Virus record (IMG/VR): IMGVR_UViG_3300025575_000008
Location: 1 to 39,783 of that record
DNA: 39,783 bases
Direction: 5' to 3' (one strand)
Source: a virus
Lineage: Duplodnaviria > Caudoviricetes
Shown here: positions 1 through 39,783 of the stretch, piece by piece
Position numbering within the stretch: position 1 is the stretch's first letter
Layout: each line of letters starts with the position of its first letter
The notes under the pieces: model-generated
Database searches by the model: none
Told to the model about the DNA's origin: nothing
What the model saw: the letters and a program-made list of their open reading frames with translations, nothing else
Program-made: the position numbers and the translations under genes

Positions 1-127
1 CCTAAAATAATAATAAATGTTGCAATAATGATTCATTTAGTTTATACTAATACTGAGGTGATTTATAAATGTCAAAGACAATGGTACGAATAGTTAAGGA
101 TAAAAATAATCCTTATGTAATTCTTAA
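1..127. repeat. Terminal direct repeat, left copy (circular assembly overlap)
   Basis: 1-127 is identical to 39657-39783; it cuts through the start of ORF 69..794; 127 is a common assembler k-mer. Confidence 0.95.
20..48 (+). promoter_or_regulatory. Sigma-A-type promoter for the rep-like/RHH operon
   Basis: TTGCAA(20-25)-17 bp-TATACT(43-48); RBS GAGGTG before ATG 69. Confidence 0.65.
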
Positions 128-794
128 TAAAGGGTTCTTAAATGACACAAATTTAACATGGCAAGCGAAAGGAATGATTTCTTATCTAATGAGTTTGCCC
201 GATGATTGGAAAATATATGAATCCGAAATAACAACTCATTCACAAGGTGGAGTAAAATATGTCAGTTCAATAATGAAAGAATTGATTAATTATGGTTATA
301 TGAAAAGAGATAGATTAAAAAGCGAAAATGGAAGATTCACAGGCTATGAGTACTGTGTTTACGAGGTTTCATCCATTATGCCCCAAACGGAGAACGGTGA
401 TACGGAGAACGGTGAAAGGCAGACTACTAATAAGAACTTAACCAATAATGATTTAACCAAATATAAAAAGGATAATGGTATTTCATCTAACGATAAAAAT
501 ACTCACACTATTTCTTACCCAAATGAAGATGTTGTTAAAGCAATGAAGACATATATGAATGATTTTTACAGGCAGAAAACAAAGAAAAAACATCCATTCT
601 TAAAACCTGAACAATATAAAAGCGTTTACAATTCAATTAGTAGTACGGCTGATGAATGGGGTTTAGAATATCAAGCATTAATAGATATGATGCTTAAATT
701 TTTAAATACAAAAACAATTCAATCAGATTGGAATATTAATCATTTCGCCACAGAAGGAATTATGGTAAATAGAATGTATGAAGTAGCATATTAG
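69..794 (+). CDS. Putative replication initiator-like protein (N-terminal winged-helix/HTH)
   Basis: N-terminus KDKNNPYVILNKGFLNDTNLTWQAKGMISYLMSLPDDW is typical of Firmicutes phage/plasmid initiator-type HTH proteins; low-complexity linker carrying a DNA repeat. Confidence 0.65.
   Translation: MSKTMVRIVKDKNNPYVILNKGFLNDTNLTWQAKGMISYLMSLPDDWKIYESEITTHSQGGVKYVSSIMKELINYGYMKRDRLKSENGRFTGYEYCVYEVSSIMPQTENGDTENGERQTTNKNLTNNDLTKYKKDNGISSNDKNTHTISYPNEDVVKAMKTYMNDFYRQKTKKKHPFLKPEQYKSVYNSISSTADEWGLEYQALIDMMLKFLNTKTIQSDWNINHFATEGIMVNRMYEVAY
387..415 (+). repeat. Two 14-bp direct repeats (iteron-like) inside the rep-like gene
   Basis: ACGGAGAACGGTGA at 387-400 and 402-415. Confidence 0.6.
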
Positions 795-805
795 GAGGGG
801 TTAGT

Positions 806-988
806 TTGAAACGGTTAAGTATTACATTAACAGACGAAGCAATGAGAATTTATGAATCTTGGAAACCACATGACAGGTCAAGAAATGTATCGCAGGGAAT
901 CATAAAATATGAAATAAGAACATCTATTGATATAAAATTAGAACAGCTAGAAAATCGGATTGATCAATTAGAAAACCAAAAAATTTAA
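806..988 (+). CDS. Small ribbon-helix-helix (CopG-like) DNA-binding protein
   Basis: MKRLSITLTDEAMRIY beta-strand/helix pattern; RBS AGGAGG; similar to 3473..3667. Confidence 0.55.
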   Translation: MKRLSITLTDEAMRIYESWKPHDRSRNVSQGIIKYEIRTSIDIKLEQLENRIDQLENQKI

Positions 989-998
989 AAAGTAAAAG

Positions 999-1033
999 AA
1001 GCAGCAAGGAGTTATTTCTCTAAGCTGCTTTTT
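999..1033 (+). terminator. Rho-independent terminator
   Basis: AAGCAGC...GCTGCTT stem followed by a T run. Confidence 0.6.
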
Positions 1034-1068
1034 CATGCCAAAAAATAAAAATCAACAGGAGATACAAA

Positions 1069-1620
1069 ATGATAGATGAAACAAAGAATATCGGTGATCC
1101 ATCTGCTAATGTAGTGAAAATGATAGAAACCGCAATCAAAAGTCTTGAAGCTTCAATTCAAAATTCAAATGATTTGAATAAAGCAGAAATACGGCGTATT
1201 GACGAAAGAAGTGCTGCTGAGTCTGATCGTATTAATGAATTGAGAAAAGGAGATATCGAAGCTGTTAGAGTTGCCAATGTACAAGCGGTAAAAACAGCAG
1301 AGTTACTTAATGCACAGATGTTGGAAAACGCAGAGGTTCTTCGTAAATCCGTTGAGGGTACAGCCGTTACAATAGCAACCCAACTTTCGCTGATTACTAC
1401 TCAACAAGACACAAGATTTACAAAATTAGAACAAGCACAATGGGAGAACCAAGGCAAGAGTGGCGCTTCACCTGATTTAGTTGCTTTGGTTACAGATTTG
1501 GTAAATACAAGAAATGAAGCCAAAGGTAGATCCAGTGCCTTTAATCCAGTTTTCGGATTGTTGTATGTTGTTGCAGGTGGTGTCGTTACATTTTTAATTT
1601 TACAAGCAATTGGTGGATAA
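1069..1620 (+). CDS. Coiled-coil protein with C-terminal transmembrane helix (lysis-module associated)
   Basis: 183 aa, helical; ends VFGLLYVVAGGVVTFLILQAIGG; lies upstream of the endolysin. Confidence 0.55.
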   Translation: MIDETKNIGDPSANVVKMIETAIKSLEASIQNSNDLNKAEIRRIDERSAAESDRINELRKGDIEAVRVANVQAVKTAELLNAQMLENAEVLRKSVEGTAVTIATQLSLITTQQDTRFTKLEQAQWENQGKSGASPDLVALVTDLVNTRNEAKGRSSAFNPVFGLLYVVAGGVVTFLILQAIGG

Positions 1621-1638
1621 CGAAAGGAGTGATTGACT

Positions 1639-1770
1639 ATGGGTATTAATTTAATTCTACTTGTTCTAGCTCTAATCTGTTGGTTTTTAGCAACTATTAA
1701 TGTACCTTCAAAAATAAGTTTAGGCTGGCTTGGTATGTTTTGCTATGGGTTAAGTCTGATTCTAAAATAG
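1639..1770 (+). CDS. Small two-TM membrane protein, holin-like (43 aa, not in ORF track)
   Basis: RBS AAGGAG; MGINLILLVLALICWFLATINVPSKISLGWLGMFCYGLSLILK. Confidence 0.6.
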   Translation: MGINLILLVLALICWFLATINVPSKISLGWLGMFCYGLSLILK

Positions 1771-1789
1771 AACTAATAGAGAGGTAAAA

Positions 1790-2476
1790 ATGGAAATTAA
1801 ACAAAATCTTATTACATGCAATTTTACAAATGCATCTCAGGTACAAAAAGGTATCATCCTTCACAGCACAGCAAACCCGGGAGCAACAGCACGAAATAAC
1901 AGAGATTATTTTAATAATCCAACTTCGGCAGCTTCGGCACATGCGATCGTCGATTGGAATGAAATACTCCAATGTGTATCTTGGAACCTTCGAGCATGGC
2001 ACGCTTGTTTTACCGGAAATCATAGTTTTATTGGCGTGGAGTTGTGCGAGCCAAAAGGTCATGATGTGGCATTATTCAACAAAATCTGGATTAACGGAGT
2101 GTGGTTATTCGCTTACATTCTCACAACGGTTGTGAAGACCAATAAAGTCACAAAGGATAACTTGATGTCACATGCAGAAGTCACAGCTAAATGGCACGAA
2201 TCAGACCATACAGACCCAGTTAGCTTCTTTGCTAGTTATGGTAAAACAGTAGATAATTTTAGAGAGGATGTGCAAAAATTGATTAATTCAACTAAACCTT
2301 TGACTTGGCAAGAAATTATAAGTAAAGTTACAAGTTCACCGGCAGATTGGCAGAACGCTATAAATACAGCTATGAACGCAGCCAAAGCCGATGGAAACTT
2401 GGGAGCGCTGGAAACATTTCAATATTTACCAGATTTAATACTTAAAATATATCAATATGGAAAGGATGGGAAATAA
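1790..2476 (+). CDS. Endolysin, N-acetylmuramoyl-L-alanine amidase (Amidase_2 type)
   Basis: IILHSTANPG, SAHAIVD, AWHA, IGVELCE, SHAEV, DHTDP motifs. Confidence 0.92.
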   Translation: MEIKQNLITCNFTNASQVQKGIILHSTANPGATARNNRDYFNNPTSAASAHAIVDWNEILQCVSWNLRAWHACFTGNHSFIGVELCEPKGHDVALFNKIWINGVWLFAYILTTVVKTNKVTKDNLMSHAEVTAKWHESDHTDPVSFFASYGKTVDNFREDVQKLINSTKPLTWQEIISKVTSSPADWQNAINTAMNAAKADGNLGALETFQYLPDLILKIYQYGKDGK

Positions 2477-2478
2477 CC

Positions 2479-2655
2479 ATGACAAAGAAATGGTATAAAT
2501 CAAAAACATTGATAACTAATATTCTGCTATTCATATTGGCTATGATACAATCAGCTACCGGACAAAGTTGGTTCAGTCCAGATTTGCAAGTTGTAGCAAT
2601 AGCAATAATAAATGCGCTATTGAGATTTATTACGAAAGATAAGATAGTTAGTTGA
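2479..2655 (+). CDS. Holin (58 aa, not in ORF track)
   Basis: MTKKWYKSKTLITNILLFILAMIQ...VVAIAIINALLRFITKDKIVS; two hydrophobic segments; directly after the endolysin. Confidence 0.75.
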   Translation: MTKKWYKSKTLITNILLFILAMIQSATGQSWFSPDLQVVAIAIINALLRFITKDKIVS

Positions 2656-2675
2656 AGATAAATAATTCTCCTACT

Positions 2676-2714
2676 AAAAAGCTACTTCCTTAATTGGAGG
2701 TAGCTTTTTTTTTT
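2676..2714. terminator. Bidirectional rho-independent terminator
   Basis: AAAAAGCTACTTCC-TTAATT-GGAGGTAGCTTTTTTTTTT; lies between the lysis genes and the convergent minus-strand unit. Confidence 0.85.
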
Positions 2715-2825
2715 AATGTTTTTTAATGTTTTTTTAACTTGTTTTCTGCAATTTCTATAATTATCCCAATACGTCCACATTAAATGCCATGCCATCTTAT
2801 GAACTTTCTTTTGATACTTATTCAT
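2682..2825 (-). CDS. Small basic hypothetical protein (47 aa) downstream of tRNA-like RNA 1
   Basis: RBS AGGAGG; MNKYQKKVHKMAWHLMWTYWDNYRNCRKQVKKTLKNIKKKSYLQLRK. Confidence 0.55.
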   Translation of the reverse strand: MNKYQKKVHKMAWHLMWTYWDNYRNCRKQVKKTLKNIKKKSYLQLRK

Positions 2826-2856
2826 TTTCATCCCTCCTGTTATAGTAGATTTAAAT

Positions 2857-2918
2857 TGGTGGAGCGTTCGGGAATCGAACCCGACCCTTCGTTATGCATA
2901 CCACTACACCAACGCCCC
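2857..2918 (-). ncRNA. tRNA-like RNA 1: 62 nt, no anticodon arm, alanine identity (G3:U70, A73)
   Basis: GGGGCGT-TG-GTGT AGTGGTAT GCAT-AACGAAGGG-TCGGG TTCGATT CCCGA-ACGCTCC-A-CCA: 7-bp acceptor stem, D arm, T arm, encoded CCA. Confidence 0.8.
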
Positions 2919-2981
2919 ATATGCACTATTAATTAATTTTGTAAGCTAATCGACAAGGGAAACAGCTATTTAAGATCGATC

Positions 2982-3107
2982 TTAATTTCCCTCAATATCT
3001 TCACACTTGCCATCATCATCTACTGTGATGCAAGCCAAAGTACATTCACCATCATCGTTGTTTATGCAATTTACTGCATTACACAAAATCTATTTTCTTC
3101 CGTCCAT
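2982..3107 (-). pseudogene. DUF1540-like Cys-rich microprotein interrupted by an in-frame TAG at codon 6
   Basis: RBS AGGAGG; MDGRK*ILCNAVNCINNDDGECTLACITVDDDGKCEDIEGN; TAG at 3090-3092. Confidence 0.6.
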
Positions 3108-3137
3108 TTTATTCCTCCTATTATAGTAGATTAAAAT

Positions 3138-3217
3138 TGGGGGTTGTAGAGGAATTGAACCTCCGACCATTCCTATCGAATTGTACACTCCAAATAGTAT
3201 AGACACCATGCGAACCC
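3138..3217 (-). ncRNA. tRNA-like RNA 2: 80 nt, degenerate cloverleaf ending in CCA
   Basis: 5' GGGTTCG pairs with 3' CAACCC (one bulge) followed by CCA; T arm GGAGG-TTCAATT-CCTCT; non-canonical D-like (ATGGTG/TACTAT) and anticodon-like (TTGGA/TTCGA) arms. Confidence 0.65.
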
Positions 3218-3386
3218 ATATAAATCTACTTCTAAAGGCAAGTCAGTAGTTGTTCTTTTAACCCAAATTATGTAGTTTGTTTTGGTAAATCAATAAGTGT
3301 CACATGGTTGTACCCTCCTTATTAGTTTCAATCCTTGTTTTTATGGATGTTATACTGGGGCACTACTCGTTTGTTACTACTCTTTT

Positions 3387-3415
3387 ATTGTATTCTTAAT
3401 AAATTGCTTTGTCAA
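3387..3415 (-). promoter_or_regulatory. Sigma-A promoter driving the tRNA-like operon
   Basis: Minus strand TTGACA(3415-3410)-17 bp-TACAAT(3392-3387). Confidence 0.8.
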
Positions 3416-3424
3416 TGAATATTC

Positions 3425-3453
3425 TTGCATATCCAAGAAACCTATGTTATACT
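3425..3453 (+). promoter_or_regulatory. Divergent sigma-A promoter
   Basis: TTGCAT-17 bp-TATACT with an extended TG. Confidence 0.65.
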
Positions 3454-3472
3454 ATTCATAGGAGGTGATTTA

Positions 3473-3667
3473 GTGCGTAAGAATGCCATTAGCATAGACT
3501 TAAACGATAAGGCAAAGGCAGTATATGATGGACTTCCAAGAGAGGTCCGCAAGGGCGAATGGGTGTCCCATGCTATTATTGAATTTGACGGTAAGGCGGA
3601 ACCATTTACAGAAGAACAAAAGCAATGGATAAGAACAGAAATAGCAAGCTTTTTAAGTGGTAATTGA
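3473..3667 (+). CDS. Small RHH-type DNA-binding protein (64 aa, GTG start)
   Basis: RBS AGGAGGTG before GTG 3473; RKNAISIDLNDKAKAVYD...WVSHAI. Confidence 0.6.
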   Translation: MRKNAISIDLNDKAKAVYDGLPREVRKGEWVSHAIIEFDGKAEPFTEEQKQWIRTEIASFLSGN

Positions 3668-3685
3668 GAGATTGGAGGGGGAAAA

Positions 3686-3985
3686 ATGAAATATTACGAC
3701 TTAATGGATAAAGAGGAAAAAGGTTCATTTATTACTTTTGAAAATCAATATGAGGCTAAGGAATGGTTAATAAACCAAACAAAAAGATTTCCACAAGATG
3801 GTCTTCATATTGTAGAAAATGAAAGACTTACTATTTATGAGAAGTATGAAGCATTAAAGCAGGAGAACGAGAAACTGAAAGAAGCATTAAAGACCATACA
3901 CGATGATCTGAAAGAAATGAGAATAATTGAACGTGAATCGGTAATAAATGAAACTATAATTTCTATAGAAATACTGCTTAAATAG
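3686..3985 (+). CDS. Hypothetical protein with coiled coil
   Basis: 99-aa ORF with RBS GGAGGG. Confidence 0.65.
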   Translation: MKYYDLMDKEEKGSFITFENQYEAKEWLINQTKRFPQDGLHIVENERLTIYEKYEALKQENEKLKEALKTIHDDLKEMRIIERESVINETIISIEILLK

Positions 3986-4007
3986 TAGCTTAAAGGAGTG
4001 ATATAAT

Positions 4008-4142
4008 ATGAGCGGATGGATGAAATACCCATATAAAGAATGTGAGGAATGTGAATATTTTGATTGGGATAAAGCGCAGGACATAGTAAATTTGAGTGAG
4101 GTTTGCCGAAGAAAAGACTGTCCTGTAAAAGAAGTTGAGTAA
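4008..4142 (+). CDS. Cys-rich microprotein (44 aa)
   Basis: RBS AAGGAG; MSGWMKYPYKECEECEYFDWDKAQDIVNLSEVCRRKDCPVKEVE. Confidence 0.6.
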   Translation: MSGWMKYPYKECEECEYFDWDKAQDIVNLSEVCRRKDCPVKEVE

Positions 4143-4164
4143 TCCACAACCTATAGAAGCACAC

Positions 4165-4194
4165 AAAAAAAGCATTCCCACATGGAGTGCTTTT
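4165..4194. terminator. Bidirectional terminator
   Basis: A7-GCATTCC...GGAGTGC-TTTT. Confidence 0.75.
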
Positions 4195-4199
4195 ATTAT

Positions 4200-4228
4200 T
4201 TGACAAAATATTCTGTTTAAATTATAAT
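4200..4228 (+). promoter_or_regulatory. Perfect consensus sigma-A promoter firing into a non-coding region
   Basis: TTGACA(4200-4205)-17 bp-TATAAT(4223-4228). Confidence 0.85.
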
Positions 4229-4234
4229 TGTCTT

Positions 4235-4615
4235 TAGTTAAATATTGCATTGTCTGAAAGTGTACCACCACTTTTCAGAAAGTAAACTACGCTAGTCGGC
4301 GTTAGCTTTGTCTAAATTATAATTCTAAAAATTATAGTTGTCAAGGTCTAATTTCTTATTGCCTAGTTTGCGAACGAATATAGGATAACGTAACCTATAA
4401 CGCTTGTAATGAGCGACCTAACAACAGTGAACAGAGCAGGGTATACTACGCTAAATGCCTTTATAACTGTAGGTGACCGCCAGAAATGGGAGAGCGTAGC
4501 CATGCGCAGGGTGGCGTTGTGAGTCTGAAAAGGCTTATTCTTGTGCGTTCTTCTTGTTTTAATCTTTTCGCAATTCATTTATTTTTTATATAAATAAATA
4601 GTCGGCACTTAGCGT
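4235..4615 (+). ncRNA. Predicted structured sense RNA (possible replication primer or regulator); 3' end uncertain
   Basis: Downstream of promoter 4200-4228; hairpins TCTGAAAGTG/CACTTTTCAGA, TATAGG/CCTATA, CGCTT/GAGCG, CTACGCT/AGCGTAG; no RBS-led ORF. Confidence 0.45.
4316..4344 (-). promoter_or_regulatory. Perfect consensus sigma-A promoter, convergent with 4200-4228
   Basis: Minus strand TTGACA(4344-4339)-17 bp-TATAAT(4321-4316). Confidence 0.85.
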
Positions 4616-4636
4616 TTTATAAACTTTTATTCAAAC

Positions 4637-4714
4637 TGTGGATAATGTGGATAATGTGGATAACTCATGCCATTATCCTAATAAATGGGTTGAAACTGTG
4701 GATAATGTGGACAA
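4637..4714 (-). promoter_or_regulatory. DnaA-box cluster, putative plasmid-state origin
   Basis: TGTGGATAA (reverse complement TTATCCACA) at 4637, 4646, 4655 and 4697, plus TGTGGACAA at 4706; AT-rich tract at about 4575-4635. Confidence 0.85.
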
Positions 4715-4715
4715 C

Positions 4716-4997
4716 TTATTCTTTTATTATCTCAAAAGCAGTTTGTAGAAATTTCTCCAAATATTCACTAACTCCAACACCTTTTTTCATTGATCTCCTT
4801 TTTATAATTGCAATTGTTTCTATTTTTAATCTGTAAGTCATTGGCTTTGTGGTATTTTCATTATCTTCAAAATTTAAATCAATCTTATTTACACTTTTGT
4901 TTACAATTTTGTTTACAGAAGGAGTTACAGTTACAGAATCAGTTACAGGTTCAACATCTTCAAAGAAATCTGTTTTCTTTAACATTTTCTTATCCAT
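4716..4997 (-). CDS. Small partition partner (type Ib centromere-binding, RHH-like)
   Basis: Overlaps the parA stop; low-complexity N-terminus, C-terminal TKPMTYRLKIETIAII...GVSEYLEKFL. Confidence 0.7.
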   Translation of the reverse strand: MDKKMLKKTDFFEDVEPVTDSVTVTPSVNKIVNKSVNKIDLNFEDNENTTKPMTYRLKIETIAIIKRRSMKKGVGVSEYLEKFLQTAFEIIKE

Positions 4998-5748
4998 TAA
5001 TAATCTCCTTTGCTAGTCTTCTATAGGCTTGTACAGCTTCATTCTCAGGGTATAAGAATATTGCAGGTATACCGTGGCTGGGGGCTTCTGCAAACCTTAT
5101 AGAACGGTTAATAGTTGTATCGAATACTTTTATACCACTTCCGTAAAAATGCTTTCTAGCATCCTGCAATACGATTGTAGATAGGTTAGTTCTTACATCA
5201 AACATAGTCGGTAGTATACCTAATATATTAAGATCTTTATTGTATTTTCCCCTAACCTTTTCTATCGTAATTAGTATTTCATTAACTCCTTTTGTTGCCA
5301 GGTACTCACATTGTAAAGGAATAATTACATCAGTAGAAGCTGCTAGGGCGTTTATAGTAATCAGATTCTTTGCTGGTGGCGTGTCTATTATAATGTAATC
5401 ATAATCATCTAAAACGCTAGATATTACGTTTTTAAGCACATGCCCAGGATTCTTAAAAGTGTCTCTGTTTTCTACTATTAGCATATCCAGTTCGTTCAGT
5501 GTCTCATTTGACGGAATTACGTCACAATATTCAGTCCTGATAACAGTATGGTCAAAATCCTTTTCGCCTGTGATAATATCGTAAATAGTACTCTTAGGTG
5601 CTGTTACACCTAAACTTGTACTTGCGTTTCCCTGGGGATCGAAATCTAATAATAGTATATTCCCGGGTAAAGCTACTGCAAGGTTTACAGCTGTTGTTGT
5701 TTTTCCTACTCCGCCTTTGGGGATTGCAATTGCAATTATTCTTGCCAT
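4990..5748 (-). CDS. parA: ParA/Soj family partition ATPase
   Basis: Deviant Walker A KGGVGKTT, DFDPQGN, IIIDTPP, ILPTMFDVRT. Confidence 0.97.
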   Translation of the reverse strand: MARIIAIAIPKGGVGKTTTAVNLAVALPGNILLLDFDPQGNASTSLGVTAPKSTIYDIITGEKDFDHTVIRTEYCDVIPSNETLNELDMLIVENRDTFKNPGHVLKNVISSVLDDYDYIIIDTPPAKNLITINALAASTDVIIPLQCEYLATKGVNEILITIEKVRGKYNKDLNILGILPTMFDVRTNLSTIVLQDARKHFYGSGIKVFDTTINRSIRFAEAPSHGIPAIFLYPENEAVQAYRRLAKEIING

Positions 5749-5795
5749 TTTAACACTCTCCTTTTATATTTTAATTGAAATCAACATATATAACA

Positions 5796-6143
5796 TTACC
5801 CAATTTGGCTTTGACCCGCCGCGGTAGTGCTTTTAGTGGCTTTAAGTCTTGCAAGCATTAGCAGTTCTTCTTTATTATCTTTGTCACATACTTGATAACA
5901 TTCAATAAGTTCTTTGACATCCGCGGTCATAGACACTTCTTGACGTTTTGTGTTATTTATTTCTTCAATAGAAACATTCAAAAACTTGCAAACTAATAAA
6001 ACAGTATCAACACTTGTACCGCCTAATCCTTTCTTTAGCATACTTACAATAGTTGAATTTGGTATACCACTTACATTTGAAAATTCTCTTACACTTTTGT
6101 ATTTTTCTTTTATTAATAATGTTATTTTATCTTCTCTATTCAT
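5796..6143 (-). CDS. XRE-family HTH repressor (CI-like)
   Basis: SVREFSNVSGIPNSTIVSMLKKG...VCKFLNVSIEEI; divergent from the Cro-like gene. Confidence 0.85.
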   Translation of the reverse strand: MNREDKITLLIKEKYKSVREFSNVSGIPNSTIVSMLKKGLGGTSVDTVLLVCKFLNVSIEEINNTKRQEVSMTADVKELIECYQVCDKDNKEELLMLARLKATKSTTAAGQSQIG

Positions 6144-6165
6144 TTAATTACCGCCTTTGTTTGGA

Positions 6166-6288
6166 ATTATAATATAGGTTTTCCAAATATGCAATAAATA
6201 TTTATGATATATCGCAAATATATTTTAAAAAGTAGTTGACTTTGTGCGAAATATCAATTATTATGTATGTAGTGAACGAAATATCGCA
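6166..6288. promoter_or_regulatory. Lysis/lysogeny switch: divergent promoters and three operator-like sites
   Basis: Minus TTGCAT(6194-6189)-17-TATAAT(6171-6166); plus TTGACT(6236-6241)-17-TATTAT(6259-6264); imperfect TGCGA-N4-TCGCA palindromes at 6203-6216, 6245-6258 and 6275-6288. Confidence 0.75.
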
Positions 6289-6313
6289 CAAAATGTAAAA
6301 AGGGGGTTATAAA

Positions 6314-6526
6314 TTGAGATATTCAAATCTACTCGCGGAAATGGCAAGAAATCAAATCGCACAGCAAGACATTGCGATATTGTTAGGCAAAACGGTATCC
6401 ACCGTAAATACCAAAATCAATGGGAAATATCCTTTTACTTTAGATGAAGCAATGAAGATACAGGAAAATTTATTTAAAGATAAAGATATTCCATATTTAT
6501 TCGAAAAGCAAGAGCAAGCCAGTTAA
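6314..6526 (+). CDS. Cro-like XRE HTH regulator
   Basis: NLLAEMARNQIAQQDIAILLGKTVSTVNTKINGKYPFTLDEA. Confidence 0.88.
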   Translation: MRYSNLLAEMARNQIAQQDIAILLGKTVSTVNTKINGKYPFTLDEAMKIQENLFKDKDIPYLFEKQEQAS

Positions 6527-6602
6527 AAGAAAATGCACCTCCAAAGGAGATGCAAAATAAATCAATGTGCTAATTATAGCACGGAAAGCGAGGTTGTGTC
6601 AA

Positions 6603-7334
6603 ATGAATCAATTAATAAATATTACGAATGAAAACGGAAAGAAAGCTTTGTCAGCAAGGGAATTGTACTTAGGTCTAGGATTGAATAAGGCGGTTTGGTC
6701 TAGATGGTATCAATCTAATATTACCGAAAATGGATATTTTTTAGAAAATGCAGATTGGGTAGGGGTTCAACATGATGTAGAGGGTAATGAAACAATGGAT
6801 TTTGCTATATCAATAGATTTTGCTAAACATATCGCAATGATGGCAAGAACAGAAAAGTCGCATGAGTATAGAAATTATTTTTTAGAATGTGAAAAAGAAG
6901 TCACCAGATTAAAACCAATGACACAAATGGAACTAACCGCAGCAATAGCACAAAACCAAGTTGAAATGGAACGCAAGGTTATTGCTCTTGATACCAAAAT
7001 TACAAATGCACTTGATGTTTTTACTACACCTTTAAAAGACGACTGGAGACACGAAATGAACGAGAAAGTAAACCAAATGTGTATTGAACATTCTTTGAGT
7101 TATTTGCAGTTTAGGCATGACATTTACGCCGAACTCGAAAGCACAGCAAGGGTTGATTTACACAGTAGGCAGTTAAGGCTAAAAGCAAGATTGAAAAAAG
7201 AGGGTGCTACATTTAAAGACTGCCAGGCAATTTCAAAGATCGACATTATTGAACGTGACCCGAAACTTAAACCTATTTTTGAGGGAATTGTCCGTAAGTA
7301 CCAAGCTAAATATGCAGTTAGGCAAGCGATTTAA
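6603..7334 (+). CDS. Antirepressor, AntA/AntB family (start probably 6603)
   Basis: LSARELYLGLG...ENADW...DFAISIDFAKHIAMMARTEKSHEYRNYFLECEK. Confidence 0.88.
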   Translation: MNQLINITNENGKKALSARELYLGLGLNKAVWSRWYQSNITENGYFLENADWVGVQHDVEGNETMDFAISIDFAKHIAMMARTEKSHEYRNYFLECEKEVTRLKPMTQMELTAAIAQNQVEMERKVIALDTKITNALDVFTTPLKDDWRHEMNEKVNQMCIEHSLSYLQFRHDIYAELESTARVDLHSRQLRLKARLKKEGATFKDCQAISKIDIIERDPKLKPIFEGIVRKYQAKYAVRQAI

Positions 7335-7619
7335 ATGAAAAAAGTTTGGAACGAATTTCGTTGAGAATGAATTAACCCGGTCGGAATGTCCCAGTTGAAA
7401 TCAAAGCGGTAAACATTACCGAGTTGAAATCAATGTGTAAATTTTACACAAAGGCAAAATGTTAAATGTAGCCTAATTGAAGCAATATTGATAAGGAGGT
7501 CAAATCCGTGAAAAGCTTATGTTATTGGCTCCGCAATCGCAGGGCAATGAGGGAGAAAGCAGCTAAGAGAATGTATTTTGTTAGATTCGATATTAAATTA
7601 TTAGGAGGTCAAAGAAGTT

Positions 7620-8045
7620 ATGAGAAAAGGAACAAAAGTAATTTTAGTTGATGGAAGTTGGAGTATACAAGTTGAAGACGGACAGCTAAAAAGCGCTGGT
7701 GATATTGTGAAGGGATTTACTCCAAATTTTATTAAATATGAAATAGTTGAAACAGATTTAAAACTACCATTCGTAAGTCATGGAATCGAAGGGAAATGGA
7801 ATGACACAATCATCAAAAATATTGCAACTGGGAAATTGATATTTACACAAATGAGATTTATAAGAGAAGTCAAACCAATTGCAGTTAATTTTCTAACAGC
7901 ATTTAACCAAACAAAGCGAGTAAAGCCGGTTATCCCATATAGCAAGTACAGTTCCCATGATTGTTATTTAAAACCCATAGAGTGGCTTGAAGATATGTGT
8001 TTATCTATAGATGAATTAAACGGTATGTGGTTAATCGAAGAATAA
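7620..8045 (+). CDS. Hypothetical early protein
   Basis: 141-aa ORF, RBS AGGAGG. Confidence 0.7.
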   Translation: MRKGTKVILVDGSWSIQVEDGQLKSAGDIVKGFTPNFIKYEIVETDLKLPFVSHGIEGKWNDTIIKNIATGKLIFTQMRFIREVKPIAVNFLTAFNQTKRVKPVIPYSKYSSHDCYLKPIEWLEDMCLSIDELNGMWLIEE

Positions 8046-8069
8046 GGCACAAGTAAAGGAGGGGTAGCC

Positions 8070-8198
8070 ATGATAGCAGTAGCATTATTTCTAATAGCAG
8101 CAGGATTGATTATTTTTATCCTTCATCCACTAATCGAAAAATGGATTGATGTCGGAATAAAGCAGTTTGAAAATAGAAAAAGCTACTCGTCAAAGTAG
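8070..8198 (+). CDS. Small membrane protein (42 aa)
   Basis: RBS AAGGAGG; MIAVALFLIAAGLIIFILHP... Confidence 0.55.
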   Translation: MIAVALFLIAAGLIIFILHPLIEKWIDVGIKQFENRKSYSSK

Positions 8199-8250
8199 CT
8201 AGATAAAATGTATCGCTCTTAGAATATAGGAGCATGGAGGGAATGTCAAG

Positions 8251-8457
8251 ATGAAAGTTTCAAAAGAGGAAGCACAGAAAGCTTGGAACATAGTAGCGAG
8301 GTATTTGAATCAACAGGCTCAGTTAAGTTATCACATTGACCCATGGAATAACAAGAACGCAAATAGGTACACAGTGAATTATATCAAAGATAATAAAACC
8401 ATAGATTTATTCGTTGCAAGTGCAAGATGGAGAATTGATAAAACAAATAACGTTTAA
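8251..8457 (+). CDS. Hypothetical protein
   Basis: 68-aa ORF, RBS GGAGG. Confidence 0.6.
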   Translation: MKVSKEEAQKAWNIVARYLNQQAQLSYHIDPWNNKNANRYTVNYIKDNKTIDLFVASARWRIDKTNNV

Positions 8458-8578
8458 CCTTTCCTCTCCTGCTTTTATATAAATTTTCTGTATTGTATTT
8501 GCTTCACGAAATGTCAGGCAAAACGTCCGTTTAGAGCGTAAGCACTTACAATGCAGTTTAAAAAAGGAGTTACAAATT

Positions 8579-9040
8579 ATGCAAAAGAAGTCTATCGAAT
8601 ATTTTATTAATGAAAATGGATGCCACATATGTACAAGCCATAGAAAAGATTCAAAAGGTTACCCAAATATGTGGTACAAAGGCAAACACGTATCAGTTTA
8701 TAGATATGTATATGAACAATATAATCAATGCTCAATCTTAAAAAGATGTGGAACTGAATGTATACAAATACGGCACGAATGTGATAACCCAGCCTGTATA
8801 AATCCATTGCACCTATTAGAAGGTACGAGCCATGACAATCATATGGATATGGTTAAACGAGGAAGATGTAACAATGCTAGACCTGATGGAGTTAACTACA
8901 GAAAGAAAAAACTCACATGGGAAAACGTAAGATTTATAAGGGAAAATATTAGAATAACAGGGACTAAACTAGCGGAAATGTTCAATGTGAGCGACACAAC
9001 AATATATGAAATTAGGTTAAACGAAAGATACAAAATTTAG
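8579..9040 (+). CDS. HNH endonuclease (homing type) with C-terminal HTH
   Basis: IRHECDNPACINPLHLLEGTSHDNHMDM; LAEMFNVSDTTIYEI. Confidence 0.9.
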   Translation: MQKKSIEYFINENGCHICTSHRKDSKGYPNMWYKGKHVSVYRYVYEQYNQCSILKRCGTECIQIRHECDNPACINPLHLLEGTSHDNHMDMVKRGRCNNARPDGVNYRKKKLTWENVRFIRENIRITGTKLAEMFNVSDTTIYEIRLNERYKI

Positions 9041-9075
9041 CAGAAGAGGGATTCAATTTTGAAAGGTGTGAGGAT

Positions 9076-9234
9076 ATGAAAAGTTGTAATAATTGTAGCC
9101 ACAGCAAATTAGTGGAACATGGCAAGTTTTACCCAAAAATCGAGGAATACGAACACACAGATTTAGTCTGCAAAATTAGCGGTGATCTGATTGAGAACGA
9201 AAATATAACATGTGAGGAATGGGAGGAAGATTGA
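9076..9234 (+). CDS. Cys-rich microprotein (52 aa)
   Basis: MKSCNNCSHS...LVCKISG...TCEEWEED. Confidence 0.55.
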   Translation: MKSCNNCSHSKLVEHGKFYPKIEEYEHTDLVCKISGDLIENENITCEEWEED

Positions 9235-9235
9235 T

Positions 9236-9487
9236 ATGAGTATAACTAAAACGGAATTTCTTTTAGGAAGAATACTGGAAGAACTTGAAAAAGAAAAGAA
9301 CGGAGAAATCAAAGTTAAGCCATATACCTTTAATGACATTATGAGAAACAAAACAGAAAGAATCAAGTGTACATACAATTTAAATCCAAACTTAGTTGGA
9401 AGGTTGAATAATTATTGTAAGTTAAATAACGAAAATCAATCAGATGTAATAAATAAGTCGCTGTATTACTTTTTGGAGTATAAGTAG
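9236..9487 (+). CDS. Protein with C-terminal RHH-like domain
   Basis: RIKCTYNLNPNLVGRLNNYC...QSDVINKSL; start probably ATG 9236. Confidence 0.55.
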   Translation: MSITKTEFLLGRILEELEKEKNGEIKVKPYTFNDIMRNKTERIKCTYNLNPNLVGRLNNYCKLNNENQSDVINKSLYYFLEYK

Positions 9488-9667
9488 ATGAAATCTAATG
9501 ACTTTATTGTTTTTGAGTTGGCAGACATAGAACACCAAATGGCGGTTCTGATAGCAAGAAAAAAGGAATTATTAGAGATAGTAAAATCAAAGTTTGAACA
9601 GTTGAAAGAAGCTTACCGCAGGGGTGAGATTGATATTGAAGAAATGGCGAAAGAGGTAGAGTTATGA
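9488..9667 (+). CDS. Hypothetical coiled-coil protein (59 aa)
   Basis: Fills the gap; stop overlaps the erf start (ATGA). Confidence 0.55.
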   Translation: MKSNDFIVFELADIEHQMAVLIARKKELLEIVKSKFEQLKEAYRRGEIDIEEMAKEVEL

Positions 9668-10386
9668 ATATTTATGAGAAATTAGCAGAAGTTCAATCGA
9701 AGTTAAAAGTAAGCAAAGACAATTTTAACGCATTTGGTAAGTACAAATACAGAAGCTGTGAGGATATTTTAGAGGGTGTCAAGCCGTTATTGAAAGAGAT
9801 TAAAGCGGTTGTAATTCTTGGGGACAAAGTTGAACAGATAGGAGATAGATTTTACATCAAGGCTACTGCTACATTTTTTGACATCGAAAAACCATCAGAC
9901 ATATGTATTGTTGTTGACGCTTATGCAAGAGAAGATTTGGATAAAAAAGGCATGGATTTAGCACAGGTGACAGGTAGTGTGTCGAGTTATGCAAGGAAAT
10001 ACGCTTTAAATGGTTTGTTCTGCATTGATGATACAAAAGATAGTGATGCACTAAATAAACACGAGGATATACCTACAACCGTTTCACCTATAAAGACAGT
10101 AAATAAACCAACTATCACAGATAGCAAGCCTACAGCCCCAACTACGTTTGAAAACAAGTGCCATGATTGCGACCATACTATAACAGCTACAACAAAAAGG
10201 ACGGTTGAAGAAATAATTGCAGGAAGTTTGAAATATTACAAAGTAAAATTATGCAGTAAATGTTCAAGTAAAAGATTCACAGATAAACAAAAACCACCTG
10301 AACCACCAAAAAATACAGATCCTTTAGTTTGCCAAGTTTGTGATATGCCTTTGAGTATGTGTTGTTGTTTGCCTGAATCGTTTTGA
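9664..10386 (+). CDS. erf: ERF-family single-strand annealing protein with C-terminal Zn-finger motifs
   Basis: FGKYKYRSCEDIL, AQVTGSVSSYARKYALNGLFCIDDTKDSD. Confidence 0.92.
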   Translation: MNIYEKLAEVQSKLKVSKDNFNAFGKYKYRSCEDILEGVKPLLKEIKAVVILGDKVEQIGDRFYIKATATFFDIEKPSDICIVVDAYAREDLDKKGMDLAQVTGSVSSYARKYALNGLFCIDDTKDSDALNKHEDIPTTVSPIKTVNKPTITDSKPTAPTTFENKCHDCDHTITATTKRTVEEIIAGSLKYYKVKLCSKCSSKRFTDKQKPPEPPKNTDPLVCQVCDMPLSMCCCLPESF

Positions 10387-10727
10387 ATGGCATCGGATTT
10401 CCAAAAACGAAATTTAAACGAGTAAAAGACAAAATAACAAAAATACAAATGCAGCATCAAAAAGAATGTTGGTGTTGCTCCAGGGTGGATGGCTTGCAAT
10501 TGCATCATGTGTTCGGTGGGAATGCGAATAGAAGCATGAGTGATAAGTATGGGCTAACAGCTTATTTGTGCTTAGAACACCACACAGGAAGTCAGGGAGT
10601 CCACTTCAATTTAGAGTTGAGAGAGCAGTTGCAAGAAGTAGCAAAAGAAATATTTATAGAACGATACGGAGAAGATTTGTTCCATCAAGAATTTAGGGGG
10701 ATTTTTATATGCAGGACTTACAAATAG
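10383..10727 (+). CDS. His-Me finger/HNH-like nuclease (Ref/DUF968-like)
   Basis: CWCC...LHHVFGG...LCLEHHTGSQGVH. Confidence 0.65.
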   Translation: MNGIGFPKTKFKRVKDKITKIQMQHQKECWCCSRVDGLQLHHVFGGNANRSMSDKYGLTAYLCLEHHTGSQGVHFNLELREQLQEVAKEIFIERYGEDLFHQEFRGIFICRTYK

Positions 10728-11041
10728 AAATGTCACAGACAAGAAAAACATTGAATGAGTGCCTTTTATTTTACAAGAATAATGGCATCAAAAAAGCAGA
10801 ATCTGAAATGAAATATAACATAGCGAGACGTATAGAGTTTTTAAGGTTACACGTTGAAGATAAGGTTGCATGGACCGCCTGTAATGATCTTGCGAAAGGC
10901 GAGCCTAATGTTGCTAAATTACGCTTTGAACGTGACTTAAGAAAGTCAGATTATGAGTGCTGCTTAGAAAAAATACTACAGCTTAAAGTAGAACTTAGGA
11001 TAATTGAAAATGAAATGATGGCTGAACGAAAAGGAATGTAA
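10709..11041 (+). CDS. Hypothetical helical phage protein
   Basis: 110-aa ORF in the recombination module. Confidence 0.65.
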   Translation: MQDLQIEMSQTRKTLNECLLFYKNNGIKKAESEMKYNIARRIEFLRLHVEDKVAWTACNDLAKGEPNVAKLRFERDLRKSDYECCLEKILQLKVELRIIENEMMAERKGM

Positions 11042-11094
11042 ACGAATTACTACAGCTTAACAGTAAGTGGAAAAACTAAAAGGAGGATATTGAT

Positions 11095-11349
11095 TTGAAA
11101 CTTGAATTAATGCGTACAGATGAACAGTTTAAACAAATTCAAAAAGGTGACTTAATACTTGTTAAGTGGAACAATTATTTTGTGAAACATACGCCTAAAT
11201 CTAAAATCGTCATGTTTTATAATGTTTTTGATAATAAAGAATCTCACAATGAAATCATATGCCAAAGGAAAGGCAACCACTATTTTAATTATTTAGTGTA
11301 TTTGCAAGGGGAAAGTTCCGCTAAAGAAGTTTATAAAATATTGGAGTAA
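11095..11349 (+). CDS. Hypothetical protein
   Basis: 84 aa, RBS AGGAGG, TTG start. Confidence 0.65.
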   Translation: MKLELMRTDEQFKQIQKGDLILVKWNNYFVKHTPKSKIVMFYNVFDNKESHNEIICQRKGNHYFNYLVYLQGESSAKEVYKILE

Positions 11350-11367
11350 AAGGAGGGGGCTACTCAA

Positions 11368-11520
11368 ATGACAAAACAATTCACAGCCGATCTACAGTAC
11401 GCATTTGAGAACGTAAACAAAATACCAGTCGAGGACTTACTACCGTATATACGCAGAAACATGCAAGAGTTGCTAGTGCTTGCAGGAGATAACGAGGATT
11501 GCTTTGAGGATATGGCATAG
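11368..11520 (+). CDS. Hypothetical protein (50 aa)
   Basis: RBS AAGGAGG; MTKQFTADLQYAFENV... Confidence 0.55.
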   Translation: MTKQFTADLQYAFENVNKIPVEDLLPYIRRNMQELLVLAGDNEDCFEDMA

Positions 11521-11551
11521 AGAAAAGGTCAATAAAGGGTAGGTGAAGTAG

Positions 11552-12292
11552 GTGTCAGTACAAAAAGAGAACGGATATACACCAATTGCAAATGAAATAC
11601 TTGAAAAAATAGCACAAATAAAATTAAGTCCTACTCAATACCGTATTATATTTATTATTTGGCGGTACACATATGGGTTTAATAGAAAGACTCATGACTT
11701 ATCATTAAGCTTTATATCTAAAGCAATAGGATGCGATAAAAGACAAATACAAAGAGAATTGAAAAATTTAGAAGAAAGGAAAGTAGTTAAACAAGATATA
11801 ACAAATGGTAAAAGTAGGTATATAAGTTTCAATAAACATTATTATCAATGGGTTGGTGAAATTAACATTGGTGAAACAACCATTGGTGAAATAGACAATG
11901 GTGAAATAGACAATGGTGAAATAGACAATGGTGAAACAGTCAAAGGTCCATTGGTGAAACAGTCAAAGGTAACCATTGGTGAAACAGACAACCAAGAAAG
12001 ACATTCTTTTAAAGACAATATTAAAGACAATATATTATATCCGTATTTGAAAGAAGTTAAGGGTTACCCATATGACAACGACATTGATGCTGAAATGATG
12101 AAACGGTTAAAAGATAAATACCCTAAATTAGATATTGAATCGGTAATAGATGATTGGTCAATAGCCAAACTAGGAAAACCTTTAAAAGCTAAAGACAATC
12201 CGAGAAGTCAGATAAATACATTCTGTACTAATGCGGTTAAATGGGGAAATCACATTAAAGAAGTTGGAAGATATGATGGAATAAAATTATGA
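11552..12292 (+). CDS. Phage replication initiator, lambda-O-like N-terminus
   Basis: ENGYTPIANEILE...IIWRYTYGFNRK; internal iterons. Confidence 0.9.
   Translation: MSVQKENGYTPIANEILEKIAQIKLSPTQYRIIFIIWRYTYGFNRKTHDLSLSFISKAIGCDKRQIQRELKNLEERKVVKQDITNGKSRYISFNKHYYQWVGEINIGETTIGEIDNGEIDNGEIDNGETVKGPLVKQSKVTIGETDNQERHSFKDNIKDNILYPYLKEVKGYPYDNDIDAEMMKRLKDKYPKLDIESVIDDWSIAKLGKPLKAKDNPRSQINTFCTNAVKWGNHIKEVGRYDGIKL
11853..11990 (+). repeat. Iteron array, lytic origin
   Basis: Eight copies of TGGTGAAA in about 15-bp units (e.g. ATGGTGAAATAGACA), followed by an AT-rich duplicated TAAAGACAATAT. Confidence 0.88.
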
Positions 12293-12293
12293 G

Positions 12294-14057
12294 GTGAAAA
12301 ATTTGGATATACATACATTTGCAAGAAGACATTTAGGACAGTACAAAGTTAAAGGTGATGAAATAATACCTACATTATGTCCAATATGCCATGGGGGAAC
12401 GCACCACGATAAAGAAACATTTGCTCTTAACATAACAAAGCAAACTTATAATTGCCGTAGAGGGTCCTGCAATAGCCAAGGACATTATACACAGTTATGT
12501 AAAGAGTTCGGAGAAGAAGCGGACCGAGATTTTGATACATATAAACCGGTAAGGACCTTCAAAAAACCACAAACTACAGTAAAGGTAGCTACAAACAAAG
12601 TAGAGGAATATTTAAAAATTAGAAAGATAAGCAAGGCAACAATTGATAAGCTGCAAGTTGGCTGTGATGAAAAAGGAAATATAGTGTTTCCATACTTTGA
12701 AAATGGCGAAATGGTATTTGTAAAATTTAGACCGAGTAAGAAAGTGGAGAAGGGTGAGCGGAAAGCATGGAGGGAAGAAGGTGGCAAACCTATTTTATGG
12801 GGAATGGACCTTTGCACATCTGATAAACCGTTAATCATAACTGAGGGAGAGATTGACACATTAAGCTGTTATGAAGCAGGACTAGAAAATATAGTGTCTG
12901 TTCCGAGTGGATCCGAAGATTTTACATGGGTTGAGTTATGCTGGGATTGGCTGAAACAATTTAGAGAAATTATCATATTTGGTGATAATGATGATCCTGG
13001 AAAAGAAATGGTCCGTAAGTTGAGTTTGAAATTATCAGATTTTACGGTAAGTATTGTGGACCACAAATACAAAGATGCAAACGAGCTACTTTATAAAGAA
13101 GGACCAGAAGCGGTATTAAAAGCAGTTGATACAGCAAAAGAAATACCAACAAGTGGAATACTAGACATGGCTGATGTTGTACCACTGGACCTTACAAAAT
13201 TGCAAGTAGTACCAAGCGGAATACAGGCACTTGATGCAGCAACAGGTGGATTTATGATGGGTGACTTATCAGTATGGACCGGGAAAAGGGGAGAAGGAAA
13301 GTCAACACTACTCTCGCAAATGATGATTGAATCAGTGCAGGCAGGACAAAAAGTGTGCTGCTATAGTGGAGAAATGAGAGCGGACCGTTTCCAATATTGG
13401 AGCCACTTACAAATGGCAGGGAAAACAAATATTAAAACATACTTTGATAAATCGAGAGGTAAAGATACTTATTTCGTAGAGAAAGAAATTGTTGCAGCTA
13501 TGAAAACATGGTACAGAGGTAAATTTTATCTTTACGATAACAATGTAGTTGAAAAATCCGAAGAGTCCAGCATATTAAAAATATTCACTTATGCAGTTAA
13601 AAAATACGATTGCAAAGTATTTCTAATAGATAATCTAATGACTGCGAGATTTGGAAGTGGTGGAGAATCAGATTTTTATAGACAACAAAGTAATTTCGTA
13701 AGGGACCTTGTGGAATTTGCAGGAAAATACAATGTTCATATTCACTTAGTAGCACACCCAAAAAAAACAAAAGGTGGATTAGAAAATGATGATATAAGCG
13801 GAGCAAGTGAAATAACGAATCTAGCACACAATGTTTTTTCAGTTGAGAGAATAGAAGAAGGTAAAGGTTATGATGTGGCAGTTAAGATATTAAAGCATAG
13901 GTGGGAAGGTGCAAAAGATACCGTAGGATTAGGATATTGTCCAGTGAGTAGAAGATTATACCAACCGAGCAGTTTTAATATGAAGTGCTACGGATGGGAA
14001 AGCACAGAAAATTATAAAAAGATAGAAACAATAAAAGACCTTGAATGCCCATTTTAA
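12294..14057 (+). CDS. Primase-helicase, T7 gp4/Twinkle-like (Zn finger, TOPRIM, SF4 helicase)
   Basis: CPIC...CRRGSC; IITEGEID, GDNDDPG, KDANE; Walker A GKRGEGKST; LIDNL; LVAHPKK; DISGASEI. Confidence 0.93.
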   Translation: MKNLDIHTFARRHLGQYKVKGDEIIPTLCPICHGGTHHDKETFALNITKQTYNCRRGSCNSQGHYTQLCKEFGEEADRDFDTYKPVRTFKKPQTTVKVATNKVEEYLKIRKISKATIDKLQVGCDEKGNIVFPYFENGEMVFVKFRPSKKVEKGERKAWREEGGKPILWGMDLCTSDKPLIITEGEIDTLSCYEAGLENIVSVPSGSEDFTWVELCWDWLKQFREIIIFGDNDDPGKEMVRKLSLKLSDFTVSIVDHKYKDANELLYKEGPEAVLKAVDTAKEIPTSGILDMADVVPLDLTKLQVVPSGIQALDAATGGFMMGDLSVWTGKRGEGKSTLLSQMMIESVQAGQKVCCYSGEMRADRFQYWSHLQMAGKTNIKTYFDKSRGKDTYFVEKEIVAAMKTWYRGKFYLYDNNVVEKSEESSILKIFTYAVKKYDCKVFLIDNLMTARFGSGGESDFYRQQSNFVRDLVEFAGKYNVHIHLVAHPKKTKGGLENDDISGASEITNLAHNVFSVERIEEGKGYDVAVKILKHRWEGAKDTVGLGYCPVSRRLYQPSSFNMKCYGWESTENYKKIETIKDLECPF

Positions 14058-14069
14058 AGGAGGATAAAC

Positions 14070-14303
14070 ATGGATGAATTAGAAATAAGAGGACACAAAC
14101 AGCAATATAACGAGTATTTGAAAAGGCATTACAAAGCATCTGTAGTTTTAGATGATAATAAGATACCTTTCGGACAGCGTGAGAAGTGGATTCCAAATTA
14201 TCAGAGGGTGTTAAATGAATTGAATTTTATACTTAATTTATTTGATACCGACAGGGTTAAATATACATCGGATGAAGTGTTTGGGGGATTTGATGTGCAA
14301 TGA
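14070..14303 (+). CDS. Hypothetical protein
   Basis: 77 aa, RBS AAGGAGG. Confidence 0.65.
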   Translation: MDELEIRGHKQQYNEYLKRHYKASVVLDDNKIPFGQREKWIPNYQRVLNELNFILNLFDTDRVKYTSDEVFGGFDVQ

Positions 14304-14405
14304 CAATAAAAATTGAATCGTTTATGAAGTTGAGAGACAAAGAAAAACTACTAATTTTAAGAGAAGTGGCAAAGGGGAAAATAAAAATAGTGGAGGGGTG
14401 AGAGT

Positions 14406-15290
14406 ATGAGAGTTGGTTTAATTGACGTGGACGGATATTCTAATTTTCCCAATCTTGCTTTGATGAAAATATCAGCATACCACAAACAGCAAGGTGACCA
14501 AGTTGAGTGGGGAATACCAATGTTGAGTTATGACATTGTATATCAATCAAAAGTGTTTGATACTTCACCTGATTTTGATACTTACATCAATGCAGATCAG
14601 ATTATAAAAGGTGGCAGGGCCTACGATAAAAAACAAGTATTACCACAAGAAATAGAGACATTGTGTCCTGATTATTCGCTTTATAATATCAAAAATGAAG
14701 CATATGGATATTTGACAAGGGGTTGTCCGAGAGGTTGTCCGTTCTGTGATGTAGTCAATATCGAAGGTAATAAAAGTTATAAGGTAGCAGATTTGAACCA
14801 ATTCTGGAAAGGTGAGACATCAATAAAGCTTTTGGATCCAAATACATTGGCTTGCAAAGATAGGTTAGAATTACTTGACCAACTGATTGATAGTAAAGCT
14901 TGGGTGGATTTTACACAAGGGTTAGACATTAGATTTATGGCTGATGAAGTGATTGAGAAAATAAAACAAATTAGAATTAAAATGATCCATTTTGCTTGGG
15001 ATGGCGAAAGAGACACAACATTAATACTTAAAAACTTAGAACATTTTAAAAAAGAAACTAATATTGATTCGAGAAAATTAAGGGTTTATGTATTAACCAA
15101 TTATGAAACTGAACACAGCTTTGACTTAGAAAGAATTTACAAGTTAAAAGAGTTAGGTTATGACCCTTATGTGATGGTATTTGATAAAGATCACGCACCA
15201 AAACAAACAAAAAAGCTGCAACGCTGGGTAAACAATAAATTTATTTTTAGGGTGTGTGAAAGATTTGAAGATTACGGAAAGGTGGGGTGA
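14406..15290 (+). CDS. Radical SAM protein
   Basis: CxxxCxxC motif in TRGCPRGCPFC; FPNLALMKIS; FTQGLDIR. Confidence 0.9.
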   Translation: MRVGLIDVDGYSNFPNLALMKISAYHKQQGDQVEWGIPMLSYDIVYQSKVFDTSPDFDTYINADQIIKGGRAYDKKQVLPQEIETLCPDYSLYNIKNEAYGYLTRGCPRGCPFCDVVNIEGNKSYKVADLNQFWKGETSIKLLDPNTLACKDRLELLDQLIDSKAWVDFTQGLDIRFMADEVIEKIKQIRIKMIHFAWDGERDTTLILKNLEHFKKETNIDSRKLRVYVLTNYETEHSFDLERIYKLKELGYDPYVMVFDKDHAPKQTKKLQRWVNNKFIFRVCERFEDYGKVG

Positions 15291-15294
15291 GTAA

Positions 15295-15453
15295 ATGCCA
15301 GCAGGGCTACAAATAAGCACAGTAATACTAATAGTCGGCTGTTTTATAGCCGGGATGATAATTATAATTCGCAAGCCAAGCGAGTACAGAGGGGCTAAAG
15401 CGTTGCTGTATATGGCGTTTTATAGCTGGATTTTAACAATATTTATGGCTTAG
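15295..15453 (+). CDS. Small two-TM membrane protein (52 aa)
   Basis: MPAGLQISTVILIVGCFIAGMIIII...LLYMAFYSWILTIFMA. Confidence 0.55.
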   Translation: MPAGLQISTVILIVGCFIAGMIIIIRKPSEYRGAKALLYMAFYSWILTIFMA

Positions 15454-15458
15454 GAGGG

Positions 15459-15800
15459 GTGAAAATGAACAAGTACGGAGCCAAGAAAACAATAATAGAC
15501 GGAATTAAGTTCGCCTCCATTGCTGAAAGTAGAAGATATAGTGAATTATTATTACTTCAACGAGCAGGGCAAATAGAAAGCCTCAGATTACAACCACGAT
15601 ACACCTTGCAGCCAAAATTCAGCAAAGGTAGTACAAAGTATAGGTGTATAGAATATGTGGCTGATTTTGCCTATTATGACGTAAAGAAAGGGTATGAAGT
15701 TATAGAAGACGTGAAAGGATTTTCAAATAAAATATTCCTTTTGAAACAAAAAATGTTTGAGTATAAATATCCGGAATTGAATTTAACAATAGTGAAGTGA
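15459..15800 (+). CDS. DUF1064-family PD-(D/E)xK nuclease
   Basis: NKYGAKKTIIDGIKFASIAESRRY, YVADF, IEDVKG. Confidence 0.9.
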   Translation: MKMNKYGAKKTIIDGIKFASIAESRRYSELLLLQRAGQIESLRLQPRYTLQPKFSKGSTKYRCIEYVADFAYYDVKKGYEVIEDVKGFSNKIFLLKQKMFEYKYPELNLTIVK

Positions 15801-15817
15801 TTTAAGGAGGGGTCGAA

Positions 15818-15988
15818 ATGATTACAAAAAGTATTTTTTATTTTAAATTTAATACAACAAGTTGGCGTGAAAAGACTGTAGCTGTGGGTATTGGTAGAAA
15901 GAAATATGATATTGAAGAAGATAGAACATTGTATTTTCTTGGAGTAATTTTATATTTTTGGTATTTGACTATTGGAATAAAATTTTAA
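15818..15988 (+). CDS. Hypothetical protein (56 aa)
   Basis: RBS AAGGAGG; hydrophobic C-terminus. Confidence 0.5.
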   Translation: MITKSIFYFKFNTTSWREKTVAVGIGRKKYDIEEDRTLYFLGVILYFWYLTIGIKF

Positions 15989-16003
15989 GGAGTGTGAGGG
16001 ATA

Positions 16004-16195
16004 ATGGAACCAGATAAATTATATATATTTACAAAAAGGATTTGTCCACGACCGAACCACTTTTGCAGCGGCAGGTGGATTCAAGACCGTGAGGACAAAC
16101 AAAAGGATTTCCCAATTTGTCAATATTACGATGATCAGGCAGGATGTTTGCATAAATACAATCCGAAAAATACGCAAAAGATTAAAAAGGGGTGA
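16004..16195 (+). CDS. Cys-rich hypothetical protein
   Basis: 63 aa, four Cys. Confidence 0.55.
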   Translation: MEPDKLYIFTKRICPRPNHFCSGRWIQDREDKQKDFPICQYYDDQAGCLHKYNPKNTQKIKKG

Positions 16196-16201
16196 GGTTG
16201 A

Positions 16202-16705
16202 TTGAATAGTTTAACGGTCAGGTGGAAGCTACATAATTATTATAATGATCTAAAAATGATTGAACAGCTCAAAGACGATCTTAAGGAATACAGGTTAATG
16301 GATGGAGTAAAAGCACTAGTTGTAACAGATATGCCGGGATGCCATAGCACTACTTCAAAAGTTGAATCTGTTTTAACTGAAAATTATAAATATAAGAATG
16401 AGGAACTAGAACTACCAGAATATATAAAGAGTTTAGAAAACGAGTTAGACAGCCTTATGCGAATAAAGAGAGCAATTGACAATGTTTATTTATATTTGCG
16501 TGAACCTGCACGAACGATAATTGAAATGAGATACTTTATCACACCTCAGCCACTAGATGTTAGACAGCGTAAATACAATTGGGCGGAGATAGGTGACGAG
16601 ATACATATGAGCGAGGACAGATGTAAACATATAGATTGTGATGTTATAAGACAGATACAGAATAAGACATTAGATAGTCGACACACTTGCAACATTGTTT
16701 ATTGA
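16202..16705 (+). CDS. RinA/ArpU-like late transcriptional activator
   Basis: IIEMRYF...NWAEIGDEIHMSE HTH; located at the end of the early region. Confidence 0.8.
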   Translation: MNSLTVRWKLHNYYNDLKMIEQLKDDLKEYRLMDGVKALVVTDMPGCHSTTSKVESVLTENYKYKNEELELPEYIKSLENELDSLMRIKRAIDNVYLYLREPARTIIEMRYFITPQPLDVRQRKYNWAEIGDEIHMSEDRCKHIDCDVIRQIQNKTLDSRHTCNIVY

Positions 16706-16729
16706 TATGTATTGACATATACTAAGACA

Positions 16730-16805
16730 GTAAAGATTTCTCATAACTTGACCCTCCTATAAAATATAAGGCTGCGCTCACATGTGTCAGCCTTATATTT
16801 ATTTA
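16730..16805 (+). ncRNA. Candidate sRNA with anti-SD/anti-start-codon seed and terminator
   Basis: TTGTTT-17-TATACT (16695-16723); seed TTTCTCATAACTTGACCCTCCTA; hairpin AAATATAAGGCTG/CAGCCTTATATTT. Confidence 0.55.
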
Positions 16806-16925
16806 AGCAGCAAAAACCTTTAACAGTAATAATAGATGAAGAAAATACTGTTCGAGAGGTTTAATATATACAGCCTGGCATAATATAAGTCCAGGTTTCC
16901 TCTCCGAGGGAGAAAAGGAATTATT

Positions 16926-17039
16926 ATGTATTGTAAAGATCATAACACAAAAGATAATTGCCCTGAATGTCAAAACAAATGTAAAGAGTATTTAGAATAC
17001 AAAGAGGTAGAAAATGAAAGATGTAATAAAATGGACTAA
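16926..17039 (+). CDS. Cys-rich microprotein (37 aa)
   Basis: MYCKDHNTKDNCPECQNKCKEY... Confidence 0.45.
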   Translation: MYCKDHNTKDNCPECQNKCKEYLEYKEVENERCNKMD

Positions 17040-17121
17040 ACACAAGCCCAGATGCGCTGATTGTGGGTGTTGGGACAAACTAAGATGTGAGTGTAAGCTT
17101 TTGAAATGCAAATATAAATAA
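17014..17121 (+). CDS. Cys-rich microprotein (35 aa)
   Basis: RBS GAGGT; MKDVIKWTKHKPRCADCGCWDKLRCECKLLKCKYK. Confidence 0.5.
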   Translation: MKDVIKWTKHKPRCADCGCWDKLRCECKLLKCKYK

Positions 17122-17224
17122 ATAGTTTAAAAGATAGGACTCTGGCACTATGTACATACGTTTGTAAAAGTGTTAAACTGAAAGAGTCAGCAAGCGAAAA
17201 CGCTCTGAACACTGGAGGCGTAAC

Positions 17225-17530
17225 ATGGAATTATCAAGAGAATATGAAATGATTAACAAGACAAGCACCGGTGAAATAGTAATTGCAGACATGGGAAGAA
17301 AAGGCAATGTAAGAGTTTCTGTGATTTCAGAATCAAATCCAAGTGCAAGCAACCGTTCAACATTGTTACATTTTGCAAACCTAGAAGAATTATTAAGTAG
17401 TTATGTATTTGATTATGAATGGTTCAAATCCACAGATTACATGGTAGACTACAAAGAAATGAACCTCCGTTTCTATACCGAAAAAAGCGCATACGGAAAA
17501 GGCAGCGAGAACAGAAGGTGCGCAAAATGA
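17225..17530 (+). CDS. Hypothetical protein
   Basis: 101 aa, RBS GGAGG. Confidence 0.6.
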   Translation: MELSREYEMINKTSTGEIVIADMGRKGNVRVSVISESNPSASNRSTLLHFANLEELLSSYVFDYEWFKSTDYMVDYKEMNLRFYTEKSAYGKGSENRRCAK

Positions 17531-17796
17531 AAATACTAATTAATAGTTCGAACGTAATAAGAGACAATTGGACAAACTTAGTAGTAAGTGAAAAAAACGA
17601 TAAGATTCATTGTAATAATGGACATATAGATTGGTATGAAGGAACAACAGCCGGACAGTATTATATAGAATCACAAGTCAACAAGTCAAATGCTCCTGTA
17701 TGGCACAAACGAATCACAGACGAACAGGCTAATGAATTGATGAAAATGGATATAGAAGATTCAATTGACAAGATGGCTCGCTTGGTGGCGCCATGA
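17527..17796 (+). CDS. Hypothetical protein (start probably MKILINS at 17527)
   Basis: ATGA overlaps at both ends. Confidence 0.6.
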   Translation: MKILINSSNVIRDNWTNLVVSEKNDKIHCNNGHIDWYEGTTAGQYYIESQVNKSNAPVWHKRITDEQANELMKMDIEDSIDKMARLVAP

Positions 17797-17999
17797 TAAC
17801 ACTCACACCAACAGAGCAGAGGATCGCGGACTTAATAAAGCAAGAGAGTTTAACCAACAGACAAATAGCTGAACGGTTAGGAATAGCTGAGGGAACAGTT
17901 AGAACCCATATGAGTAGGATATTAATTAAACTTAATATAAAGAGTAGAAACGAAATTAAGAAGCCTTGCGACAAAAGCAGAGAAGCTGAGCACAGATAG
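17793..17999 (+). CDS. LuxR/GerE-type HTH protein
   Basis: LTPTEQRIADLI...LTNRQIAERLGIAEGTVRTHMSRILIKLNIKSR. Confidence 0.9.
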   Translation: MITLTPTEQRIADLIKQESLTNRQIAERLGIAEGTVRTHMSRILIKLNIKSRNEIKKPCDKSREAEHR

Positions 18000-18071
18000 A
18001 ACAGGGTATATCAAAATGATCGTGAAGGTTGATGCAGCAAGTGAGATTATAAGAAAGCTGAGTGAAGGATA

Positions 18072-18305
18072 ATGGCAAACAATAGAATGTATTTAGTGTG
18101 CCGAGGGTGCAATAAGGGTTTTATGATAGGTAAAACAATGTTGGATGGATATTATACAAGCCAAGAGGATTTTGAACACAAATTAAATGAGTTTTATTCA
18201 TTACATGATTATTGCAATATTACCAAAGAAGTAAACAGTGAGAATCAGTTTGAGTTGGCATATGAAACAGCAGTAGATGAGGATGTAAAAGAATTGATAT
18301 TTTAG
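18072..18305 (+). CDS. Hypothetical protein with CxxC
   Basis: MANNRMYLVCRGC... Confidence 0.65.
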   Translation: MANNRMYLVCRGCNKGFMIGKTMLDGYYTSQEDFEHKLNEFYSLHDYCNITKEVNSENQFELAYETAVDEDVKELIF

Positions 18306-18324
18306 AGAATAGCAACACCAGTAG

Positions 18325-18349
18325 AGCAGCTTAACCGGCTGCTTTTTTT
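18325..18349 (+). terminator. Rho-independent terminator
   Basis: AGCAGC-TTAACCG-GCTGC-T7. Confidence 0.7.
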
Positions 18350-18372
18350 ATGCAAGTATAGGAGTTGATACT

Positions 18373-18903
18373 ATGAGACAAGGGTTGACAGTAAAACAAG
18401 AAAAGTATGTACAAGGACTATTCACTGGATTAAGCCAAAGAGAAGCTTATAAGCAATCGTACAGTTACAAAGGCATGACAGATAAGACGATAGATGAACA
18501 AGCATGTAGGTTAGCTAATGACTACAAGCTAAATGCAAGGCTTAATGAATTAAAGGATATAGTAGCTAAAAAGAATATATTAACTGCTGAATGGGTATTG
18601 AATAACCTTAGATCAGTAGCTGAACGATGTATGCAACAGGAACCTGTTTATATATATGAAAACGGAGAAAAGGTTGAATCCGGTGAGTTTAAGTTTGACT
18701 CAAGTGGAGCAAACAAGAGCCTGGAATTACTAGGCAAACACTTGAAGCTATTCACAGAGAAGGTTGAGAGTACCAATACAAACCTAAATTACGATATGAC
18801 AGACGAAGATAAACTGTTTAGATCTAAGGCAACGCCGGAGGAAATAGAGAAATATGAAAAAGGAATGGAATATGAAAAGATAAATGAGATACTAAATAGA
18901 TAA
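18373..18903 (+). CDS. terS: Terminase small subunit
   Basis: LTVKQEKYV...GLSQREAY...ACRL; GANKSLELLGKHLKLFTEK. Confidence 0.9.
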   Translation: MRQGLTVKQEKYVQGLFTGLSQREAYKQSYSYKGMTDKTIDEQACRLANDYKLNARLNELKDIVAKKNILTAEWVLNNLRSVAERCMQQEPVYIYENGEKVESGEFKFDSSGANKSLELLGKHLKLFTEKVESTNTNLNYDMTDEDKLFRSKATPEEIEKYEKGMEYEKINEILNR

Positions 18904-19070
18904 AGTCATGTTGCTCCACCGTAGGAGTAAACCACAAGATGTAGTGTTTAGCTGATGCGAAATATATCGCAATCCTTGAAACACAGTAGAATAGGGAAAT
19001 GTAATTACACATAGCTGATATTTCGTGTAATTAGAGGTAATAAAAGAATATCAAAAGTATAATAAATGTA

Positions 19071-19099
19071 TTGCAATAGCATATCATAAGTGATATAAT
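19071..19099 (+). promoter_or_regulatory. Sigma-A promoter of a moron-like unit
   Basis: TTGCAA-17 bp-TATAAT with extended TG; RBS AAGGAGGT downstream. Confidence 0.75.
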
Positions 19100-19130
19100 A
19101 TAAGTATCTTAATAAGGAGGTATTTATATT

Positions 19131-19292
19131 ATGAAAGTAACATTATGTAAAAGTTGCCACGATAAATTTTACCCAGATTCAAAATTGCCAGAAATATTAG
19201 GTATTGCATCGTATACCGCCACAGGATATTGCAAGCACTGTGGAAAAAGATCAAATGTGAAGAGATATGAAATTCAAGAGGTGCAAAAATAA
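19131..19292 (+). CDS. Zn-finger microprotein (53 aa)
   Basis: CKSC...CKHCG; strong RBS. Confidence 0.65.
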   Translation: MKVTLCKSCHDKFYPDSKLPEILGIASYTATGYCKHCGKRSNVKRYEIQEVQK

Positions 19293-19861
19293 TGGATGGA
19301 AATATATTAGCAAATAAAAGTGCATATGATAGACCTAAAACAGATTTTTACCCAACACCAGATGAAGTAACTATTGCATTATTAAATTATTTAGAGATTC
19401 CAGACGGGTCAACTATATGGGAATGCGCTTGCGGTGAAGGACATATGGCAAAAGCGCTTGCTAAACGTGGACATTGGGTATATCCTACCGATCTCAACGA
19501 AACAGGTTACGGATATAATGGAATAGATTATTTAAAAACTCAAATGATACCATGCGATTGGATAATAACAAATCCTCCATTTAATGTGTCAGAAGAATTT
19601 ATAAGAAGAAGTATAGAGCATAAAAAACCATTTGCATTATTATTGAAATCTCAATACTGGCATTCAAAAAGTAGATTAAAAGTATTTGAGGATTTTAGAC
19701 CAGAAGCAGTATTGCCATTAACATGGAGACCAGATTTTTTATTTGGCGCAAAAGGTGGAGCGCCTACAATGGAATGTATATGGACGGTATGGGGTACAGA
19801 ATCAGCAAAAATTACAAGATATGAACCTTTAAAGAAACCTAATATAAAGGAGGCGGTATAA
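19292..19861 (+). CDS. Orphan amino (N6-adenine-type) DNA methyltransferase
   Basis: DFYPTP, IWECACGEG (motif I), ITNPPF (motif IV). Confidence 0.88.
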   Translation: MDGNILANKSAYDRPKTDFYPTPDEVTIALLNYLEIPDGSTIWECACGEGHMAKALAKRGHWVYPTDLNETGYGYNGIDYLKTQMIPCDWIITNPPFNVSEEFIRRSIEHKKPFALLLKSQYWHSKSRLKVFEDFRPEAVLPLTWRPDFLFGAKGGAPTMECIWTVWGTESAKITRYEPLKKPNIKEAV

Positions 19862-20109
19862 TGTCTCCTAAAATAAAAGATAAATCATTTCCACCTGTGA
19901 AAGTAACATCAGAGTTTTTAGAAGCTACAAAAATATGCGCTGAGAAAGCTGATAAGTATTTAAGTGATTACATTAGAATGGCAGTAGAGAGTTACAACGC
20001 ACAACAGAGCAAGCCAACAACCTTTAAAGAGCAATTAGATAAAAGTAGCACAGAAGGAACTAGAACAAAGCCAACTATGTGTAAGAGTTTCGGAAAGGAT
20101 GGCAAGTGA
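19861..20109 (+). CDS. RHH-like DNA-binding protein
   Basis: FPPVKVTSEFLE...LSDYIRMAVE. Confidence 0.55.
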   Translation: MSPKIKDKSFPPVKVTSEFLEATKICAEKADKYLSDYIRMAVESYNAQQSKPTTFKEQLDKSSTEGTRTKPTMCKSFGKDGK

Positions 20110-20110
20110 T

Positions 20111-20275
20111 ATGGATTTAGAGAGAAGAAAACAATGGTCTAAATGTATAATAACAGGAGCAATGCAGATAGAAGATAGCATAACCGATGATAATATATGT
20201 TGGAATATAGACGTAATACAAATGGCGCTGAATAGAATAAAAGAAGAGTTAAAACAAGCTGAAACGCAATTATAA
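20111..20275 (+). CDS. Hypothetical protein (54 aa)
   Basis: Open frame directly after 20109. Confidence 0.45.
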   Translation: MDLERRKQWSKCIITGAMQIEDSITDDNICWNIDVIQMALNRIKEELKQAETQL

Positions 20276-20311
20276 GCTGAGGTATAGAACATAAGAAGGG
20301 AATAAGGATAT

Positions 20312-20521
20312 ATGAATCTAAATGAAGCACTAGAAGCTATAGAGGGATATGTTGAATTAATGAGATTGGGAAGTAGAAATAAATATGTAAGGAAATTGCA
20401 AGTCGAAGCTTTTAATGGAATATGTGATGTTGTGAAGAATGCCGATGCTGATTTTATAGCAAAAATAATTGTAAACAGGGCAACAAGCGGTAAAGATGCA
20501 GACGGAAAAACGATGTATTGA
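20312..20521 (+). CDS. Hypothetical protein
   Basis: 69-aa ORF. Confidence 0.55.
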   Translation: MNLNEALEAIEGYVELMRLGSRNKYVRKLQVEAFNGICDVVKNADADFIAKIIVNRATSGKDADGKTMY

Positions 20522-20546
20522 GCCTATATAGAAGGGGGACAAGGAT

Positions 20547-20684
20547 ATGAAAGTAACTAATAAAGAGTATAAAAGATTATGCTATATTGATGATAAAATG
20601 CTTAACGATAAGCCTATAACTGAATCTGAACGTAAAGAAAGACTTGATATAATTACAAAAATGATGAAGGTTGAGCCTATATAA
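20547..20684 (+). CDS. Hypothetical protein (45 aa) flanked by 13-bp direct repeats
   Basis: RBS AAGGGGG; TTGAGCCTATATA at 20518-20530 and 20671-20683. Confidence 0.5.
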   Translation: MKVTNKEYKRLCYIDDKMLNDKPITESERKERLDIITKMMKVEPI

Positions 20685-20709
20685 GCAATACAGCAAGGAG
20701 TGAGTAAGA

Positions 20710-20871
20710 ATGAATAACTATAAAATAATGATAGATAGCCACTTTGCTTTTATGGAAGCAGATACAGAAGAAGAAGCAAAATATAAATTAGCAAAGATGA
20801 TATCAAACATGTCACTAGACGAACTAATAGAATATTTAACTATGGTAGCATGGACTGAACCTAAACAGTAG
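20710..20871 (+). CDS. Hypothetical protein (53 aa)
   Basis: RBS AAGGAG; EADTEEEAK motif. Confidence 0.55.
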   Translation: MNNYKIMIDSHFAFMEADTEEEAKYKLAKMISNMSLDELIEYLTMVAWTEPKQ

Positions 20872-20879
20872 GTGATATA

Positions 20880-22352
20880 ATGTATGACAGAGAAAAGCGT
20901 TTAGCAGAGTGGGTAAGGAAGAAAGCTAACTTAAACTTAATCAAGAATGATTGTGAATATTTCATTGAACATTACGTTCACATAGAAGACAGGGACAGCG
21001 AGGAATTGGCTGTTCTTTTTCATTTATGGGATGGACAGAAGAAAGCCTTGCAAGACTTTATAAACGAGAGACTTAACATTGTACTCAAAGCCAGACAATT
21101 GGGTCTTACGTGGCTTACATTAGCTTATGCAGTATGGTGTATGATGTTTAAGCCGGGTTATATGGTAGTAGCATTAAGCAAGAAGGATGATGATGCAAAA
21201 GAACTTGTAAGGCGTGTTAGTTTTATATTACGATATATGCCGGAATCAATTAAACCAATTATAAACGCTACTACTTCACAAGTTACAATACTACACAAAG
21301 ATGGAGAGCCCAGCACGTTTAAATCATTCACAGCAGCGCCAGACTCCGGCAGGTCGTTTACTGCAAACTTAGTTATTCTTGATGAATGGGCATTTCAACA
21401 ATGGGCAAGAGACATATGGACAGCAGCATACCCAACAATAAACAGACCAACAGGTGGTAAGCTGATAGGACTAAGCACCATAGAACGCGGTAGCTTATTT
21501 GAAGACATATGGACAGCGAGTAAAACAGGTGACAATACTTTTAACAGGATCTTCTTAGGATGGAACACTGATCCAAGAAGAACAAAAGAATGGTATGAGC
21601 AAACGAAGAAGGATTTAGGAGATTCAACACTAGCCGAATATCCAGAAACAGAAGAAGAAGCGTTTCTTGTACCCGGTGGTGCATATTTTACTGAATACAA
21701 ACAATCTATTCACATTAAATCAGTAGAGTTTGAGAAGACACATAGCAGATTCTACATAGCATTAGACTATGGAAGGGATATGTTAGCAGCCGGATTATTT
21801 GAAATAGACCGTTACGGTTACGCAAGACAAAAGGGCGAAGTACATAAAAGCGGCTTACTTGTATCAGATGCAGCCGAAGAACTCAGAACCCTTACAGCAG
21901 GTAAAACAATCTATTCTTATCTAGCACCTAAAGATATGTGGAATCTGAGTAATCAGACAGGTAAGAGTAATGCAGAGGTATTTCAAGCTAACGGCATATA
22001 CCTAAGTCAGGTTATTCCGGGTAGCCGCGAACAAGGGGCTTATATGTTGGCTGAACACTTAAAACCTATCACGGTAAAGGATGAACAGACCGGGGAAGAA
22101 TACGAAACCGCATTATTGACCTTTGATGAAGACATATGCAAAGAAACTACACGATGTTTGCAGAATATACAAAAAGACAAGAATAAACAAAACGAGTATG
22201 CTAATCAGCCTCACAATTTAACTCATGCAGTTGATATGTTAGTTTATTTTGTAGCAGGCAGACCGAGGGCACCAATTGTGGAAGTAAAGAAAAAGCACAC
22301 AAACTGGATGTTTGAGAGTAAAGAAGAACGGAGTGATTTAGATATATGGTAA
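20880..22352 (+). CDS. terL: Terminase large subunit
   Basis: Walker A VLKARQLGLT, Walker B LVILDEWAF, GLST coupling motif, RNase H-like ALDYG and HAVD. Confidence 0.95.
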   Translation: MYDREKRLAEWVRKKANLNLIKNDCEYFIEHYVHIEDRDSEELAVLFHLWDGQKKALQDFINERLNIVLKARQLGLTWLTLAYAVWCMMFKPGYMVVALSKKDDDAKELVRRVSFILRYMPESIKPIINATTSQVTILHKDGEPSTFKSFTAAPDSGRSFTANLVILDEWAFQQWARDIWTAAYPTINRPTGGKLIGLSTIERGSLFEDIWTASKTGDNTFNRIFLGWNTDPRRTKEWYEQTKKDLGDSTLAEYPETEEEAFLVPGGAYFTEYKQSIHIKSVEFEKTHSRFYIALDYGRDMLAAGLFEIDRYGYARQKGEVHKSGLLVSDAAEELRTLTAGKTIYSYLAPKDMWNLSNQTGKSNAEVFQANGIYLSQVIPGSREQGAYMLAEHLKPITVKDEQTGEEYETALLTFDEDICKETTRCLQNIQKDKNKQNEYANQPHNLTHAVDMLVYFVAGRPRAPIVEVKKKHTNWMFESKEERSDLDIW

Positions 22353-22513
22353 AAGAAAGAAGAAATATGTTAATTGAGAAATACAATAGAGAAACAATAG
22401 GATTCAGAACAGTAGTCCAAGAATACATGAGGATATTTAAGCTAGAAAATAGCGTAACCGATGAAGAGTGGGACGATATGAGAAGAAATCCAGAAAGTGG
22501 GGAAATAACATGA
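22346..22513 (+). CDS. Hypothetical protein (55 aa)
   Basis: Starts in repeat copy 1; ATGA overlap with the next gene. Confidence 0.55.
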   Translation: MVKERRNMLIEKYNRETIGFRTVVQEYMRIFKLENSVTDEEWDDMRRNPESGEIT

Positions 22514-22704
22514 ATATATATGACAAAATAGAACTATTCAATAAACTTAAAAATGAGTTAGAAGAAGTATATGGAAGTTTTGATACTATAGATATTGTTG
22601 AAGAATATCCTAACGATATGAGAGTTGAAGATGGGATACATTACTTTGATACAGATGGTTGCTGTGAAAACGTTCCAATAGGTATAGCGGTTAAGAGGGA
22701 GTGA
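22510..22704 (+). CDS. Hypothetical acidic protein
   Basis: MNIYDKIELF...; stop lies in repeat copy 2. Confidence 0.55.
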   Translation: MNIYDKIELFNKLKNELEEVYGSFDTIDIVEEYPNDMRVEDGIHYFDTDGCCENVPIGIAVKRE

Positions 22705-22713
22705 TTTAGATAT

Positions 22714-22851
22714 ATGGTAAAATGGATTTGTAAAATATTTGGACATGAATTAATAAAAGCTGATGAAAAGGATATGTTCGGAATGAGTTATGTATGGCAA
22801 CCTTATTATTGTAAAAGATGTGGGGAAAGGAATGATTTAGACATATGGTAG
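22714..22851 (+). CDS. DUF1660-like Zn-binding microprotein (45 aa)
   Basis: MVKWICKIFGH...YCKRCGERNDLDIW. Confidence 0.65.
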   Translation: MVKWICKIFGHELIKADEKDMFGMSYVWQPYYCKRCGERNDLDIW

Positions 22852-23033
22852 AAACAATTGATAATATTAAACAAATAATTAGGGGCATTAGAAAGACTAT
22901 AAATAACGATTGCATAAAACATGAAACTATACTTTCGGAACGAATGAATCAAATTGACATTCTTGAAAAATTACAATGGGATATAGAAAAACGTATGGAT
23001 GAAATGGTTGAACGTGAACCATGTGAGGTGTAA
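22845..23033 (+). CDS. Hypothetical protein
   Basis: 62 aa; starts in repeat copy 3. Confidence 0.55.
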   Translation: MVETIDNIKQIIRGIRKTINNDCIKHETILSERMNQIDILEKLQWDIEKRMDEMVEREPCEV

Positions 23034-23037
23034 ATAA

Positions 23038-23274
23038 ATGAATATAGTATACACAATTGGTTTACTAGCTGCTTTTATAAGCGGCTTTTTTGTTGCACTG
23101 ATTTGTATTAAGGTGGGTTTGACTTGGCAGATGCAAATAAAAGAGGGTAAAGAGCCAGAGTTACATAATCCAGTTGATTCAGTTGTTAAAGCGGTACAGC
23201 AGAACAAACAAGATAAGGCAGTTAATTACAGCACAGAGCAGGTGACGGAATGGCTTTATGGAGAGGGTAAATAA
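23038..23274 (+). CDS. Single-pass membrane protein upstream of the portal
   Basis: N-terminal hydrophobic helix IGLLAAFISGFFVALICI. Confidence 0.65.
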   Translation: MNIVYTIGLLAAFISGFFVALICIKVGLTWQMQIKEGKEPELHNPVDSVVKAVQQNKQDKAVNYSTEQVTEWLYGEGK

Positions 23275-23275
23275 T

Positions 23276-23854
23276 ATGATACCGTTTCCAAATAAAAAAT
23301 ATCAGATAATTTATGCAGATCCGCCTTGGAGTTATGGCAATAGGATGTATTCATCTAACAAGACAGACCACCACCGAGCAATTACAAGGGCATATGATGT
23401 AATGTCAACTAATGATATATGTCACTTACCAGTCAGACAGATTATCCATGACAATTGTGCCTGTTTTATGTGGACAACCGATTCACATTTGCCAGATGCA
23501 TTGGAAGTGATGGAAAACTGGGGATTTAAATATAAAACCATTGCATTTGTATGGAACAAAAAAGAGTTAAGCGGCAAACAGGTATGTTATATGGGGCAGT
23601 GGACTATGAAAGGTAGCGAGATATGTTTGTTCGGTACTAAAGGGAAAATGACACAGTATCTTGTCGCCAGAAATGTCAGACAACTGATTGAAGCAAAACG
23701 TGATAGGACTAAGCATAGTAAAAAGCCGCAAGAGGTAAGAGAAGCAATAGTCAAGATGTTTGGTAGTATTCCTAAAATAGAATTATTTGCAAGGCAGAAA
23801 GTAGAAGGTTGGGATTGTTGGGGAAATGAAGTTAACGTGGAGGTAAATAAATGA
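23276..23854 (+). CDS. MT-A70-family adenine methyltransferase
   Basis: KKYQIIYADPPW, FMWTT, WGFKYKT, HSKKP, IELFAR, WDCWGNE. Confidence 0.93.
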   Translation: MIPFPNKKYQIIYADPPWSYGNRMYSSNKTDHHRAITRAYDVMSTNDICHLPVRQIIHDNCACFMWTTDSHLPDALEVMENWGFKYKTIAFVWNKKELSGKQVCYMGQWTMKGSEICLFGTKGKMTQYLVARNVRQLIEAKRDRTKHSKKPQEVREAIVKMFGSIPKIELFARQKVEGWDCWGNEVNVEVNK

Positions 23855-25572
23855 GTGTAGCAATAGATAGCGGTACAGTATGGGCAGAAATACAACGAGG
23901 GTTAGACTATCAAAATAAGATGGGATTTGCTAAGTCATGGCCAGAGTTCGCAGATTTTACAGAAGGCCGCCAATGGGCAGCACCAACACCAAAGACAAAA
24001 TTTATGCCGAGACCAGTAGTTAATTTTTGCGATAGCACTATTGAGAATAAACAATCAAATATATTGAGCCAGACGTTAAAGCTCATGTTTAGTCCAGAAG
24101 AATTACAGCCTGACACAGATAATGAACCACTTATAAAAGCTGGTCAAGATTACACCGATGCAGCAGCTACCACTTGGGCAGACATAGACCAAGACACCTT
24201 AAACGAAGACTTTGTTAATGATATTTTAGTATTAGGTACAGGAGTGTTTCACTACAGATTCGACAACAGCATAACTGGAGGTCAGTTTACTAAGTATATA
24301 GGCAAAATGCAAGGTGAAACAATAGACCCTATCGACATTATAGTAGGAAATCCTCACTTGAAAGCTTCGCAAACTCAAAAGCAACCTTGGATAGCGATAA
24401 GAAGCCATCCAGACACAAAGGAATTGCAAGAAAAGGCTAAGAAGAATGGCAAGGACCCTACATTAATTGTACCTGACGATAGTAAGAACGATTCAAAGTA
24501 TTCTTCAGAGAAGATTAACATCGAACAGGCAGGCACAACAACATTATGGACTAAATACTACAAAGAAAACGGACAAATAATGTGGATACAAGTAGTTGAG
24601 GGATTAACAGTACAAGACCCTACTCCACTTGCACCAGATGGTGGGAAACCATTCACATTATATCCGGTAGAAATAGGAGTATTTAAGAAACGTAGAAAAT
24701 GCACATTCGGTAGAAGCATGATAGAGGACATTATACCCAATCAGAAAGCTTTAAATTGGGGTTTAGGCATGATGTTACTAAGTGTACAGCAAACAGCATG
24801 GCCAAAGATACTTGCCAAGATGGGAGCATTAGAAGGTCAGACAATAACCAATGAACCTGGGGAGATAATCACAGACCATAACCAAGTTTCCGGATTTGAT
24901 GGTGTTAAATTCATGCAACCGCCTAACTTTTCAAGTATGCCTATAGTACTAGCCGAAAAACTCATGGATATGACTAGACAAGTAACAGGCACAACAGAGG
25001 TTACAAGCGGTGAGGTTATCGGTGCTAATATGGCAGCTTCGGCAATCATTGCATTGCAGAACCAAGCTAAGAAGCCTACGGATGGCAACGTACAAATGTT
25101 GTTACGCTCTCTTAAAAGAGTTGGCAGAATATATGAGGAATTTAATAAGTCTCATGGTACTATGCCGGTACCTATTCAGAGTAAAGATGAACAAGGCAAT
25201 GACATTACAAAGACATTTACCGGAGCAGATAGCAAGGACATTAATTTTGCTTTAAAGATTGATGTTACACCAACAAGCATATTAAGTGAATCTTTACAAA
25301 TGACAGTAGTCAAGGAAATGGCAGACAGACAATGGCTTGATAAATTTGCATTTGTGAAATATAGTCCTTCAAATGTTATCCCGGCTGAAATGAAAGTTGA
25401 CTTTGAAAAAGAAGAAAAGCAAATGCTAGAACTACAGCAAAAACAAGCACAGATGCAACAGCAAGCAGGGAATGTTATAGGACAATTTAACGCAAAAGAT
25501 CAAGCAGCAATAAAAGAAGATCCTGCGATAATTGACAGAGCAATGCAACAAGTGAATGGAGGTGGGCAATAA
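23851..25572 (+). CDS. Portal protein (P22-like)
   Basis: 573 aa after TerL; PVVN, FGRSMIEDIIPNQKALN, AASAIIALQNQA, Gln-rich C-terminal helix. Confidence 0.88.
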   Translation: MSVAIDSGTVWAEIQRGLDYQNKMGFAKSWPEFADFTEGRQWAAPTPKTKFMPRPVVNFCDSTIENKQSNILSQTLKLMFSPEELQPDTDNEPLIKAGQDYTDAAATTWADIDQDTLNEDFVNDILVLGTGVFHYRFDNSITGGQFTKYIGKMQGETIDPIDIIVGNPHLKASQTQKQPWIAIRSHPDTKELQEKAKKNGKDPTLIVPDDSKNDSKYSSEKINIEQAGTTTLWTKYYKENGQIMWIQVVEGLTVQDPTPLAPDGGKPFTLYPVEIGVFKKRRKCTFGRSMIEDIIPNQKALNWGLGMMLLSVQQTAWPKILAKMGALEGQTITNEPGEIITDHNQVSGFDGVKFMQPPNFSSMPIVLAEKLMDMTRQVTGTTEVTSGEVIGANMAASAIIALQNQAKKPTDGNVQMLLRSLKRVGRIYEEFNKSHGTMPVPIQSKDEQGNDITKTFTGADSKDINFALKIDVTPTSILSESLQMTVVKEMADRQWLDKFAFVKYSPSNVIPAEMKVDFEKEEKQMLELQQKQAQMQQQAGNVIGQFNAKDQAAIKEDPAIIDRAMQQVNGGGQ

Positions 25573-25573
25573 A

Positions 25574-25786
25574 ATGCCTAAATATAGTAATGAGAAATTA
25601 TACAATATCTACAAAGAAGATGTTTCGGATGTTATCCAAATTATTCTTTCAAAACTCAATAAGCTTTTTGCTTTAGACGTGGGCTTAACAGACGATGATT
25701 ACGATAATTTCCTTAAATATTGGAACGAAAGAATTGAAAAAGAAGATAAACTGGAGGTAGAAAATGCAATGCCCATACAACCGTAA
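25574..25786 (+). CDS. Hypothetical protein
   Basis: MPKYSNEK..., RBS GGAGGT. Confidence 0.55.
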   Translation: MPKYSNEKLYNIYKEDVSDVIQIILSKLNKLFALDVGLTDDDYDNFLKYWNERIEKEDKLEVENAMPIQP

Positions 25787-25961
25787 ATCAGCAAGGTGGG
25801 TTAAGCAGTATAAAAATAATCTAATCAGTGAAGATACTGGGATTATAAGCAGCCAAGAAGAAATTCTAGTTGAAGAATATTTTCTGATGGATTGTCCAAA
25901 AGAAGAATGTGGTGCATGGCAAAATGATAGATGTAATTATAATCAGGGGGTGAACGGATAA
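25764..25961 (+). CDS. Cys-rich hypothetical protein
   Basis: MQCPY...CPKEECGAWQNDRC. Confidence 0.65.
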   Translation: MQCPYNRKSARWVKQYKNNLISEDTGIISSQEEILVEEYFLMDCPKEECGAWQNDRCNYNQGVNG

Positions 25962-26176
25962 TGAAAGCAGTAAAAGTTAAAATTAGCCCTACATTGTTAT
26001 TACAAGAAATAGGGTTACCAGGTTATTATGATGTAGTAGATGCCAAGTTTGACACCTTTGAACAGACATTAACTCTAATCATTACAGGGTATGACTTACC
26101 AGAAGTAGTAGAAGGTGGAGTAATCCCAGAAGGTCAAATAATTGTTACTAAAATATCTAAAATAGAGGTGGTTTAA
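25961..26176 (+). CDS. Hypothetical protein
   Basis: 71-aa ORF, translationally coupled. Confidence 0.6.
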   Translation: MKAVKVKISPTLLLQEIGLPGYYDVVDAKFDTFEQTLTLIITGYDLPEVVEGGVIPEGQIIVTKISKIEVV

Positions 26177-26353
26177 ATGAATTGCAAAACATGTGGTAAT
26201 CCCTTGCGAGTATTGAGTGGTGGCAACAAAACAACAGAGGGTAGTACAACGATCACAATGGTACATATATGGGGTTGTTTGAATGAAAAGTGTAAAGATA
26301 ATATGAAAGAGCAGCAGAGAACAGAAACTAATCAAGAATCATTTGAGGGTTGA
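26177..26353 (+). CDS. Zn-ribbon microprotein (58 aa)
   Basis: MNCKTCGNPL...WGCLNEKC; RBS GAGGTG. Confidence 0.65.
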   Translation: MNCKTCGNPLRVLSGGNKTTEGSTTITMVHIWGCLNEKCKDNMKEQQRTETNQESFEG

Positions 26354-26542
26354 AAGAGGTGATCCATTCTATCAATCAGCTAATTAGTTAAACATAAATA
26401 ATTTAGTCAATGTTTTAGCTGATAATTTAGCCAATAAAACAAACTTGAAAGGTGGAATTTATATGTAGTAAATATTATGGCTCAAAGATTCATTCAGTTT
26501 GGTATGAGTTAAAAGTAAAACTGATGTAGCTTAACTTATTAT

Positions 26543-26570
26543 AGCGATTATCTAACGGTAGTCGCTTTTT
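26543..26570 (+). terminator. Terminator-like hairpin before the scaffold gene
   Basis: AGCGATTATC-TAAC-GGTAGTCGCT-TTTT. Confidence 0.6.
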
Positions 26571-26642
26571 CTATGCAACAAAGGCTGCAAAACGGTTTAA
26601 TACCGAACCTCGCCTACAAAATTAATCGAAAGGTAAAAACAA

Positions 26643-27380
26643 ATGGCTGATGAAATAGAACAAGTTGCTGCTAATGAAGTCGACCCCGCAACATCGACAG
26701 AAACTACACAGGAGACAACGCAAGAAGTTGCTCAACCTGATGTAAGCACCACAAAAGCTTTTAGTGACAGATTAAAAGAAACTAATAGCAAAGCTATAGA
26801 TGCTGAGTACTCACGCTTATTTGGTGCTGAACACAATATACACACCAAAGCTGAATATGACAAAGCCATAGCAAACCAGCAAGAAGCCGAGGATAATGCA
26901 AAGTTTCAAGAAGATAATGGTTTTGACCCTAACAGTGTTAAACCGTTATTCGAGCAGTGGAAACAAAATGACCCAGACTTCCAAGAACTATCAAGTATCA
27001 GACAACAGAACAAAATTACCGAAGCTTTAACAGACCTTAACAGCGAACTTAAAGACTGCGGTATAGATTTACAGTTAAAGGATTTAAGCGCAGCAGAGGT
27101 AGCAAAGATTCCCAACGCAGACAAGGTAACAGACCTAGTAAGTAAAGGTAAGACACTTAGTGAAGCGGTATTTCTTGCAAACAAAAAGGATTTCTTTGCT
27201 AAACAGACAGCAACAGCACAGCAGGACACGATAAAGAAAATTGCAGCTAATGGACTTAGTTCTCCCGGTTCATTAGGTGGAGGTGGAGATAACAGTGAAA
27301 AAACTGTTTATTCCATGTCTAAAGCCGACTTTGCGAAAATGCAAAATGAGGTTTTGCGAGGGGAGAGAAAACAACTATAA
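26643..27380 (+). CDS. Capsid scaffolding protein
   Basis: Acidic helical protein before the MCP; ends SPGSLGG...VYSMSKADFAKMQNEVLRG. Confidence 0.85.
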   Translation: MADEIEQVAANEVDPATSTETTQETTQEVAQPDVSTTKAFSDRLKETNSKAIDAEYSRLFGAEHNIHTKAEYDKAIANQQEAEDNAKFQEDNGFDPNSVKPLFEQWKQNDPDFQELSSIRQQNKITEALTDLNSELKDCGIDLQLKDLSAAEVAKIPNADKVTDLVSKGKTLSEAVFLANKKDFFAKQTATAQQDTIKKIAANGLSSPGSLGGGGDNSEKTVYSMSKADFAKMQNEVLRGERKQL

Positions 27381-27393
27381 AAGGAGATAATAA

Positions 27394-28356
27394 ATGGCAG
27401 CTAAATTACAAACCTATACAACCCCTAGTGATGGGACTAATAACAGACTAGTGGCAGAAAATGCAGAGTTCTATCAAAGAACATTGCTTGAAAGATTGCA
27501 AGATGCTTTATTCTTCATGAAATATGGCAAAAAGACTACTATCCCAAGACACGCAGGAGCAACAACTTCATGGAGAAGATTGCAAATGCCAGCAGTAACA
27601 ACTACAGCTATTGTCGAAGGTGTAACACCTACAGGAATTGATTTGACTATTGACAAAGTGTCTGCAACTGTTCAACAGTTCGGTACATACACCAAGTTGA
27701 CAGATTTTATCGACCTTGTTGGGTTAGACCCTTTACTTACAGAAGTCTCAGGCATGTTTGGCGATCATGCAGGCATGACAATGGATATTATCGTAAGAGA
27801 TATTATTGTTGCAGGAACTAACGGACAGTTCGCAGGAGCAAAAGCTTCCAGAGCGTTACTTGTAGCAGGAGATAAAATTTCCGCAGCAGAGATCCAAAAA
27901 GCCAGAGCAACAATGGTTAAAAACAATGTTAAGAAAATCAAATTGCCTAATGGCAACATGGGTTATTTAGCATTTGTTCATCCTGATACAGTTACACAGA
28001 TAATGAATTTAACTGAGTGGGCAGCACAAAACACTTATGTTGATAATTCAAATAGAGAAACCGGAATTGCAGGGCAACTTTACGGTATCTACTTCATGGA
28101 AACAACGACCGCACCAGTATTTGTTAACGGTGGAGCTGGTGGAAACCTTGCAGGAAAATCCATAATCATAATTGGGGCAGATGCTTTTGGAATCCCTGAC
28201 ATCGGTGGTTCAAGCAAACCCGAAATACTTGTTTATACTGAGGGTAATACAGAGAATCCATTAGCTTTATATTCCACAGTTGCTTGGAAAAGTTGCTTTA
28301 CGGCAGCTATTTTACAACCCCTTGCTATAATTAGGTTAGAGGTTTTAGACGTATAA
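27394..28356 (+). CDS. Major capsid protein (N4-gp56-like family)
   Basis: FYQRTLLERL, EGVTP, QQFG, YLAFVHPD, GADAFG, NPLALYSTVAWK. Confidence 0.92.
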   Translation: MAAKLQTYTTPSDGTNNRLVAENAEFYQRTLLERLQDALFFMKYGKKTTIPRHAGATTSWRRLQMPAVTTTAIVEGVTPTGIDLTIDKVSATVQQFGTYTKLTDFIDLVGLDPLLTEVSGMFGDHAGMTMDIIVRDIIVAGTNGQFAGAKASRALLVAGDKISAAEIQKARATMVKNNVKKIKLPNGNMGYLAFVHPDTVTQIMNLTEWAAQNTYVDNSNRETGIAGQLYGIYFMETTTAPVFVNGGAGGNLAGKSIIIIGADAFGIPDIGGSSKPEILVYTEGNTENPLALYSTVAWKSCFTAAILQPLAIIRLEVLDV

Positions 28357-28370
28357 TAAAATAACATTAA

Positions 28371-28399
28371 AAGGGAGGGCAAACGCCTTCCCTTATTTT
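28371..28399 (+). terminator. Terminator after the capsid gene
   Basis: AAGGGAGGGC-AAAC-GCCTTCCCTT-ATTTT. Confidence 0.75.
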
Positions 28400-28413
28400 A
28401 AGGAGGAAACAAA

Positions 28414-28680
28414 ATGAACGTAACAGCGCAAACAAAAAATTGGGGCAAGGTAGACAACGGATTATTTGTAGGTGAAGAAATGGTGCCCTTGATGATACCG
28501 TTAGACAAACAAAACCCTGCAAAAGAAAAATTCCTATGTATAAATGGAAATCAAATTATATTAGGTGTAGGTAAACAACTTAGTGTGCCTCAATCCGTAG
28601 CCGATTTATGGAATAATTCATATATCGGAACAATTGAAGCAGAAGAAAAAATGTCACAGGAAATAGAAATAAAGTCATAG
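28414..28680 (+). CDS. Small putative virion protein
   Basis: 88 aa after the MCP; CINGNQIILGVGKQLSVPQSVAD. Confidence 0.65.
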   Translation: MNVTAQTKNWGKVDNGLFVGEEMVPLMIPLDKQNPAKEKFLCINGNQIILGVGKQLSVPQSVADLWNNSYIGTIEAEEKMSQEIEIKS

Positions 28681-28690
28681 GAGGTAGAAC

Positions 28691-29602
28691 ATGAAAACAA
28701 AGGGCGATTGCCTTAATTTGTTTCTTCGATATTTGGATGAAGCTACGAAAAAAGGCGTAGCACTTCCTATAACAAAGAATGCAGATTATAGAGATAAATT
28801 CTCGTATTTCTTAAATGAGGCTCAAACGTATATTGCTACACTAATTAAAATTCCTGCATTATTCACAGTAACACAGAACCCTATCCCGAACTTATTAGGG
28901 CTATTTCAAGGTTTTGACATGGTTCAATATCTTCCCGGTATGCCTAAAATCTTAACAGCAACGGGGGCAAAGTCTTTTTATCTCGAATTAGACAACGTAG
29001 GAACGGTTTTAATCAAAGTTAATAATGTTTTGGTACAAACTATCGACAACACAATTAAAAGGCAATTTACGGTTTATAAGGCTAACACAGGGGCAACATC
29101 AACCGACATAGTAACAATAGAATTTCAAGGTTTATATCCCTACAATATCAGAAACACCGGATTGTACGGTTATGCGTTCCCAACGGATGAAGATGTACCT
29201 GATTACACAGCATTTCAAACCTACGATATGCCGAGTAACTTTATGAGTTTTGACAATGTAATGCTAAAATCAGACCCAAGAAGTTATGAAGCATATTTAA
29301 ATTATAAGTGGGAAGCTACAAAAAAGATTGTTTTAGGCAATGGCGATAAAGGCTCTTTTGACATACATTACTTTGCATATCCTACAACGATTTTACCAAC
29401 AGATTTAGACACTGTTTTAATGAGTGTAGAAGATAAAGCAATTGATTTAGTAGTATTGCAAGCCGGGATCATGGCAACAGCGGCAGACAATCCAAGTTTG
29501 TCAAGTTGGTTGAGAAGTTTGTATATAGAAAAGGTCCAGAACGTGACACAGAACAGCCAAGTGTCTGACACTGTAGTTCAAACTATTTATTCAATGGTTT
29601 AG
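28691..29602 (+). CDS. Putative head-tail adaptor (podovirus type)
   Basis: Position; helical N-terminus FLNEAQ..IA, IHYFAYPTTI, helical C-terminus. Confidence 0.65.
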   Translation: MKTKGDCLNLFLRYLDEATKKGVALPITKNADYRDKFSYFLNEAQTYIATLIKIPALFTVTQNPIPNLLGLFQGFDMVQYLPGMPKILTATGAKSFYLELDNVGTVLIKVNNVLVQTIDNTIKRQFTVYKANTGATSTDIVTIEFQGLYPYNIRNTGLYGYAFPTDEDVPDYTAFQTYDMPSNFMSFDNVMLKSDPRSYEAYLNYKWEATKKIVLGNGDKGSFDIHYFAYPTTILPTDLDTVLMSVEDKAIDLVVLQAGIMATAADNPSLSSWLRSLYIEKVQNVTQNSQVSDTVVQTIYSMV

Positions 29603-29612
29603 GAGGTGTAAT

Positions 29613-31460
29613 ATGTACATCACTCCAAAAAGTATTCCTGCCCCTAAAAGTCCCAAAATAGACTTTACACCTTCTAATTCACTAGACGGAGGCGTAGATT
29701 GGGCAGGAAAAGAATGGAAAATTAGTGCAAATAAAACAAGTAACGCACTGAATGTCTGGTTTAAAGAGGGAGAAATTGGTAAAAGATTCGGTCAATTATT
29801 CCTCAATGAAACTGAAATTGTTGAATCTCCTATCTTTGCAAGTTTTAAAAGCTTATACAAAGGCAATCTAATAAAACATTGTGGCACAAAGATATACAAA
29901 CAAGATTCCGCAGGAGTTGTAACAGCAATTTATTCCGGTTTAACTGCTATAAAAGGAAGCTTTTTTAAATTCAACTCTAACTTATATTACATTCAAGCAG
30001 GTCATTTTATTGTTTATGATGGTGCAACAGCAATTCCAGTAGTACCATATACACCACTCGTTATAATCAACAGAACACCCACAGGTGATGGCAGTCTAAA
30101 TGAGCAAGGCAACCGCATAGGCGCAGGACTTATTAACTCGTTTAATGGCACAGGAGCGAACGTAGCCTATACCTTAACCGACACTAACTTAGATGCAACA
30201 GCAATAGTAGGTTCTTACGACAGTGGTGTAACGTGGGATAAAATTGAAGGTACACATCTCACAGTAAACAGAGCGACGGGAGTTGTTTCTTGGACATCAG
30301 CACCACCCTCAGGAACAAATAATATAAGGGTTAAATTCTATAAAACTGACCAAGAAGCAATAGATAGTATACTTAAATGTATTTACGCAGTCCCATTTGG
30401 AGGGCAAAACGACAATAGAATGTTTGTAGGAGGAAATGGCACAGGTTATTATTACTGGACAGGAATATCAAGCGTAGGAATTAATGCTACATATTGGCCA
30501 TATAACAATTACAATATTATTGGCAATTCAGACGAAGACATAAAAGGATTTGGCAAGTTTTACGATGTGTTAACCATTCATAAAATCAGTGGTGAGATAT
30601 TCGGTGAAACCTATACATGGGACGGAACAAAAGGAATTTTTAACTCATTCCAAATCAATGAACAGTACGGTTGTGATTGCCCTGGTACTATGCAGAGCAT
30701 CAATAATCAATTGGTGTGGTTAACTACTCGTTATGGTGCTTGTATTCTCGTAGGTACAACTGTAGGAGGGCAAAGAAACGCATTCCCTATTAGCAGAAAC
30801 ATAAATCCAAGATTAATGAAAGAATCAAACCTAACAAGTGCTTCAAGCGTAACTTTTGATGGCAAGTATTGGCTTTGCGTAAACGATAAAGTTTACTTAT
30901 GGGATTACACTATAACACCTTATGTAGACACATTCAATCCAGACAAATCAGCCGAGTTATTGAGTTGGTGGTACTTCGATAACATCAATGCTTATTCATG
31001 GATTACCGATGCCCAAGATTTGTTTTATATCAATAGAACAACAGGCTTAACGGTTAAGTTTCAATCATTATTCTATGATTTCGGGGCAGGCATACATTCG
31101 ATTTACAGAATCCCAATGAGGGATTTTGGCGCAAGTATCTATTTGTTCGATGTTTTAAAGGCTTATGTAGATGTCCGCGGCGATACAAGAACAGCATTTA
31201 AAGTAACTTATTTTACAAGTGACAATACCAGAGGGATAGTCGAGGATGAAGAAATCATAGTAGGCTCATTCAGTCTAGATAACTTCTCTTTAGACAATTT
31301 TACGCTTGACGTAATGGAAGTAAAATATACATTTCCACTTGCACCAAATGAAAAAAATATTGAATTGTTTGGGATAGAGTTTTCTAACGATAGTGAGGGG
31401 AGAGACATGAATATCTCAAACATAGTCATATCATATTTAATTAAAAAACCAAAACGATAA
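29613..31460 (+). CDS. Putative tail nozzle/stabilisation protein (P22 gp10 or T7 tubular-B-like)
   Basis: 615 aa, beta-rich; LDGGVD, NRMFVGG, YGCDCPGT, PISRNI. Confidence 0.7.
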   Translation: MYITPKSIPAPKSPKIDFTPSNSLDGGVDWAGKEWKISANKTSNALNVWFKEGEIGKRFGQLFLNETEIVESPIFASFKSLYKGNLIKHCGTKIYKQDSAGVVTAIYSGLTAIKGSFFKFNSNLYYIQAGHFIVYDGATAIPVVPYTPLVIINRTPTGDGSLNEQGNRIGAGLINSFNGTGANVAYTLTDTNLDATAIVGSYDSGVTWDKIEGTHLTVNRATGVVSWTSAPPSGTNNIRVKFYKTDQEAIDSILKCIYAVPFGGQNDNRMFVGGNGTGYYYWTGISSVGINATYWPYNNYNIIGNSDEDIKGFGKFYDVLTIHKISGEIFGETYTWDGTKGIFNSFQINEQYGCDCPGTMQSINNQLVWLTTRYGACILVGTTVGGQRNAFPISRNINPRLMKESNLTSASSVTFDGKYWLCVNDKVYLWDYTITPYVDTFNPDKSAELLSWWYFDNINAYSWITDAQDLFYINRTTGLTVKFQSLFYDFGAGIHSIYRIPMRDFGASIYLFDVLKAYVDVRGDTRTAFKVTYFTSDNTRGIVEDEEIIVGSFSLDNFSLDNFTLDVMEVKYTFPLAPNEKNIELFGIEFSNDSEGRDMNISNIVISYLIKKPKR

Positions 31461-31465
31461 AGGAT

Positions 31466-33943
31466 GTGATTTACATGGCAGACCCAAGATTAGACTTTGA
31501 CCCAATTACCGGATGGCTTGATGCTAGTGTGTTTGATACTAACCCAGCTAATCAACCAGAAACAAGAGGCTTCATGCAAAGACTATTTACGCAGATTCAA
31601 GATTTCATAAATGCTACATTAATAGCGTGGGTAAAGGCAACATTTACAAGCAAATACGAGATAACGACTGATAGAAAATTATCAGTCACAGGCGATTTTA
31701 CAGGCACAATTTTAGGTTTAGCACCTATTGCATCAGACCCATATTTGAGCACGGTAGTGGCAGGACATACGACACAGTTGGCAGATAATGTGACTCAGTT
31801 TGCATTGAAAGCAAATAAAACAGAAATTAACACACTTGCTAACAATAAAGTTGATAAAATAACAGGTAAAGGGCTTTCAACTAATGACTATGATGCAACA
31901 GAGAAATCAGAAGTTGCAAAAGTAGCAAATAAAGCAGATACATCTTATGTTAATACTCAAATAGCAAGTGTTGCAAGTGGCTCACCAAAAGCAACATATG
32001 CTACATTAGCAGCGTTAGCAGCAGCTATACCGACAGGAAATACTAATATCTATGTTGTTACAGCAGATGGTAAATGGTATTATTGGAATGGTTCTGCATG
32101 GACAATAGGGGGTACATACCAAAGCACAGGTATATCTCCTGCAAGCGTAACACCTTTAGAAACTAGCTTTTGTGTTAGGCAAGTAAACTTATTCAATAAA
32201 AATGATATAGTTGCGGATACGTATATAAGTAATAGCAATGGTACAGAGCAATCATTTGCAGGGTTCACAGCAAGTGGGTTCATTGTTTTAAAAGCTTCAA
32301 CGCAATATTGTATTAAATTTGTAGATCATTATGCTTTTTACAATTCGGCTAAAGTATACATAAGTGGATCAAATACTGGAGGTCGTGATCGCGTTGTTAG
32401 TTCTCCTTCTAATGCTGTATATATTAGATTTTCATGGGCATTAACAGGATTATTAACACCAGCACAGCAAATAAGTGAAGGTAACACACCAAAACCTTTT
32501 GAAAAGTTTGGTTATAAGTTAGTTGATGCCTTACCTCTTGTTGTTAACCCAGAAAATGCAACATTTTTTGTAACTGGTAATAACTTACTTAATATAAATA
32601 CTGCAAGTGTAGGGTATTATGTTAATCAAACTGATGGAAATTTAAACGCTAATGCTTCTTATACTACAAGTGATTTTATAAAAGTAAACCCAAATACAAC
32701 GTATACAAGAAGCGATAGTAATAGAGTTGTTTTTTATGATGTTAACCAAGTATTTATAAGTGGATTGGCTTCTGCAACTACAGTAACAACACCATCAAAT
32801 GCGCAATACATGAAAGTTTCTTTTAGTGGAAGTACAAGCCAATCAAGGGTGTCTGTAGGAAACGTATTGATGCCATATGAACCATATAAATGTGTTATAC
32901 CTAATACATTGCTAGGCTTAACAGATACAGCTAGTAGCCTTTTAATTAACATAGCTACTATTATTCCTGCGGTGGTAGGACATGAAGTGAATGTTTATTT
33001 CAATAACATTATGTGTGTAGACAATATTAACAACTATCAAATTAATGTTGTTTGTAGTAAAGGCAGACAGCAAGTGGAAAGATGGACATACATTCCAGTA
33101 GCAGGAGATGTAGGAGATATCGCTATTACGTTTGAGGTATATCAGAAATATGTATCGATAGCGAGTGTAACTTCTACAATAAGAGTATCAGCGACAACTA
33201 AAGGTACTGGGCAAACTTTAAAAGTTGCTATTTTGGGAGATAGTACAATAGCAAACAACAACATGATAAACGAATTAGCTAATCTATTTAGTACGGATGC
33301 TATGCACCTTACATTTATAGGTACTCAAGGAGTTTCGCCAAATTTCCATGAAGGGTACTCTGGAAGAAGTACAAACTGGCTTTATACCGATGCTGCAAGT
33401 CCATTTGTTTATTCAAGTGCCTTTAATTATGCAACATATCTATCTAGTCATTCACTTGCTACACCTGATGTTGTAATGCTGAATTTAGGTATAAATGATA
33501 TGTTTGATTATACGGATGATGCTAATGTTCTACTAGGAATACAAGCCATGATTACACAATATGATGCTATGATTGCCAACATAAAACTATCGAATGCAAA
33601 TATGAAATTTGGTATTTGCGTTACAGTTCCGAGCGGTAATGAAGATGCTTTTGATGGGTATAATTGCGGTCAAACTAGTTGGAGATATAACCGAAATAAC
33701 AGACTTTTAACAAATGCTTTAATCAATTATTTCAAGGGTAAAGAAGCACAATATATTTATTTAGTACCTATTAATGTAAATCTTGATACGGTCAATAATA
33801 TCCTGCTTAATACAGCACAACCAATCAATAGTAGGAATCCGTTACTGTTAGCAAGACAATATAACGGAGTTCATCCAGGTGTTTACGGATATTATCAAAT
33901 TGCCGACATGGATTACTATTGGTTAAAGAGTATAGTAACATAA
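31466..33943 (+). CDS. Tail fibre/spike with tandem CBM-like domains and C-terminal SGNH hydrolase
   Basis: KVDKITGKGLSTNDY fibre motif; two similar internal domains; ILGDST, HEGYSG, NLGIND, NGVHP. Confidence 0.85.
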   Translation: MIYMADPRLDFDPITGWLDASVFDTNPANQPETRGFMQRLFTQIQDFINATLIAWVKATFTSKYEITTDRKLSVTGDFTGTILGLAPIASDPYLSTVVAGHTTQLADNVTQFALKANKTEINTLANNKVDKITGKGLSTNDYDATEKSEVAKVANKADTSYVNTQIASVASGSPKATYATLAALAAAIPTGNTNIYVVTADGKWYYWNGSAWTIGGTYQSTGISPASVTPLETSFCVRQVNLFNKNDIVADTYISNSNGTEQSFAGFTASGFIVLKASTQYCIKFVDHYAFYNSAKVYISGSNTGGRDRVVSSPSNAVYIRFSWALTGLLTPAQQISEGNTPKPFEKFGYKLVDALPLVVNPENATFFVTGNNLLNINTASVGYYVNQTDGNLNANASYTTSDFIKVNPNTTYTRSDSNRVVFYDVNQVFISGLASATTVTTPSNAQYMKVSFSGSTSQSRVSVGNVLMPYEPYKCVIPNTLLGLTDTASSLLINIATIIPAVVGHEVNVYFNNIMCVDNINNYQINVVCSKGRQQVERWTYIPVAGDVGDIAITFEVYQKYVSIASVTSTIRVSATTKGTGQTLKVAILGDSTIANNNMINELANLFSTDAMHLTFIGTQGVSPNFHEGYSGRSTNWLYTDAASPFVYSSAFNYATYLSSHSLATPDVVMLNLGINDMFDYTDDANVLLGIQAMITQYDAMIANIKLSNANMKFGICVTVPSGNEDAFDGYNCGQTSWRYNRNNRLLTNALINYFKGKEAQYIYLVPINVNLDTVNNILLNTAQPINSRNPLLLARQYNGVHPGVYGYYQIADMDYYWLKSIVT

Positions 33944-33970
33944 TTCGCATTCGGATTAAAATATGCACTA

Positions 33971-34000
33971 GAGAGACTATTAATTTAGTCTCTTTTCTTT
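33971..34000 (+). terminator. Terminator after the tail spike gene
   Basis: GAGAGACTA-TTAATT-TAGTCTCTT-TTCTTT. Confidence 0.7.
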
Positions 34001-34016
34001 ATATGAGGAGGTATAC

Positions 34017-35609
34017 ATGGCAATAACAATTAATGGCAAGCAATATGCAGATGGCACACAACAATTATTCAATCCTAAAACTAAAACTTACGATATTGTA
34101 GCAAAAGGCGCAAGCACCGCAGGATATCAGCAATACAATAACAACACCTTTGCAGACCCTACAGTAAATGCTTTAAGCATAGCAAATAGAGACACTGGTG
34201 GTAATTATGACAGCCTAATGAAACAACTAGATACATATAATGGTAGTGGCTATCAAGCACAAGCACCACAAACTGACTTAGCAAAAGCAGTAGGAGCACA
34301 AGTTCCTCAAGTCGCAACAATGCTAGCACAGCCTGACAAAGTAACTGCAACTCCGGCTACAGATAACTCGGGTTTAATAAATTCCGGCTCAGAAGAACTT
34401 ATAAAAGCTATCAAAGACCAAATAGCACAAGCAACAAACAATAAAAATCTTAGCATCGGTGGTTTACAAGATAAGTATCAACCTACAAGAAACGCTTCTG
34501 AGGTAGCTAAATATGGCGAGATTGCAAGTCTTAACGAATCAGCAGCAAACGCAGGGGATAGGGGCGGTATAGGACGTCAAAACACACTAGCAGCTATGAT
34601 TGGCGGCGAAAATAGAATAAATGCTACAGACCTTCAACAAGGCAGTGAAAAGGCTAGTCTCTTAAATGATATTGCAAACCTTGTACTAGATGGTAACAGC
34701 CAAGAAGCAGTAGTACAAGCCCAGAGACTCAAAGACCTTGTAGCAAACCAAAATTACATGGATGAAACTAACTACAATCGCACCACAGCAGCAGATAATA
34801 CGAATTATGACAGGCAAACGGCTGTAAACAATGAAAATTACAATCGCACCCAAGATGCTAACAATACTAAACTTGCGGCAGATAAATTAGTATCAGACAA
34901 AGCCACAGAAGCAACAGCACAAGATTTTGAAAACTTCAAAGCATCCGCTGCAAACAATTTCGGATCTAATTATCAGCTTGAAATTAACAAGTTAACAGCT
35001 GAAAATAACCCTGCAAATGCTCAAAAGATTGCTTACTTGGAACAATTAAGAGGGGGAAAAGTAGAGACAGATAAAACCAAAACCGAAGCAGCTGCTTACT
35101 CTGCTTTAAAAACCTCATGGATAAAATCCTCACCCGAGGCTATTATTTCTTCGCTGCAAAAAAATCCTACAGGATATATGTCGAGCATGGGGACCGACAA
35201 CTATAATAAGATGCTAAACGATGCACTAACTCAAATCAAGTTCAACGCTACAGCTGCAACAACCGCACATGATAAAGCGGTCAAGGATGCTATGGCTAGT
35301 TGGGAATTACGAGGAACTAAGACTCAGGCAGAAGCTAACATATTAGGTGGCAAAGCAGGAGATATGACAGAAGCATATAAAAAGACACAGTATGATATAA
35401 GCAAGCCTTATTTTGCACCTCCTAAAATATCAACACCCAAAGCAATTGTTCCAAAATCAACTGATGCTTTGTATAATTCAACTTATGCTAAAGCGGTAGG
35501 GTGGAAAAACGCATATATGACAGAAGCGCAAGTTGTTGCAGGAATAAAGGCTACAAAAGGATTATCAGACCAAGAAAAAGCAGATATGGCGAATGGCTTA
35601 TATCCATAG
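34017..35609 (+). CDS. Putative ejection/DNA transfer protein
   Basis: 530 aa, Ala/Gln/Asn-rich and helical; 11-aa NY(N/D)R repeats; position in a podovirus module. Confidence 0.6.
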   Translation: MAITINGKQYADGTQQLFNPKTKTYDIVAKGASTAGYQQYNNNTFADPTVNALSIANRDTGGNYDSLMKQLDTYNGSGYQAQAPQTDLAKAVGAQVPQVATMLAQPDKVTATPATDNSGLINSGSEELIKAIKDQIAQATNNKNLSIGGLQDKYQPTRNASEVAKYGEIASLNESAANAGDRGGIGRQNTLAAMIGGENRINATDLQQGSEKASLLNDIANLVLDGNSQEAVVQAQRLKDLVANQNYMDETNYNRTTAADNTNYDRQTAVNNENYNRTQDANNTKLAADKLVSDKATEATAQDFENFKASAANNFGSNYQLEINKLTAENNPANAQKIAYLEQLRGGKVETDKTKTEAAAYSALKTSWIKSSPEAIISSLQKNPTGYMSSMGTDNYNKMLNDALTQIKFNATAATTAHDKAVKDAMASWELRGTKTQAEANILGGKAGDMTEAYKKTQYDISKPYFAPPKISTPKAIVPKSTDALYNSTYAKAVGWKNAYMTEAQVVAGIKATKGLSDQEKADMANGLYP

Positions 35610-35619
35610 GAGCGATAAT

Positions 35620-38600
35620 ATGGGAAAATATAGTGCAAGTGATTTTTCAAGCAAGCCTACTAAAGTTGTTTCAACACCAAAAGGAAAATATAGTGCAAGT
35701 GATTTTAATTCAAGTAACAAAGTAGTTAAACCAATAGCCGTTCAAAAGGTGGTTTCTCCTAATTTTCAAAGACTTCAAAACAATATGCAAATAAAAAAGC
35801 AGGAACAACTTGACAAAAGAGAAGCTATACTTTCACCACTTGACAAAATGAAGTCACAAACTAAACCTATTGTACCGCAACTAAAATTTCAGCCTACCAA
35901 GTTAGAACAGCTTAAGCAAAAAATAGTAAGCAGTGGACTTGATTTAATAGATCGTCCTGCAAATGCTGTAAGAGTGGCAATGCAAGATAGTATTAAAAAT
36001 AAAGATACTCATGGATTTGGTGCTAAAATTGATTTAGTGGGTTCTTTGAAAAAGGGTATCACTGGTGAAAAACGAGCAACAGTTGAAGAAGCTTTTAAAA
36101 CTCCTAATCAGATTAAAGCTACAAAATATAGCAATCCAGTGTTGGATTTCGTATCAACCGCAGTAGCAGGAGGAATGATCGACCCATTGACTTATTTAAC
36201 AGGAGCAACCGCAGGAAGTATCTTGAAAAGTGTGTTATCAAAGGCTGGACTTGCTGCAAAAGTATCAAAAGGCGCTGCTACCATAGCGGACATTGCAGAA
36301 GCTACAGGCAAAACAGAAAAGGAACTTCATGCACTTGTGGTAAGTGATAGGGCAGTACAGATTGAAAAGGCTAATCAAACTTTATCTAAAGCAGTTCCGG
36401 TTGTCAAAAGTGAAACAAGTTTACCCGCAGGAATAGGCAAAATAACTCCGGTTCAACCTAAAACAATAGTTGCAGGAGTCGGCAAACAAACGCCCATTAA
36501 GAACGAACTAAACGCAGGGTTAAAGCCTGTTAAACCACAAAGTAATATAATCAGTCAACCAGAGGTTAAACCTGTTCAGAATGGCGCAAATCTTCAAACG
36601 TTCGTTTCAGACACTCCAACTCATACAGGTAAAATTATGGGCAAAGATATAAACATCATGGCTGATGAAGGTGACGGAGTAATTCGGTACACTATAAAAG
36701 ACCCGACAGGCAGAGATGTTAAAGTTGCATTGCCTAAAGCTGAATTTGATGCAAGGGTAACAGATATTAAACCAGTTCAGAATGGCAAGTATACTGCAGA
36801 AATGATGGGTACGGTTGGTAAAGAGCCTATAATTCCATTAGGACAAAAGGAAAGGGGCTTTTCTGCAAATACCAGAACAGATGTAAATAACCCTGATACT
36901 TTAAGAGATAGTTATTCTACTGAACCTTTGACTTATGAGCAATTAGGGAATCCAACAACACTCGCAAAGGCACAGGCTGTATTTGACCAGGGGCATACAT
37001 CAGCTGTAATGCAATTAAATGACCTAGCTTCAAAAATGCAACCCGAAGCTATACCACTTGCAAAAATGTTGTCACGTCAAGCGACAGAAGCAGGTAATAT
37101 TCAAGGTGCCAGAGAGATAATTTCCAATGTTGCGGAGAAGTTGACACAAGCAGGACAATTCTCTCAAGCTGCTAGAATATTGAGAGAAGCAGACCCTGAA
37201 ACGTTCCTAATGACTATTGATAAACAATTGAAGAAACTTAACAAAGAAGGTTTAGGCACTTACGGTAAGAAGTGGAATAATATGGACTTAACACCTTCTG
37301 AATTAGATATGGTAAGTAAAATTGAGAGAGGAAACCAAGCTTCTTATGAGTCAGCTTTTGAAGCAATACAAGGTAGGATTGCTAACGAAATGCCTTCAAG
37401 TGCAATGGAAAAGATAAACGCATGGCGACATATGTCAATGTTACTGAATCCAAAAACTCATATTCGTAATGTTGGTGGCAATGCAATAATGATGGGAATG
37501 AGGAAAGTAGCACAAAGAGTATCAGGAGTTATACAAAAAGTATTCTTAAAGGCAGAGGACAGAACACAGGCTGTATTTGTTAATAAGGAATTTAAACAAG
37601 CTGCTACAGATTATTATGAAGCTAATAAAAAAGACTTACTAAGTGGAGCAAATAAATACAACGAAGGTATCAGTTTAAACATACAAAACAAAAGAGTATT
37701 TAAAAATAACGCTCTTGAAAAAACAAGTAAATTTAATTATAAACTACTTGAAATGGGCGATACTCCTTTTTATAAAAATGCTTACATCGATAGGTTAGCT
37801 TCATATGCACAAGCAAAAGGCATAAAAGATTTTTCACTATTAAAACAAGAAGCCTTTGATACTGCAAAAATGGAAGCAGAACAGGCAACTTATAAAGATG
37901 CTAGTGCTATTTCAACTTTCTTGAATAAAGTTAAACATCCTGGCAAAAATGCAAGCTTTGGACAAAAAACATCAGGAATGATTATAGAAGCAGCATTGCC
38001 ATTTACAAAAACACCAATAAACATTATAAAAAGAGGAATACAGTATAGTCCGGCAGGAATCATTAACGGTATATCAAAAATTAAGTCGGCACAAGGAGCA
38101 GCCGCCGCTATTGATGAAATGGCGAAGGGCTTAACAGGAACAGGTATATTAGGGTTAGGCTATATGTTGGCAAGCAAGGGAGTGTTAACAGGCAAAGCGG
38201 AAAACGATGCAGATTTAAAGACATATAACGCAAATACAGGGCATTCACCTTTTTCAGTATTGGGAAAATATACCTATGACTGGATGCAGCCTTTCAGCGT
38301 TCCGTTAACAGTTGGAGTTGAGATATACAATGCCGTAAAAGATAACCCTCAAGATGCAAAGAAAATGGATGCCTTAATTCAAAGTAACAATACTTCTAAA
38401 ATGTTAGAGATTGCTAAAAAGTTTTCAGATGGCATGTTGAATACCCTTAATGCTTCCGGCGATACAGTTTTTAATATGTCAATAATGAAGGGAGTTAAGC
38501 AGCTGTTAGGAGGTTATGGCAGTTTTATGAATGGTATGGCACAGTTACCACAAAATTATGCTACACAGTTTATACCAACAGTATTGAACCAAACAGCAGG

Positions 38601-39327
38601 TACTATTGATAAAACTGTTAGACAAACTTATTATCCCGGTAACATGCCAGAATCAGTAAAAGCTACAATGGTTTCCAAAATTCCTTTTGCTAGTAAGACA
38701 TTAGAAGCTAAACAAACGCCATTCGGTGAAGATGTAAAAAGAATTGATAACCCATTATTAAGAGCCTTTTCACAGTTTTTATCTCCTGGTATTATTTCAG
38801 TACCGCAGGATATTCCACAAAATGTTGATGTTGAATTGAGAAGATTGAACACAGTAGGTGAGGTTATCCAGTTTCCAACAGTAGCAGCAAATAACTTTAT
38901 ATGGAAAGGACAAAAATTTAACTTAACCCCAAAAGAATATACCGACTTTCAAAAGACATTAGGCAAAAACACTTTAGCAGCCTATGAGAATACTATTAAA
39001 ACATCTAATTACCAAACTTTAAATGACAATGAAAAAGCAAAAGAATTAAGCAGTTTAATATCCGATGCTAAAGATTTGGCAAAGTTCCAGTTAATAAAAA
39101 ATAAAGGTTTATCATCAAGCGAAGAAATAATGAAAGTTCCAAGTTCGCTTACTGCAAACAAGATACCTAAAAAATTAACCTTTGAGCAACAAAACCGACT
39201 AGCAGATAACATTGCAAAGTATAAAAAAATGTATTCCCTAAATAAGCTTATGCCGAAAGATGCAGTAACAAAAAAAGCAACAGACAGAGCAGAAACAGAA
39301 ATGAAAAGGGAATTATTCAGTAAATAG
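35620..39327 (+). CDS. Large ejection/internal virion protein (start probably MGKYSAS)
   Basis: About 1235 aa; MLLNPKTHIRNVGGN, ALPFTKTPINI, YTYDWMQPFSVPL; duplicated GKYSASDF; last structural gene. Confidence 0.7.
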   Translation: MGKYSASDFSSKPTKVVSTPKGKYSASDFNSSNKVVKPIAVQKVVSPNFQRLQNNMQIKKQEQLDKREAILSPLDKMKSQTKPIVPQLKFQPTKLEQLKQKIVSSGLDLIDRPANAVRVAMQDSIKNKDTHGFGAKIDLVGSLKKGITGEKRATVEEAFKTPNQIKATKYSNPVLDFVSTAVAGGMIDPLTYLTGATAGSILKSVLSKAGLAAKVSKGAATIADIAEATGKTEKELHALVVSDRAVQIEKANQTLSKAVPVVKSETSLPAGIGKITPVQPKTIVAGVGKQTPIKNELNAGLKPVKPQSNIISQPEVKPVQNGANLQTFVSDTPTHTGKIMGKDINIMADEGDGVIRYTIKDPTGRDVKVALPKAEFDARVTDIKPVQNGKYTAEMMGTVGKEPIIPLGQKERGFSANTRTDVNNPDTLRDSYSTEPLTYEQLGNPTTLAKAQAVFDQGHTSAVMQLNDLASKMQPEAIPLAKMLSRQATEAGNIQGAREIISNVAEKLTQAGQFSQAARILREADPETFLMTIDKQLKKLNKEGLGTYGKKWNNMDLTPSELDMVSKIERGNQASYESAFEAIQGRIANEMPSSAMEKINAWRHMSMLLNPKTHIRNVGGNAIMMGMRKVAQRVSGVIQKVFLKAEDRTQAVFVNKEFKQAATDYYEANKKDLLSGANKYNEGISLNIQNKRVFKNNALEKTSKFNYKLLEMGDTPFYKNAYIDRLASYAQAKGIKDFSLLKQEAFDTAKMEAEQATYKDASAISTFLNKVKHPGKNASFGQKTSGMIIEAALPFTKTPINIIKRGIQYSPAGIINGISKIKSAQGAAAAIDEMAKGLTGTGILGLGYMLASKGVLTGKAENDADLKTYNANTGHSPFSVLGKYTYDWMQPFSVPLTVGVEIYNAVKDNPQDAKKMDALIQSNNTSKMLEIAKKFSDGMLNTLNASGDTVFNMSIMKGVKQLLGGYGSFMNGMAQLPQNYATQFIPTVLNQTAGTIDKTVRQTYYPGNMPESVKATMVSKIPFASKTLEAKQTPFGEDVKRIDNPLLRAFSQFLSPGIISVPQDIPQNVDVELRRLNTVGEVIQFPTVAANNFIWKGQKFNLTPKEYTDFQKTLGKNTLAAYENTIKTSNYQTLNDNEKAKELSSLISDAKDLAKFQLIKNKGLSSSEEIMKVPSSLTANKIPKKLTFEQQNRLADNIAKYKKMYSLNKLMPKDAVTKKATDRAETEMKRELFSK

Positions 39328-39374
39328 TATACAAACGTCAAGACAGATGTATAATGTAAGTAGGGGTTGATTTT

Positions 39375-39563
39375 ATGCACAAAGAATGGAAAGTTGTAAC
39401 ATGGGTTGGCGTATTTATTTTCATATTGTTTCTTGGAGAGTTTAGACAATGGTCACAGGAAGATGCTAACCAATTTATTAATATTTTATTGATTGGGTAT
39501 TTTTTTGTGGGCGCCTTATTCATTATAGATGGATTACATAAATGGATTAAAAAGAAGGTGTAA
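39375..39563 (+). CDS. Small two-TM membrane protein (moron-like)
   Basis: 62 aa, two hydrophobic helices, basic C-terminus; TATAAT at 39350-39355 upstream. Confidence 0.65.
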   Translation: MHKEWKVVTWVGVFIFILFLGEFRQWSQEDANQFINILLIGYFFVGALFIIDGLHKWIKKKV

Positions 39564-39621
39564 TATGTATCCGTTTCCTTTAAACTTAATAGTGCAAGCA
39601 GCAACAGGCAAGAAGAAACCT

Positions 39622-39654
39622 AAGAAACGTCCTAAAAAATAGGGCGTTTCTTTT
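39622..39654 (+). terminator. Rho-independent terminator
   Basis: AAGAAACGTCCTA-AAAAA-TAGGGCGTTTCTT-TT. Confidence 0.75.
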
Positions 39655-39656
39655 AT

Positions 39657-39783
39657 CCTAAAATAATAATAAATGTTGCAATAATGATTCATTTAGTTTA
39701 TACTAATACTGAGGTGATTTATAAATGTCAAAGACAATGGTACGAATAGTTAAGGATAAAAATAATCCTTATGTAATTCTTAA
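39657..39783. repeat. Terminal direct repeat, right copy
   Basis: Identical to 1-127. Confidence 0.95.

Follow-up and report, generated by a model that had tools for sequence, protein, structure and literature searches.

A solitary CRISPR repeat and an anticodon-less tRNA-Ala mimic in a putative phage accessory operon: possible RNA decoys against host defence

The stretch of DNA analysed here, referred to throughout as the window, comprises 39,783 nt and is a complete circular contig (39.8 kb, with a 127-nt terminal repeat and 35% GC). A scan of its 46 ORFs with PHROGs named an endolysin, ParA, an HTH regulator, an anti-repressor, replication functions, a terminase, a portal protein and head proteins, and found neither an integrase nor cas genes among these 46; we infer that the window represents a temperate phage-plasmid. 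Two replication-initiator-like genes (69–794 and 11552–12292) are present in this 40-kb phage along with ParA and without an integrase match, and the window also contains two DNA methyltransferase genes (19292–19861 and 23258–23854) and a radical SAM gene (14406–15290). An identical copy of the phage (3062/3062 bases compared) is held by a metagenome-assembled genome (MAG) labelled Ruminiclostridium sp. (L200, G001), which is the only lead to a host, from a MAG that is incomplete and whose binning may be wrong. The stretch occurs in runs of peat metagenome DNA, no RNA run being listed among them, and contigs from two of these runs (X1 and X2, a possible source) span positions 2701–3415 with no listed differences. 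In both runs a related contig of lower depth has positions 2499/2563–2700 (the holin end and the terminator) in common with the window and carries other sequence after 2700, so that the block beyond this point looks like the content of an accessory slot. A search for relatives via the endolysin gave one distant locus, without DNA likeness.

The block is located on the minus strand next to the lysis genes, between the holin gene (which ends at 2655) and a divergent small ORF. Its predicted promoter is a sigma70/sigmaA-type site (3387–3415, minus strand) with the form TTGACA-17-TACAAT, which matches the consensus at 11/12 positions, in a window where sigma70-type sites are not above chance (5 found versus 5.7 expected). 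At the other end lies an intrinsic terminator-like hairpin (2676–2714; z = −4.5 for 2676–2709), which has T runs on both strands and faces the lysis genes, and no minus-strand ORF of more than 49 aa lies inside. A preliminary description of this DNA had proposed a self-contained unit, bracketed by its own near-consensus promoter at 3415–3387 and terminator at 2714–2676 and devoid of long ORFs, and these points are all borne out. The divergent ORF (3473–3667, plus strand) has an RBS and would encode a 64-aa orphan, possibly a regulator of the operon promoter, near which there is an 8-bp palindrome (3417–3424). No homologue and no fold match were found for this protein, for which a single-sequence model has a pLDDT of 69 and a pTM of 0.37; with no fold match for the model, its identification as a ribbon-helix-helix protein is unsupported. 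By eye, two features can be made out at 3417–3453: the palindrome, which adjoins the −35 box, and, for the 64-aa ORF, an extended −10-like site that is absent from the promoter scan list.

Directly behind the promoter, starting approximately 20 nt after the inferred transcription start, lies a lone CRISPR repeat (3325–3361, minus strand), which the preliminary description had missed and which was found by an Rfam scan (CRISPR-DR7; 41.4 bits against a gathering threshold of 37). Read from 3361 to 3325, its 3′ 17 nt are intact and its 5′ part has diverged. There is no second repeat in the window, where the next best place agrees at 23/37 positions. When genomes of the order of G001 were searched with the last 18 bases, allowing one mismatch, 26/149 gave matches, mostly in arrays, and the whole repeats in these genomes were 25–30/37 identical to that of the window with the 3′ 17 bases unchanged. 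The typing of cas genes covered stretches of G040, G053 and G043; in the first two, type I-B and III-D cas genes lie next to the arrays, and the stretch of G043 carries housekeeping genes, so the link to I-B/III-D holds in 2/3 of the genome stretches typed. Neither an array of this repeat family nor a Cas6 match was found in G001 itself, the incomplete and possibly misbinned MAG. Among viral contigs with the repeat family, 34/39 loci have one exact match, i.e. single copies are common, and in the other viral solitary repeats the 5′ part has drifted in the same way. In run X1, a 332-nt contig has a similar repeat, differing from 3320–3353 of the window at 4 of 34 bases, which indicates that the family is present in the community. 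At 6/29 solitary repeats (L324/L346, L338/L355, L335 and L343, around position 1500) the diverged 5′ part and the downstream sequence form a stem (P up to 0.05 versus shuffles). No anticodon-less mini-tRNA was found within 1.5 kb of the repeat at any of the 39 viral loci; at three of them the opposite strand bears tRNA-like genes of other kinds. At L349:1062–1166 (−) and L336:1180–1260 (−), ARAGORN missed irregular tRNA-like genes, which are close to a solitary repeat and opposite to it in strand.

Racrs are solitary CRISPR repeats that lie in intergenic phage regions directly behind a promoter, without cas genes, as described in the main text of Camara-Wilpert et al. (2023; PMC10651486). The features of this group that were found in the window are a match to a known repeat, its solitary and intergenic position, the absence of cas genes and a promoter upstream, and the likeness extends to an intact Cas6 end and to a place upstream of small genes in one unit. 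The window repeat differs in belonging to a family linked to I-B/III-D and in putatively sharing a transcript with a tRNA mimic; the main text of PMC10651486 makes no use of the word tRNA. The order promoter, repeat, small ORFs would also suit a CreTA/Cracr-like circuit, in which the repeat yields a guide, the host Cascade represses the promoter and an ORF or RNA acts as the toxin, and viral crlRNAs that redirect Cas have been described (bioRxiv 10.1101/2024.10.29.618823). We consider such a circuit very improbable here, given the missing second repeat and a putative guide that, within the window and the genome stretches of four relatives, matches only RBS-like sites (11/12 and 14/20). Behind the repeat is a third RBS, also missed by the preliminary description, that is followed by ATG-TGA (3300–3319, minus strand), a dead or minimal frame. 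The 5′ part of the repeat pairs with this RBS in a local fold, yet a Cas6-controlled translation switch at this site was rejected on account of P = 0.11 and the ATG-TGA frame.

The second RNA-like feature of the block, element 2 (2857–2918, minus strand), is a 62-nt mimic of tRNA-Ala without an anticodon arm. It has a fully paired 7-bp acceptor stem (7/7), A73 and an encoded CCA end, a D arm whose loop has the customary GG, a connector of 9–11 nt and a 5-bp T arm (5/5); the D stem needs a shifted register and the element can also fold 8/4. The length of 62 nt and the short connector mean that the anticodon stem-loop is absent. Together with A73, G3:U70 in the acceptor stem constitutes the tRNA-Ala identity elements, G3:U70 being described as the determinant for alanyl-tRNA synthetase (PMC5389517). 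ARAGORN called no tRNA gene in the window, element 2 included, and against the Rfam tmRNA model the element reached 22.7 bits, where gathering is at 47. Its acceptor stem and 3′ end are identical to those of phage tRNA-Ala(UGC), with ARAGORN calling tRNA-Ala at the match in 8/13 loci, plus further ones, and, in a pool enriched for such ends, Ala tRNAs make up 13 of the 20 closest. Element 2 differs from phage tRNA-Ala(UGC) in being approximately 14 nt shorter, in lacking the anticodon stem-loop and in lying outside a tRNA cluster. When the 149 genomes of the G001 order were searched with a further model (R1), the 150 matches listed besides element 2 all had lengths of 75–77 nt. A 72-nt tRNA at L115:301–372 (−) has an alanine-type acceptor and a CUA anticodon (Pyl according to ARAGORN), making it a candidate amber suppressor, and its 3′ 30 nt differ from those of element 2 by one base.

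The short Ala-ended elements picked up by pattern scans fall into two classes, TLD-only tmRNAs and a D-arm type like element 2. The latter accounted for 9/38 loci (7 distinct sequences) in viral contigs and, besides the phage's own copy, for 1/28 in genomes (L183) and 3/27 in metagenomes (L224, L245 and L247). The shape of element 2 was thus found in 11 other sequences, in viral and metagenome contigs, with lengths of 59–68 nt; L177 and L194, with runs of N inside the element, were dropped, as were own copies (L200, L238, L202 and similar), and L139 and L154 are identical to L136. In the resulting alignment of 12 sequences (A1), 90% of cells pair, the D stem only to 62.5%, and 43 cells carry two-sided changes compared with 14.2 in shuffles, none of 500 shuffles reaching 43. 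The acceptor counts of A1 are partly circular: acceptor pairing was a criterion for entering the alignment, and U70 (mostly also G3) was fixed in the search patterns. The distance from D loop to T arm is 15–18 nt in 9/12 of these mini-tRNAs. In line with the preliminary description, which took it for a tRNA mimic, element 2 is something other than a plain canonical tRNA: sequences elsewhere share its anticodon-less shape and have covarying stems. For element 2 itself there is no covariation, no homologous operon having been found. Other small genes are seen near such elements. Next to position 1001 of L136, L162 and L163, a Lys/Arg-rich micro-ORF with 8–9 Cys accompanies a mini-tRNA of 61–62 nt, downstream of it in L136 and upstream in L162 and L163, and the protein of L162 has no Pfam match. 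L245 (64–123) and L247 (808–867) each contain a 60-nt anticodon-less element with A3:U70 rather than G3:U70, followed by a linker like that of the window, an RBS and an acidic ORF.

The other class is common in viral contigs, with 21 distinct TLD-only sequences among 121 matches in 120 loci; 12 passed the Rfam tmRNA threshold among 20 loci scanned, and the short helix 2a is fully covarying. A pattern estimate gives approximately 380 stretches, of which the TLD-only class is a part. Such TLD-only tmRNA-like genes of 62–68 nt are widespread in viral contigs (L018, L022, L034, L035, L040, L049, L050, L059, L062, L064, L066, L078 and others). Known examples, from phage DS6A and plastid forms of approximately 65 bp, are described as short RNAs of alanine identity that end in CCA, have no anticodon arm and cannot decode, and an RNA like that of DS6A as inhibiting tmRNA in trans (PMC4131195, PMC11915505). 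Element 2 shares with them the alanine acceptor, the T arm, the phage-borne location and the absence of both an anticodon arm and a tag frame. It could on these grounds, with its weak Rfam tmRNA match, the abundance of TLD-only RNAs and the DS6A precedent, be an RNA of this type, which when alanylated would bind SmpB where the anticodon arm is missing and block or shortcut trans-translation. We regard this as distinctly unlikely, however, as element 2 derives from tRNA-Ala, with a paired D stem of the tRNA type, and has no TCGAY D loop, helix 2a or GAC joint; these are the parts mismatched in its 27.2-bit alignment to a TLD-only model (R2), and the Rfam score is far below gathering.

Upstream in the transcript lies element 1 (3138–3217, minus strand; alternative 5′ end at 3191), a degenerate tRNA-like sequence. 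Its T arm is intact, the acceptor stem has 5/7 pairs in either of two registers, and the 3′ end is one base short before CCA; neither ARAGORN nor Rfam called it, and it scored 18.6 and 14.7 bits with two models built here. Thus, of the two CCA-ending tRNA-like elements proposed in the preliminary description, element 2 stands with its stems intact and element 1 falls short. Element 1 was rejected as a candidate amber suppressor, since its CTA sits in a 4-nt loop at the position of the D arm. Each element is followed directly by a linker with an RBS and ATG (copy 1, 3105–3137; copy 2, 2823–2856; both minus strand), and the near-identity of the two copies holds up, with 32/37 positions identical compared with 25 in the best of 100 dinucleotide shuffles. 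The direct-repeat homology in fact spans 70 bp (78.6%), from the T arm to the ATG. A leader (3221–3230, minus strand) is complementary to linker 1 (8 bp) and to linker 2 (10 bp), and in a predicted whole-transcript fold it pairs with linker 2 with a probability of approximately 0.86. The idea that the 5′ leader of each element pairs with its 3′ linker fared less well: for element 2 the pairing is at chance level (P ~0.5), and for element 1 the 8 Watson–Crick pairs are suggestive only (P 0.009–0.015 post hoc, and 0.13–0.17 when G–U pairs are allowed). Nor is the ATAT before both elements distinctive, since it is the commonest 4-mer before 72–78-nt viral tRNAs (16/213), 95/213 of which are preceded by a 4-mer ending in AT. 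An exact search for the linker gave no match in IMG/VR, and a search allowing up to three mismatches in a sample of 401 genomes of the class to which G001 belongs (Clostridia) returned only the phage's own copy, so that across these searches the linker is known at two places, both in the window; a family of such cassettes with variable ORFs, as envisaged earlier, did not appear. Rather than a modular unit, the ‘cassette’ most probably reflects a duplication in place of the segment running from T arm and CCA through the linker to RBS and ATG, the upstream copy of which is decaying, and this would explain together the direct repeat, the poor state of element 1 and a broken ORF1.

ORF1 (2982–3107, minus strand; 41 codons) is a gene for a DUF1540 cysteine-rich microprotein, which matches Pfam PF07561 with 23.0 bits (cut-off 22.1) when the TAG at codon 6 (3092–3090) is read as X. 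The one homologue found (P0003) is intact, has 41 aa and is 68% identical, the N-terminus included, with Ser at the TAG site. The linkers were said to supply the RBS and start codon of a tiny ORF, and RBS and ATG are indeed present; the first ATG, however, gives MDGRK-stop, the start of the interrupted DUF1540 gene. TAG is an ordinary stop in this phage, where it ends structural genes directly before the next RBS, and nothing in support of recoding was found, with no PylRS over the cut-off in G001 and no tRNA called by ARAGORN in the window. With a real stop and no such synthetase, ORF1 is most simply taken as broken. Three loci in viral contigs gave possible relatives, all judged false on inspection, and five chromosomal DUF1540-like matches have no mini-tRNA nearby; between ORF1 and the Cys-rich protein of L162, the one partner tested, no relation was detected (E 0.19). 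ORF2 (2682–2825, minus strand) encodes a Lys-rich orphan of 47 aa whose last codons enter the terminator, and no family or homologue was found for it, Atlas matches at 0.91 being without family. Near its end, just before the frame enters the terminator, is a 10-nt tandem duplication (2708–2734).

The first idea offered in the preliminary description was that the tRNA mimics act in cis, by signalling processing or by switching translation of the microproteins encoded downstream. In its favour, both elements do have the linker, RBS and ATG behind them, the order mini-tRNA, linker, RBS and ATG recurs in L224, L245 and L247 (found with a pattern that demanded an RBS) and the same order in L009, L022, L094, L109 and L121, and for cassette 1 there is, besides the leader–linker pairing, a predicted rise in Shine–Dalgarno accessibility from 0.15 to 0.37 on cutting at the CCA. 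The C4 RNA of phage P1 and the CI RNA of phage P4, tRNA-like RNAs that RNase P cuts out of leaders of small-ORF operons in temperate phages, are a precedent for such leader RNAs. Element 2 differs from these in its alanine identity and CCA, and the window contains no Rfam C4-type match at E ≤ 1 and no antisense target pair was found. We hold a cis-acting role to be improbable. In loci from scans that did not demand an RBS, an RBS and start followed 5/41 short elements and 24/208 full-length (72–78-nt) tRNAs (Fisher P = 1), so there is no enrichment; the predicted accessibility in cassette 2 is unchanged by the cut (0.49 to 0.50); and cassette 1 drives a five-codon product, one of the two ORFs being broken. 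Moreover, in Bacillus subtilis tRNAs that encode CCA are described as matured at the 3′ end by exonucleases, with RNase Z serving CCA-less ones (PMC10100781). In a host like B. subtilis, such trimming of element 2 would remove the downstream RBS and destroy the message of ORF2.

Two of the three RBS-start units being dead and element 1 degenerate, the whole block may be decaying, and it could consist of remnants without a current function. On this view, chance loss of the anticodon arm turned a tRNA-Ala into element 2, the repeated segment is a mere duplicated piece, the CRISPR repeat was picked up from elsewhere and the ORFs are pseudogenes. The TAG in ORF1 where the homologue has Ser, the ATG-TGA behind the first RBS, the mispaired element 1 and an orphan ORF2 running into the terminator all speak for this reading, as does the lack of a homologous operon. 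None was found in IMG/VR (exact linker), in the 401 genomes, in 50,697 phage and 72,556 plasmid records or, among the matches listed, in the 149 genomes of the order; blastn gave only short chance-level or T-arm/terminator matches in the phage and plasmid records, and CRISPR repeats and the terminator as the top matches listed in the order genomes. We nevertheless rate decay of the entire block as somewhat unlikely, for element 2 pairs without fault in its acceptor and T stems and agrees in length and connector with independent families that show two-sided changes, the promoter retains 11/12 consensus positions and the repeat has kept its Cas6 end while its 5′ part drifted, as in other viral solitary repeats.

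Our preferred interpretation, held at a little short of even confidence, is that the block is an accessory operon of host-RNA mimics, a Racr-like repeat and a tRNA decoy, directed against host defence. A decoy function of the released RNAs was the second idea of the preliminary description and is the best reading here; it is favoured by the position of the repeat directly behind the promoter without cas genes among the 46 ORFs, and by the perfect stems of element 2 while its neighbours carry lesions, and the inhibition of tmRNA in trans described for a DS6A-like RNA offers a precedent. According to this working model, one transcript of 700 nt would start from the promoter at 3415–3387. Host Cas6 would bind the repeat and cut 8 nt from its end, and Cas6/Cas7-type subunits of I-B/III-D systems would be tied up in a Racr-like manner. 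RNase P would cut before the G at 2918 and a 3′ exonuclease would trim to the encoded CCA, giving a 62-nt RNA that alanyl-tRNA synthetase may charge via G3:U70 and A73 and that could not read a codon. This RNA would compete for proteins that recognize tRNA by its acceptor–T-arm half, with defence nucleases that cut tRNA as the most likely candidates. The target of the decoy is the weakest step of the mechanism. Cas12a3 is described as gripping the acceptor stem, CCA tail and T arm of tRNA (PMC12851939), and Cash, activated by type III systems, as cutting tRNA T loops (PMC13462974); these are the surfaces that element 2 keeps, which speaks for the decoy reading. On the other side, phage tRNAs are described as giving rescue from the P2-OLD tRNA nuclease by replacing tRNA, not by acting as decoys (PMC12445682), which counts against a decoy mechanism, as do the absence of such a mini-tRNA within 1.5 kb of the repeat at the 39 viral loci and the lack of a homologous operon in the collections searched. 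The more specific proposal, that a single transcript combines two RNA mimics, the CRISPR repeat jamming I-B/III-D complexes as a decoy and the chargeable, anticodon-less tRNA sponging up effectors that cut tRNA downstream of these or other defences, must be viewed as doubtful.

The proposed operon of mimics has partial counterparts among known systems. Like phage morons and accessory units, the block has its own promoter and terminator, lies on the opposite strand next to lysis genes and is absent from the related contig; it differs from them in that its content is mostly non-coding RNA mimics. Allo-tRNAs and other irregular tRNAs encoded in polycistrons are described as including some with G3:U70 and some that are charged and unused in translation, near toxin–antitoxin genes (Mukai et al., PMC5389517). 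Element 2, an irregular tRNA-like sequence with G3:U70 that can fold 8/4, is similar to allo-tRNAs in these respects, whereas allo-tRNAs keep the anticodon arm and a long variable arm (PMC5389517). SRUs and TLD-only phage RNAs are already published; for anticodon-less phage tRNAs of the D-arm type, or for an operon of repeat and tRNA mimic, no description was found in open-access main texts, and Supplementary Data 1 of SRUFinder may list the repeat.

The conservation of the mini-tRNAs across unrelated phages points to a non-decoding role, because acceptor, D and T arms alone cannot replace a tRNA. Even if the block decays, the mini-tRNA class and the TLD-only RNAs merit Rfam models, given that ARAGORN calls nothing at element 2, which at 62 nt is also an easily synthesized test object. 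The presence of a Racr-like repeat beside the mini-tRNA provides a concrete lead for this class, namely anti-defence by mimicry. Were the double decoy borne out, it would be the first case of tRNA-targeting immunity being countered by an RNA decoy, and a widespread and apparently undescribed class of 59–68-nt phage mini-tRNAs would gain a function.

Follow-up and report, generated by a model that had tools for sequence, protein, structure and literature searches.

The nearest precedent for the RNA described here is the TLD-only (CDS-less) tmRNA of phage DS6A, together with the tmRNAs of about 65 bp in Mallomonadaceae plastids, for which titration of a host protein has been proposed or shown; the TLD-only phage RNA is reported to inhibit tmRNA (PMC4131195, PMC11915505). 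Like it, the 62-nt RNA of the present locus (hereafter mini-tRNA) is phage-encoded and short, has no anticodon, and combines an Ala-type acceptor with a T arm and CCA. In contrast to the TLD-only tmRNA as described in those reports, it has a tRNA D stem, lacks the D-loop motif, helix 2 and the GAC connector, and belongs to a class in which most members are without G3·U70. Ordinary phage tRNA genes (RF00005) share its acceptor, D and T arms and CCA but possess the anticodon arm that it lacks. YrlA and other bacterial Y RNAs, according to PMC4201824, also mimic the D arm, T arm and acceptor without decoding, and occur in phages. However, YrlA adjoins Ro60 and carries a Ro-binding module, whereas the mini-tRNA has neither and forms its acceptor from its own ends; no Ro60 (TROVE) Pfam match was present in the 46 of 102 ORFs scanned, nor any Y RNA family match in Rfam.

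The t-elements of plant mitochondria (PMC1920247) share with the mini-tRNA a tRNA-like fold directly before a coding region and a possible role as RNase P substrate. Indeed, the fold adjoins a putative mRNA end, with a Shine-Dalgarno site 18 nt and a start codon 25 nt downstream of the CCA. Compared with the t-elements of that report, the mini-tRNA comes from a bacterial virus, encodes CCA, has a cleavage that is a prediction, and belongs to a class with no general link to a downstream ribosome-binding site. Solitary CRISPR repeats (SRUs) behind promoters are described as RNA anti-CRISPRs (Racr) lying near acr genes (PMC10651486), and viral crRNA-like RNAs have also been reported (bioRxiv 10.1101/2024.10.29.618823). 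Here the likeness to these systems belongs to a neighbouring repeat (3361-3325) and not to the mini-tRNA; as opposed to the described SRUs, this candidate shares a predicted transcript with tRNA-like units. No description of D-arm-retaining armless phage tRNA genes was found in full-text searches of the literature, although supplements may list such genes.

The 62-nt element and its surroundings

The window (the whole stretch of 39,783 nt that was analysed) is a circular 39.7-kb assembly with a 127-nt terminal repeat. Its initial annotation described, with the strand unstated, a 62-nt RNA with a 7-bp acceptor, G3:U70, A73 and CCA, a perfect T arm, and 9 nt in place of the anticodon arm and variable loop. 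This RNA is the reverse complement of 2857-2918, that is, it lies on the minus strand, and sequence and fold bear out each of these points. All seven acceptor pairs form, including G1-C72, G2-C71 and G3·U70, and are followed by A73 and the encoded CCA; all five T-arm pairs form as well. The acceptor, discriminator, CCA and T arm are those of a canonical tRNA (RF00005), whereas the anticodon stem with its 7-nt loop is missing, and 9 unpaired nt separate the D and T arms. The mini-tRNA cannot decode. The D arm, which had been called normal, does have a 4-bp stem, but a soft one, with two G·U pairs out of four and pair probabilities of 0.49-0.62. Tertiary contacts are given here in standard tRNA numbering and with the usual tertiary pairs: U8, A14, G18 and G19 are present, U21 replaces A21, and position 48 is G, which makes the 15:48 pair G·G. 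In the fold an 8/4 acceptor/T register competes with the 7/5 register, and U49-A65 has a probability of 0.18.

A descriptor of acceptor, T arm and CCA with a short middle found one match in the window and none in 300 dinucleotide shuffles; the folding energy alone is not better than that of shuffles (z -0.95). As had been expected, standard tools respond weakly: ARAGORN at default settings reported 0 tRNA genes and no tmRNA at the mini-tRNA, RF00005 at its cut-off misses it in the window, and Rfam returned only a local tmRNA match (RF00023) of 22.7 bits, against a cut-off of 47, confined to the 62 nt. The element is covered by contigs (not raw reads) from three DNA runs with zero differences or gaps, it being taken into account that all three are 2016 peat samples, maybe of one campaign, and that the present DNA may itself stem from two of them. 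Since these contigs agree over the element, loss of the anticodon arm is unlikely to be a one-off assembly slip.

The mini-tRNA lies in a minus-strand cassette bounded by the lysis genes and a divergent promoter region, with the following features in transcriptional order.

3387..3415, minus strand: sigma-70-type promoter consensus (11/12), pointing into the cassette; a consensus match only
3325..3361, minus strand: single CRISPR repeat by Rfam RF01320, an SRU that may be an RNA anti-CRISPR or a crRNA-like RNA
3300..3319, minus strand: Shine-Dalgarno site and start-stop minigene (ATG TGA) directly behind the CRISPR repeat, from the sequence
3139..3216, minus strand: degenerate tRNA-like unit of about 78 nt, 5' end approximate, from T-arm scan and fold
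3107..3143, minus strand: copy 2 of a 37-nt trailer, after the degenerate tRNA-like unit (direct repeat D1)
2982..3107, minus strand: DUF1540-like Cys-rich ORF of 41 codons with an in-frame TAG at codon 6 (3092-3090), by PF07561
2857..2918, minus strand: anticodon-armless tRNA of 62 nt, from sequence and fold; absent in 300/300 shuffles
2826..2862, minus strand: copy 1 of the 37-nt trailer, after the mini-tRNA CCA (direct repeat D1)
2682..2831, minus strand: 49-aa basic ORF directly behind the mini-tRNA, a singleton in sequence searches
2676..2709, strand unassigned: hairpin of 14 bp with a T run on either strand, a likely bidirectional terminator, from fold and terminator scan

Promoter-like sites are not in excess in the window (9 in total, compared with 10.8 in shuffles). 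The solitary repeat is the sole RF01320 match in the window (41.4 bits, cut-off 37), and its core matches true CRISPR arrays in 2 of 401 Bacillota genomes. It shows the marks of an SRU/Racr, being single and intergenic and preceded by a promoter consensus, and no cas gene turned up. After the repeat comes a spacer-like stretch (3300-3324, minus strand), itself made up of the Shine-Dalgarno site and ATG-TGA; this is a candidate Racr or crRNA-like regulator, with its first 11 nt present again at 19110, where another ribosome-binding site lies.

The degenerate unit has an intact T arm, a partial acceptor of 5 bp and a CCA-like end, without a 7-nt anticodon loop; on the armless model its T arm alone scores (14.2 bits). 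The leader of this unit (region 3139-3230, minus strand, for unit and leader together) is complementary both to its own trailer and to the CCA and trailer of the mini-tRNA (17 nt, 88%). Pairing between the first leader and the last trailer (inverted repeat I1) suggested a 360-nt tmRNA-like RNA running from 3216 to 2857, which is ruled out: the ends form no acceptor stem, and ARAGORN and Rfam show no tmRNA. The two trailer copies are 86% identical, each with a Shine-Dalgarno site, and their core motif was found twice, against 0.03 expected.

The part of the DUF1540-like ORF after the TAG matches PF07561 (E 5e-05), and contigs of two runs carry the same letters at that codon. This ORF has a strong ribosome-binding site and may be a pseudogene, be read through, or restart at the next codons; recoding of TAG is unlikely, as TAG terminates 4 of 17 long ORFs. 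Together with the degenerate second unit, the in-frame stop is a sign of decay in the cassette. The 49-aa ORF has no Pfam or PHROG family and no informative Atlas match, and among 5.8 billion proteins only its own record was found. The hairpin at 2676-2709 is likely to close the cassette against the lysis genes, as modelled from its fold.

The genome is likely a phage-plasmid, judging from its genes. This reading is based on the presence of the partition and replication genes ParA and Rep-like (69-794), a repressor and an antirepressor, and on the absence of an integrase among the 46 of 102 listed ORFs scanned; terminase, portal and capsid genes were also found in that set. The ParA gene is located as follows.

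4990..5748, minus strand: ParA, by Pfam/PHROG

That the mini-tRNA is an attP remnant is rejected, since it has both tRNA halves and the ORFs scanned include no integrase. The host is likely a Bacillota species, because the capsid is 53% identical to those of Bacillus phages Pony and Page and one ParA relative (51%) is labelled Desulfosporosinus. Elsewhere in this region, two perfect (12/12) promoter consensus sites converge at 4200-4228 (plus strand) and 4344-4316 (minus strand), and short direct repeats near 4635-4715 (region 4620-4715), downstream of parA, may be a partition or origin site.

Armless tRNAs in other phages and the alanine identity

No close homologue of the mini-tRNA was found in IMG/VR, about half of a metagenome set, INPHARED or 79 ParA-related loci. 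A scan for its own D-arm type gave 96 loci without an armless tRNA. The metagenome scan (about half of the collection, 120 loci) gave four descriptor matches, one of them with CCA and none a close relative; many of its other loci resemble eukaryotic tRNA-derived repeats. Relatives of the amidase (1 locus) and of ParA (79 loci), 48% identical at best, held no armless tRNA and one weak 21.7-bit match. Of 301 Bacillota genomes, 7 gave matches to the 3' end of the mini-tRNA, and in 6 of these 7 the closest gene is tRNA-Ala(GGC) (89% over 27 nt), with both-sided differences at pairs 6:67, 7:66 and 49:65. The D arm of the mini-tRNA is unlike that of the tRNA-Ala genes found, yet is paired. We infer that the mini-tRNA descends from a tRNA, tRNA-Ala being the closest host match.

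The armless shape, on the other hand, is a recurrent phage class. It was censused by pattern scans that required a D loop near a T loop and CCA and left position 3:70 and C48 free, after which one descriptor (acceptor, D arm, 5-14-nt linker, T arm and CCA, 57-68 nt) was applied over all loci, with 109 matches, 95 of them distinct. The class comprises, the window excluded, 39 viral armless tRNAs that differ in sequence and are 57-68 nt long, in about 26 lineages by our own grouping. Linkers of 8-9 nt are commonest (24/39), and G15:C48 is present in all members but one (38/39). The mini-tRNA matches the class descriptor and scores 49.2 bits on model R1, which was built including it, and deviates from the class pattern at A21 and 15:48. 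In an alignment of 35 members, pairing reaches 98.4% and two-sided changes number 173, compared with 46 in shuffles, a score biased by the fact that members were picked for pairing and descend from real tRNAs.

In a Microbacterium prophage family that includes a complete chromosome (L432), eight variants carry the armless form at one site, and among them pairs 1:72, 51:63 and 52:62 have changed on both sides. The upstream gene was present in 7 of 401 genomes, four with the armless form, one with a 70-nt form and two as weak matches without the unit; the 70-nt form, at an orthologous site (L490), has a 5-nt loop and a damaged acceptor. A complete Pantoea plasmid, which from its gene names we take to be P1-like, carries a 64-nt armless form (checked in one of the six records covering the region), while two enterobacterial P1-like relatives are without it. 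A conserved, unannotated non-coding stretch of about 130 nt lies downstream of the armless site in P1-like plasmids (L485:5900-6600, L486:2980-3130, L487:1488-1616) and persists even where the armless tRNA is missing. One phage family (L462, L468, L471, L473, L474) combines a 1:72 mismatch with linkers of 8, 9, 13 and 14 nt and presents the loss of the anticodon arm in graded steps. Thus, of the homologues with compensatory changes that the initial annotation had called for, close relatives of this copy were not found, but the armless shape recurs and compensatory changes occur in one family; likewise, the selection it had proposed holds for the armless shape in other phages, and for this copy no homologue was found.

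Several class members sit in tRNA clusters or typical tRNA positions. One cluster with an armless G3·U70 unit holds further irregular CCA-ended tRNA-like units (L129:1-260 and 600-660). The class has no conserved neighbouring gene in common, and in most lineages the ORFs listed include no recognisable anti-defence neighbour; Tad2-like anti-defence genes lie near the armless unit in two other lineages (8 neighbour proteins scanned against Pfam). A scan of viral sequences with AGTGGTA (at least 122 loci) gave two other armless types among the 85 distinct matches listed. The other matches look like 3' exons behind group I introns, confirmed by Rfam in 2 of 15 loci tested, or like ordinary long-arm tRNAs. 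In GTDB loci (L376-L461), 34 of 51 distinct armless matches proved to be ordinary tRNAs whose anticodon arm is interrupted by Ns from scaffold gaps, and were dropped; the 17 without N were left out of the class except for the Microbacterium ones. A Pseudomonas PAK_P3 small RNA was dropped as a class member, since that family proved to be Pantoea plasmids.

The mini-tRNA carries the complete bacterial AlaRS identity set (G3·U70, A73, G2-C71, G1-C72). AlaRS acts on minihelices under known identity rules (PMC9976931), from which it follows that the mini-tRNA should be chargeable with alanine. The initial annotation was right about this identity, but that alanine is the point of the RNA is not upheld. 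G3·U70 occurs in 5 of 39 armless tRNAs and in 6 of 56 ordinary viral tRNAs of the same D-arm pattern (Fisher p 0.50), or by lineage in 4-5 of 26 armless (p 0.24-0.39), and the 3:70 pair of the eight Microbacterium variants is A-U in seven and G·U in one. G3·U70 is not a mark of the armless class, and the mini-tRNA is probably alanylated by inheritance, alanine seemingly not being its purpose. An Ala-type armless subclass does exist: a scan covering Ala identity alone, without D-arm sequence, gave 18 loci, namely 13 armless Ala-type units, two TLD-like units and three ordinary tRNAs (full-length tRNA-Ala in L585 and L589, tRNA-Tyr in L580). In L576, L582 and L584, at 2501-2558, high-GC viral contigs carry 58-nt Ala-type units with a tetraloop hairpin replacing the D arm, a two-sided change at 7:66 and a position just before an ORF.

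Decoy, processing handle or relic

Our preferred explanation, which we hold tentatively, is that the mini-tRNA is a processed, non-decoding tRNA decoy within an anti-defence RNA cassette. Of the ideas in the initial annotation, this is the one that appears to survive best. A tRNA gene would have lost its anticodon arm and been kept as a non-decoding look-alike, transcribed together with the solitary CRISPR repeat, and likely excised by RNase P and 3' trimming. The free mini-tRNA would then serve as bait for host proteins that hold on to the acceptor stem, the T arm and the CCA end; the most plausible target would be a defence effector or toxin directed at tRNA ends. Such proteins are suggested as targets because the parts kept by the class are the parts they read. 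According to PMC12851939, Cas12a3 binds the T arm, acceptor and CCA and still cuts after loop removal, and its authors call viral resistance to it unknown. Several observations argue for a decoy: the top half and elbow are intact while the anticodon arm is gone; the promoter consensus, solitary repeat, two tRNA-like units and terminator stand in one cassette; the shape recurs in many phage lineages with free acceptor sequence; and both bases of three pairs are changed relative to the nearest host tRNA-Ala found. Against it stand the absence of a homologue of this copy in the databases searched, its off-class A21 and 15:48, the decay of the cassette, the lack of a neighbouring gene kept throughout the class, and eight other phage loci in which an Ala-type armless unit interrupts the anticodon of a tRNA-Lys and is better explained by a processing role. 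A role as a T-box effector is ruled out, as this requires anticodon-Specifier pairing (PMC4695836).

Such a processing role is possible for the mini-tRNA too, though we consider it rather less probable. As a cis-acting, t-element-like handle, each unit would be cut at its 5' side by RNase P; this would divide the transcript and give the message of the small downstream ORF a structured 5' cap, as t-elements are described to do in plant mitochondria (PMC1920247). The same 37-nt Shine-Dalgarno trailer behind both tRNA-like units is consistent with this, as is the predicted pairing of leader and trailer around the second unit (inverted repeat I6; fold). The eight viral loci just mentioned point the same way: there a 61-nt armless unit separates anticodon positions 35 and 36 of tRNA-Lys, and an RNA ligase is present in 5 of 5 tested. 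However, 5 of 25 armless lineages and 19 of 87 stand-alone ordinary tRNAs have an ORF with a Shine-Dalgarno site within the next 40 nt, which is no enrichment. Moreover, encoded CCA suppresses RNase Z in B. subtilis as reported in PMC7479834, so that a clean 3' cut freeing the mRNA is not expected and a free CCA-ended RNA is favoured over an RNase Z signal.

In the nested loci themselves (L574, L575, L577, L578, L581, L583, L588 and L590, element at 2501-2561 in each), the 61-nt Ala-type armless tRNA lies within tRNA-Lys(UUU), the flanks form a normal tRNA-Lys of 75-77 nt, and there are five distinct host-tRNA sequences. The ligases of the five records tested are four of Rnl1 type and one PF09414. 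The nested unit is a candidate tRNA-shaped intron that would be removed by tRNA-processing enzymes.

Somewhat doubtful as well is a further alternative, that the mini-tRNA is a decaying pseudogene of a phage tRNA (likely Ala) from which a deletion removed the anticodon arm, not yet eroded and without a selected role. This copy is a singleton, has the non-canonical A21 and 15:48, and stands beside a degenerate twin and a broken DUF1540 ORF. Deletion intermediates do exist, as in the 70-nt L490 form and the 8-, 9-, 13- and 14-nt linkers of L462, L468, L471, L473 and L474, and two P1-like relatives are without the unit. However, the mini-tRNA keeps all 16 pairs and the CCA while the adjoining twin has eroded, its D arm pairs although it is unlike those of the tRNA-Ala genes found, and in other families the armless form persists with two-sided changes. 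It must be taken into account that the decoy, handle and pseudogene readings are not mutually exclusive.

The likeness to tmRNA's tRNA-like domain noted initially holds for the 3' end and fails elsewhere. SmpB is described as binding the stemless D loop of tmRNA (PMC3968760), whereas the mini-tRNA has a D stem, leaves a gap opposite the D-loop consensus of RF00023, and has neither the GAC connector nor helix 2. Its identity as a tmRNA domain is ruled out by the tRNA D stem and the missing D-loop consensus and GAC connector; moreover, there is no tag reading frame or full tmRNA, as ARAGORN reports none and the Rfam match stays within the 62 nt. For the same reasons, the proposed titration of SmpB is unlikely. 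It is improbable that the mini-tRNA is an alanylated tmRNA-domain mimic blocking ribosome rescue as the DS6A TLD-only RNA is reported to do, even with that published precedent (PMC4131195, PMC11915505), with G3·U70, A73, CCA and a 3' end that fits the tmRNA model, with 13 of the 18 loci of the Ala-specific scan being armless Ala-type units, and with one class member (L123) 0.8 kb from a phage tmRNA. Apart from the D stem, G3·U70 is not enriched in the armless class, and the mini-tRNA fails to align to the D-loop consensus and GAC connector, both of which the L579 unit carries. This unit (L579:2501-2582, also in L591, minus strand) is an 82-nt TLD-only tmRNA-like unit of the DS6A type on a 43-kb viral contig; its D-loop and GAC marks come from direct reading, Rfam confirming the 3' end alone.

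Fem/MurM and alanyl-phosphatidylglycerol synthase are non-ribosomal users of alanine. That the mini-tRNA is a dedicated alanine donor for these or a similar enzyme is very improbable: it has the full identity set, and AlaRS works on minihelices (PMC9976931), but no such transferase was among the 46 of 102 listed ORFs scanned and acceptor identity is free across the armless class.

Returning to the decoy, a broader reading is unlikely as a whole but may be worth stating. Armless tRNA genes would be a widespread, unannotated phage RNA counter-defence, sacrificial top halves that soak up effectors attacking the acceptor or CCA, such as Cas12a3, and the present cassette would pair one of them with an RNA anti-CRISPR, so that one transcript would act against immunity by RNA alone. 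If so, the effectors soaked up would be those that variant tRNAs of phages are unable to evade.

The TLD-only tmRNA of phage DS6A was already known from the reports cited above; new here are a census blind to acceptor identity, carriers that are in culture, and the association with a solitary repeat. Standard tRNA finders miss armless tRNA genes, and armless matches in genome databases are a trap, two thirds of them being scaffold-gap artefacts. The census also warns against inferring function from G3·U70 alone. As the class occurs in cultured hosts (Microbacterium prophages and Pantoea P1-like plasmids), expression, charging and function are directly testable. If they are decoys, armless tRNAs would answer how phages resist defences that cut the universal CCA tail of tRNA, as described in PMC12851939.
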